Part shown: positions 1-64,000 of the stretch, one piece after another
Layout: every line of letters starts with the position of its first letter
Position numbering within the stretch: position 1 is the stretch's first letter
NCBI GenBank assembly: GCA_964016885.1
Contig: OZ024752.1
Span: 43,152,001-43,216,000 of the forward strand
From: Eledone cirrhosa
Lineage: Eukaryota
Direction: 5' to 3'
Length of the DNA: 64,000 nt
Position numbers and translations under genes: made by a program
Notes under the pieces: model-generated
Database searches by the model: none
Told to the model about the DNA's origin: nothing
What the model saw: only the letters and a program-made list of their open reading frames with translations

Positions 1-67
1 GCATATGGTCTTTAAAGCGATGAAATACCAATGATGGTTGGAAGTCACTGATGAAGGACTAACTTTA

Positions 68-97
<30 letters not shown>

Positions 98-102
<5 letters not shown>

Positions 103-410
103 CCAAAGATTAGTATGTTTCGTTGATTACTCAATGAATACAATTTTACAATAGATTAGAAGCACTCAACAATAAAAGTTTACCTGGAGTTTTTAATATT
201 ATTCAAAATATTAACAAATGAAAAATATTCTCACTATCAAAATATATACTTTATTATATATATTTCAGTACTGTGTTGTTGTTTTTTCAGTACGTCCTCA
301 TCAGACAAAATATATTTTGCCTGATGTACACAGTACCTCTGAAATATATATAATAAAGTATATATTTTGATAATGAGAATATTTTTCCTTTGTTAATATT
401 TTGAATAATA
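98..410. mobile_element. Fold-back, hammerhead-bearing element in (TA)n (probably Penelope-like terminal repeat remnant)
   Basis: About 198-275 is inverted at about 330-410; 98-212 recurs in reverse at about 36925-37035 and about 56310-56410. Confidence 0.55.
247..312 (-). ncRNA. Type I hammerhead ribozyme motif (more distant subfamily)
   Basis: TATTTTGT-CTGATGA (304-298); stem II GTACTG/CAGTAC with a bulged base; GAAA 266-263; T-ATAT-A-TA; stem I partner ATAAAGTA. Confidence 0.6.
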
Positions 411-427
411 TATATATATATATATAT

Positions 428-618
428 AGGAAAAGGTATGACCCTGGCGGCAGAGCTCAAGCCGTTTCGACGGCTATTTCTGGACTGAAATAGCCGTCGA
501 AACGGCTTGAGCTCTGACGTCGGGGTCATACTTTTTCCTATTTCCCACCCTACTACCCTAAGTATTGAGTACTCTGGTGCGTTATGGTCCATCTGGTTCC
601 TTACCACAATTCCTTTGT

Positions 619-620
<2 letters not shown>
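428..620. mobile_element. Second (TA)n-embedded fold-back family (agtattgagtact...ttatggtcca core)
   Basis: Roughly 52-bp-arm palindrome 428-539; related copies at about 4766-4895, 4910-5000, 8070-8215 (reverse) and 37065-37260. Confidence 0.65.
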
Positions 621-693
<73 letters not shown>

Positions 694-734
694 ATTTATA
701 TATATGTATATATATGTGTGTGTGTGTGTGTGTA

Positions 735-837
<103 letters not shown>

Positions 838-1214
838 ACTTTTTCAAAGTTAGATTTGGGAGATTCCTAGCAGAGTTGTCCAAAGTAAGCCTGAATCTCG
901 CCATCACCGGTGTTTCAACTGATAGGAAAATATTGGTTGTGTCCGTTATATACTTATTAAGTAGACAGACAGATAAATAGACGGTGTTATGCAATAATAC
1001 ATGGTGTGGTAAATGAGAAACAATCGTTTGGAAAGAGAGATATATTTTAACTTTAATTATATCTCATAAAATAATACAACTGGCTTTTCCACATAATACA
1101 TATTGTTAGCACCCCAAACACTTAAATTGGGTTTATATTAAAATATAACCTAATATTTGTAGAGTGAGATGGTTACCAGTCAGAGATTAGCTTTAAACGA
1201 TCTCTGTTATTGTA

Positions 1215-1254
<40 letters not shown>

Positions 1255-1529
1255 CAGATCCGAACACAATGGAACCAAACTCCCACTGTCACTGCCTCCG
1301 TCTCTACCCATTATACGTAAATGGGGGGCCCACGCGGACAGAATATAGAAGGTTTTTTTTTTCCTCGGAGGATGGTGAGGGAGACAAGCTGGAAGATTCA
1401 TTCCAGCACATGAAGCTAACACCTGCGGGTAGCCAACTCTGTGCCGATGGTAGTGAGTAAGATTATGATCCTCTTTCCCACTTCCACTGCTGCTTCAAAG
1501 AAGAAGAAGAATTATTCTGCCAACTAATT

Positions 1530-1696
1530 CTGATTGGATTGCGTTGGTTATCTACCCCTTAGTTTGCTCTTTCTACACACGTTGTTTAGAAGGGTGTTCG
1601 CCAGGCGTCGCTGTTAGTATCTTCTCATTAGCGCAGTTTTAATGACTGACAACAACAGCAAACAGAAATTTGATATTTTATAAATCCTCTTCTAAG
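1530..1696 (+). promoter_or_regulatory. Candidate SKP1 promoter / non-coding first exon
   Basis: Non-repetitive, CpG-containing block with an inverted CCAAT (gattgg) and AAG|gttcgt donor; SKP1 needs an upstream exon. Confidence 0.35.
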
Positions 1697-2094
1697 GTTC
1701 GTTCTTTTTTCACCTGATTTTATTTTCATATAATATATATGTGTATATATATTATATACATTTGCTTTTATCTTCTCTCTTTCTGTGTTAAAAGTCAATT
1801 CAACGACTAATACTGTTTAATTTAAACTCGTTAACTACAGCTGTTTCTACATACACACACGTATATATATATAATGTATATATATATATAATGTATATAT
1901 ATAATATATATAATGTATATATATATATATATATAGTGGTGTAATGGAAGAATAAGCCCTCGGTATGTAAACATAGAGGAAATATATTTTTAAAATGTAT
2001 GCCATATAGTTTATAGTTTACTATATATAATATATATAAGATTAAAAAAATATTGTGTTCGGAGTTTTAGCTATATATATATTATATGTGCTTG

Positions 2095-2132
<38 letters not shown>

Positions 2133-2317
2133 TACTCGCATACATACATACATACATACGTGTGTGAGAGAGATAGTGCAAGCTAACCAGTAGCGAGAGA
2201 GGAGCAGTGTGATAGCTAATTTCGGACTCTGAAGTCGGGGATCAGTTTTCATTGCTGGACATTACTAAATCCAGTCCCTCATTTAAAGAGCAAATCAATG
2301 TATATCTATATAGATAG

Positions 2318-2352
<35 letters not shown>

Positions 2353-2758
2353 GTCATTACATGTATAGATATTTATATAGATAGATAGATATTTATACAT
2401 AAATATATATTTATATATATACAAGGCGACCGATATATTTCGGAATATGGCGTTGTTTTGATTTCTGTTATAACGAATTCATTCACCTTTTATTTCTCTC
2501 TATTTTTCGCTATTAATAGATTTTTTTCTGGTCTATATTTTGTGTTCTAATATTATTTTACGCCATAACCGAACCATATAAAGCTAGGTGTTTTGTTTAG
2601 TATCACCCATCAAACAGCAATTTAAACTCTTATATAATATTATATCTATTTATATATGAAAGAAAAGATTAAACTCAAACCTTTTCTCTGGCTAAAAAAA
2701 TATTTCCCAGATCCAAAGTATTTATTATTTAAATACTTTAACGGATTATCATACGAAG

Positions 2759-2790
<32 letters not shown>

Positions 2791-3288
2791 CTCAAACATA
2801 CCTAGATGTTTTATCCTAGAGAAGATAGAAACGATGTGTTGTGGCCTTGAAACCTATCCCAATGAAGTCTATTAAACAATTATGAAAGAATAATTGACAT
2901 TTTTCCAGTAGAAAATCGAACCCCAGTTCTGTATGTTAGTATCGATGATCGACAAATAATTTACCGCCACTTCTCAGTTGGGTTTGGGGTTGCTAGACTT
3001 AGAACACTTAAAATAAGTTGAATGGAGAGGGATGGGCATTAATGCCGTGAAACATCATCATCTCTCTCTCTGTTGCCTTCTGAATAAATATATAGATAGA
3101 TATATATATAATTGTTTCTATTTTTGGCACAAGGCCAGTAATTCCCACAGTGTATTACTGTTACTTTATTTTATCGACCCCGTAAGGATATAATTATATA
3201 TAAATATATTATCATTGAGAAAGGGATCACCTCAGATAATTAGATTTGTGTTTGCCTTTGTGCATGAACAACTTCGATAAAATCTTTA

Positions 3289-3359
<71 letters not shown>

Positions 3360-4688
3360 CTCGGGGTGTCCCAAAAGATGTATTCACACTTCAACAGCTT
3401 TCTAATAAAAGTGTGTATACATTTTAGGGAATACTTTCTATCTATATATATATAATAGCTGATTATGCAAGTGTGTATATATTATATCTATGTTGACCAC
3501 ATGTATGAATTATACGCATTATATAGTAAATATCTGAATATATATGAGTGTGTGTCATATATATATATATGTGTGTGTGTGTGTGTATATATTTATATAT
3601 ATATATGTGTGTGTGTGTGTATATATTTATATATATATGTGTGTGTGTGTATATATTTATATATATATATGAGTGTGAGTGTATATATTTATATATATAT
3701 ATATGAATGTGTGTGTCTATATATATATATATGTGTGTACATATTTACCTCAATACCATTTAAGTATAGGTACTACTACAAAATTAATATTTTTGACTTT
3801 TGTGGTGGTTTTTACAAAAATCACGTTTTATGGGGAATATTTCGTTCCTTTAATCACAAGACAATGAAAATATATTTTAGAAAAATCTAATAGCTAAAAT
3901 GTTTTAAAATTTAATTATTATTTGTTTTCAGAATTCGATATTTGCTCTTGTTTAGTTTCGAATTTCTTGTGTGTTCTGAGATTTCTTCAATCGATCTGTA
4001 TTCGATAGGATATTTTTACACCAATATATTACTGCTACTTAAGTGAGTTGTACCGTCTAAGTCTATTAATTTATATTTATAGGAAAAATAAGGAATGGAA
4101 TTTTTTATTTTTATTATTATTTAAAAGGCCGTTGAAATTATAATCTAAGTCATAAACCATCTCCAATGATAATTGGAGAGTTTTGAACGAATGGCATTTA
4201 TTTTACATAAAGTATGTGCGTGTCCACAACACTTAAACAGCAACCAATATAATAAATAACTAGGTTTGACATTTACAATTTAATATTTTAGTTTTATATT
4301 TATATTTTCCTTTGTTAATATTAGTTGGGTGGGGTCCTTTTCTCGAACGTTCGATCACACTTTTTTTCTTTTTCTTTCGTTCTCTAAGATTTGTTTGCAA
4401 CACTTAAAAAAAAAACTCTTTCGTTGCCATATTTCTAATAAAAGTCACAGGTTATGATTGTTCAAATAATATTAAAAATAAACAAAAATTCAAAAATGTT
4501 GTTAGTTTTAGTTAGTAATGAAAGTAACTTTCTCCTTATAGTGTTTGAAAGATCATAGCTTAAAGGTTCTTAATTAGAATTATGATGGAAAGGCTTTTAG
4601 ATTTTTTTTTTTTTATTGCGCCATTCTTTGGCAATACTGAATTCTCTCCTCTTGGCGGAAGGAAAAATACATGCTTTCTTTCTTTTAA

Positions 4689-4731
<43 letters not shown>

Positions 4732-5291
4732 TGTAATATATATTTATATATATATATATATATATAGGAACAAGTAAGACCCCGACGGCTAATTCAGTCC
4801 AGAATTACTTGTTCCTATTACCCACTCTACTACCCTAAGTATTGAGTACTTTGGTGCGTTATGGTCCACTTGGTTCCTTACCACATTTCCTTCGTTATAT
4901 ATATATATATAGGAAAAGAGTCGGACCCACTCTAGTACCCTAAGTATCAAGCACTCTGTTACGTTATGGTCCATCTGGTTTCTTACTACACTTTCATTGT
5001 TTTATATATATATATATATATCATCATCATCGTTTAACGTCTATCTTCCACGTTAGCATGGGTTAGACGAGTATTGTCCCACTTGAAGCAGGGTTGGTCG
5101 AGTGATCGTGTCTCGCTCGTATAGGGCTGTCTGGCAGGCTTTCTACGGCTGGATGCCCTTCCTAACACCAACCACATTTACAGTGTGGAATATATATATC
5201 AGTATGTATCGGTGTATATATATATGTCAGTGTGTATATATATATATAATAATTGCCTTATGTTGTTTATTACATAACTATATATATATAT

Positions 5292-5322
<31 letters not shown>

Positions 5323-5942
5323 AGTGTGTGTGTGTGTGTTTGCTTGAAGCATTGTTGAATAGGAAACACAGATTTAAATAATTTTGAAAACCATACAATG
5401 CATTAGAAAATTAAAATTACTAAGTTAACAATAGAATCTTACCTTAACAAATTTAATAATCCTTGATAATGGGGGGGGGGGGGCGTTCAATCCATAGGAT
5501 TCTGTTATGTTTTTATAGACAGCGGCCATGTTAGGACACCCCTTCAATGGATTTCAGTTGATCATGTTGTTTATATTGATCTTCCGTCGAACCGCCAAGT
5601 TCTAAATGCCTAATGTCTGTTACGAGCCCAGACGCTCGTTAGGCCGTTGCTTATCCTGGTTTCCGTAGCGTGAAGCAGCTGAGGGCACAAGACTCCATCC
5701 TGGACAGGACACCAGTCCGTCCCAGAGTAGCCCCCCCCCCCCTCCCAGCTATTACCCTGTACTCATTTTCAGCTCAGTATACTGGAGCAATGGGAAATAA
5801 AGTGTTTTGCTCAAGAACACAACACACAACCCAGTCCAGGAATCAAAGCCACAACATTATGATCGTAAGTCCATTAGATGACACAAAGTTACAGGACATA
5901 AACTAACAGCACCTGTTAAACATGAACAGAGGAGGGTTGCAT

Positions 5943-6024
<82 letters not shown>

Positions 6025-6344
6025 GATAGGCTTCTACAGTTCCCATCTTCCAAATTTCATTTGCACAGCATTAATTAACCCAGGGCTATAGTGCCAAGGG
6101 TTAGGGGTGGGATCAAACTGAAAACCTGCAATTACAAGACATACTTCTTATTCACATAGCCTTGCCTTTTTCATTTCTATTTCATCTGATCGACATAGTT
6201 TCACTGGGTTTCATTGATCAAGTTGGCTAGATCAATATCTGAAGTAGTACAAAATATTCAATATGTAGTGGATTTTGTGAGAAAGTAGTCTAAAATGAAA
6301 AATTTAATGTACATATATATGTGTGTATCTAATTTCTCATTCTT

Positions 6345-6380
6345 TCTTCTGATTAAGGACAAGCGTCCGAAACGTTAAGA
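6345..6380 (+). ncRNA. Degenerate minimal hammerhead (Penelope-type)
   Basis: TCTT-CTGATTA-A-GGAC-AAGC-GTCC-GAAAC-GTT-AAGA: all stems pair but core G8 is T, so probably inactive. Confidence 0.45.
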
Positions 6381-6793
6381 CCCTCTTCCAGCTATTTCCA
6401 ACGTTAACTTAATATAATCCTTCCATATACTCTACCGATTGTGTTGTTATTTCTGTTCACCGTTTAATGTCCATTTTTCCACGCTGGCATGATGAGTTTT
6501 CTCATTGTGAGACAAACCTGATCGGATGACCATGTCTTGCTCATACAGAACTGATTTTGGCTTGGTTTCTACGTTTGGATGCCCTTCCTAACACCAACCA
6601 TATTTATAGTGTGTATTTGGCGATTTTTATCATGCCACCAAAATGACCAATTTAGAGTATGGGCTGAGTGCTTTTTCTCATGACACACGACCACCTTACA
6701 CTGTGGGCTGAGTGCTTTTTTTCTCATGACACCTAACAACCACTTTGATAAAGTAGTTTGAGAGTTGGATTCACAATCATGAGGTTGCAAAAT

Positions 6794-6839
<46 letters not shown>

Positions 6840-7471
6840 TAGGCCCCTCCAAACCAAACATACACCCCAACCCACTCCCACCAACACCACCCTTTCTCTA
6901 TAAAGTTACGTTGGTACCACAACATCCAGTCCAAACTAAAGAGATTGTGTAGGTGTCACGACAAAAAAACACAGTCAACGCTGTAATGTGTTCGTGTAGG
7001 TAACACAGTAAAAAGTCCCAGTTCACACCTCCCATCTAACCCATGCTAGCGTGGAGGATAGACGTTAAACGGTGATGATGGTGATGATGATGATGCACAT
7101 AAGGATTGCCTAAAGGTCACGTCTAAAGTTACACAATTGATAATTTAATATGACATTCAATATAATTGTTACTTTTAAAAATTAAACTTTTAAAGTAACA
7201 TGCAACCTAAATAGAAAAATGTAGCATAATCTGTTACTTTTAGCCCAGACTGGTATCCCTGTATTTAGTTTTATTGATCCTCAGTATAGCACTGGTACTT
7301 TATTATATCAACCTTAGAAAGATGACTGATGGGGTTAACTCGACCTACCGTCCTGATATCAGTAAATAATGAACTATTCCCAATCGTGTAGACTTGTATC
7401 TTAAGAATCAATATTTTAAATATTTATTGATTTACGGTATATATTGTTGTTATACTAATATGTTTATTATT

Positions 7472-7812
7472 AAGCAAGTTATACCAGTTTTTTTGAATAG
7501 GTACATTGTGTCAGGGGATGTTGAAAGGGGTTAATAAAATGGTTTAAACAAGTTGTCCCAGTTTTTTTGAATAGGTACATTGTGTCGGGGCATGTTGTAA
7601 GGATTTAAACAAGTTATCCCGTTTTTTTTGAATAGGTACATTGTGTCAGGTGATGTTGAAAGGGGTTAATAAAAGGGTTTAAACAAGTTGTCCCAGTTTT
7701 ATGAATAGGTACATTGTGTCGGGGCAGGTTGTAAGGATTTAAACAAGTTGTCCCAGTTTTTTTAATAGGTACATTGTGTCAGGGCATGTTGAAAGGAGTT
7801 ACTAAAAGGGTT
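7472..7812. repeat. Minisatellite with alternating long and short units (5 units of about 62-74 bp)
   Basis: Recurring caagttgtcccagtttttttgaataggtacattgtgtc. Confidence 0.9.
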
Positions 7813-8693
7813 GGTGTCAGGATAGGTATCTGGCCCTCACATTGCTCCAGTTTACTCAGCTGTAGAAATGAGATGATAGGGACTGGGGTCCCTATCATTC
7901 CACTGCAAAGTGGTCGTGGAGGTGCCACGGCAAAAAAGCACCCAGCACTTTAAATGAGGTTGGTGTTAGGAAGGGCATCCAGCTGTAGAAATCAAGCCAG
8001 AATCAGTTCCCATCCCACTCTTGCAAGCAGGAAAAAGCAGACGTAAAATGATGATGATATTTATAATCAGATAGGGTGTGGTAAAAACCAGCTAGACCAT
8101 CACCCACCAGAGTACTCGATACTTGGAGTAGTAGAATGGGTAATATGAAAAAATTTGGTTCGGGTCTAGCTGTCGAAATGGCTGGAGCTCAGCCGTCGTG
8201 GTCCTGAATCTTTTCATATATATATGTGTGTGTGGGCATTCAAACATTAACTAAATAAGTACTCAAGACATGTGCACAGAATATGGCAATGACTTTGACA
8301 TTTCTGTGTTAATACTTCTTCAAACTGCCTCCAGCCTGAAGAAGGGGGCATCAATGCCAAAATTTCAAACTCATTACCTTTTTTTTTTTTTTTTTTTTTT
8401 TTAGGAACAAATATATATAATTGTTTCTACTTTTGGCACAAGGCCAGCAATTACCCAGTACATTACTGGTACTTTATTTTATCGGCCCCGTAAGGGTGAA
8501 AAGCAAAGTCAACCTCGGCGGGATTTATATATATAATAATGATTAATAAGAAAGATGGTTTCATTTGTACATCCCTATTGAAACCGTCTTTCTTGTTTAT
8601 TATAATAATAAAACTCCAGATGAACAAAAGCTGCAGAGTGCTTTACATCTGTTAAGAAAAAGTTGGCAGATTTTCAATCAACCGACTTTCTTC

Positions 8694-8748
<55 letters not shown>

Positions 8749-8778
8749 CATGAGTTTGGACAGGTTGTCACAGCCCAT

Positions 8779-8809
<31 letters not shown>

Positions 8810-9000
8810 CATCAGCACTACCACTTTACTGAATGTACTGGGTGTATTTTGTGGCACTGACAATATCACATTACAGGATGAAATTGGGGGGCTATTTGTT
8901 TTTTCATAGCGCCCACACTAGAGAGGTTGTCGCATGCTAAATAGATGTTTGTGTTGTTGTATTCTAATTATTTCATTTTTCTAAAAAAAATTTCCATTAG

Positions 9001-9150
<150 letters not shown>

Positions 9151-9287
9151 TGAAAAATAGTCTGAAATGTGTGTGTTTAACCTTGTAACAGACATTTTAG
9201 TACATGGTTGTGGTTTGAAAATTCAGTCAAAAGCTCTTCTATGCTGTTTCATTTCCATTTGGTGTCCCTGTCTGCTGATTATCCTCT

Positions 9288-9772
9288 CATTAAAACACCT
9301 GTAGGAGGCCAGCTAAACCTATATAGGTGTGAGCTATAACATGATATGACCACATACCCTGTCATTAACCCTTTAGCATTTACATTACTCTACATATATG
9401 GTTGTATTTTCACAGTAAAGGCTTTAACTTACATAAGGTCGAAGCTACGAGATTTTGATATTATATATTTTGAGAACAATGTCTTAACATAAGTATAAGC
9501 AGCCAGTTATGGCCAGTTTGAACAGAAAGAGGTGAGAGAATTCTGGCCAGTTTAACTGGTAAAGGATTAAAATACCTGCAGGAGGCCAGCTAAACTAACA
9601 TAGGTGTGAGCTATAACATGATATGACCTTGTCCCCTGTCATTAAAATACCTGTAGGAGGCCAGCTAAACTAAGATAGGTGTGAGGTATAACATGATATG
9701 ACCATGTCCCCTGTCATTAAAACACCTGTAGGGGCCCAGCTAAACCTATATAGGTGTGAGCTGTTATGTAAC
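9288..9772. repeat. About 73-bp tandem repeat (4 units) interrupted by a MITE
   Basis: Recurring cattaaaacacctgtaggaggccagctaaacctatataggtgtgagctataacat. Confidence 0.85.
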
Positions 9773-9793
9773 ATTTCCTTTTTATTTTGCCAG

Positions 9794-10008
9794 ATCTCGG
9801 TGTTGATGATGAAGATGAAGAGGCTGTGCCACTGCCCAATGTAAATGCTGCCATTCTGAAGAAAGTGATCCAGTGGTGCACATACCACCGAGATGATCCT
9901 CCACCACCTGAGGATGATGAGAACAAAGAAAAGAGGACAGATGACATTTGTTCCTGGGATACAGAGTTTTTGAAAGTAGACCAGGGAACTCTGTTTGAAC
10001 TGATTTTG
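9794..10008 (+). CDS. SKP1: SKP1 coding exon 2 of 4 ([29 protein letters not shown]...[11 protein letters not shown])
   Basis: cag acceptor 9791-9793, gtaag donor at 10009; SKP1 BTB/POZ motifs; frame joins exon 1. Confidence 0.97.
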
Positions 10009-11347
10009 GTAAGTTTGGTCTTATTCGAAGTTTTTATACCCTCTACAGCAGCAGATCTCAATGTCTACAAATGTAGTACCGGTGTGTGGGCTCAGTGAGC
10101 TAAGTTCAAAATTTCAAGTCTTAACCCCTTAATCTCTATAAACATCACATCTCTTACTCTTTACCCACCATATACCCATAACACCATACTCATTATCCCT
10201 GTTACCACTGAGTAGAGAGAGCTCTTCTGTTGCGTAAATAACCAACAACTTCTTTAGTACTGATGCCATGCAGAGTACACCCTTTAGAGATCATGCTGAA
10301 AAATAGTTGATAGGAACTACCCCCACTAGGCTTAACAGAGCATGGTGTTAGTGTGCATGAATAACTGGGTATAAGAGGAATCAGATGTAGTGTGCAAGGC
10401 AAAATTCTGCTGTTTTTTTTTATATTTAATGCATGTGGATAAGGAATGGTAGGTGAAGAAATGCCAGTGGAAGGCAGCTACAATAGAAGAAAACTGGGAA
10501 AGATCTGGGGTGGCTAGGGCTGATCTAAAAAAACTGAAGTTCACAGAGATGATGATGAAGGAACACTGCTTGTGGGCAGAGACTGCTGAAGAGGACCCAT
10601 CCAGCCCATATAAAAACACAAAATGATGTTAATTTTTATGTCTGGTCCCTCAGGCTGTCACTGTCCCATTTATTCTCTTCATAATATTGAGTACTTTGTT
10701 AAAAACTTAATATACACATTATTGGGTATCCATTCTTCTTTATCTATATATAAATTTCTGCGATTCTGTCACAACACGTAAAGAGAGAGGAGTAGTTTGA
10801 CTACCTCATACTACTCCTCTCTCTTTACGTATGCATGTGTAAAAGGAAGGGAGGGGATGGTGAAAAAACTACAGCAAAACCATGGTTGGCGTTCTATTTG
10901 CAATGCTGTGTGTACGTGTATGTTTGTGTGAGTGTGTATTTTTGTACAAAAAACACCCAGCAGGCACTGTAAAAGTGGTTGGTGCTAGGAAAGGCATCCA
11001 GCCAGAAACAGTTCTATATGGACGAGACACTGTCACCGACCCAACTTAGCTCTAAATGGGATAAACCCGTCTATCTCTTGCTAGCGTGGAAGATGGACAT
11101 TAAACGATGATGATGATGATACTCATACATATAAATGTATGTATATGCACACACATATATACACATAATGCATCAGCGTGTTGAAAAAAAATTCTTGTTT
11201 TTAAATATTTGCCACTTTTGATTATTATAGTGGGTCTGTGTTTTATGGCAGAATCCTGTTACCGTTAGTCTGATAAGGAACTCTACCACTAATGTTATTT
11301 ACTGGTATATAATTGTTATGGTTTATTTACCTTTGTCGTTGCTACAG

Positions 11348-11488
11348 GCTGCTAATTACCTGGATATCAAGGGACTGCTTGATGTTACCTGTAAAACAGT
11401 GGCTAACATGATCAAAGGCAAAGCTCCTGATGAGATACGCAAGACGTTTAACATAAAGAACGATTTCACTCCTGCAGAAGAAGAACAG
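11348..11488 (+). CDS. SKP1: SKP1 coding exon 3 of 4 ([47 protein letters not shown])
   Basis: 141 nt, phase 0-0, AG/GT boundaries; F-box-binding region of SKP1. Confidence 0.97.
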
Positions 11489-11775
11489 GTACCAGTAATT
11501 TTGTCATTGATAATTATGTATTGTCACCTTATTTTCACCCCTGCAGAAGAAGAATAGGTAGCGCTAATTTTGTCATTAATACTTATGTGTTGTCACCTTA
11601 TTTTCACCCCTGCAGAAGAAGAATAGGTAGCGCTAATTTTGTCATTAATACTTATGTGTTGTCACCTTATTTTCACCCCTGCAGAAGAAGAATAGGTAGC
11701 GCTAATTTTGTCATTAATACTTATGTGTAGTCACCTTCTTTTCACCCCTGCAAAAGAGGAACAGGTATCAGTAGT
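11464..11775 (+). repeat. 69-bp tandem repeat derived from the SKP1 exon 3/intron junction (5 units)
   Basis: Units begin at about 11463, 11532, 11601, 11670, 11739. Confidence 0.92.
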
Positions 11776-12054
11776 ATTGTTGTTAATATTTATATACGTT
11801 TACACCTGTCTTTCACATCTATTTAATCTCTGTAGAATTCAGCATTCTGTAATCAGAAGGGAGGTCGGTGTGAGATAATTATGTAAAGTAAAGCCTTTAC
11901 CGTGGAAATATAATAGTTAATATAGAGTAATGTTAAAGGGTTAATCTAAAGCAGATACACGGGTATACTGTTTACTTATTTTAAACAAAATACACATAGC
12001 AAATGTTTCTAGTCAATTATCTCGTCCAACAAATCAACGGCTTGTTGGTTAGGA

Positions 12055-12204
12055 CAGGCATGTCAAACGCAGCTCTTTACAAGCATACCTGCGGCCCGTA
12101 CAAAGGTTTTTACAGCGCGAGCCTGTTTTATCTTCGTAATATAAAATTTTAAAAATTGTTGTAATGTGCGTGGCCCTCGGGTGACCCTCAGTTTGACATG
12201 CCTG
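12055..12204. mobile_element. hAT-type MITE
   Basis: TIR CAGGCATGTCAAAC; perfect 8-bp target-site duplication GGTTAGGA. Confidence 0.9.
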
Positions 12205-12417
12205 GGTTAGGATGTTAGATGGGTTAGCTCCTGAACCAGGTGGCTTTTGGTCTTTAACAAAACCTTTCATTTCATGTTAGGAGCTGAGCCCTTGGAATTA
12301 AAACAGCTAAGAAACCTCTGAGATTCAACCTTTATAGTGATGTACCTGTAATGTTATGTTGTTTTTATTTTGTTTTTGTTTTCTGCTGTTGACTTTTTAT
12401 TTGTTTATTTATTCCAG

Positions 12418-12453
12418 GTGCGGAAGGAGAATGAATGGTGTGAAGAGAAATAA
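12418..12453 (+). CDS. SKP1: SKP1 coding exon 4 of 4 (VRKENEWCEEK-stop); full protein 162 aa
   Basis: Long T-rich tract plus cag acceptor; canonical SKP1 C-terminus; TAA at 12451-12453. Confidence 0.97.
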   Translation: MRKENEWCEEK

Positions 12454-14128
12454 GTAAAGAAGAGAAAACCCTGAAAATAGTTTTAATTTAAAATTTTCCA
12501 CACACATTCACACCCTTTTGTTCTGTTTTGTTTTTTTAATTTATGGACATATCATGTTTCTTCTCTCCTTGTCTTTTGAAACAGAATTAAATTTCTCTCT
12601 CCAGAATTATATTTCCATTTTTTTCCAATTCCCAAAATATTCTTCTCTTTTCTGACTTTGTGTCGATATCGTGTCCATCATGGCTAGTAGAAACTTTAAT
12701 CAGTCCTGTACAATAATCTGTAGGGTTTAGGGTAATTTAAGCTTGTATTCATGATTAAAATAAAATTTTAATGAAAGGACCTAACATTTAGGAATCTCTT
12801 AGATTAGATCCCAGGTTTTTTTTTTATTTTTGGTTTGGTTTGGTTTGGTTCAAAAGACAAGATTTATGTGCAAAAAAAAATCTTTAAAAATACAAGAAAT
12901 TAAAAAAAAAATCCCTCAAAAGTAAATGTTTGTTAATGTTGTTTTGTAATTGTATATGGCTTAGTCATGTGTGGAGGGGTGGGGGCAGCGCCTGTGATCT
13001 TTTATTTTTCAAGGTCTCAAACTGGAAGGGAGGTGTTATCTTCAGATCGTTTGCAACAATGTGGTCTTGATTTAAAGACACCTTAACTCTTAACATCCTA
13101 TATCACATGAAACCACATTAGCAAGACATTCTGGAAAAGTACAAAACATTACTGTGACAGCATCACATTAATTTAATGATAATGTCTTTACTTTAATCCT
13201 GCAAATTCTCACAACAACCTGTCCATTAGTATAGATGCTGTAAACAGTTGAATTAATAAACCTGTTTTTAGATATTTTCTGTTAAATCCCTACAGGATAA
13301 GAGTCAACAACCAAGTTTGTTAAACAATCTGTCCACTAGTATAGATATTGTAAACAGTTGAATTAATAAACCTGTTTTTAGATGTTTTCCATTAAATCCC
13401 TACAGGAGTGGTTCCTAACCTGGGGTGGGAGATTCAGTTTCTTGGGGGTGTAAGCAGAGGTTTAGACAAAATAACTTTTTTTTTTTTTTCTTTTCTTTTC
13501 CATTTTACACACTGGCAGACATACATTCGCTCAGGCAACAGACGTAAACAGAGAGTAGTAGTAAAAGGTAGTCAAACTACTTCTCTCTCTTTATGTGTTG
13601 TGTCAGAATCACAGAAATTTATATGTAGATTAAAAAAAGGCTCTCTTTTAATGAAATTCCTATAAAACACCAAACATATTTTATAGGAATCTTAAATCAC
13701 CTGACCAACTTCTACTCCCAGTATATGACTAGTATTTTGACAGACCCCTATCATTAGAAAATACAGAAAACTAACCACAGTAGATGGGTGGCCAGCAGCT
13801 GCTAAGAAGAATCAAACCCTGTACCTCAGACGGTATATTACTCAATTTTCTAAGCTATTGTTTCTAGCAATTCACTGTGGTTATTTTCTGCATTTTCTAA
13901 GAATTTCAATCTACTCTACGCTCTGATAATTTACTTTCAAAATATATATAATTCAATATAAACCACTCCTGGTTTATTTTAAAGTATTTATATTTATCTA
14001 AAAAAAAAACCTTTTAGAATTTTATGTAAGAAACTTTGTTGTGTTTCAACCCGAATTATTACTAAATACTCCGAATTCTTGATAATCATATGTAGTGTCT
14101 TTTATTAAAAATATGGTAACAAAAGGAG

Positions 14129-14269
14129 TTAACTGTTGCTGTTTATCTCACTGAGCAGATCAATGTATGCCCCAGCAATCAAATCACATTTCTGAATATT
14201 GAATTTGTCCATAAAGTCTTCTGCAATTTGAACCCCTTCTGAATTTTTCTGACCTTCATTCATCATTAT
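14129..14269 (-). CDS. CYTH/CyaB-like coding exon 4 of 4 (IMMNEGQK...LIAGAYIDLLSEINSNS-stop); full protein 174 aa
   Basis: Polypyrimidine tract plus AG acceptor; C-terminal AYxDLL motif; TAA stop; AATAAA on the minus strand at 14106-14101. Confidence 0.92.
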   Translation of the reverse strand: MMMNEGQKNSEGVQIAEDFMDKFNIQKCDLIAGAYIDLLSEINSNS

Positions 14270-14550
14270 CTTGAAAAGAAGAAAAAAAGGGAAATTGATA
14301 AGAAAAGCAATTTATTCACAGACACGCTTACAATAATACGCACTTACAGGCATACGTTCAAACAAACACACCTACACTCACGCACAACAGTTTTTTCACC
14401 ATCCCCTTCCTTCCTTTTACACATACATTCACACGTAAAGAGAGAGGAGTAGTATGAGGTAATCAAACTACTCCTTTCTCTTTACATGTTGTGACAATCG
14501 CAGAAATATATATATAGATGTATACGTGTTTGAATAACAATGTTACCAAC

Positions 14551-14676
14551 CTCCAATTCCATGAAGCTCCCTAATCCTTCGACATCATCAATGTGAATCC
14601 GTGTTTGACCAACAATATACAACTCCCGCCGTTTCTTCACAATTCCTTTCACACCCAGAGCACGACTCAGCACAAT
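14551..14676 (-). CDS. CYTH/CyaB-like coding exon 3 of 4 (IVLSRALGVKGIVKKRRELYIVGQTRIHIDDVEGLGSFMELE)
   Basis: 126 nt, phase 0-0; VxKxR, RIHxD and FxELE CYTH motifs. Confidence 0.94.
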
Positions 14677-14766
14677 CTGTAACAATAACCCATTAACATT
14701 TACTTTACTCTATATATACTATTGTATTTTCGTGATGAACACTTCATCTATATGTATATATATTTA

Positions 14767-15515
14767 TTTCATTTCATATCATTTTACGTCCGCTTTTCCC
14801 TGCTTGCAAGGGTGGGACAGGAATTGATTCTGGCTTGATTTCTACAGCTGGATGCCCTTCCTAACACCAACCTCATTTACAGTGAGTGCTGGGTGCTTTT
14901 TTTTCCGTGGCGCCTCCACGTCCACTTTACAGTGTGGGCTGGGTGCTTTTTTTGCCGTGGCGCCTCCACGACCACTCTACAGTTGAATGATATGGACTCC
15001 CAGTCCCTATCATCTCATTTCTACAGCTGAGTAAACTGGAGCAATTTGAAATAAAGTGTCTTGCTCAAGGATACAACACATCACCCGGTCTGAGAATTGA
15101 ACTCACAATCTTTTGATTGCAAGGCCAATGCTGTAACCACTAAGCCATGTGCCTCCATCTATATATATATATGTGCGTGTGTATATATATATATATATAT
15201 GTGTGTGTATTCATTTCATTTTACGTCCGCTTTTTCCCTGCTTGCAAGGGTGGGACGAGAACTGATTCTGGCTTGATTTCTATAGCTGGATGCCCTTCCT
15301 AACACCAACCTCATTTACAGTGAGTGCTGGGTGCTTTTTTGCAGTGGAATGATATGGACCCCCAGTCCCTATCATCTCATTTCTACAGCTGAGTAAACTG
15401 GAGCAATGTGAAATAAAGTGTCTTGCTCAAGGAAACAACACATCACCAGGTCTGAGAATTGAACTCACCTTTCGATTGCAAGCCCAATGCTCTAACCACT
15501 AAGCCATGTGCCTCC

Positions 15516-15516
<1 letters not shown>
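14767..15516 (-). mobile_element. Two tandem CORE-type SINE copies (about 14767-15156 and 15210-15516)
   Basis: Reverse complements of the same family, separated by a (TA/TG)n tract. Confidence 0.85.
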
Positions 15517-15549
<33 letters not shown>

Positions 15550-15937
15550 ATGCAGTGAGAGGATCTGTAAAAAGGGAAAGAGTGCTCTAGACAATGAAAA
15601 AGAGCCAATATATTATGATTCCAACACAAACGTCATGCTAACTTAGGTTTCAATATACATACACAGTGAAATTCACGGGGTATAAAAAAAATTCTTTATG
15701 ACAAACAAATTGAGCATTTGTTTGTTATTACCTCAAGAATTGAAAAAAAATTTTGTTATAACAGAATTTTACCTGTATATATATAGAGAGAGAGAGAAAG
15801 AGACTGGTAATTTATTTACCAATCACGAAACAATTCCTTAACATAAGTATGAGCAGCTGATTTGAACAGAAAGCGGTAAGAGAATTCTGGCCAGATACGG
15901 CCGGTTTAAATGCTAAAGGGTTAATAAGAAGAATTAC

Positions 15938-16039
15938 CTGTAGAGTATTTGGATCATCAATAACACTGATATCAAAACTGCTTTCTTTGGCATTTTCTGT
16001 GTCTTTTCTCTCATAGAATATCAATTGTGACTTGGCGTT
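15938..16039 (-). CDS. CYTH/CyaB-like coding exon 2 of 4 (NAKSQLIFYERKDTENAKESSFDISVIDDPNTLQ)
   Basis: 102 nt, phase 0-0, tag/gtaat boundaries; LIFYER motif. Confidence 0.92.
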
Positions 16040-16367
16040 CTACAGTAAAATGAAATCTTAAAATAATTAAAATTCATGTAAATGTGGTTGGTGTTAGGAA
16101 GGACATCCAGCTGTAAAAATCCCTGGCCAAATTTAGTCCCATCAGAGCAAGGTACAGTGTGACCAATCCTGGCCAGACTTTTCTCTTGATGCGGACAACC
16201 TGTCTGACCCATGCAAGAATGGACAACTGGACCATCTGCAAGGGTTCCGGTCAATTGTATCCAGTCTAATCCAGCCTTTGTTTCAGGCTGGCTCTTATTT
16301 TATTGATCTCCTAGGTTACAGTTCTAACATAGAGAGATGCAATTTCACACCAGTTTATACATCATAA

Positions 16368-16702
16368 ACACATGGCTTAGTGGTTAGAGCATTGGCCTTG
16401 CAATCGAAAGGTTGTGAGTTCAATTCTCAGACCGAGTGATGTGTTGTTTCCTTGAGCAAGAGACTTTATTTCACATTGCTCCAGTTTACTCAGCTGTAGA
16501 AATGAGATGATAGGACTGAGGTCCCTATCATTCCACTGCAAAGTGGTCGTGTAGGCGCCACGGCAAAAAAGCACCCAGCACTCACTGTAAATGAGGTTGG
16601 TGTTAGGAAGGGCATCCAGCTGTAGAAATCAAGCCAGAATCAGTTCCCGTCCCACCCTTGCAAGCAGGGAAAAGTGGACGTAAAATGAAATGATGATGAT
16701 GA
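16368..16702 (+). mobile_element. CORE-type SINE (same family)
   Basis: Full head, core and tail match to 48944-49255. Confidence 0.85.
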
Positions 16703-17029
16703 AACACAGCAGGTTATCTTCTTGTTTTCTTCTGTTATTTATTATCATCATCATTTGTCGCTTGAAGGTCTGCTTTTCCTGCAAGCAAGGGTTGGACAGG
16801 TCTACATAGACCAAGTCGGTACTGAAGTAGAGCCACTGATCTGTGAGACAGGCCAGGGATCTGCGTCGTGCTTATGTACGGTCTCATTCATGCAAAGGAG
16901 AGGTGGTCATGACTGAGGGGTCCTCCCACCCATGTTTGGCAACGTTTCTACTGCTGGGTGCGTTTATCTTATAAAAATCTTCCATCTTAATTTTATGTAG
17001 GAACCTTTGATAAGTTATGTCCCAAACAC

Positions 17030-17562
17030 CAGCCATAGTATCTAGAATAAGGACTGCATGGAAGAAGTTAAGGGAGCTGCTTCCTCTGTTGACAACAAAG
17101 GGTTTCTCCCTACGAACGAAAGGTTGGTTCTATGATACCTGTGTGAGATGCGCGATACTGCATGGTATTGAGACATGGGCAGCAACTGCTGAGGATATGC
17201 TACAGCTGGAAAGAAATGAAGCAAGCATGCTCTGATGAATATGCTTGAACGACCAAACATAGACGAGTTGAGAGTGAAACTGTATAAGAGGGATAAACTG
17301 TAGTGTGCGGGAGAGAAGACTGCATTGGTATGGCCATGTGATGCACATGAAAGATGACTGCTGGGTGCAAAAGTGCCAGGAAATCCCAGTGGAACGAAGA
17401 CCACGAAAAACATGGGCAGAGGTGGTGAGAGCTGACCTCAGATCGCTGAAGCTCAGAGGAGATGAGGGATCATGATGAATGGAGAGATGCTGTACTGAAG
17501 AGGACCCATCCCATCCCACCCTTGCAAGTAGGGAAAAATGGATGTAAAAGGATGATGATGAT
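17030..17562 (+). mobile_element. Degenerate RTE-type LINE 3' end
   Basis: RIRTAWKKLRELLPLLT...LERNEASML, ending in the same tail and (TGA)n as the SINEs. Confidence 0.8.
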
Positions 17563-18253
17563 TACTATATATATGCTATTGTATTTTTGTGGTAAAGGCT
17601 TTATCTTGCATATTTATCTCACATAATATTGAATCTAACACCTCCTGCTGGAACACCCCTGCACAACATTGGACTTGGCAGGGTTTAATGAGAAAGGACA
17701 GCGATGAGTTCGGCTGTGGTGGAACCACATCTAGCCAAGCTTTGTAATTGACTCTTGTGGACATGACAAGAAGTATGAGCAGCCACTTACAGCTGGTTTG
17801 AACAGAAAGAGGTGAGATAATTCTGGCTGGATATAGCCGGTTTAAATGCTAAAGGGTTAATATTAAGAAAGTTAGTTATATCACTAAAAAAAAGTTTAAA
17901 GTCTGTCTTAAGCCAGAAGGCTCATTTAGCCGGTGCTTATCCCGGTTTCATGGCATGAAGTGACTAAGAATAGAAGACCTGCCCTGGACAGGACACCAGT
18001 CCATTGCAGGGTTAAATCCCCAGCTATTGCTGGTACTCATTTTGCAGCTGAGTATGCTGGAGCAATGTGAAATGAAGTATTTTGTTCAAGAACACAACAC
18101 ACAACTCAGGAATCGAACCCACAGCATTATGATCATAAGCCCAACACCCTTACCACTTGGCCATGTGCCTCCACAGTTATATCACTAAATCCCATAAAAT
18201 TCTTGATCATTTTCAAAATTATTAGAAAATCATAGACGATGTATTTTATTTAA

Positions 18254-18485
18254 CCCTTTAGCATTTACATTACTCTATATTCACTCTAAAGAAATTATTA
18301 TATTTTCTCGGTAAACACTTTACCGCACTTAATTATCTCACATAATATTGAATCTATGAGATTTTGATATTATTTATTTTGAGAACAATACCTTAACATC
18401 AGTATGAGTGGTCGGATATGACAGGTTTGAACAGAAAGAGGTGAGAGAATTCTGGCCGGATACAGCCGGTTTAAATGCTAAAGGG
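18254..18485. mobile_element. piggyBac-like MITE
   Basis: 14-bp TIR CCCTTTAGCATTTA with TTAA on both sides; partial copies near 9369-9570, 11860-11944, 17560-17860, 47615-47765, 53580-53782, 60330-60525. Confidence 0.85.
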
Positions 18486-18534
18486 TTAAAATATGGTCAG
18501 AAAAGGATTTAAACAGTTATAATTTAATAAATAC

Positions 18535-18690
18535 CTGAGTTTTCCTTAGCTTAAGTCTTCCTTGTGGAACTTTAAAGAACACATCTTCTTGGATTAGCAG
18601 ATCAGTTGTTGTTATATTCTCTGTCAGAACTTGGTTCTTCAACCATTCAACATCCTTTACTCTGGCTTTTATTTCTACATTGGTAGGCAT
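18535..18690 (-). CDS. CYTH-domain / class IV adenylate cyclase (CyaB)-like protein, coding exon 1 of 4 (MPTNVEIKAR...FFKVPQGRLKLRKTQ)
   Basis: N-terminal NVEIKAR and Q-D-xFF...GRLKLR motifs of CYTH enzymes; acceptor AG 11 nt upstream of the ATG; GT donor at 18534. Confidence 0.92.
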
Positions 18691-20316
18691 CTTCAGCAAT
18701 TCTAATTAAAGGAGAAATTAACAAATAAATTAACCCTTTCGATACTACAGCCACATGAAATTGTTCATAGTTTTTATGATAACAAACTGCTCCTCATTTT
18801 AAAGTATGAGTACAATTCCAAGGTCACTTCACTCTCTCTCTTGTCCTTTGTACATGTGTGTATATATATTAAGTTGTAGTTCCTGTCTGTTTGTTTGTTC
18901 ACAAACTCCTCCTATGGTTTTGGAGATAGACCCCTATAACCATATATATTCTGAAATTACATTGCCCAGGGTACTTGGCTAAGTATATTTCATTTTAATG
19001 ACCGTGTCTCGTTCATACAGAACTGTTTCTGGCTGGTTTTCTACAGCTGGATGCCCTTCCTAACACCACGTGGTTGGTGTTAGGAAGGGCATCCAGCTGT
19101 AGAATACTCAGCCAAATTTATAGCCCTCGCCAGAACAAGGTCCAACATGGCCAGTCTTGCCTCCCAGCATCGATGACCCGTCTAACCTAATGCTAGCGTG
19201 GAATAATTGATGCTGAGTGATGATGATGATGGAGGTGGTGATGATGATGATGATGTGTGTCTGTGTGATGATTGCTTGATCTTCAACTGTCATTCAAGTC
19301 TTAATAAGGATTTCACAGAGACAGTACTTTTCTGATTATCATTATCACTATTGTTGTTGTTGTTGTAGTTGTAATTGATGTTGTTGGTGTTGATGTTGTT
19401 GTTGGTATTGTTATTGATGTTGTTATTGTTATTGTTGTTGTTATTGTCAATGTTTTTGTCTCATCAAAATCAATAGGTCTTCTAACTCCCCCCCCACCCC
19501 TCCTTTTCTACATATATTAATATTATGTTGTTGTTGTTGTTGTCTCATAAAAATCAATCAATCCTCCCCCTTCTTTACATACATTATCTTGTTATTGTTT
19601 CTGTTGATGATGTTGTTGTTATTGTTGTTGTTGATGTTGTTATCGGTGTTATTGTTGTTGTTGTTACTGTCTCATCAAAATCAAGCACCCCCCCCCTCCT
19701 TTCCTACATGTACTATCTTGCTATTGTTTCACATCCATTGATATATTGATTGATCATTTTTCCATTAATGTTTTTTTAATGTTAGATAATTTGTTAGACA
19801 CCTAACAACACATACAATATAACACATAGATACATACACAACACACAGATACACACGCACAACACATAGACACACACATGCATAACACATAGATACACAC
19901 ACACAAAAACATATAGACATACACATATATACACACTCAAACAGAACACATAGACACACACACACACACAACACAAAGATATACACACACACTCAAAATC
20001 AGCCCCGGGGGAGCAAAACATGGTCCTCCGATCTGATACTCTTCCAAAGGGTTTCTCGTCCAACCCATGCTAGCTTGGACGTTAAACAATGATGATGTTG
20101 TTTTAGTCGTGTTGACTGTAAACAACAAAATATTCCAAAGTATATCAATAAATCACATTAATCAATCTATATAATATATAGTTTACATGATCATCTCGCT
20201 GGGGACCCATAAAATCAATAATGTAGTGATGATAAATTGGTTTGATTGTATCAACTACATCTACCAATATTTATTGTAGTTTGTGTGTTTGTTTTTTGTG
20301 TACTCATTAACATTTA

Positions 20317-20690
20317 CCGTATTTCCCAGCGCCGAAGACGCTTTGTCCTCAAGGACGCACCCTAATTTTGACAACCAAAAATTTGGAAAAAAAATACTTG
20401 TTTCAACTTTTGCCACAAGGCCAACAATTAACCCAGTGCATTACTGGTACTTTATTTTATCGACCCCGTAAGGATGAAAGGCAAAGTTAACCTCGGCGTC
20501 ATTTGAACTCGGATCGTAAAGGGTCGTAACTCTATGTTACAAAGCATGGCGTCCAGCCCTCCACCGATACTGCCAATCCACCGCCTTTTGAAGAAATATA
20601 ATGAACAATCTTCGACCTCCAGGACTCAGGGTAGATTTTTTTAGGCATATTTTAGGAAAAAAGTAGTGTCTTCGACGCCGGGAAATATGG
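20317..20690. mobile_element. Tc/mariner (Tc2/pogo-like) MITE with nested SINE
   Basis: Imperfect TIR CCGTATTTCCC.GCG.CGAAGAC with TA flanks; SINE at about 20398-20590 inside. Confidence 0.7.
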
Positions 20691-20699
20691 TACACACAA

Positions 20700-21560
20700 A
20701 AACCAGATTATCTACATAAAGAAGTTCCCATGGACAGCCAGTCTTAAACTCCTCTGCTATGGCCTGGAGAAAGAACTATGATGAACAGCAGTGGACTAAG
20801 AACAGAACCTTGATGAACTCCTACCTATACCTTGAATTTCTCACTAAACTAAGTTAGTTCCTACTCTCACTTTACTAATAGCTCCTCTGTACATGGCTTG
20901 CACTGCTCTCAGAAGCCTCTTCTACACTTAATTTCTTTAACCCTTTAGCATTTAAACCAGCCATATCCGATCAGAATTCTCTCACCTCTTTCTGTTCAGA
21001 CCAGCCATAACTGGCTGCTCATACTGACATTATGGTATTGTTCTCAAAATAAATAACATCAAAAATCTCCTAGTCGATATTATTTGAGATAATTATGTAA
21101 GATAAAGCCTTTACCACAAAAATACAATAGTATATATAGAGTAATGTAAATGCTAAAGGGTTAAGGACCACCAGATAACAGAATGAGGTACTCTATCAAA
21201 GGCCTTTTCTTGACAAGAAACTTCTCTTGTAGTAGAAGAGGGAATCTGTACTACTTTTCCCAGGCATGAAACCAAACTGCATCTCGTCTAATTTGACTGT
21301 TTCCCTAATTAGCTGTGCTATAACTCTTTATGTCACTCTCATAACTTGGTCCATTAGTTTTATTCCTCTGTAGTTGCTCCTTTCTAGAGCATCACTTTTA
21401 CTCTTGTAGCAATTTATAATTGTACTGTTGCAGTCATTAGGTATGACTCCATCTTGTGTTACCTTATTGACTATGCAGGTTACTAGTTCAACTCCTACTT
21501 GTCACAATACCAAAGTATCTTGGTAAAATATTCTGACGCTACCGCGGCTCCACAATCCTT
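20700..21560 (-). mobile_element. Degenerate RTE-type LINE reverse-transcriptase fragment
   Basis: Minus strand reads LQAIAEEFKTGCPWELLYVDNL (YADD-equivalent); frameshifts and stops. Confidence 0.8.
20941..21160. mobile_element. piggyBac-like MITE, complete, inserted in a LINE fragment
   Basis: Same TIR and TTAA flanks, opposite orientation; interrupts RT-like sequence. Confidence 0.85.
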
Positions 21561-21892
21561 CTCCTTGATTGCTTCTTTGACCCTATGCTACAAAGCATTG
21601 TGTCTGACGCTCTACCGATTCTGCCAATCCACCAAGGAATAATGTTTGTCCGCACTCAAAAAAAAAAAAAAAAATGACGAGTTAAAAGATTAGTGATATT
21701 TATTCTTTAAACATTTATCAACCCCCAGCATAGTGGCGGCACCCCAGCATGGCATCAATACCTCGGCTGGAACGAAAATAAATAAATAAACATGTTGATA
21801 GTATCATTTTCATTCATGCAAATTAAAAGAGTTTGTCTATGTTATTAAAAACGAAAGATTACCGTTTACAGAATTTTATAGTTTTATCTCAC

Positions 21893-22071
21893 CTTTTTTT
21901 TTTTTTTTTTTTTACAAGCAGTTATTGGTGAGGACTGTAGCCGGTATATTAAGAATTAAAACAATTTTGCTTTTGAAACTTGTATGAAACGAAACCACAC
22001 TAATTATCTGTCCTGTTTACAAATTAATAATTTAAATGTTTACAATCGGTTTCATAAAGGTCACTTCCGGT
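21893..22071 (-). promoter_or_regulatory. Candidate promoter and non-coding first exon of the CYTH gene
   Basis: Perfect ETS-type ACCGGAAGTG at 22071-22062 and AAG|gtgaga donor at 21893/21892; the ATG exon has an acceptor, so an upstream exon is required. Confidence 0.5.
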
Positions 22072-22596
22072 AATAGTTTCGTACAATCATTGACCACTTT
22101 TTTAACTTTAAAGTTTAAGAAATTGTTCACAAAAACCCGTTAAACATACATACATGATATTAAATAAGCATATATTTTCTACTAATTTTTAATTGTAAAA
22201 TACAAAGGTTGTGTTCTGAGTTCTCATAAGTACTATTGTCAAAGCCAGCAGCATGGTTTTTATCACCCTAAGCTAACCCTATAATGTGTACCTAGTTATT
22301 TAATGTCTTAGATTAACCCTACAATGTGTACTGTTTTCTTCTAGTCACGTTCTCTATTCTCCGAAATAAAATAATTTCAACTTACTGTTTAGTAAGTTGA
22401 TAAACTTGGTTTATTACTAAGCCTGCATTATCCTCTACATAGTCCACACACACCCATGCCAAATCACGTTAGAAATTATAACACTATACAACCCTCTCCT
22501 CCACCTTGGATATTTCCACAATGCTGCTACACAGTAAAGATGTTTAGTGATTTATATATTTATAGATCACTGGAAATTATTATACATTTAATTTAA

Positions 22597-22937
22597 TCTA
22601 TATATAAATTTCAACGACTTCCGTCCGTCACACAAGGTGTGTGTGTGTGTGTTTGTGTGAATGTATGTGTAAAAGGAAGGAAGGGGATGGTGAAAAAAAA
22701 CTATAGCAAAATAGCGGCTAGCGTTCCATTTGCTATGTTGTGTGTGAGTGTGTGTTTGTGTGAATATATATTTGTGTGTTTGTGTGAATGTATGGCTGTA
22801 AGTGTATCTGTGTCTGTTCGGTTATATTTATATACTCGATACATATAAATGTATGCACGTACACACGCACACACATACGCACGCACACACACACACACAT
22901 ATAGACATACACATCAGCGTGTTGAAAAGCATTCTAG
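22597..22937 (+). mobile_element. Non-autonomous Helitron-like element
   Basis: Starts TCTATATATAAA, ends CTAG, sits between A and T with no TSD; related copies at 10743-11197 (with SINE insert), about 13540-13630 and about 14370-14520 (both reverse). Confidence 0.65.
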
Positions 22938-24831
22938 TAACACAAATGTGTATAAAACTATGGTCCCTCTCCCTAGAAGGCTTTAATAGTAGCACCATTC
23001 CTTGTTATTGTACAGCTTATTATTGTAGTGTAAACTTTAACTTCAGCTGCTCCGATAGGAAACTGCAGGAAAGAGTGGAGGAAAAAACAACAACACCCTT
23101 CTCCACCTCTTCATGCATTCTATCACAAGCATAAAGCGACACAAATAGAAAGGTTTACTTGATTTAGTATTGGATAAGTATATAACTGGTACTAAGCAAA
23201 CCGCCTTTTCGTGTTCATTTGAGCTGCTAGAAATAGCAGCCAAATTTTTTTTAATGTCACTCCCTAATATGTACTATATTCCTGAAAATATATACCAAAA
23301 CAGATGGGGTGGTCCTGACTAGAATGCCTTTGATCATAGATCTTTCGAGATGACCTAGGGTTATAAACAACAACTAAAAATAAGGTAGCTTTTCTGTAGT
23401 CACTTGACCTGCTAGAAATAGCAGCCGAATCTCCTATATTGGATAATGTAGTTATAGTTGTATATATGCCTGAAAAATATATAGTCGGGATTGTTAGTGT
23501 TGGAAGGACTTTGATCATAGACCTTCTCAGGCAAAACAGTGGTGTGCTAAACAACACGAACAACTGGAAATCATTCTGTCAATTGACCTTCAATGAATGA
23601 AAACCAAAATCGATCTCAGGCAGAATTGAACTCAGATGGTAAAAAGAAAAAGACGCATCACATTTATCACAAAACCTTTTGTCTAACGCGCTACCGTTTC
23701 TGCCATCAAACAGTCTTCATAGATATAGAGAGAGATAGAGGGGAACCGTTTACTGTTATTAAATGTGAAAAAAAAAAAAATAAGGAACCATAGTGTTATT
23801 AAACTTCATTCCAGTAGAAATACATAGGTAATTCGTGTAAGTTTATATTATATAGTTACATTAAATGTGTAAAAGGCTGCCCGTTTGTAAGCACACCATT
23901 ATTATAGTTTCTTTGTAATCAGTCGGCTAATTATGACCCATCTTAAGGTAGAGGAGGTAGGGTGGTTGATAATTTTTTAAGTTTCTAATAATATAGATGA
24001 TAATGGTGGTAATAATCTCTGACACTTACATAGGTGTAATGGCTCATGTGGGTTTGTTTGGAGAGGTTTTGATATACTTTTTATTACCTTTAAACCATAA
24101 AGAAATTATTTCCCCAATCTTCTTTCTTCACTTCAACGCACTGTGATGGTGATAATGATATTAGCATAGAAGGCTTATAATAACTACAAGCTTAGAAAAT
24201 TAATACATAAAACTATATATCACTTTTCAACATTATCATTATGAACAACCTTTATCATAAACATTATTATCATCATCATTTTCGATCATAATAAAATATC
24301 GTAGTTTTAAACTTTAAATACAATGAGAAAGAAAAGCAGGAAAATGGGACAATTTATTTCGCTTATGGGAAAGCTTCTTCAAGTTTAGAAAATAAATAAA
24401 TGAAGATATATTTTATTATTATCATCATTATCGTTATTATCACCATCATTATTATCGTCATTATTATCGATTGTGAATATCATAGTTTTAAACTTTAAAT
24501 GCAGTAAGAAGAAAAAAAAGGGAGAAATGGGACAATATATTTATTTCTTAGGCCAAGAAGTCTTGTTTATCAAATACATTTCAGGAGACAATGCTTAGAC
24601 AAATATTTGTAAATAAATAAACCATATTTATGTATGTTTATATATATATATATATAAATGTATAAGTTGGAGAGACTTTAGAGCATGCCACCTTTTATAT
24701 GAAAAATATTTATATATAATAATAATAGGTATAAATCGAAGTTGTATATATATATATATATATGAATGTATTTTTTGTGTTTAAATGTATTTATGCATGA
24801 TACCCCTATTATACACACACCTCTTTCTTTC

Positions 24832-24876
<45 letters not shown>

Positions 24877-25669
24877 ATGTATATATTTATACACACACAC
24901 GCATAAATATACGAATCTATGTTTATTCATATACATATATAATACATTTGAATATATATATATATATATATATACATTTATATGTTCAATTTTCATACAA
25001 TAACCGTTAAATCTTTTTAGTAAGGCAATCCTCTCGTTTTCTCAAGTATTTATTAGTAAAAATACGAGGAAAATATTTATACACTACAAGTAAATAAATA
25101 AATTATATAACAAACACCAACTAAAAAAGGTGTTTAATAATATTGCAACTAGAGTGTTGTTGATTTCACAATGCAGACGATAACATTATTTCAAGTAATC
25201 ACTTTCCCTGTAAATAATGGCTAATTAATTTTCAAGAAGACCAACTTTATTTTATCATTCTTCATCAGATATATATTTTAACTTTTTATATTGGTGATAA
25301 GATAAGATAGCTTATAGATATTAATTTTGCTTATTGCTTTTTCTATCTACCATCTGTGAGTTGCCAACCTTCTAAGTATTATTACCTGCATGACCATAAA
25401 ATGGAGGATTGATTTCCAACATAAAAACAACTGATAATAGACCTCCAATTCGTGCCCAGCCCATGAATGTATTCCTACACCTCAGGCGAGAAAAGAAAAT
25501 ACACGAAACAAAAAATTAAATTCCTTTAACTCTCGTAGAATACAACGGTTTAATACAAAGAGAGACGTTAATGATATATTTATGTTATATTTTCATCACT
25601 AAAAATAGCTAATTATTAACTTTCATTGAAATATTTCTCTGATTGTTGAGGGACTCTGTTTTCATTGTA

Positions 25670-25753
25670 TCACAGTCGGAGCTCCACGACGACAGCCATA
25701 TTGCAATGGAAGACTACACAGGTCGCCGTTCTAGCTGAGCTGGAAGAAACTAG
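25670..25753 (+). promoter_or_regulatory. Candidate far-upstream first exon (possibly of Suv4-20)
   Basis: CpG-containing block in AT-rich DNA, YY1-like gccatattg, TAG|gtaaaa donor followed by T-rich sequence. Confidence 0.3.
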
Positions 25754-27107
25754 GTAAAACATTTTTACAATTTTAACCAATTTTCTGCTTTTTTAAACAA
25801 TTTTCCTGTCCCATCAATTTATCCTGTAAGTTTTTCTTTACAATTTCTAAATACAGATCATCACCAAAAATTGTTTGAAAAATTTTTTTTTCGATATGTC
25901 ATTGGAATAATTATAAGAAAAATGTTCTCCCTTCTCTCGTTTCTTGGGGGTTTTTATTAAGAAATGGGGGATCTAAATACCATGTAATTATTACCTAAAT
26001 TAATCCTCCACTTAAAAACCTCCTCATATTTATACATAATAAATACACGGTTTGCATCAACGGTAAGATAATAATTAACCGTCATTATAAAATTATTATT
26101 TTAGCTTTACCTCGTTCGTTTATTTTACCTCTTCATTACTCATAGGTTTTTTGGGGGTTTTTTTTTTTGGTATTTTCAGAATTTATTTCAATAGTGAGAG
26201 ACATTTTGGTTGTGTAATGAAAAATAATAATTTAGTTATTTTATGGCTAAACTAATTAATATCAACCGACTTGTGTTATATCTTTTCATGATCGTCATTG
26301 ACCGGACTTATTGTTGCCTTGCTTCAATCTTCGCTACTTTGTGCCACTGTTCATAATATGGGGGATCACTTTTACTATTATTACATAACCAATAACGGTC
26401 CCCTACTTTATGCCCATTAACTTCACATTCATACACACATTTATAAAACATATACATTTTTTTTTCCCTTAAAATTTTCAGTCACAATAAATTATTTTTA
26501 ATGTTAGATCTTCGAAATTTATATATAATATTGATGCTTTAGTCCTCGTTACTTAATGCAACTGGTTATAATATGGGGGATCGCTTTTGTTATATTATCC
26601 AACCAATAACGGTCCCCTACTTTATGGCCATTAACTTTACATTTAATACACACACTTATACATAGACATTTCTTAAATATTTTCCTGTGATTTTCAGTAA
26701 CATTCAATTATTTTAAATACTAAATTAATTTTGGGAAAGAAAACATGTATATATAATATACAGTGAAAGCTGTGCGGTGTGTGTGTTTATTATTTTGATG
26801 GTCTATTATGATATGAAGGAATTATTATATAAAGTCATCCTTACACACCCACCTAGCTTCATGCCTTTCTGCAGATCATATTTGAATTCACAGCCTGGAG
26901 ACGGATATATATATGTATATATATATATATATTAGTTTGAAATCGTCAGCGAACGATATATATATATATCGTTATCATACATACACACGATATATCTATA
27001 TATATATATTCGTTATCATACATACACACCCTCCTAGCTTCATGCTTTTTTGAAGATCATATTTGAATTTACAGCCTGAAGAAAGGATATACAATAAATA
27101 TGATCGT

Positions 27108-27139
<32 letters not shown>

Positions 27140-27305
27140 AGTGTGTGTTTGTGTATATATATATATACATATGTATATATATATATATATTGTTAAGAGT
27201 TACTACCGTTTCGACGTCGAATGAATAACAGAATTATTTTTACTTCAGCTCTCCCTTTCTCTCTCTCTCTATATATATATATATAGGTGTGTGTATATAT
27301 AGATA

Positions 27306-27352
<47 letters not shown>

Positions 27353-27632
27353 ATATAAAGATAACGAATGGCCTACTGTAAGCGATAGCAGATCATAAGA
27401 TCATAGTTAAATAAAGTAGACAATACATTTAAGTAGAGAAGGTATATGATTTATCTCGGATAGAACTGACTCCTACAGAACTAGAACTATTCCATTAGTT
27501 TGAAATGGTCAGCAAACGATTTTCCTGGTGATTTCAAACGAACGAAAGAGGTCTAGTCTTGTAGAAGTCATTTCTATATGAAATAAATCATACACTATAT
27601 ATATATACATATATATATATATGTGTATACAC

Positions 27633-27663
<31 letters not shown>

Positions 27664-27787
27664 GTGTATACACTATATATATATATATGTATATGTGTGT
27701 GTGTGTCTGTGTTTATTTCTAGAATTTAAATTTCCATTTAAAAGTGAAAGGACATTAACTTGTATTTCAACACCCAGTCAATATGAC

Positions 27788-27833
<46 letters not shown>

Positions 27834-27843
27834 GTATATTATG

Positions 27844-27880
<37 letters not shown>

Positions 27881-28065
27881 ATATATTATAGAATAGGTGG
27901 TGGTGGTGGTGGTTGTTTTTTTTTTAATGTAATAATGAAGTGGATATCTGCCTCAGCTGTCAAACTTTAGTACAAATATATACAAATATATATACAGAGA
28001 AACACGGCCATGTTCCCTATATAACTGTTACTCTATCTAACTCACCCCCTCTCTTTATATTAATG

Positions 28066-28105
<40 letters not shown>

Positions 28106-28119
28106 ATTATATATATTTT

Positions 28120-28176
28120 ATATAACTGTTACTATCTCTCTATCTCTATATATATGTAACTATTTCTCTCTTCTCT

Positions 28177-28215
<39 letters not shown>

Positions 28216-28860
28216 TTAATTATGACTCTGTCTCTGTCTAATTATCACTTAGTCAGCCCCTCTCTATATGTATATATCTCTTTGTCAGCCCCTCTCTATG
28301 TGTGACTTACTCTTTCTCTATCTCTCTCTATCCCCCTCTCTATATGTAACCATCACTTTGTCGGCCGCTCTCTATGTGTGACTATTACTCTTTCTCTTTA
28401 TCCCCCTCTCTATATGTAGCTATCACTTTCTCAGCCCCTCTCTGTGTGACTATTACTCTCTCTCTATCCCCCTCTCTATAAGTAGCTATCTCTTTGTCAG
28501 CCCCTCTCTATAAGTAGCTATCTCTTTGTCAGCCCCTCTCTATGTGTGACTATTACTCTCTCTCTCTCTCGCTCTCCATGTGTGACTATTACTCTCTCTT
28601 TCCCCCTCTCTATATGTGACTATTACTCTCTCTTCCCCCCTCTCTATAAGTAACCATCTCTTTGTCAGCCCCTCTCTATGTGTGACTATTACTCTCTCTC
28701 TATCCCCCCCTCTCTATATGTAGCTATCTCTTTGTCAGCCCCTCTCTATATGTGACAATTACGCTGTCTCTATCCCCCTCTCTATATGAGACTATTACGC
28801 TCTCTCTCTCTCTCCTCCTCCTCTGTATATGTAACTATTACTCTGCTCCCCTCTCTATCA
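28120..28860. repeat. Degenerate pyrimidine-rich minisatellite
   Basis: Recurring cccctctctatatgt(g/a)actattactctc and tttgtcagcccctctcta. Confidence 0.85.
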
Positions 28861-30072
28861 CTCGTTTGTGGAATTAAAAGACTTGGTCATTCGATAAAAA
28901 TCAACACGACCATGTTCGTGCCATGCTACAGCAGAGGCCACCCTTCGTTGGTGCCTCTTATCTCAATATATAGACTACATGTGTAATGGTGCCTCGTCTA
29001 GTTTATGGGAAAAATAAGAAACAATCTCGATTTCTCGTCTATATATCATCTCAACATGGCGTGGTAGATTTGTGTAACAAACCTACCCCATACATTCATG
29101 TCCCTCTCTCTCTCTTATCTCTCTCTCTCTCTCTCGTGGTTTCAACCAGGAAACTTTATGATTATGATAATAATAATAATAATAATAATAATAATTGTTT
29201 CTACTTTTTGGCACAAGGCGAGCAATTATATCCCAATGCATTACTGGTACTTTATTCTATCGACCCCCGTAAGGATGAAAGGCAAAGTTAACCTCGGCGG
29301 GATTTGAACTCGGATCAGATCATACAGGGAGGTAACTCTATGCTTCAAAGCATGGCAACCGGCAATTAGCTCTCCCCTCCCTCCAGTGTATTACCGGTAC
29401 TTTATTTTATCGACCCCCCCCCCCCCCGTAAGGATGAAAGGCAAGGTTAACCTCGACGGGATTTGAACTCAGCCCGTAGTAAAGGGCCGCAGCGCCCAAG
29501 GCCAGCAATTTGGTGTGGATTGGGTGGAGGGAAAGTCGATTAATTGGACTCAGTACTTGGCTGCTTCCTTATTTTATCGATGTCGGCAAAAATTGAACAA
29601 TAATACTGGTTTCTTAATATAGGGACAATGCCAGCGATTTGCTGGGTAGGTGTTGTTTGTGATGCTGTCGATGAAATAGACCCTAATTCATGACTGGTAC
29701 TTTGTGTCGACCTCGGAAGAGTGAAAGGTGAAGAGTTGGCCTCGGCGAAGATTTACTCAGAAAGTTATAAAAAAAACAAAAAACATAACTAAACACCGCA
29801 AGGCATTTTGTCCAACGCTCTACCAATCAATATTGATAATGTTTCTACTTATGGCACAAGGCCAGCAATTACCCCAGTGCATTACTGGTGCTTTATTTTA
29901 TAGAACCCGTAAGGATGGGCGGTAAAGTTAACCTCGGTGGATTTGAACTCAGAACGTAAAGGGATATAACTCTATGCTGCAAAGCATGGTGTCTGACGCT
30001 CTACCGATACTGAAGAGAAAAAAGAAGAAAACGTGATTTCTCTAATTCTAATTGGTGTTATTTCTGTTGACT

Positions 30073-32800
30073 TAAATTGTCATCAGGTTTTCTTTACCCT
30101 TCCTTTTAAACCAACCCTTCAGTAGGGCCTGGCTAAATTGTCATCAGGTTTTGTTTACCCTTCCTTTTAAACTCACCCTTCGGTAGGGCCTGACTAAATT
30201 GTCATCAGGTTTTCTTTACCCTTCCTTTTAAACCCACCCTTCGGTAGGGCTTGACTAAATTGTCATCGGGTTTTGTTTACCCTTCCTTTTAAACCAACCC
30301 TTCAGTAGGGCCTGGCTAAATTGTCATCAGGTTTTGTTTACCCTTCCTTTTAAACCAACCCTTCGGTAGGGCCTGACTAAATTGTCATCAGGTTTTCTTT
30401 ACCCTTCCTTTTAAACCCACCCTTCGGTAGGGCTTGACTAAATTGTCATCGGGTTTTGTTACCCTTCCTTTTAAACTCACCCTTCGGTAGGGCCTGACTA
30501 AATTGTCATCAGGTTTTGTTTACCCTTTCTTTTAAATCCATCCTTCAGTAGGGCCTGGATAAATTGTCATCAGGTTTTGTTTACCCTTTCTTTTAAACCA
30601 ACCCTTCAGCAGGGCCTGGCTAAATTGTCATCAGGTTTTGTTACCCTTTCTTTTAAACCCATCCTTCGGTAGGGCCTGACTAAATTGTCATCAGGTTTTG
30701 TTTACCCTTTCTTTTAAAACCACACTTCAGTAGGGCCTGGATAAATTGTCATCAGGTTTTGTTTACCCTTTCTTTTAAACTCACCCTTCGGTAGGGCCTG
30801 ACTAAATTGTCATCAGGTTTTCTTTACCCTTTCTTTTAAACTCACCCTTCGGTAGGGCCTGACTAAATTGTCATCAGGTTTTGTTTACCCTTTCTTTTAA
30901 ACCAACCCTTCGGTAGGGCCTGACTAAATTGTCATCAGGTTTTGTTTACCCTTTCTTTTAAAACAACCCTTCGGTAGGGCCTGACTAAATTGTCATCAGG
31001 TTTTGTTTACCCTTTCTTTTAAAGCAACCCTTCAGTAGGGCCTGGCTAAATTGTCATCAGGTTTTGTTTACCCTTTTAAACCAACCCTTCAGTAGGGCCT
31101 GGCTAAATTGTCATCAGGTTTTGTTTACCCTTCTTTTTAAAACAACCCTTTGGTAGGGCCTGGCTAAATTGTCATCAGGTTTTGTTTACCCTTCCTTTTA
31201 AACCCACCCTTCGGTAGGGCCTGACTAAATTGTCATCAGGTTTTGTTTACCCTTTCTTTTAAAGTAACCCTTCGGTAGGGCCTGACTAAATTGTCATCAG
31301 GTTTTGTTTACCCTTTCTTTTAAAGCAACCCTTCGGTAGGGCCTGACTAAATTGTCATCAGGTTTTGTTTACCCTTCCTTTTAAACCAACCCTTCGGCAG
31401 GGCCTGGCTAAATTGTCATCAGGTTTTGTTTACCCTTCTTTTTAAACCAAACCTTCAGTAGGGCCTGGCTAAATTGTCATCAGGTTTTGTTTACCCTTTT
31501 AAACCAACCCTTCAGTAGGGCCTGGCTAAATTGTCATCAGGTTTTGTTTACCCTTCTTTTTAAAACAACCCTTTGGTAGGGCCTGGCTAAATTGTCATCA
31601 GGTTTTGTTTACCCTTTCTTTTAAAGCAACCCTTCAGTAGGGCCTGACTAAATTGTCATCAGGTTTTGTTTACCCTTCCTTTTAAACCAACCCTTCGGCA
31701 GGGCCTGGCTAAATTGTCATCAGGTTTTGTTTACCCTTCTTTTTAAACCAAACCTTCAGTAGGGCCTGGCTAAATTGTCATCAGGTTTTGTTTACCCTTT
31801 TAAACCAACCCTTCAGTAGGGCCTGGCTAAATTGTCATCAGGTTTTGTTTACCCTTCTTTTTAAAACAACCCTTTGGTAGGGCCTGGCTAAATTGTCATC
31901 AGGTTTTGTTTACCCTTTCTTTTAAAGCAACCCTTCGGTAGGGCCTGACTAAATTGTCATCAGGTTTTGTTTACCCTTCCTTTTAAACCAACCCTTCGGC
32001 AGGGACTGGCTAAATTGTCATCAGGTTTTGTTTACCCTTCTTTTTAAACCAAACCTTCAGTAGGGCCTGGCTAAATTGTCATCAGGTTTTGTTTACCCTT
32101 CTTTTTAAACCAACCCTTCGGTAGGGCCTGGCTAAATTGTCATCAGGTTTTGTTTACCCTTCCTTTTAAATCCATCCTTCAGTAGGGCCTGGCTAAATTG
32201 TCATCAGGTTTTGTTTACCCTTCCTTTTAAACCCACCCTTCGGTAGGGCCTGGCTAAATTGTCATCAGGTTTTGTTTACCCTTCCTTTTAAATCCATCCT
32301 TCAGTAGGGCCTGGCTAAATTGTCATCGGGTTTTGTTTACCTTTTCTTTTAAACCCATCCTTCAGTAGGGCCTGGCTAAATTGTCATCAGGTTTTGTTTA
32401 CCCTGTCTTTTAAACTCACCCTTCGGTAGGACCTGACTAAATTGTCATCAGGTTTTGTTTACCCTGTCTTTTAAACTCAACCTTCGGTAGGACCTGACTA
32501 AATTGTCATCAGGTTTTGTTTACCCTTTCTTTTAAACTCACCCTTCGGTAGGGCCTGACTAAATTGTCATCAGGTTTTGTTTACCCTGTCTTTTAAACTC
32601 ACCCTTCGGTAGGACCTGACTAAATTGTCATCAGGTTTTGTTTACCCTTTCTTTTAAACCCATCCTTCGGTAGGGCCTGACTAAATTGTCATCAGGTTTT
32701 GTTTACTCTTTCTTTTAAACCCACTCTTCGGTAGGGCCTGGCTAAATTGTCATCGGTCTTTGTTTACCCTTTCTTTTAAACCCACCCTTTGGTAGAACCT
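30073..32800. repeat. 61-bp tandem satellite, about 45 copies
   Basis: Unit taaattgtcatcaggttttgtttacccttccttttaaaccaacccttcggtagggcctgac; starts at 30073, 30134, 30195 and so on. Confidence 0.97.
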
Positions 32801-32851
32801 GGCTACCCATGTGTGTATGTTTGTTTGAGCATGAAAAATGCGACGATTAGG

Positions 32852-32897
<46 letters not shown>

Positions 32898-34311
32898 CAG
32901 TAGTACTCGACTCGGTGAACAATTTTTTTGATAATAATACTTGCAGCATATCTGAAAAATTCTTACTGTCTGTGTTTTGCTTTTGACTCATAACATAGTA
33001 GTTTGGCAGAGATCGATAATAAGTAATAGATTGATATAAGTACTAGTATCAATATGACCCCTGAAACTCTCTAAGATGTTGCCCCTGTACCACTGTAGAC
33101 TAGTTAGATGACTGAAAGAAAATCTGTGAAAGATCTGATTCATTTTTATTGTAATTATTTATGTGCTTTGTTGATTGTACAAAACACCACTGTGCCTCCT
33201 CACTCTTAAACATGAACAGCATGCAATTTGGAAATTCTTTGCATTTGCCTCAAATTCTAGGCTTTATTCTCACTAAGGGTCTTTCATGGTGGAGGCACAT
33301 CTTCAGCTTAGCTAGAACTGCATCTGGCCCTTCTCTTTGGTGTTAGAATATACTTCAGCCCCTAACAACTTCTGACCTTCTACAATGTTCAGATAAAACT
33401 CAATGTGCTCCCACATATATGCATCATAGACCACATTTAGAAAAAAGGCCGCTTGTCTGATTGACAAAATATCACTGACAGACATACCCCCTAGCCTCTG
33501 GCTCACATTTCTACTGCTACTACAATAGCATCTTATTGGAGCTGGCTTGCCTCATACCATCTTCATTCAGACATTCTTGCTTCACTTCCGCTCATCACCA
33601 TCCATATTGTGTCCAATCCTCCTGAGCTTGCACTAATCCCTATGCACATTCCTTCCTTCTGCCCCAGAATGTCACATCTCTGGAATTCTTGCCCTGCACA
33701 TATCTTTCATTGCGGGAGTCGACTTGCAACAGTTTAAAACTGAACATCAGCAACTTCAATGACATCGGTCTGAGAGTCTCAGAGGTCCTGTTTAAATGAC
33801 AACTTAAGAAAATGCCCCAAAGTATTAAGGGAAAGTGAGGGTAGGAGGGGGTGGAGAACGTAAAAATGGAAAGATAAATACATAATTATAAAGAGAGAGA
33901 GAGAGAGCATTCATTATGAAAACAGCTGAGTGTCTGAAGTCAATGAGAAAGAGGAGAGATAGATGACAATAGAAAACAAATAAGTAATGGAGTTTAAAGT
34001 GGGGGGGGGGGGGGAACATACATGCATACACACTTTCACAAATATATATTAGATATATAGATATATTTTTTTGTATATCTCGTTACTATTGAAATATATT
34101 TCTGCCCTGGTATTGACATATTGTAAATATTTATTTTATTGATGGGGTTTTTTTTTGTTTGTCTTTTAGTTTTGACCTCTCGCCCCACCCTTGCTTCTCT
34201 CATTTGTTTCTTCATTTCTTCTCATGAGATAACAAACATTTACTCTCATTATCACTAAAAGTACCAGTAATGCACTGGGTAATTGCTGGCCTTGTGCCAA
34301 AAGTAGAAACA

Positions 34312-34560
34312 ATTATCACTACTATCATTGTCATCATTGCCACTATCATTGTCATCATCATTACCTCTGTCGTCGTCATCATTACCTCTGTCGTTGTCAT
34401 CATCACCTGTATCATTGTCACTATCCCCACTATCATTGTCATCATTATCATCACCACCATCTCTACCATTATCATCATCATCACCACCATCTCTACCATT
34501 ATCATTATCATCACCACCATCTCTACCATTGTTATCACCACTGTCGTGACTATCACCAAC
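34312..34560. repeat. Degenerate (CAT/CAC)n trinucleotide array
   Basis: Trinucleotide periodicity with a 30-bp super-repeat. Confidence 0.85.
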
Positions 34561-35269
34561 ATCTGTCATTGGGTGTGATTTTCTAAAGGTTCTTTGAAAT
34601 AATATAAGGCTTACACACACTCTATTTCTTTCTCCCCTATTCTACAAACAATTGAAATAATACCAGTGTCATCATTTAACGTCTATTTGTCATGCTTATA
34701 TAGGTTAAACAGGCTGTCACTTTAGGAGTTAGACAAGCCAGGTGACCATGCCTTGCTCGTACAATTTGGTTTTGTCTTTGTTTTCTATGGCTGGATATGT
34801 ACTGGAAGCTTTTATCTATGACACCACTGCTACCACTTTATAGGTTGAAATGTGTGCTTTTGGTTGTGGCACCAGTACCACCAGCTTACAGGGTTGACTG
34901 GATGCTTTTTGTTACATCACCATTGAAAATGGACTGGGGGGCTTTTTGTCATGGCACCAGCACTATGGGTGAACAAATGACATGTTGTGGAGATGGCCTT
35001 GAAGAGAATTAGTTGTACTAGGCAGTATAGTGTTGCAGATGTCCAGTTTTTCATGCATGTACAGGATGGGTAGAAAAGGTGCATCAGGTATATAGTAGGG
35101 GTGCCATATCAACATTTTCCATGTCTCACTGGGGCAGTCGCACATGGCCCAGTATGGACAGAGATAGGAAGCAGTACAGGTCAACCAGGGAGGGGTTCCT
35201 CCAAAAAGAGTGAGAATGGTTTGGATATATGCGTATGTAGATATATATGTATGAAATTCCAGATGTGGA

Positions 35270-36060
35270 AGTATGTAGAAAGGAAAAGATTCCCTCAGAG
35301 AAATGGTCTTGCTCGGTGTACAGGAAAGGAGTAGGCAGAAATTCCATCCTGTGTCCCAAACTATGGGTACACAAGAGATGTAGCAAGATCTCAGGCAGGC
35401 TAGCAAAGAACATAGGTTTTGTGTATAATTAATACACGGGAGCAGTAAGTAGCAAGAGCTCACAGGATACTAACTCCTTTAAATATCCAGAGGGCTCCAT
35501 AGACATTTAAATTAGCGGTGGAGGTGGGTGTTCTGAAAAATATGGTAGCCAGATTGAGAATATGATAGAAAAAGTTCAAGGATCTACTATTACTGTTGCT
35601 GCTAACTACAAAAAGTTTTCCCTTTAAAACGAAAGGCAAACTGTATGGATCTTGTATACAAACAGCAATGGTGCATGGAGCTAAGATCTGGGCAATATGT
35701 GCAGAGGACCTATGGAGATTGGAAAGAAATGAAGCCTGCATGCTCCGATGGATGTGCAATAGTAGTGTGCATGAACAAGAAAGCATGAGTGAGCTGAGAG
35801 AGAAACTAGGCAGCTACAGTGAAAGGTCAGTTACAGAGGAGAGAAGATTGCGATAGTTTGGACGTGTGATGCATATGGAGGATGGCAGCTGTATAAAAAG
35901 ATGCAGGGTACTGCACTCAATATCGAGGGAAACTATGGTAGAGAAAGACCTAGTAAATCTTGGGATGAAGTGATAAAAGGCTGACCTTGCCCATTTGAAC
36001 CTCACAAAGGAGATGACGGTCGATATCTCTGATGTGATGTAATGCAGAACACCTACCTTC
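35270..36060 (+). mobile_element. Degenerate RTE-type LINE 3' fragment
   Basis: GVGRNSILC..WVHKRCS, KGKLY..C....M.HG...W, LERNEA.MLRWMC. Confidence 0.8.
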
Positions 36061-36657
36061 CCATGTGCACAAAATGAAAGGAAACAAACATGTAGATGAC
36101 TCAATATTTTGCACCAATCTTCTCTTCACCCTGCCTTCACTAGCTAAATATCCCACACACACCTCATCGATGTCGAACTTGCTTACCTGTCGCCTCTCCA
36201 AACCCTCGCCCACGATAAATCTTACCTGTCCAACCCATGCATTCAAGCATGAAAGCTGGACACACTCTACACCTTATCTCCCACAATGCCGTTACTACGA
36301 CAAAAAAAACAAAAAAAACACTATGTAAGTCTACCCTGTATGCTGAGCCACTGCCACAACAAAAGCACCCTGTCCACCCTGAAAAGTGGTCGTGCTGGTG
36401 ACACAACAAGAAGCGCCCAGTTCATCATGTAAGGTGGTCGTGCTGGTGACACAACAAAAAGCACCACCCTGTCCACCCTGTTAATCCACACTAACGCCAA
36501 CCAGCTGTAGAAACCAAGCCAAAATACAGACCCTTATGAGCATGGCGTGGCCTCCGGACCTGACTTTTCTTATAACGTGACAACCCATCTAACCCATGCA
36601 AGCATGGAAAATGAACGTTAAATGATGATGATATATATATGTATATGTGTGTGTGTG

Positions 36658-36722
<65 letters not shown>

Positions 36723-37474
36723 CAGAATATTAATAAATGAAGACATTCACATAATCAAAATATGTTTTATTATATATATTTCGAAGCATAGAGTTACGTC
36801 CCCTTATGATCTGAGTTCAAATCCCGCCGAGGTTAACTTTCCCTTTCATCCTTACGGGGTCGATAAAATAAAGTACCAGTAATGTACTGGTTAAATGCTG
36901 GCCTTGTGCCTAAAATAGAAACAATTATTTTGAATAATATTAATAACTCCAGAAAACTTCATTGTAGAGTGCTTTTAATCTATTGTAAAACTATATTCAT
37001 TGAGTAATCAATGAACTATATTAATCTTTGGTTATATATATATATATTTATGTGTGTGTGTATAACCCACCAAAGTACTCAATACTTAGAGTAGTAGAGT
37101 GGGTAATAGGAACGAGTAGGACTCCAGAATTAGCCGTCGAAACGGCTTGAGCTCAGCCGTCGGGGTCCTACTCGTTCCTATTACCCACTCTACTACCTTA
37201 AGTATTGAGTACTTTGGTGCGTTATGGTCCACCTGGTTCCTTGCCACACTTCCTTCGTTATATATATATATATATATTTATGTGTGTGTATGTGTGTATA
37301 TATATATTTATATATTTATGTGTGTGTGTGTGTATGTATATATATATATATATATGCAAAAGTTCTATTTAAAATTGTTGGGATACAACAAGTAAATATT
37401 TTTATAACTGATATAAAGCACTCGACAAGTATTTGGAGTAGATATACGATATTAATAAATGGAAACTATATTTA

Positions 37475-37568
37475 TAAAACCATATTTATTTCATTACACA
37501 TATTTCAGGGATACCAAATTAAATTATGGTATGCCTTCATCAGACAAAATACAATATATAACAGTTTT
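37475..37568 (-). ncRNA. Type I hammerhead ribozyme motif (inverted twin, GUA cleavage site)
   Basis: Reverse complement of the copy at 37602-37695 with one change (AUA to GUA, U-A to U-G); core CTGATGA 37543-37537, GAAA 37506-37503. Confidence 0.8.
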
Positions 37569-37601
37569 ACAAATAAGCTTTGACGTACCCTATTAAAATG
37601 C

Positions 37602-37695
37602 AAAACTGTTATATATTGTATTTTGTCTGATGAAGGCATACCATAATTTAATTTGGTATCCCTGAAATATGTATAATGAAATAAATATGGTTTTA
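37602..37695 (+). ncRNA. Type I hammerhead ribozyme motif
   Basis: CTGATGA 37627-37633; stem II AGG-c-ATACCA/TGGTAT-c-CCT; GAAA 37664-37667; minimal stem III with ATGT loop; AUA cleavage triplet 37673-37675; stem I TATTTTGT/ATGAAATA. Confidence 0.8.
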
Positions 37696-37723
37696 TAAAT
37701 ATAGTTTCCATTTATTAATATCG

Positions 37724-37762
<39 letters not shown>

Positions 37763-38132
37763 GTAATGGTTTGCATCTGTCAATATTTTCACTAGTTATG
37801 GTGTTATGTCCCTTTAACTGACATTGTCTTCACTCTCCACATTTCCAATTTGAGATTTCACACACAAAAGCTCCATTAGAAATAATACAATACTAATTAA
37901 ATAATTTAATATAAACCTATATTTAACCCTTTTGATTCCAAACCTTTTGAAACCCCCTCTCGTACTGACACTCAGTTCTTTGTTTTAAAATGTTTATTTA
38001 TTTGAAAACCGTCCATTATAATGTTATTTAAGGACCTTTGTTATGTTAAACAACTTAATAACAGAGTTATATTACTAAATCACTCACATTTGTTTTTTAA
38101 AAAAAAACAGTAAAGGGTAAACATTGATATAG

Positions 38133-38552
38133 TTTGTGTGTGTGTGTATATATATTTGAGTGTGTGTATATATATTTGTGTGTGTATATATATATATTTG
38201 AGTGTGTATATATATTTGTGTGCGTGTATATATATTTGTGTGTGTATATATATTTGTGTGTATATATATTTGAGTGTGTGTATATATTTGTGTGTGTATA
38301 TATATATATATTTGTGTGTGTATATATATATATTTGTGTGTGTGTGTGTATATATTTGTGTGTGTATATATATTTGTGTGTGTGTATATATATTTGAGTG
38401 TGTGTATATATATTTGAGTGTGTGTATATATATTTGTGTGCGTGTGTATATATATATATTTGTCTGTATATATATTTGTGTGTGTGTATATATATTTGAG
38501 TATGTGTATATATATTTGTGTGTGTATATATATATATATATTTGTGTGTGTG
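38133..38552. repeat. Compound (TG)n(TA)n TTT microsatellite
   Basis: About 20-bp compound units; source of spurious ORFs. Confidence 0.9.
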
Positions 38553-39255
38553 ATATGGGCAAAACCAGGAAAATGAACGAATACACAGTTCCATCTCATC
38601 AGTCGATCGCTTGAGATACGTTTGTTTATAATCTGTGTGTGTGATGTATGTATGTATATATATATAATAGAGAGATTTGACGAAGTATAGTGGAGGGTTT
38701 CTTACCCCACCACACACACAGTCTCTTTCTCGCTCTCCCTCTCTTCTCCACATTAAACAAAAAGTTTTGGTTTCGCAGTCTCAACGGCTTTTTGTCTATG
38801 GAGGTTTTGGTCTACCTAGCAGAGACAATGAACTCACATCGTCACCACTCTCTGTGTTGAAGCAACCCCCCCCCCCTCACTCTCTGTGTTGAAGCCAACC
38901 CCCACCCCACCCCACTCTCTCTCTCTCTCTCGTTGTATGTTTGTAAAAATATACACCCTATGTTTATTTAGTACTCTTGATCACCAACTTGTTATCTTAT
39001 TGAGTCTGCTCTCCTTAAAACCTCTTATATTTAACCCTTGGGCACAAAACCAGTATGTAAAGGGATTATTAAGGTATATAGTAGGACTGCTGGTGAATTC
39101 TTTCAAACATTAGAGGGTTTTTTTGTTTTTTTTGTGTCATTTCATTGTTAAATATTTTAAAATCTAACTTCAAATATAATTTTCCACAATTTAGCTTTAT
39201 ATTCCTATAGCCTGTCTGCTAGAAATAGCAAGTAAATTTCCCCCCCTTTTTCCAG

Positions 39256-39475
39256 TTGTTTATTATTTATTATACACGTAAATACATGAACAGATGGAGA
39301 CAACAGAAGGAGTGCAAACCCACACAGAGGGGGAAGGACGGGGCTGGTGAAACGCTGTAGCGATGTGGGCTGCGTCCTTTTTTAGGGTTTACCGGCTACA
39401 TAGCCTATTCGTTGTTTATTTGCACGATCTTAATCGATCTTACGACGTTGAGTTAGTTTTGTTTGTAGGAAGAAA
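39256..39475 (+). other. Candidate 5'UTR exon or alternative start of Suv4-20
   Basis: ccttttttccag-like acceptor, CpG-rich body, AA|gtaagt donor. Confidence 0.3.
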
Positions 39476-39977
39476 GTAAGTCGAATTATTTTACATCACC
39501 ATTGCTATTACTGCCCCTCTCTCTCTCTTTCTGTGACTCCCTCTCTCTCTCTCTCCAACGTAGAGCCCCCACTTGAAATGGATTACCTAAAATTATTTAA
39601 ACCAAAAGTAGGCCACGGTACAAACGTAGTCTCACACACACACACACACACACGCACGCACACGCACACACATGTATATGGGTGCTCACTGATGTGAAAC
39701 CTCGTTGTTCCGCTTCGTTGATGAGAACTGGATCACCGTAAGGGCTGATGCTATTGATACTTCTGTTGTTGATGGCTTTGATGTGAATGACCTACCTATA
39801 TCTCTCTGTCTGTCTGTCTGTCTATCGACATATTGTTGTTATTGATGGTAATTGATATGGATGTTATTTCAGTAGTGAAATGGACCTCTCTCTCTCTCTC
39901 TCTCTCTCTCATGACATAAATACACACAAACATGTTGTGTGTGTGTGTTATATTTCTATTCTATTTGAATTTCAGTA

Positions 39978-40293
39978 AAAGATTGTAAGTTGTGGGGTCT
40001 AAGATTGTAACTTGTGGGGGTCTAAGATTGTAACTTGTGGGGTCTAAGATTGTAACTTGTGGGGGTCTAAGATTGTAAGTTGTGGGGTCTAAGATTGTAA
40101 GTTGTGGGGGTCTAAGATTGTAAGTTGTGGGGTCTAAGATTGTAAGTTGTGGGGTCTAAGATTGTAACTTGTGGGGGTCTAAGATTGTAACTTGTGGGGT
40201 CTAAGATTGTAACTTGTGGGTCTCTAAGATTGTAAGTTGTGGGGGTCTAAGATTGTAACTTGTGGGGGTCTAAGATTGTAACTTGTGGGGTCT
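39978..40293. repeat. 22/23-bp minisatellite, about 14 copies
   Basis: Unit aagattgtaa(g/c)ttgtgggg(g)tct. Confidence 0.95.
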
Positions 40294-40637
40294 ATTCTGC
40301 ATGAAGAACTCGATGTAATCCATATGTTGAAAATGTTGTAGGTTAAGATAAATCTCGGAAAAGAATAAAACATTAAAAGGAAAACAGAGTCATGATATAA
40401 GTTAAAACAATGAAATAAAATTTAAAAAATCAAGTCATATATATATATATATATATATATAGGTTTAGGAATAACCAAAGAGTGCTTAGAAGAAATACAT
40501 GGTTTTATAAGCTAACAAGGGTTTCATCCGTACCCTAAGGAAGGGCAATATATCTGCGTGTCTGGGCACATTGATATATTTGTCAACGAAACTATATATA
40601 TATATATACGATATATTAACAAATGGAAACTATATTT

Positions 40638-40733
40638 ATAAAACCATATTTATTTCATTATACATATTTCAAGGACACCAAGTTAAATTATGGTGTGCTT
40701 TCATCAGATAAAATATAATATAGAGCAGTTTTA
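40638..40733 (-). ncRNA. Type I hammerhead ribozyme motif (diverged copy)
   Basis: CTGATGA 40707-40701; stem II AAG-c-ACACCA/TGGTGT-c-CTT; GAAA 40670-40667; AUA site; two compensatory pair changes relative to the 37.6 kb copies. Confidence 0.8.
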
Positions 40734-41239
40734 TAAATTGTGCATGCATGTATGTATGTATGTAATTTCGGTACCCCTTCTCCCCCTTTTCAAAGCCTGT
40801 AGACCCCCGCTTCTGAGATCGTTATGGTATTTTTATCTATGTTGGGGCGGAGGGAACCTTACCTCCCGCCCTCTCTAAGTCCGTTACAGCAATTTGATAG
40901 TCGGTACTTTTCAAATCAGGTTTTATCGCCGTCTGTCAGGAGTTTTTTCTTGTTCTTTCATTTTTCCTTGGAATAATAATAATAATTGGCTGTTGTTTTT
41001 GTTCTTTTTCGGTGTTGCCTATTGAAATATATGTAAGAATAATTTATTATTTCATTAGATGTTGCAATTAAATTGTAGTTAAATGTTAATTACTTAACGG
41101 CCTCTCGTTTTGCGGCAGCCGGTTCTTGACTGTGTGAATGTGAGGGAGGAGGGGAGGGGAATTACGGCTTAGTGGTTTAACGGTCTTTTGAAGCAGCCAA
41201 GCATATGTACACTCCCTCACTTCAACTAGTTATGTATAT

Positions 41240-41275
<36 letters not shown>

Positions 41276-41285
41276 CTAGTTGAAG

Positions 41286-41333
<48 letters not shown>

Positions 41334-41657
41334 TGAGGGGCATGAGAATGAGCACTCAATACCGAAGTAGAGTTTAAATATTCTTTATTATGTCCAAGTG
41401 AGGAGTCTTGTTCTGGAGTTTCACTGCGAGTATACAGGATCGCCACGGGATTATATATATATATTTATTTATATATAGTAATAATAATAAAATTGAAGAC
41501 TAAAATCCAAAGAGGGCTCGATAAGGAAAATATATATCAAATATATAAGAACCGTAGAGCAAATATTTTAGTTTCAGAAGATCCCGTTAAGGGTGAAAGC
41601 AGCGATTCTTTGCTTAAACTTTAATCTGTTATTTTAATAAATATATTTATATATATA

Positions 41658-41724
<67 letters not shown>

Positions 41725-41943
41725 CGTTTCTGAATTTGTTTAGCAAGATTCTTTATCTGAAAACGTGTGTTGAAACCGATATTGTTATACTTTGGGAGGG
41801 TCATGTTGCCAAACATATTGGCAACATGACCCTCCCAAAGTATAACAATATATATATATATACACACACATACATACATACATACATTAAGAATGTTGTT
41901 TACCAACTGTACATCGCTTTCTTTTGAAAGAATTCTTTTCTGT

Positions 41944-44900
41944 CTTCTGTATATATAATATATATACTGTGTTATATATAATATAGATACTGTGTTGTTA
42001 TATATCCCTAACTCTTCTGTATATATAATATATATACTGTGTTGTTATATATCCCTAACTCTTCTGTATATATAATATATATACTGTGTTGTTATATATC
42101 CCTAACTCTTCTGTATATATAATATATATACTGTGTTGTTATATATCCCTAACTCTTCTGTATATATAATATATATACTGTGTTGTTATATATCCCTAAC
42201 TCTTCTGTATATATAATATATATACTGTGTTGTTATATATCACTAACTCTTCTGTATATATAATATATATACTGTGTTGTTATATATCACTAACTCTTCT
42301 GTATATATAATATATATACTGTGTTGTTATATATCCCTAACTCTTCTGTATATATAATATATATACTGTGTTGTTATATATCCCTAACTCTTCTGTATAT
42401 ATAATATATATACTGTGTTGTTATATATCCCTAACTCTTCTGTATATATAATATATATACTGTGTTGTTATATATCACAAACTCTTCTGTATCTATAATA
42501 TATATATTGTGTTATATATCACAAACTCTTCTGTATATATAATATATATATTGTGTTATATATCACAAACTCTTCTGTATATATAATATATATACTGTGT
42601 TATATATCACTAACTCTTCTGTATATATAATATATATACTCTGTTGTTATATATCCCTAACTCTTCTGTATATATAATATATATACTGTGTTATATATCA
42701 CTAACTCTTCTGTATATATAATATATATACTGTGTTGTTATATATCACAAACTCTTCTGTATATATAATATATATACTGTGTTATATATCACAAACTCTT
42801 CTGTATATATAATATATATACTGTGTTATATATCACTAACTCTTCTGTATATATAATATATATACTGTGTTATATATCACTAACTCTTCTGTATATATAA
42901 TATATATACTGTGTTATATATCCCTAACTCTTCTGTAAATATAATATATATACTGTGTTGTTATATATCACAAACTCTTCTGTATATATAATATATATAC
43001 TGTGTTGTTATATATCACAAACTCTTCTGTATATATAATATATATATTGTGTTGTTATATATCACAAACTCTTCTGTATATATAATATATATACTGTGTT
43101 GTTATATATCACAAACTGTTCTCTATATATAATATATATACTGTGTTATATATCCCTAACTCTTCTGTATATATAATATATATACTGTGTTGTTATATAT
43201 CACAAACTCTTCTCTATATATAATATATATACTGTGTTATATATCACAAACTCTTCTCTATATATAATATATATACTGTGTTATATATCACAAACTCTTC
43301 TGTATATATAATATATATACTGTGTTGTTATATATCCCTAACTCTTCTGTATATATAATATATATACTGTGTTATATATCACAAACTCTTCTGTATATAT
43401 AATATATATACTGTGTTATATATCACTAACTCTTCTGTATATATAATATATATACTGTGTTATATATCACTAACTCTTCTCTATATATAATATATATACT
43501 GTGTTGTTATATATCACTAACTCTTCTGTATATATAATATATATATTGTGTTGTTATATATCACAAACTCTTCTGTATATATAATATATATACTGTGTTG
43601 TTATATATCACAAACTCTTCTCTATATATAATATATATACTGTGTTATATATCACTAACTCTTCTGTATATATAATATATATATTGTGTTGTTATATATC
43701 ACAAACTCTTCTGTATATATAATATATATACTGTGTTATATATCACAAACTCTTCTCTATATATAATATATATATACTGTGTTATATATCACAAACTCTT
43801 CTGTATATATAATATATATACTGTGTTATATATCACAAACTCTTCTGTATATATAATATATATACTGTGTTATATATCACAAACTCTTCTGTATATATAA
43901 TATATATACTGTGTTATATATCACAAACTCTTCTGTATATATAATATATATACTGTGTTATATATCACAAACTCTTCTGTATATATAATATATATATTGT
44001 GTTATATATCACAAACTCTTCTGTATATATAATATATATACTGTGTTATATATCCCTAACTCTTCTGTATATATAATATATATACTGTGTTATATATCAC
44101 TAACTCTTCTGTATATATAATATATATACTGTGTTGTTATATATCCCTAACTCTTCTGTATATATAATATATATACTGTGTTATATATCACAAACTCTTC
44201 TGTATATATAATATATATATTGTGTTGTTATATATCACTAACTCTTCTGTATATATAATATATATACTGTGTTATATATCACAAACTCTTCTGTATATAT
44301 AATATATATACTGTGTTGTTATATATCCCTAACTCTTCAGTATATATAATATATATACTGTGTTGTTATATATCACAAGCTCTTCTGTATATATAATATA
44401 TATACTGTGTTGTTATATATCACAAACTCTTCTCTATATATAATATATATACTGTGTTGTTATATATCACAAACTCTTCTGTATATATAATATATATACT
44501 GTGTTATATATCCCTAACACTTCTATATATATAATATATATACTGTGTTGTTATATATCACTAACTCTTCTGTATATATAATATATATACTGTGTTATAT
44601 ATCACAAACTCTTCTATATATATAATCTATATACTGTGTTGTTATATATCACAAACTCTTCTGTATATAATATATATATACTGTGTTATATATCACTAAC
44701 TCTTCTGTATATATAATATATATACTGTGTTATATATCACTAACTCTTCTGTATATATAATATATATACTGTGTTATATATCACTAACTCTTCTGTATAT
44801 ATAATATATATATACTGTGTTATATATCCCTAACTCTTCTGTATATATAATATATATACTGTGTTATATATCACTAACTCTTCTGTATATATAATATATA

Positions 44901-45106
44901 TACTGTATTATATATCACTAACTCTTCTGTATATATAATATATATACTGTGTTATATATCACTAACTCTTCTGTATATATAATATATATACTGTATTATA
45001 TATCACTAACTCTTCTGTATATATAATATATATACTATGTTATACATCACTAACTCTTCTGTATATATAATATATATACTGTGTTATATATCACAAACTC
45101 TTCTAT
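41944..45106. repeat. 44/47-bp AT-rich tandem satellite, about 70 copies
   Basis: Unit aactcttctgtatatataatatatatactgtgtt(gtt)atatatc(c/a)c(t/a). Confidence 0.97.
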
Positions 45107-45234
45107 TTAAACAATCTAACCTCTCTGTTGTATTTCTGTTTCTATCTAAAATGACATAAACACATTCAGCTTGGAACTATTATTACTTGACAGTATAAAC
45201 CATCTTAAGATATATATCTATATACATATATTAC

Positions 45235-46520
45235 CATCCATGCACACTACATGTCCATACCAGTGCAGTTTCCTCTCCTGTTCACATCTGATACCTCTTA
45301 TACACCATTTCTCAGTGCATCCATGGTTTGTCATTCATTAATATTGCACGTCTATCGAAGCATGCTCACTTCATTTCTCTCCAGTCTTTATATATCTTCT
45401 GCAGTTACTAGCCATGTTTCACTACCACACAGTATTGCACATCACATACAGGCATTATACAGCCCACCTTTTGTTGTCAACAGGGGTAGTAGCACTCTAA
45501 ATGTTTACATCCTGTTCATATTCTAGCTACTGTGTTTTGGGGGCATTCACTTCCACTGCTAATTAGGTCACCCATATAGCAGAAGCTATCAACCACCTCT
45601 GTGGATCATACCTGTGATTAAAAAGGTGTATAGCACTGACACTTTTACAATCAATTTTCCCTGAACATCTACTACATAATAAGTCTTTCTTTCCTGTTAG
45701 TCTGCCTACTATCCTGCTACACCTCTTGTGTACCCAAGCTTTGCATTGTGAACCCAAGTCTACCCAAGCTTTGCATTGAGTTTCTACCTACCCCTTTTTT
45801 TAATATCGAGCAAGGCCCCTGATGGGATGAGGGTCTTGTCTTTTTCCTACTTATTAACACTTTATTTTTTGCTAAATTCACACTCAGCCCTTTTGATTCT
45901 AGGTTCTGTTTCCACAGCAATTTTTTCTCTATTTCTTACACAGATTCAGTAATAAGAATCTGGTTGTCAGCATGCAGAAGTTCCCATGGACAACCTGTCT
46001 TAAATTCCTCTGTTATGGCCTGAAAGATTATATTAAACAGAATTGAGCTCTGATGAGCTCCTATCTGTACTTTGAATTCCTTGCTAAACTCAATTACTTC
46101 TCTCTTTACTGACAGCTCCTTTGTACATGGCTTTCACTGCTTTCACAAACCATTCTTCTACGCCTAGTTGTCTTAATGACCACCAGACAACAGGTCAAAG
46201 GCCTTCTCTAGATCAACAAAGGCTAGATATAGAGGCCTGCTCTTAGCTGGGAACTTCTTTTCTAGCTGTCTCATCTGTAGTACTCCTGCCACAAAGCTGA
46301 ACTGCATCTCATCTAGTTTGACCCTTTCCCTCTTGTGTTAGAACTCTTTCTGTCACTCTTTCTTTCATAACTTGGTCCATTAGTTTTATGCCCTTGTAGT
46401 TACTCCTATTTAGTGCATCACCTTTTTCCTTGTAGCAATTAATGAGTATACTGCTACACCAGCCATTGTGAATGACCCCATCCTGTATTGTTTGGTTTAC
46501 TATGCTTTACCATTCTTTGA
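45235..46520 (-). mobile_element. Degenerate RTE-type LINE fragment
   Basis: QAITEEFKTGCPWELLHADN, GLSVNLAK, C-xx-WVHKRCS motifs. Confidence 0.8.
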
Positions 46521-46979
46521 CCCTATATCTGTCGATTTTGGTAGTTGGTCCCTCTGTGTTTGTTGGGGATAGTCTCCCATTCATTTTCCACATTAATCAA
46601 CATTTCATAGTAGCATTTCCAGGCTTCTTTCTTTTGAGCATCGGTGATGCTAAGTGCACTGACAAGGGACCAGGAAACCATGTTGGTCTCCTATAGTAGC
46701 TTAAAGGATTCTTGTGATTGTATAATTACTTCTATGTGTCAAACAGCTAGCTAAAGGTGCCAGGAAGAGCATTTGGTAGTAAAACACTGCCTCAAATAAA
46801 GTCCATGATGGGTATGAAGCTTTTCACAGGGTCCACATTGACTTCTGCTTTAGTAGGGAAAATAGCCTGAAATCATTTGTTGTGATTGTATAATTATTTT
46901 CTTTTTTACAGTAACTATTTTTTTTTTGTGAGTAATTGTTTATTGAAATAATTGTATTTATTTTTTGTCTTTTCCCCAG

Positions 46980-47019
46980 TGATATTTACCATGAATTAAC
47001 AATGATAGAGTAGTTTTTG
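46980..47019 (+). other. Candidate 40-nt 5'UTR exon of Suv4-20/KMT5B
   Basis: Strong polypyrimidine tract plus cag, and G|gtaagt donor, 2.5 kb upstream of the ATG exon, which itself starts with an acceptor. Confidence 0.55.
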
Positions 47020-48943
47020 GTAAGTTCACCATTTCTGTTTCTTTCATTTGTCACTGATAGTGTTTATTTTATGTACCCTATTTAGAATATTCCAGATAAA
47101 CCTATAGAGGTCTGAACTGTAAATTTCATTTCATATCTTGCCAGTTCTGAAATTGTCTGGTTCTAACATACACATCTATTTTGAAAAGTTCTTCTTTAAA
47201 CTAAAACCTTCCATCATAATATTATGTTGGAACATTTTGTTATATTCTTAAGTGATTTAAACCTTTTGTTACCATATGCCTATGAATTTCAAATAATTTT
47301 GAAAATAATCAAGAATTTATGGGGATTTAGAATTATAACTAACTTTCTAACTTTCTCATAATTAATTTCTTACATAAAATAAATAATGAGCGAGACACGG
47401 TCACCCGACCAACCTTGCCTCAAGTGGGACAACTCCAGTCTAACCCATGCTAGCGTGGAAGATGGACGTAAACGATGATGATGATGATGATGAACCATAT
47501 GTTAAGCTATTAAAGATACTTAGTAATGAAATAATTAATAATTTTAGTAAATATATCAAAAGTATTTATTGAATAATTGAAATAGTGTATTTCATTAGAA
47601 ATATGATCACAAAAGGCTTTAGCATTTAAACCGTCCATAACCGACTGCTCATACTGATGTGAAGGTATTGTTCTCAAAATAAATAATATCAAAATCTCAG
47701 ATTCAATATTACTGTGAAAATACAATAGTAAATATATAAGAGTAATGTAAATGCTAAAGGGTTAAGGAATATTTCCTGAAGTAGAATGGTGTCTCTAACT
47801 CAACTGAGATAGATTTATAGATTATTTGTCTTCTGTATAAAACATGAAAATTTCAGATTTTATTCATCCAAACAATTTAAATCCTAATTGTAGTCTATGT
47901 GTGATGTCTGTGACAATTTAGGTTGGGTGGGTCTGCAAATTCAGTTGTTTGCAGTAATTATTGGAGTTGTTTTTAGAAGGATGAAATATTAGATTTAAAA
48001 TAGGAATAATGTATGTTTTTGTTCTCTTAGTATGCCTAAGATAAAGTTAGGAATGTGACTTATCTAAAGATATTGGTCATTGCCAGTATGGTACCTTAGT
48101 ATGTCTGTGACAAAGCTAAGAATGTGTTCTATCTTGGTATGTCTGAGACCAAGCTAGGAATGTGAGTTATCTAAAGATATCAGTCCTGTGATACCTAAAG
48201 CCACTCTCTATCTATATCTCATATCTCCACCACATGGTCTGAATTTAGAAATGTTTATCAGAGAGGAAGTTCAAAACCGTCAAAAGTGCTGTGAGGTTCT
48301 CTTCACCTTGGAAGATAACATTTATTTAGGTTTTCCAGTTGTCTTACTGGGGATCTTATAGTACCATGCTGTTTATTTTAATGAATAATTACTCTATGTT
48401 CCAAACACTAGCTTAAACCTTTTGATACCAACCAACCTGAATCACACGCTTGGTTCTGTGGTACAAAACTACTTCTTTTGAAATGATTGTATTTATTTTT
48501 TAAAAATTTATGTAAGAACTTTTGTTAAGTTAAGAACACCAACATGATAATGTGAAAATTAGTAATAACCTCAATTCAAAATGTATTGTACATTGTAAAT
48601 ATTGTATGTACTATGTATAGGTGTGTGACTTATCTACTGAACCTACAAAACCTCAGTTCAAAATATGTAGTACATTATAATTGTATGTATATATATATAT
48701 ATATATAGTGTCTATGCCCACAAATATATACAGTAAGGGAAAGACAACAAAAAAGAGGGCTAATATAGTGATATTTTAAAGTTATATCATTATTTTCTCT
48801 CATCTGATGGTTTCAACAAACATTTTAAACAAATTTACAGTCCTAGTACTTCCATAGCACTATTTGAGGAAAGTACAAATATTTCAATAATTTCCACAAA
48901 CCTTCCGATTTAACCCTTTTGTTACTATATTTCTAAAGACATT

Positions 48944-49255
48944 GAGGCACATGGCTTAGTGGTTAGGTTGTGGGTTCAATTCTCAGACCAGGTGATGTGT
49001 TGTTTCCTTGAGCAAGACACTTTATTTCACATTGCTCTAGTTTACTCAGCTGTAGAAATGAGATGATAGGACTGGGGTCCCTATCATTCCACTGCAAAGT
49101 GGTCGTGGAGGTGCCACAGCAAAAAGCACCCAGCACTCACTGTAAATGAGGTTGGTGTTAGGAAGGGCATCCAGCTGTAGAAATCAAGCCAGAATCAGTT
49201 CCCGTCCCACCCTTGTAAGCAGGGAAAAGCGGACGTAAAATGATGATGATGATGA
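48944..49255 (+). mobile_element. tRNA-derived CORE-type SINE with RTE-like tail and (TGA)n end
   Basis: A-box tggcttagtgg, B-box ggttcaattct, MIR-CORE-like ccttgagcaagacactt...ctcagctgtagaaatgag; near-identical copies elsewhere in the window. Confidence 0.85.
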
Positions 49256-49519
49256 TTGACTTTCAAATAATTTTGAAAATAATCAGTTTGAAGGTTTAGT
49301 AATAAAACTAACTTTCATGTGATATTTGGAACATAAATGTTTTCAGATAAAATTAGATTTGAATTCTTACAGCCTAATTGTTTATAGCCATAGATGTGGA
49401 AATGAATTTACATGCATTGTCTAGTTGTGTATACATAAATTGTTTTAATATATATTTGTGTTTATGTATGTATGTATATATATTTATATATTTGTTATTA
49501 ATTATAAAAGGTCATCAAA

Positions 49520-49659
49520 ATGGTTGTTGAAGGAGGCAGTTCTCGCTATAGTCCTTCGACAGGGATGACAGCTAAAGAACTGTGTGAAAATGATGATCTG
49601 GCAACAAGTTTGATCCTGGATCCATACCTGGGATTTATTACTCACAAGATGAACATCAA
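49520..49659 (+). CDS. KMT5B: Histone H4K20 methyltransferase Suv4-20/KMT5B, coding exon 1 ([46 protein letters not shown])
   Basis: [23 protein letters not shown] signature of Suv4-20; acceptor at 49509-49510; gtaagt donor, phase 2. Confidence 0.95.
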
Positions 49660-50687
49660 GTAAGTCCCACTTTTTAACCCTTTCAATACCTAATGAAAGA
49701 CATTAACCTATGGTTTTCAAATCATTGTGAAATTTCTATTCAATTTTAAGTAATTTTTATTTTATTTTATACCAACTCATCCCAACTAATTTTATATGAC
49801 CCATATTAAATTACTAACTTATTAATGAAATAATTAATAATTTTAGTAAATCCTAAAAATTCTTCAGCAATTAATTGAAATAATCATTTTATGCCTGCAT
49901 GGAAAGCAGACATAAAATAATTATTGTTATTATGTACAGTTTGCACAGTAAATATGATTATTTCTGGATCATCTATATCCTGTTAGGTTTCAACAAGGAC
50001 CTTAGACAGACTTACTCTCTTGAGTACTCAACAGTGTAGTTTTTTGTGGGAGAGCAATTTATGTTTTGAGGTCTATTTGCTTAAGATACCCTCTCAGTTT
50101 TCTGATGTTGAGTCCAAAGCTCCGATGTCAACTGCAATTATCTTGATACTGTTAATTTTTTTTTGGGGGGAGGGGGGGTATAGGTTCCCAATTTCTTTCA
50201 ATGCTATGTTGTGATTTGGGTAGCAATGATTTTATGCTGTGCATTAAAATATTTAATTCAGTAATAGATTCTGTCTGGACCTACAGCCTTCCAGTTTGGC
50301 CATCTTTTAAGCCTATGCATTGATATTATCACTACCAATTGTAACTGGGAGCTGTTTAGATACTTCTTTAAGCTGTCTTTGGATATAACAGATTCACTCA
50401 GCAGTTATGTTGTAGTGCACAGATGTTCCCCACATGTTATTCCTGAAGGTCATAGCTTCATGTGAATCATGTGGTAAATATTTTAACACCACCACCTGTT
50501 AGGCTTCGAAAACCTTCTTTTGAATACTTTTAAATAATCTCTTCTGTTGGAACTGAAACATTCTTTGTGTATATCGTTAGAGTTTTACATTCTTTTCACC
50601 TGTTCTAAAACTGTGTATATATAGGCCTAGATATCTAAGACAGTATTTTGTGTCCAGTCTTTCTTTACCCATTCCCTTCCTGTAGTC

Positions 50688-50860
50688 CAGGCATGTCAAA
50701 CATGTGGCCCTTTACAAGCACATCTGTGGCCCGCATAAAGGTTTTTACAGCATGAGCTTATTTTATCTTTGTAATATAAAATTTAAAAAATTAGTTGCCG
50801 TGCGTAGCCCTCAGACAACACATATGTGGCCCTCGGGGGACCCTCAGTTTGACATGCCTG
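50688..50860. mobile_element. hAT-type MITE (same family)
   Basis: Same TIR; TSD CTGTAGTC/CTTTAGTC (7 of 8 match). Confidence 0.85.
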
Positions 50861-51639
50861 CTTTAGTCCACACACCTCAATGCCAATGGTCAATTTATAC
50901 TGGGGTCTTTATGTGGTATTTTAATGTTATTTTCTATCCTCTACATCCTCCAAGGTTCCATAACTTTGTCCTTTGCTTTACCATAATTTGTAGTTTACCC
51001 CTTCTCCAACAACTGTTGCTGTAAATAGATTTCTTGCTTCAATTGTTTACAGCATTGGTTTCATTCTTTAATTTGTATCTTGAACCAGTCTTTAGATTAG
51101 ATACGATGGGCATCACAACTTGTGGCATAATCTCTTTAAGTCTATTGACTGTTAACTTTTCCTTATCTATGTTATTTAAATCTGGTTGTTGTTGTTGTTA
51201 TTATTTGTACATTGTTCTACACATTCCTGTGTTTTAACACAAATTACTCAAACCAAATACTCAGTTTTGTTTTGTTCTTTCAGTATATTGTAATTATAAT
51301 TTATCATTCTCAGTAGTTTATTTCAATATATAATAATTTGTTATCTGAAACGATAGGAAAATAAATATTGTAGATTTAATGTCGGTAGATAAGAATAGCA
51401 TAAAGGGAGTTAACTGTATTTAAATGAATTTTCTACTACTATAGTTATTTCCCTTAATGGTATGTGGAGAATGACAATGGAAAGAAAAATGGATAACTAA
51501 TAGTGTGTGTAGATTATGTAATTAACATTTTGAACCACGGCATTAGAAGATTATCTTCTCTCTATGGCAAACCCTGACATTGGAATAAATTTCTTGCTTC
51601 ATCTGTTGTTATTGGATACAGTTTACTTCATATATAATG

Positions 51640-52830
51640 TAGTGAAATTGTGTGTGTTTGCTTCATCCTGTGTACATGGGAAGGCAAGTCTTCTGCAGTA
51701 CTGCATGGCGCCAGAGATCTCGAACCTTTAAGAAGTACAATTGTGTGAGATCAGCTTTAATCACCTCATCCTAAGTTTTCCTAGGTCTTCCTCTCCCATA
51801 GCTTCCATCAACTTTGAGTGCCCTGAACCTTTTAATACAGCCGTCATCCTTCATATGCATCACATATCCCTACCACTGCATCTTATCCCACTTAAGCCCA
51901 GTTTCTCCCTCTTTGCCATTCAAAAATATTACTATTACACATCCGTTGGAGCATGCAAGCTTCATTTCTTTCCAATCTTTGAAGGTCTTCTGCCTACAGT
52001 GCCCAGGTCTCACTACCATGCAGCATTGCTGTTCGTATACACGCGTCATACAATCTGCCCTTCATTTTGAGAGATAAACCTTTTGTAGTTAGCAATAGTA
52101 GTAGCTCCTTGAACTTTCACCATCCTATTCTTACTCTGGCTACTGTACTTTCGGAACACCCACCTCCATTGCTAATTTGGTCACCCAGGTAACAGAATCT
52201 ATCAACTGCTTCTACGGAACCCTCAAAGTATTTAATAGAGCTTGTTTCCTGTGAGCGCTTGCTGCTTAACACTCCTGTGCATCGACCACGTGTAAAACCT
52301 ACATCGCATAACATGCATAAACTTCTATTTTCTGCTTCTCTCCTTGCTAAGTATACTTGTCGCCTAACCTCTTGATAAAGTTCTCTGCCTCCTCTATTTT
52401 GCCATTCTTTCCATGCCTGTCTTTTGTCCTTATTTGTTTCATTCACCCTACTATTCTACCACCAAGTCACTCTCCTACTCTCTCACCCTCTGCTCCAGCC
52501 ACATGCCTTATTTGTAGCCTTCAGTAGATTATCTCTTAGGAATTCCCACTGCTCCTCTATATTGTATGTTGGTATTTCTTCTTCCTTATTGTCAAAAGCA
52601 TCAAGTAAGATATTCCTAAATTTGTTACAGGGTGAGGACTTCTTCAACTTCAATATTCTTCTCCTCTAGGTTACCCTCTGTCTTTAAGTTCATCTAGCCC
52701 TAATTAACAAATTGCTAACTACTAGGTTATATTGGGAGGGATTTTGTATTTTCAACCATCGCTCTATCTCGCCTTCTGTTGAGGATAAAATCTATTTGTG
52801 CCCACCTAATCTATAGGAGCCTGGATCACA
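51640..52830 (-). mobile_element. Degenerate, internally deleted RTE-type LINE
   Basis: VDRFCYLGDQI..GGGC.....ARVRIGW motif plus upstream ORF remnants. Confidence 0.75.
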
Positions 52831-52989
52831 GTATATATATAATTGTTTCTACTTTAGGCACAAGGCCAGTTATGTGAGACTAAATATATATATATATGTG
52901 TGTGTGTTATCTCTTTCAACAGTAATATTCCTTTATAATTAACTCTGTAATTTCTTGATTATTTTTCAATTATTTCAATGTTTTCTCAG

Positions 52990-53155
52990 ACACAAGCCAT
53001 TAAGAGGGCGCCAGGAAGAACTAACTGCTCTCATAGAAAAATTTATGAAAGAACAAAGTTATGAAGAAACCTATGCAAGGTTTCTGTCTGAAGATGTAGT
53101 TAGGAACTTTCTGATTGGCAAATCTAAAGAAAATCGAAGAACTTTCCGAGAACAT
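52990..53155 (+). CDS. KMT5B: Suv4-20/KMT5B coding exon 2 (HKPLRGRQEEL...RRTFREH)
   Basis: cag/gtaagt boundaries, phase 2-0, frame consistent. Confidence 0.93.
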
Positions 53156-53957
53156 GTAAGTATAGACTGCTTCTGTTACCTACAAAAGGAAAAATACATA
53201 CAACATAAGTGCCCTCTTCCCTGCTAAATCAAGAGTTAGCCTTTGAGGGCTCCATGACGAGGTCCTTTTTCAAGCAATATATTTGCTTCCTGATACTAAC
53301 CCTCTTATTTACTTATGACACACGGGGATATTGTGTTGCTATTCTAGACACAGGAATAACTATATATACTATTATGTTTTGGACAATGTATTATATACTA
53401 GGGTATATACAATTTATACACCTTGTATATATATATTTATATCATAAACAATAGCCAACAAGTGTTTTAAAACTATTTTTCCTGCTATTGAAGGACCCCA
53501 TGGCAGGTTTCATGCTCATTAATAAGGTCCTTTTGAAAGCAGTGTTGTTTTACAACACGCAGAGATACAACCTTCCATGCTGGCATTACTCTATAGTTAC
53601 CATTATATTTTCATGGTAAAGGCTTTACCTCACATAATATAGAATCTATGAGATTTTGATATTATTAATTTTGAGAATAGTACCTTAACATCAGTATGAG
53701 CAACTTTGTATCAACCAGTTTGAACAGAAAGAAGTGAAAGAATTCTGGTCGGATAAAGCTTGTTTAAATGCTAAAGGGCTAACAGATAACTAAACCGTGC
53801 TCATATGTACTTTGGCATGGTTTCTACAGCTTGATGTCTTTCCTAATCAGAGCACCAAAATATTATAACAATATATTTTATTTGTTACTCTTGCTTTCTT
53901 ATTAACATATGTTTGAACCTTAAAATTATTTAATTATTATTTTTTATTTGTTCTTAG

Positions 53958-54070
53958 GTGTATAGATATTTGAGAATGTTTGATAAAGATGCTGGATTTA
54001 AGTTGATACCTTGTTATCGATATAAATGTGATGGTCAAGTTGGTGGCAAAATTTGTTCAACAAGAAAATG
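53958..54070 (+). CDS. KMT5B: Suv4-20/KMT5B coding exon 3 (VYRYLRMFDKDAGFKLIPCYRY...GGKICSTRKW)
   Basis: tag/gtgagt boundaries; start of the SET domain. Confidence 0.95.
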
Positions 54071-54802
54071 GTGAGTTGATTCTTCACAGCTTTTAAATAT
54101 ACAAATTGATATTTTGTTTACAGAAATGTCATTGAAATGTATAGTCTAGGCTGCTGTAAACTTTAAATATGGTTCTATTTAAGGTTTAACTGAACATTGC
54201 ATAGAAAATTGTATTCTCACAAAACACCTTGCCTAGGTTTGTGCCTTAGATAGGAAATTTCAAAGCGTAGATCTTTGATCTCGCAACACCTATGGAGGCT
54301 CTATAAAACTTTCGCTGGTTCTGCTACACTTCGGGCTGAGGAGTGCAAACTCTCCAAGTATCGGTTGCTCTTCGACAGGTTTGCTGTCGAACCTCTAGCA
54401 GTGGAGACTTCTAGTGTCCTTGACCCTAGGGCTACGTTCCTACTTAGCACCTATAAGCACTGAGCTGGCTAGCCGCAGGTGTAAGCCTTGCGAGATGGAA
54501 TGGCTCTTCGAGCTCATCTGCCTTACCATCCTCCAGGGAAACGCCTTCTCCATTGTGTCCGCCGGGGCCGTGGGGTGGCCAACACATGGAACCCCATTTG
54601 TTCTTAATACAGAGAGATGGGGGTGTTCGGACCTGCTGTGCAGCATCAGTTGTCTGCCTCAATGTGTTCTCTCACTCCCTCTTTAAAGTATATTTAGCTG
54701 TGTAATATATACATATGTTTACTGTTTCAAGTGTTTATATAAAGGATTCTAAATTGTTTTGAATTGATTATTGTTAAAGTAATTTTCTCTGTTTGATTGT
54801 AG

Positions 54803-54989
54803 GCGGAAACAAAACCGAGTCCCTATGTTGGTTGGTTGTATTGCTGAATTAACTAAACTTGAGGAAGAACAACTCTTGAAACCTGGTTTAAATGATTTTA
54901 GTGTTATGTTTTCTTGTCGGAAGAACTGTGCCCAGTTATGGTTGGGGCCTGCATCTTTTATTAACCACGATTGCAGACCTAATTGTAAG
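54803..54989 (+). CDS. KMT5B: Suv4-20/KMT5B coding exon 4 (LVGCIAEL...[33 protein letters not shown])
   Basis: SET-domain LWLGPA-FINHDC motif; AG/GT boundaries. Confidence 0.97.
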
Positions 54990-55119
54990 GTAACCTTGCT
55001 GTTTTTATCTCTTTTGTTTTGTTTTGTAGGTCAGTTGGCTTCCTATGAGGTTCCATCTTGGGATATTTTGGGGGTAGTTTAGTGGTAGGAGGCTTCAGTC
55101 CTATTATACACACACGCAC

Positions 55120-55286
55120 AGGGTCGGACGCCATGCTTTCCAGCATAGTTACGTCCCTTTATGATCTGAGTTCAAATCCCGCCGAGGTTGACTTTGCTGC
55201 CTTTCATCCTTACGGGGTCGATAAAATAAAGTACCAGTAATGCACTGGGTGATTGCTGGCCTTGTGCCTAAAGTAGAAACAATTAT
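55120..55286 (+). mobile_element. Second tRNA-derived SINE family (gagttcaaatcccgccgagg...tttcatccttacggggtcgataaaataaagtaccag)
   Basis: B-box plus conserved central domain; other copies near 3110-3190, 8419-8525, 20398-20590, 29194-29480, 29840-30010, 36790-36928, 61688-61783. Confidence 0.8.
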
Positions 55287-55992
55287 TACAATTGACACCT
55301 ATGTAGATTTAGCTGATCTCATAGCAGCTGTCTTGGATGATTTAATTCAGTCCTGTCACACACATATGTTGTTCCAGCTCATACTGATGTAGGTTTAGCT
55401 GACCTTTTGTGAAGTCACATCTTGGAGGTTTCTTGGGTGTGTTAACAAAAGGAGACTCAGTTGTGCATTATTTTAATCAGTTTGTCAACATTATCATTGT
55501 TTTACATCCATGTTCCAGACTGACGTGGGTTGGACAGGTTATCACATTCTGAAACTAGACAGTCAGATGACCATGTCGTGATCATGTGTTTTATTTTGGC
55601 ATTGTTTCTACAGCTGGATACCCTTTGTAATGCCAAGCACTTTAGAGAGTGTACTCTGTGGCTCCTTGTGTCCTTGTCCAGGCTGAGTAAGGCAGTGATT
55701 GGGATACATGCAACCCATACCATATAATAAAATGGCTGTAAAATCACCCATTTAAAATGTTCCTATTTAAATTAAAACCTTCCAATGTAATTTGATATAA
55801 AAACATTTTAGTAATGAAGTAATTACAGATTTTAATAAATCTCACCAAATTCTTCATTAATTAATTAAAATACAGTGTTATTTCATTAGAAATATAGTAG
55901 GGAAAGGGTTAAGTGAATAAGATTAAAATCTGTTTTTCTGAACATGTTGAAAAATTGTTTGGCTAAGATGAAGGTCCTGTTTCTGTCCACAG

Positions 55993-56129
55993 TTTGTGTC
56001 AACTGGTCGAGACACTGCCTGTGTTGAAGTACTCAGGGATATTGAATCTAATGAAGAAATCACCTGTTACTATGGAGAAGATTTCTTTGGTGATAAAAAC
56101 TGCCTATGTGAATGTGTAACATGCGAGAG
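55993..56129 (+). CDS. KMT5B: Suv4-20/KMT5B coding exon 5 ([10 protein letters not shown]...[26 protein letters not shown])
   Basis: End of SET domain and post-SET CxCxxC zinc ligands; AG/GT boundaries. Confidence 0.97.
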
Positions 56130-56548
56130 GTAAGTTAAAATCACTTTATTAGAAACACATTATTACCTCTAAGATTTCCAGTATTATCTTGAACATACAA
56201 TGCTGCAATGAAAAAATAAATTGTTCTATATTATTACATTCTGATGTACACAAATGGAAATATATATAATATGGTTTTATAAAGATATTTTCCATTTATT
56301 AATATTATTGATATTAATTATACTCCGGAAAATTTGTTGAGTGCTTCTGATTTGTTATAAATTAACTTTGTTGAATAATCAACAAAACAAATAACTCATT
56401 ATTTATATATATATATATTGTCAGCAGTGTTAATTCTATTTTCCAGGTGTTATTTGAGGGTATTTAACTGCTGTTCTAGTAGACTAAGCCACTACTATGT
56501 TATCTATATTCTCAAGTCATTGCCATAAATATAAATTTTATTTTCCAG

Positions 56549-56712
56549 GCGTAAAAAAGGTGCTTTTCAAGCAAAAGATCCTCCCGGGAGCCCAGAACTA
56601 GATCAAGGTTATAAATTTCGGGATACTAATGATCGCATTAATAGAATGAAAAATCAGGCAGTTCAATCAAAGATGTCAATTAGGGTGAATGATGCCTATA
56701 TATCTGGAAATG
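56549..56712 (+). CDS. KMT5B: Suv4-20/KMT5B coding exon 6 (RKKGAFQ...YKFRDTNDRINRMK...SGN)
   Basis: cag/gtaagt boundaries; GAF and YxxRxTxxRxNR conserved block after post-SET; phase 2-1. Confidence 0.92.
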
Positions 56713-57864
56713 GTAAGTATTCTAGTCTTTTCTGGTCTTTTGTGAGTGGAAAACTGTGCTCCCAGCTATCTTTCCTGCACATCTTTTATAACTAGGGTTG
56801 GTATAAGTTTTTTTTTTTGTGTTCTTCTGGCCTTCCTAAGGGAAAATAGTTGCTCTTTCCACCAAACTATCTTAGTGCAAGGAATTTGCAATTTAATCTT
56901 CGACATTTTCACTTTAATCTCCCTGCTTCTCTTCATGTCACGACCAAAAATAATCCAACATGTTGAAGTAACTAAATTATTTTTCTTCTTTTCACACGAT
57001 GCCGCCGGTGGGCTTGCCATTCTGGAGAGTTTATGTAAGAAGCCACCCCATTTGGAGCTGCAGCCTTTAAAGACAGATTAAACATTGCAAACATGTAATA
57101 TTCTCTTTAAATTTTCTATTATGGACTAGAGAAAAATCATTTCAAAAATTTATCATTTTACAATTTCAAAAGAAATATTTAATTTATTTATGCCAAAAAA
57201 AATAGTAGCTCTTCATTAAATTGACCTTTTTCACAAGCTGCTGAAGCGTCGAACGTTAGGGAAATATTTCAACAAACAAGAATTTCGATTTTAGTTTCTG
57301 GTTTCTAAATCTCCTTCAAGTCTATCAGAACCTCAGAATCTCACAAGTTTATCAGCAGAACCTTTAAGCAGAGCAATTTTTCCCATTAGGAACTTGAAAT
57401 ATTTCACACGCCTTCTTCCCTTCCTTGAGAATTTATGAGTGTTTTTCATTCTTACCCTTTCCCCTTATATATATATGTATATATATATGTATGTATGTAT
57501 GTATATTATATATTTATATATATATAATTTTTTCTTTAACACTATAAGTAACTGTTTTTTTCTCTCTTATTTACCAATCAATGTATTTTTTTAAGGCGAG
57601 GGGAGAATATACACCCGGCATTGTTTCATTTATAAAATGCCTAATTTCCACGTTTCAGCGGATTGTCAAACAGTTGTGAAATAGGCATCGATTTTCCTTT
57701 GATATTTTTTGGTGACAATGTTTTGTTTGTTTATTTAGAATGTGATGCCTCAGTGTTATATTTCAATTGATTTTGATTGCAGGACGCTTCTTTTTCTTGG
57801 TTTTCTTCACTTTTCCTCCAACCACATAACCTTTTTATTTGTTTTGATTCAATGTGAAAAATGT

Positions 57865-58060
57865 ACTGGTACATCTTTTTACCTGCCACAGTACCCCCAA
57901 CATGTACCAATACATCTTTTACCTGCCGCAGCTTGTGTACCCTCGGATACACAGGTATATCTTTTACCTGCCACAGCTTGTGTACCCCCAAACATGTACT
58001 GGTACATCTTTTACCTTCCACCCCTTGGATACACAGGTACATCTTTTACCTCTTGAGTAC
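57865..58060. repeat. About 35-44-bp degenerate minisatellite
   Basis: Recurring ggtacatcttttacctgccacag. Confidence 0.8.
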
Positions 58061-61000
58061 CCCAAGATAAACTGATATGTCTTTACCATGGCCAAGATGT
58101 AACTGGTATGTATTAGTGTAGTTTGTAAAGCATTGGCCTACACAAAGTAAATAAGACAAATTTGATCACAATATCTTTTATTTTATTTTTAATAATTCTT
58201 TTGCGAACTGCCAGAGTTACAGTATAATCCTTGTCTGTGACAGTAAAATACCCCAAAACAACACTGGTACTGGTAATAGTTGAGTAAACTTATTTAATGT
58301 TAACAGCAATATTTATCTTCCATTTTACCAACAAATATAACGCTAATTCTTAATCCTATTTCAAGTTTCTACAAAGAGTTACTATTTAAGAACCATATGT
58401 TAATTTACTATCTTAGTAACGAAATAATAATTTTAGTAAATCCCACAAAATTCATTAATTTAGAAACTATTTTGTTTTAAAAAATACAGTTACGAAAGGA
58501 CTAAGAATTGTGTGGCTATTGTTTTAAATTGAGGCAAAGTTGGTCAACTCCTATATTTAATATTGACTATACCAGTTGTAACTCACAGTGATATGGTTGT
58601 AGCTTCTGTTCCAAGTTCACTCTGCTGAAAATTAGGATAGGCTATGTATTGGTATCTCATCTGGGGGAGGACCCTTAGTCTCTTAACACTACATGAAACC
58701 AAGATGATCCTCAGGCGTTGTCCAACCCATGTAAGCCTCGAAAAGAGTTGTAAAACAATGACTCTTAAATATATTATAATCCTAAACATTGCTCCTGTGT
58801 CCTCTTCATTATATATTTTTGTAAATTGCTGTCCTTCTTGTGTTATTCATAAAATATATCTTTGCTTCTGTATTCCTATTGTCTTGTGACTTTATTGCTT
58901 GCTGCCTCTCTTTAATTAATCAAGCTTCTAATCTTTATGATTTTTTTTTCTTCTCAAAATAACAATTATGAACTTTTTGTCATGTTTTTAACCCTCTCTT
59001 TACATAATTTTTTCCACCTCAACTGATCAAATCATTATGTTGTACTATATGTAGTTGGTAATAAAATATTAGTTATTTACTATGAGGTGCAGGCATGGCT
59101 ATCTGGTTAGGAAGTTTGTTTTGCAACCACATGGTCTTACATTCTATTTCACTTTGTAACCCTTTCTACTGTAGCCTTGTACCGACTTGAACTTGGTAGA
59201 TGGAAACTGTAGAAGCATATCATGTGTGTATGTCTCCACATTCAGTATCAGCAGTGGTTAGATGTGTGAAGGTCTGTAAAAAAAGGGTAATGGACTCTTA
59301 ACTCTTGATGGAGCTGGAGTAGGGCAACGTCCTGACAGCATGTCTTGCACATTTTAAACCTAGCAGAGCCCATCCCTCTCCAGATCAGAACTTAGCCAGT
59401 TTCTTCCAGAGAGAGAGGAAGAATCAACTCCCAGTACTGGACGGCTACTTAATTTATTGACCTTGAAAGAATTTAAAAGCAAAGTTGACCTTGGCAGGAT
59501 TTGAACTGAGGCATTTTTAATCTGACATCTTAATGGCTCTGTCAATTTACAGCCATCTGCAAAGATCTGTACCATACTTTTAAAAAATGAGGTTTGGTGT
59601 CAGGAAGAGCTTCTGGATGAAAAAGTGTCGTCTAGCCTCTGCCATTGTGGAAAGATAAAGAAAGCTGATAATGATGTCAATGGCCTATATACCATATTTT
59701 CTTGTTTATAAAATGAGAAATTTTGAACTAAAATTAAGGGCAAAAAGGGAAGTCCTATTAAACACAAATACACATTTTTAGAAATGTTTACTGAACTTAA
59801 AAAACTCATTTCAAATTGCAGATTGTAAATACATATTCATAACAACTGTTTACAGTGGTGTTTGATATATTGACAATATTTGGTATTTTGGAATCAGTAT
59901 AATTGAATGTCATTTGTCTCAAAGACTGGAAACTGATAAAATAAATTAAGGAACCACATCTGTCATATTTTGATATTGTTACAACTGCAACCTAACTATT
60001 GTTAAAATATATTATTTTACCTGCTTGAATGAGAAATTGAATATTATGGTGAAATATATGTGCGAGATCAAGATTTTGATGGTATAAGTATACAGAAAAA
60101 TTACATAGACATGGATGTATTCTGGGGTCATATCATAAGGAAACAAGGTTTCTGTTGATGGTACCATCTGCCTGTTACAACTCCTATGCTGATCAGTCTT
60201 GGAATTGAAACCCAAACCATATGATCATGAGTCCAGTACTCTAACCACAAGGCCACATGCCTTCACTAATTTGAATAATTAGTCAACTAAATACTAAAGA
60301 AACAACTTCCTTACTTTAGAATATAAGACAGTATTTAAACCGGCCAGAATTTTCTCACCTCTTTCTGTTCAAACCAGACATAACTGGCTGCTCATACTGA
60401 TTTTAAGGTATTGTTCTCAAAATAAATAATATCAAAATCTCGTAGATTCGATATTATGTAAGATGAAGCCTTTACCACAAAAATACAATAGTAAATATAG
60501 AGTAATATAAATGCTAAAGGGTTAATGTTTTAATTCCTTTAATAACAAACTGCCTAAAACCACACATGGTTCTATGATACAATCCAGCTTCTATAATCTT
60601 CGACAAAGGCAGGGGTGTATGTGGTCTTGATAAATGCTAACACGCGAGAAACAGACTGCCGATCACTCTCCCTTTGTTTTTGCCGAAAATAAGGGACATA
60701 GTCAATACTTTAAAACTCATAGCGAATGGTCTTCCAAATGTTTTTAATTAAACATACAATATATTGCCAAAATACTATACATACATTCATGTATACACCA
60801 CTATTTCAGAGCACCAATCCTAATACCTGTTTTATGATTTTATAAAACAACTTTTATAAACACTAGATAAATAATGAGAAAAGTTAGTTAAAAATACTAC
60901 TTCACACTAAATTATTGATTATTTTCGAAACTATTTAAAGATCCTAGACAATGTCTTTTATTAGAAATATGGAAATAAAAGGGTTAACAATGTCAATGTG

Positions 61001-61199
61001 TCTTTTGATAAGTTTTAATAGTTTTTTTATAACAAAATTGTTTTTAATTTTACAGAATTAACATTTTACAAGTTTCTCTCTACAGCTGCTCCATGTCGCA
61101 GATATTTTTAATTAATTAGGTTTTATATTGCTTTTCCTGATTCTCCTCATTAGAGTTAACGGTTTCATATATATAATAATGGGTAAATATTATATGTAT

Positions 61200-61541
61200 A
61201 ACACACAACAGACATTTTCTTTCACTGCTATTGTTCCAGCACTATCAGAAGTTAACCAAGATCAAACCAACACTGTAACTCTTCCCACCTAATATTAGCA
61301 ACAACACTGCTCCACCTTCATCTAAGCTAGGGGTAGCTGGTGGTGAGAGTTATAACAACACCAAACCAATGACACTGCTCCACCTTCATCTAAGCTAGGG
61401 GTAGCTGATGGTGAGAGTTATAACAACACCAACCTCACAAAAGGGGGCACCCTCAATTTACCCAAGGGAATTGTCGTCATGGTTGTGAAATGTCCCCAAC
61501 TGAAAGATGTGAAAAGTCTCTTGTTAGACCCCTCATCCCTT
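61200..61541 (+). pseudogene. Decayed intronic duplicate of part of Suv4-20 exon 7
   Basis: Aligns by eye to 63095-63381 with substitutions, a deletion of about 13 nt and an internal duplication of about 60 nt. Confidence 0.88.
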
Positions 61542-61554
61542 AATGATGATTAAA

Positions 61555-62635
61555 GCTATATAATGTATATATAACGGTGATGATGGGTATATAATATATG
61601 TATAACAATGATGGGTATATAATGTATGTATAACAATGATGGGTATATAATATATAGCATTGATTATGGGGATATATTTTATGTATAATTGTTTCTACTT
61701 TTGGCACAAGGCCAGCAAATACTCAGTGTATTACTGGTACTTTATTTTATCGACCCCGTAAGGATGAAAGGCAAAGTTAACCTCTATATTGGCCACTGGC
61801 GTCATAATGATGATGGTGGGTGTATAATGTATATATATAATAATAATGGGTGTATAATATATATATAATAATAATGGGTGTATAATGTATATATAATAAT
61901 AATGGGTGTATAATGTATATATAATAATGGGTGTATTATGTATATATATAATAGTGGGTGTATAATGTATATATATAATAATAATGGGTGTATAATGTAT
62001 ATATAATAATGGGTTTATAATGTATATATATAATAATGGGTGTATAATGTATATATAACAATAATGGTGGGTATATAATGTATATATAACAATAATGGTG
62101 GGTATATATTGTATATATAACAAAAATGATGAATAGGTAATGTATATTTAACAACAATGATGGGTGTATATTGTACGTAGAACATGGATGATGGGTATAT
62201 ATAACGTTGATTATGGATATATATATATATGATGGTGTGTGTATAAATATATATATGTATATATATACTAATGATGGGTATATAATGTATATATAACCAT
62301 GTTGATGGGTGTTATAATGAATGTATAATGATGATAATGAGATTTTGCGTATATAATGTATGTATAACTATGTTGATGGGTATATAATGTATATATAACC
62401 ATGTTGACAGGTATATAATGAATGTATAATGATGATCATGTGATTTTGTGTATATAATGTATGTATAACTATGTTGATGGGTGTTATAATGAATGTATAA
62501 TGATGATTAAAGCTATATAATGTATATATATAACGGTGATGATGGGTATAAAATGTATGTATAACCATGTTGATTGGTATATAATTTATGTATAACTATG
62601 TTAATGGGTGTATAATGTATGTTTAACATTGATTA
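61555..62635. repeat. Degenerate (a/g)atgggtgtataatgtatatataat minisatellite
   Basis: About 24-30-bp units up to the exon 7 acceptor; one SINE fragment inside. Confidence 0.85.
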
Positions 62636-62662
62636 TGTATGTCTGTTTTTGTTGTATTTTAG

Positions 62663-64000
62663 AAAACTGGGATTTCCGTTCAACTAACCTGAAAAAAAAT
62701 GGTCACCTATTGAAATCTGCCGAGTTAAAGAAACGAGGAATTACACGTTATGATGCTGAGATCCTCCTCTCTCAGGGAATTAATTTACCTGAACCTAAAG
62801 TGGTGTTGGAGCGACAGTTACCTGTCTCCATTAATGGCAGTCGGTCGGTTAATCTGAGTGAAGCTAAAAATAGTTTAGCTGTGGCCTCCATTATGCACAG
62901 AGAACAACGGAATGCGAGAAGGAAGCGTGCAAAACAGAGTCCTGTTAAGAATGGCTGCAATGAAGTTGGTACAGCTGCTGCATCTTCAGAAGAAATGAAA
63001 GCAGCTCCATCTGATGGTAGTGCACGTATTCCTGCAATCTCTATCGCTGATGAGGTTCCGGCTGAATTGTCTCTCACTTCCTCCTCCACCTCACAACACA
63101 CGCAACAGGCATTCTCTTCCACTGCTATTGTTCCAGCACTATCAGAAGCTAACCAAGACCAAACCAACACTGTAACTCTTCTGCCTTCACCTCTTCCACC
63201 TAATATTAGCAACAACACTGCTCCACCTTCATCTAAGCTAGGGGTAGCTGATGGTGAGAGTTGCAACAACACTAACCTCACAAAGGGGGACCCTCAACTT
63301 AGCCAAGAGAATTGTCGGCCTTGTTGTCAAAAGTCCCCGACTGAAAGACGTGAAAAGTCCCAGTTAGTCCCATCATCCCTTCCATTATCATCAACAGCAG
63401 CAGAAAGAAAACAGGACAGAAAGAAGGGCCAAACCCTGTCAGTGTTGGTTCTCAATGGAGAAGACAATAAACCTAAATTAGAATCAAAAACAGTTATAAA
63501 GTCGGGAAATATTTCACCATTAATTCCTGCTAAAAATCTCTGTCAGAAAGAGTTTTACCTCACACCTAAAGAACATCCCTCAAAACTAGAAACTACAGAA
63601 ATAATTTCAGGTCTGACTAATGGAGATACTGCTGAAAACCTGTGGGGACAATCTGATTGTTTAAGGAGCAATCAAGCCGTGACCATCAATGGTAAAACTG
63701 ATTGCTGGAAGTCCTTGACTGACAGTGAGATTGTCGCTTCCACTGACTCCATGGCCAAACTGCAGGTCAGTGATGTGTCAATGGATGGTAGGACACCAAT
63801 CTACAGCCAGGAAGACAAGAAACCTTTTATAAACAAAAGCAAAACTATTAATTGTCTGAAAAATACCACTTCTGTCAGGTCAAGTCCTCGACTCAGACAA
63901 AAACCATTTGATGAAAGTTCTCGTGATGGTCACAATTGTGAAACTAGTTCTAAGGTGAATGGAGGATTTCTGTCCAACCTAATAGAATCTTCTTCCTCCA
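62663..64000 (+). CDS. KMT5B: Suv4-20/KMT5B large coding exon 7 (ENWDFRS...KRGITRYDAEILL..., then Ser/Thr/Pro-rich tail), open to the window end
   Basis: T-rich tag acceptor; phase 1 matches exon 6; TRYDA motif; about 445 codons without a stop, so it is missing from the ORF track. Confidence 0.9.

Follow-up and report, generated by a model that had tools for sequence, protein, structure and literature searches.

Paired stem changes in a truncated Penelope-like element end of Eledone cirrhosa were probably inherited from source lineages selected for a hammerhead fold

Introduction

Do the paired base changes that set a solitary hammerhead motif at 40.6 kb apart from its relatives at 37.6 kb reflect selection on an RNA structure, and which kind of element brought them there? 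The locus lies in a window of 64,000 nucleotides from Eledone cirrhosa (assembly GCA_964016885.1, contig OZ024752.1, positions 43,152,001 to 43,216,000 of the forward strand), and coordinates given without a locus name refer to this window. A sequence-only reading had interpreted two double substitutions in stem II as a sign of structural selection in the source elements and had proposed at least two active subfamilies of a ribozyme-bearing retroelement, either Penelope or a retrozyme. By themselves, two double changes in a comparison of two sequences are weak proof. Here, we have analyzed the locus together with its relatives throughout the genome and conclude that the 40.6 kb unit is very probably the truncated 3' end of a Penelope-like element (PLE), whose paired changes were inherited from source lineages likely selected for a predicted self-cleaving fold.

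Results

The hammerhead copy at 40.6 kb

The insertion occupies positions 40606-40738 on the minus strand and represents the 5'-truncated 3' end (a pLTR piece of ~130 bases) of subfamily A of a putative Hydra-type PLE. It starts 31 nt upstream of the hammerhead core, and its 3' terminus is the first of two 3' end sites used by the family, with a (TA)n target repeat (40592-40607, no strand) at the 3' junction. Unit limits of 40606 and 40735 had been suggested before; the former stood, but at the far end the unit extends to about 40738. All parts of the motif are read on the minus strand. The 5' strand of stem I (40708-40715), which has its partner strand at 40651-40658, is followed by the core heptamer CUGAUGA (40701-40707, CTGATGA 40707-40701 on the sequence). 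Stem II (40671-40700) has 10 positions, the fourth of which is a conserved C-C mismatch, and a 10-nt loop; both double changes sit in this stem. The segment 40660-40670 comprises the GAAA of the core (40670-40667) and an 8-nt self-complementary helix III, so that the base order is GAAA, AUAUGUAU and the H17 base. When hammerhead numbering is applied to the sequence, the AUA triplet is found at 40658-40661 and the predicted cut falls after it, between 40659 and 40658. The 3' flank (40608-40650) is highly conserved, and 40 of 41 nt just downstream of the hammerhead are identical in subfamilies A and B. Rfam hammerhead models gave no match in the 64-kb window at gathering thresholds.

The hammerhead of this copy is identical to those at both ends of a near-complete parent locus (L109). 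Five other copies match it exactly over 119 nt and its mean difference from 33 subfamily A copies is ~2 nt; these data indicate that the copy is young and that its pairs were inherited. Its solo status was confirmed in the sequence, and since it carries neither an ORF nor a partner in cis, the copy is most likely inert. Selection worked in the source elements, and there is no sign of function at the 40.6 kb locus itself.

The element adjoins, but does not include, a CpG-rich host sequence with GC boxes (about 40770-41200, no strand), which is a candidate promoter. The presence of this region had been noted earlier and was borne out, with a single genomic match and a CpG o/e of about 1.0. Such a neighborhood, together with a SET-domain fragment 14 kb away on the plus strand (54783-55079), would suit a scenario in which the host recruited the copy as a regulatory RNA element beside a promoter. 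We consider this scenario highly improbable: the copy is a recent one whose pairs were inherited, a dimer partner in cis is lacking and, at one family motif per about 240 kb of a 3.0-Gb genome, promoter neighbors are to be expected. A second CpG-rich stretch (39200-39800, o/e 0.6-1.0) lies 1 kb from the copy. Apart from Skp1 exons at 9772-10095 and 11231-11554 (plus strand) and the SET-domain fragment, the frames scanned (78 of 95) gave no clear host gene signal. The window also contains tandem arrays (29980-32700, 39975-40295, 41950-45200) with units of 61 bp, 22/23 bp and 44/47 bp, and CTGATGA is present in the 61-bp unit but hammerhead stems are absent. Another repeat (37065-37275, 430-634, 4806-5016) consists of a long inverted repeat with a GAAA-capped hairpin in (TA)n.

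Comparison with the copies at 37.6 kb

Two copies of subfamily B are located at 37.6 kb and form a head-to-head pair. One arm (37599-37725, plus strand, core 37627-37667) ends in (TA)n, and the inverted arm (37356-37590, minus strand, core 37503-37543) runs through a ~90-nt tail (37356-37444) into (TA)n; this tail recurs at L109 5697-5787. The 40.6 kb copy had been counted as the third hammerhead. This is correct with respect to the pair at 37.6 kb, but remnants of other hammerhead families are also present in the window. Head-to-head remnants of another hammerhead-bearing family at 150-430 (hammerhead 285-350, core at 303 on the minus strand) have the same kind of tail motif and resemble matches at L142 and L022. 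A possible further hammerhead, probably of another family, lies at 25230-25268 (minus strand); here GAAA is followed by a perfect A/U palindrome and the 5' strand of stem I is apparently replaced by (TA)n.

When the 40.6 kb copy was compared with the plus-strand copy (core from 37627), we found the paired changes as claimed: stem II pair 2 is A-U instead of G-C, stem II pair 6 is C-G instead of U-A, and stem I pair 2 is A-U instead of G-U. CUGAUGA and GAAA are indeed unchanged. AUA is unchanged against this copy only, since the minus-strand copy (core from 37543) reads GUA. The aligned units differ at 10 positions, five of them in stems I and II, every one of which keeps its pair; the remaining differences concern unpaired bulges or loops (four) and the 3' flank (one), and none was found in the core.

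Genome-wide abundance and subfamily types

The exact 45-nt hammerhead motif was matched 3,228 times in the genome and a degenerate pattern of stem II 12,409 times, and the reversed-pattern controls gave none in either case. Using a structure descriptor on 672 kb of loci picked around such hammerhead motifs, we obtained 189 matches, but none in three shuffles. The excess of exact copies over reversed ones and of descriptor matches over shuffled ones argues against a chance motif. In a hand count of the first 100 matches listed of the 12,409, type A, that of the 40.6 kb copy, accounted for 31, type B, that of the 37.6 kb copies, for 29, type B2 (G-U at pair 2) for 17, and types E (A-U pair 2, U-A pair 6) and A2 (G-U at pair 5) for nine each; a stem II pair was broken in the other five. 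Type C, in which pair 5 is G-C and a G is inserted, is left out by this pattern, as are types D and F.

ORF remnants were linked to each of the types B, B2, E, C and A2. Their divergence from the ORF of type A was as follows, with dN somewhat low because codons in windows under 55% identity were removed: dS 0.48-0.55 and dN/dS 0.12-0.14 for B (three loci), 0.49-0.54 and 0.13-0.16 for C (three loci), 0.40 and 0.17 for B2, 0.31 and 0.18 for E, 0.07 and 0.46 for A2, and 0.04 and 0.58 for another A copy. The values for B indicate that the A and B lineages have long diverged under protein selection. The hammerheads of A and B are 88-89% identical, the 230 nt upstream of them are 66-73% identical where aligned, and most of the 3' UTR is beyond alignment by BLASTN. 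Each of the types at 40.6 kb and 37.6 kb is a subfamily of its own with a linked ORF, and the family comprises at least five amplified ORF-linked stem II types. The proposal of at least two active ribozyme-bearing subfamilies is upheld by these data, since A and B were both amplified and both are linked to the same RT/GIY-YIG-type ORF under purifying selection.

The parent element and its protein

At the near-complete parent locus L109, hammerheads flank an ORF of the RT plus GIY-YIG type, and the order is 5' pLTR with hammerhead, ORF, 1.4-kb 3' UTR, pLTR, ~90-nt tail and (TA)n. The ORF (about 1952-4129) is interrupted by frameshifts, and the distance between the two cores is 3,884 bp, an expanded microsatellite included. 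A further locus (L108) shows the same layout plus an inverted copy, and its ORF is likewise frameshifted. A search for a linked GIY-YIG and RT ORF had been recommended; we found one, with the same hammerhead at both of its ends in L109. The frames of both loci carry RWR, SDKT, YRDD, CNCRNKSNC and IVY..YVG, as well as CDLCIEE (CxxC before the conserved E) and CRH (CxH after the conserved N). By eye, only one Cys lies between IVY and YVG, which may bear on the absence of a CCHH motif expected for the endonuclease of the Hydra clade. A protein search retrieved 371 relatives of the element ORF; of the best matches, those with a name came from Argonauta hians (35-41% identity). In Pfam, 3 of 70 aligned members matched RVT_1 and 3 of 70 GIY-YIG. 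The element's own frames gave neither of these domains in Pfam, and the sole match of five natural frames was a weak Telomerase_RBD (E 0.024, below cut-off). Searches of solved structures with the element's frames gave no match. We assign the element to the Hydra clade on the basis of motifs compared by eye with published Hydra elements, and this label is to be read as putative. A short open frame through the hammerhead was considered as the end of the ORF and ruled out, the true ORF stopping ~1.4 kb upstream. At L113 (2606-3889, minus strand), a second, more distant Hydra-type ORF is nested beside a family element, to which it is about 37% identical in the endonuclease part.

Insertion anatomy

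Insertion ends were mapped in 30 copies taken in genome order. The 3' ends were located at +99-105 from the core in 16 copies, at +189-199 in 13 and elsewhere in one, and a TA-rich repeat followed directly in 28 copies. The 5' ends lay at variable distances (38-490 nt) upstream of the core. Twelve of the 30 copies (L114-L143) belong to a cluster of 5' truncation or inversion points at 78-88 nt upstream, two of them with one junction. An apparent preference for 5' truncation at the foot of the extended stem I turned out to be a query effect, and none of the 30 copies had its 5' end at 31. Among 60 pattern loci (a few of them overlapping), 32 motifs were alone within 1.5 kb, 23 were arranged head to head and five had one same-strand neighbor; the spacing to such a neighbor was 150-450 bp at two loci, with one neighbor each. 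Tandem hammerhead arrays were not found among these 60 loci. pLTRs from partial tandems, inverted 5'-truncated copies and the tail are all present in the family.

These data bear on the possibility that the unit is the monomer of a non-autonomous retrozyme spreading via circular RNA. It is true that the unit is a non-coding type I hammerhead of very high copy number and that, according to the accessible part of a preprint, retrozymes are proposed to originate from PLE ends (bioRxiv 10.64898/2026.07.22.740005). Nevertheless, a retrozyme is exceedingly improbable when the 5' ends are that variable, when none of 60 loci is a tandem array and when the unit lines up colinearly with the 3' UTR of copies that have an ORF. 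For the 40.6 kb copy, its insertion anatomy and the lack of tandem arrays at the 60 loci exclude this reading. Of the two kinds of element envisaged at the outset, Penelope held, and the retrozyme had to be dropped.

Just past the first 3' end site, a motif (ACTCC..GT(T/C)GAGTGCT) is kept across otherwise unalignable families (L109 1815-1845; L094, L006, L038 and L133; window 150-190 and 36945-36980), and it is a candidate stem-loop for the start of reverse transcription or for protein binding. A TATA box in the conserved 3' flank is unsupported, since the motif is absent from four related families and the Penelope promoter described in the accessible part of PMC2377424 is TATA-less.

Selection on RNA structure

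The paired changes can be followed through their intermediates. At stem II pair 2, G-U was present in 1,878 of the 12,409 copies but the A-C mismatch in only 72, and these 1,878 copies are descendants of a few founders rather than independent events. Pair 5 was A-U in 79, G-C in 43, G-U in 14 and A-C in one of 142 copies, a set that was obtained from 154 copies by removing 12 gapped or chimeric ones. In contrast, the wobble U-G at pair 6 (184) was not commoner than the mismatch C-A (252). The G-U state of pair 2 is a wobble intermediate between the 37.6 kb and the 40.6 kb types.

Several features of pair 6 were recorded along the way. By hand count, about 35 of the first 100 U-G matches listed share a rare loop variant, which occurs in 3 of the first 100 listed matches of the 12,409 pattern and in 4 of the first 100 listed C-A matches; nothing else hints at a small amplified U-G lineage. 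In a rough hand count, G>A changes on the type A sense strand seemed about three times commoner than mirror C>T changes. Several inverted pairs carry the same pair 6 change in both arms, which suggests that the errors predate insertion.

For a tree test, we used 205 of 232 copies (most of type D being among the 27 left out) and called a change shared when it fell on a branch leading to four or more loci and private otherwise. Pair-keeping changes made up 12 of 16 shared but 59 of 171 private stem changes (p=0.002), in a tree built from the same 119 columns as tested. The core had no shared and 20 private changes versus 19 shared and 79 private ones in loops and bulges (p=0.04), and many of the loci had been fetched by core-containing queries. 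With thresholds of 3, 4, 5 and 8 loci for a shared change, the stem test gave p 0.003, 0.014, 0.029 and 0.059, respectively, and the core test p 0.007-0.12 across thresholds. Compared with the 3' flank, which is itself constrained, the core was not significantly better conserved (p=0.33), and in this respect the outcome is in part the one that the sequence-only reading had named as unfavorable to its own claim. Exceptions occur among the amplified changes: one pair of stem II is disrupted in subfamily F, and the distal extension of stem I is broken by two shared changes. For 19 representatives of near and distant families, 96% of the positions were paired and 13 of 19 pairs showed double changes, with slid controls reaching at most 54%; this comparison is partly circular, as the distant families were found by a pairing descriptor. 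Taken together, selection on RNA structure in the source elements, as originally proposed, is well supported by the enrichment of pair-keeping changes among shared ones and by the spared core; pairs 2 and 5 and the core show it most clearly.

One may ask whether the paired changes arose by mutation without selection, either through DNA template switching in a quasi-palindrome or through A-to-I editing fixed by reverse transcription. All four changes are transitions within an inverted repeat, most of the shared single changes are interchanges of A-U and G-U and there are few intermediates at pair 6, which would speak for such processes. Template switching, however, would alter both sides together and would erase the C-C mismatch; instead, one-sided G-U intermediates were amplified, and the mismatch is present in 131 of 142 copies. 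Editing should raise A>G, and among private stem changes we saw no excess of A>G (19/4591) over T>C (22/5073). Neither process explains the spared core. A mutational origin is already largely refuted by these data and strikes us as very unlikely.

Features of the hammerhead fold

The core CUGAUGA was exact in 121 of 142 copies, and 10 more vary only at the free N7 position; the UH site was kept in 141 copies. Together with GAAA, helices I and II with covariation and a short palindromic helix III, the characteristic features of a type I hammerhead (CUGANGA/GAAA/UH) are present. The first stem II pair was A-U in 130 of 142 copies and thus differs from G10.1-C11.1. This G-C pair is common in type I hammerheads but not universal. 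In the accessible Hydra rows of PMC8557442, U/U is often found at this site.

Stem II position 4 carries a C-pyrimidine mismatch in 22 of 26 distant or variant matches, although the descriptor did not require it. Three steps beyond, an A-U pair is invariant in all 19 representatives. A tertiary or protein contact at the mismatch or at the A-U pair is a hypothesis only.

Helix III reads AUAUGUAU in 116 and AUAUAUAU in 16 of 142 copies. It is self-complementary across families, one AU-to-GC double change included, and 100% paired in the 19 representatives, of which the distant ones had been chosen by pairing. The duplex is weak (-2.2 kcal/mol) and a hairpin form is impossible, and helix III is predicted to form by pairing of one ribozyme with another. 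At L014 847(+), L056 925(-) and L068 1869(-), we observed a family whose helix III reads ACCACUGGU; it lacks the position 4 mismatch and is close in form to the published Hydra-1_Obim motif.

In the RNAfold minimum free energy structure, stem I gains 5 and 12 bp on the two sides of a 5-nt bulge (z -1.9; 7 of 200 shuffles equally good). The first part of the 3' flank is thereby predicted to pair with 40717-40738, and this lengthening of stem I may explain part of the conservation of the flank. Support for the distal helix is mixed.

Discussion

By analogy with the Poseidon element of the green anole, the 40.6 kb copy could have arisen as follows. The GIY-YIG endonuclease of the element would nick a TA repeat, reverse transcription would begin within the RNA at the site ~100 nt past the core, and a halt after about 130 nt would leave the 5'-truncated copy. 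Two internal start sites are suggested here because the family, like the anole element, has two end sites that define a tail; in the anole element, two 3' end sites were traced to two internal start sites (PMC11167929, as far as its accessible part goes).

In tandem or read-through precursors, two hammerheads might join through their palindromic helix III, with a cut after AUA that is probably slow or aided by protein, and source copies without the fold would have left few descendants. We expect dimeric cutting because helix III forms no hairpin and only a weak duplex, yet is self-complementary across families. Dimer cleavage of PLE hammerheads has reportedly been described by Lunse et al. Such motifs cut only as dimers, and slowly, according to the accessible part of PMC4209133, and that of PMC11167929 describes protein-assisted cutting in the anole element.

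The main rival leaves the element as it is and holds that the fold was retained because the element's protein uses it for binding or as a template structure, and not because it cleaves itself. It earns this rank because the anole element was inserted in vitro without need for cleavage. In the accessible part of the same source (PMC11167929), core mutants left insertion in vitro unaffected and the cut site was not the end of any RNA-seq read; PMC4209133, as far as accessible, leaves room for functions besides cleavage. In our data, conservation of the flank beside the first 3' end site (40 of 41 nt) exceeds that of the hammerhead. On the other hand, a mere binding structure would hardly account for shared changes avoiding the catalytic positions while N7 varies, for the near-constant UH site or for a helix III that is self-complementary across families, as dimeric cleavage would need. 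We therefore consider a non-catalytic role unlikely and favor inherited changes under selection for a self-cleaving fold. A stronger version, in which the stepwise compensation is a fossil record showing that PLE hammerheads are required for transposition in vivo, and in which the mismatch, the A-U pair and the bulged stem I extension make up an undescribed tertiary contact, or a docking site for the protein of the element, that switches cleavage on, appears doubtful to us.

How does this family relate to known systems? Covarying hammerheads at PLE ends, including solo and opposite-strand copies, are published (accessible parts of PMC4209133 and PMC8557442), as are hammerhead-bearing Hydra PLEs in an octopus (PMC8557442). 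In the literature searched on Penelope, hammerheads, cephalopods, pLTR promoters and compensatory G-U intermediates, we found no description of the present family. The accessible main text of that Octopus vulgaris repeat paper (PMC13282606) contains no occurrence of hammerhead, ribozyme or Hydra; its supplements or repeat library may hold the family. The family itself appears to be new but the principle of covarying PLE-end hammerheads is known.

The closest relatives are the elements of the Hydra clade, as far as they are described in the accessible parts of PMC8557442. Shared features are RW(K/R), DKT, a CxCX5C linker and CxxC/CxH around E and N, and, with the C-terminal EN+ PLEs of this clade, a C-terminal GIY-YIG-like domain, (TA)n targets and a tail. 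A canonical type I hammerhead near the 3' end and inverted 5'-truncated copies are also common to both. The printed start of Hydra-1_Crog matches the family ORF motif by motif when compared by eye, RWR included. The two differ in size, Hydra elements being generally under 3 kb but the family unit about 3.9 kb with a 1.4-kb 3' UTR, and in the tail, which measures 30-40 bp in the general scheme of that paper but about 90 nt here. The hammerhead of Hydra-1_Obim from Octopus bimaculoides (File S1) is unlike that of the family in sequence, and the 8-nt A/U-rich helix III combined with the C-pyrimidine mismatch of stem II is absent from the accessible Hydra rows of File S2. The metazoan PLE-type hammerheads in the accessible part of PMC4209133 have a bulged base and G10.1-C11.1, but the first stem II pair of the family is mostly A-U, and its stem I has 8 bp with a predicted bulged extension.

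The anole element Poseidon PAc (PMC11167929, accessible part) resembles the family in two tail-defining 3' end sites, AT-rich targets and a pLTR hammerhead. It belongs to a different clade and its ORF starts inside the hammerhead, whereas in the family about 240 nt separate the core from the ORF start downstream. Metazoan non-LTR retrozymes (accessible parts of PMC7229834 and bioRxiv 10.64898/2026.07.22.740005) are alike in being short non-coding repeats with a type I hammerhead, but the family has no tandem monomers (60 loci), variable 5' truncation and a linked autonomous ORF.

Whether hammerheads help PLEs to move or merely ride along is stated as an open question in the accessible text of PMC8557442. 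The family offers more than 12,000 motifs, subfamilies dated by their ORFs and G-U intermediates that survive, which makes it good material for measuring selection on ribozymes, and its record points to a maintained function. Compared with the systems already known, the solo copy is ordinary, and the gain is not a new system but a well-resolved example of stepwise compensation together with structural detail.
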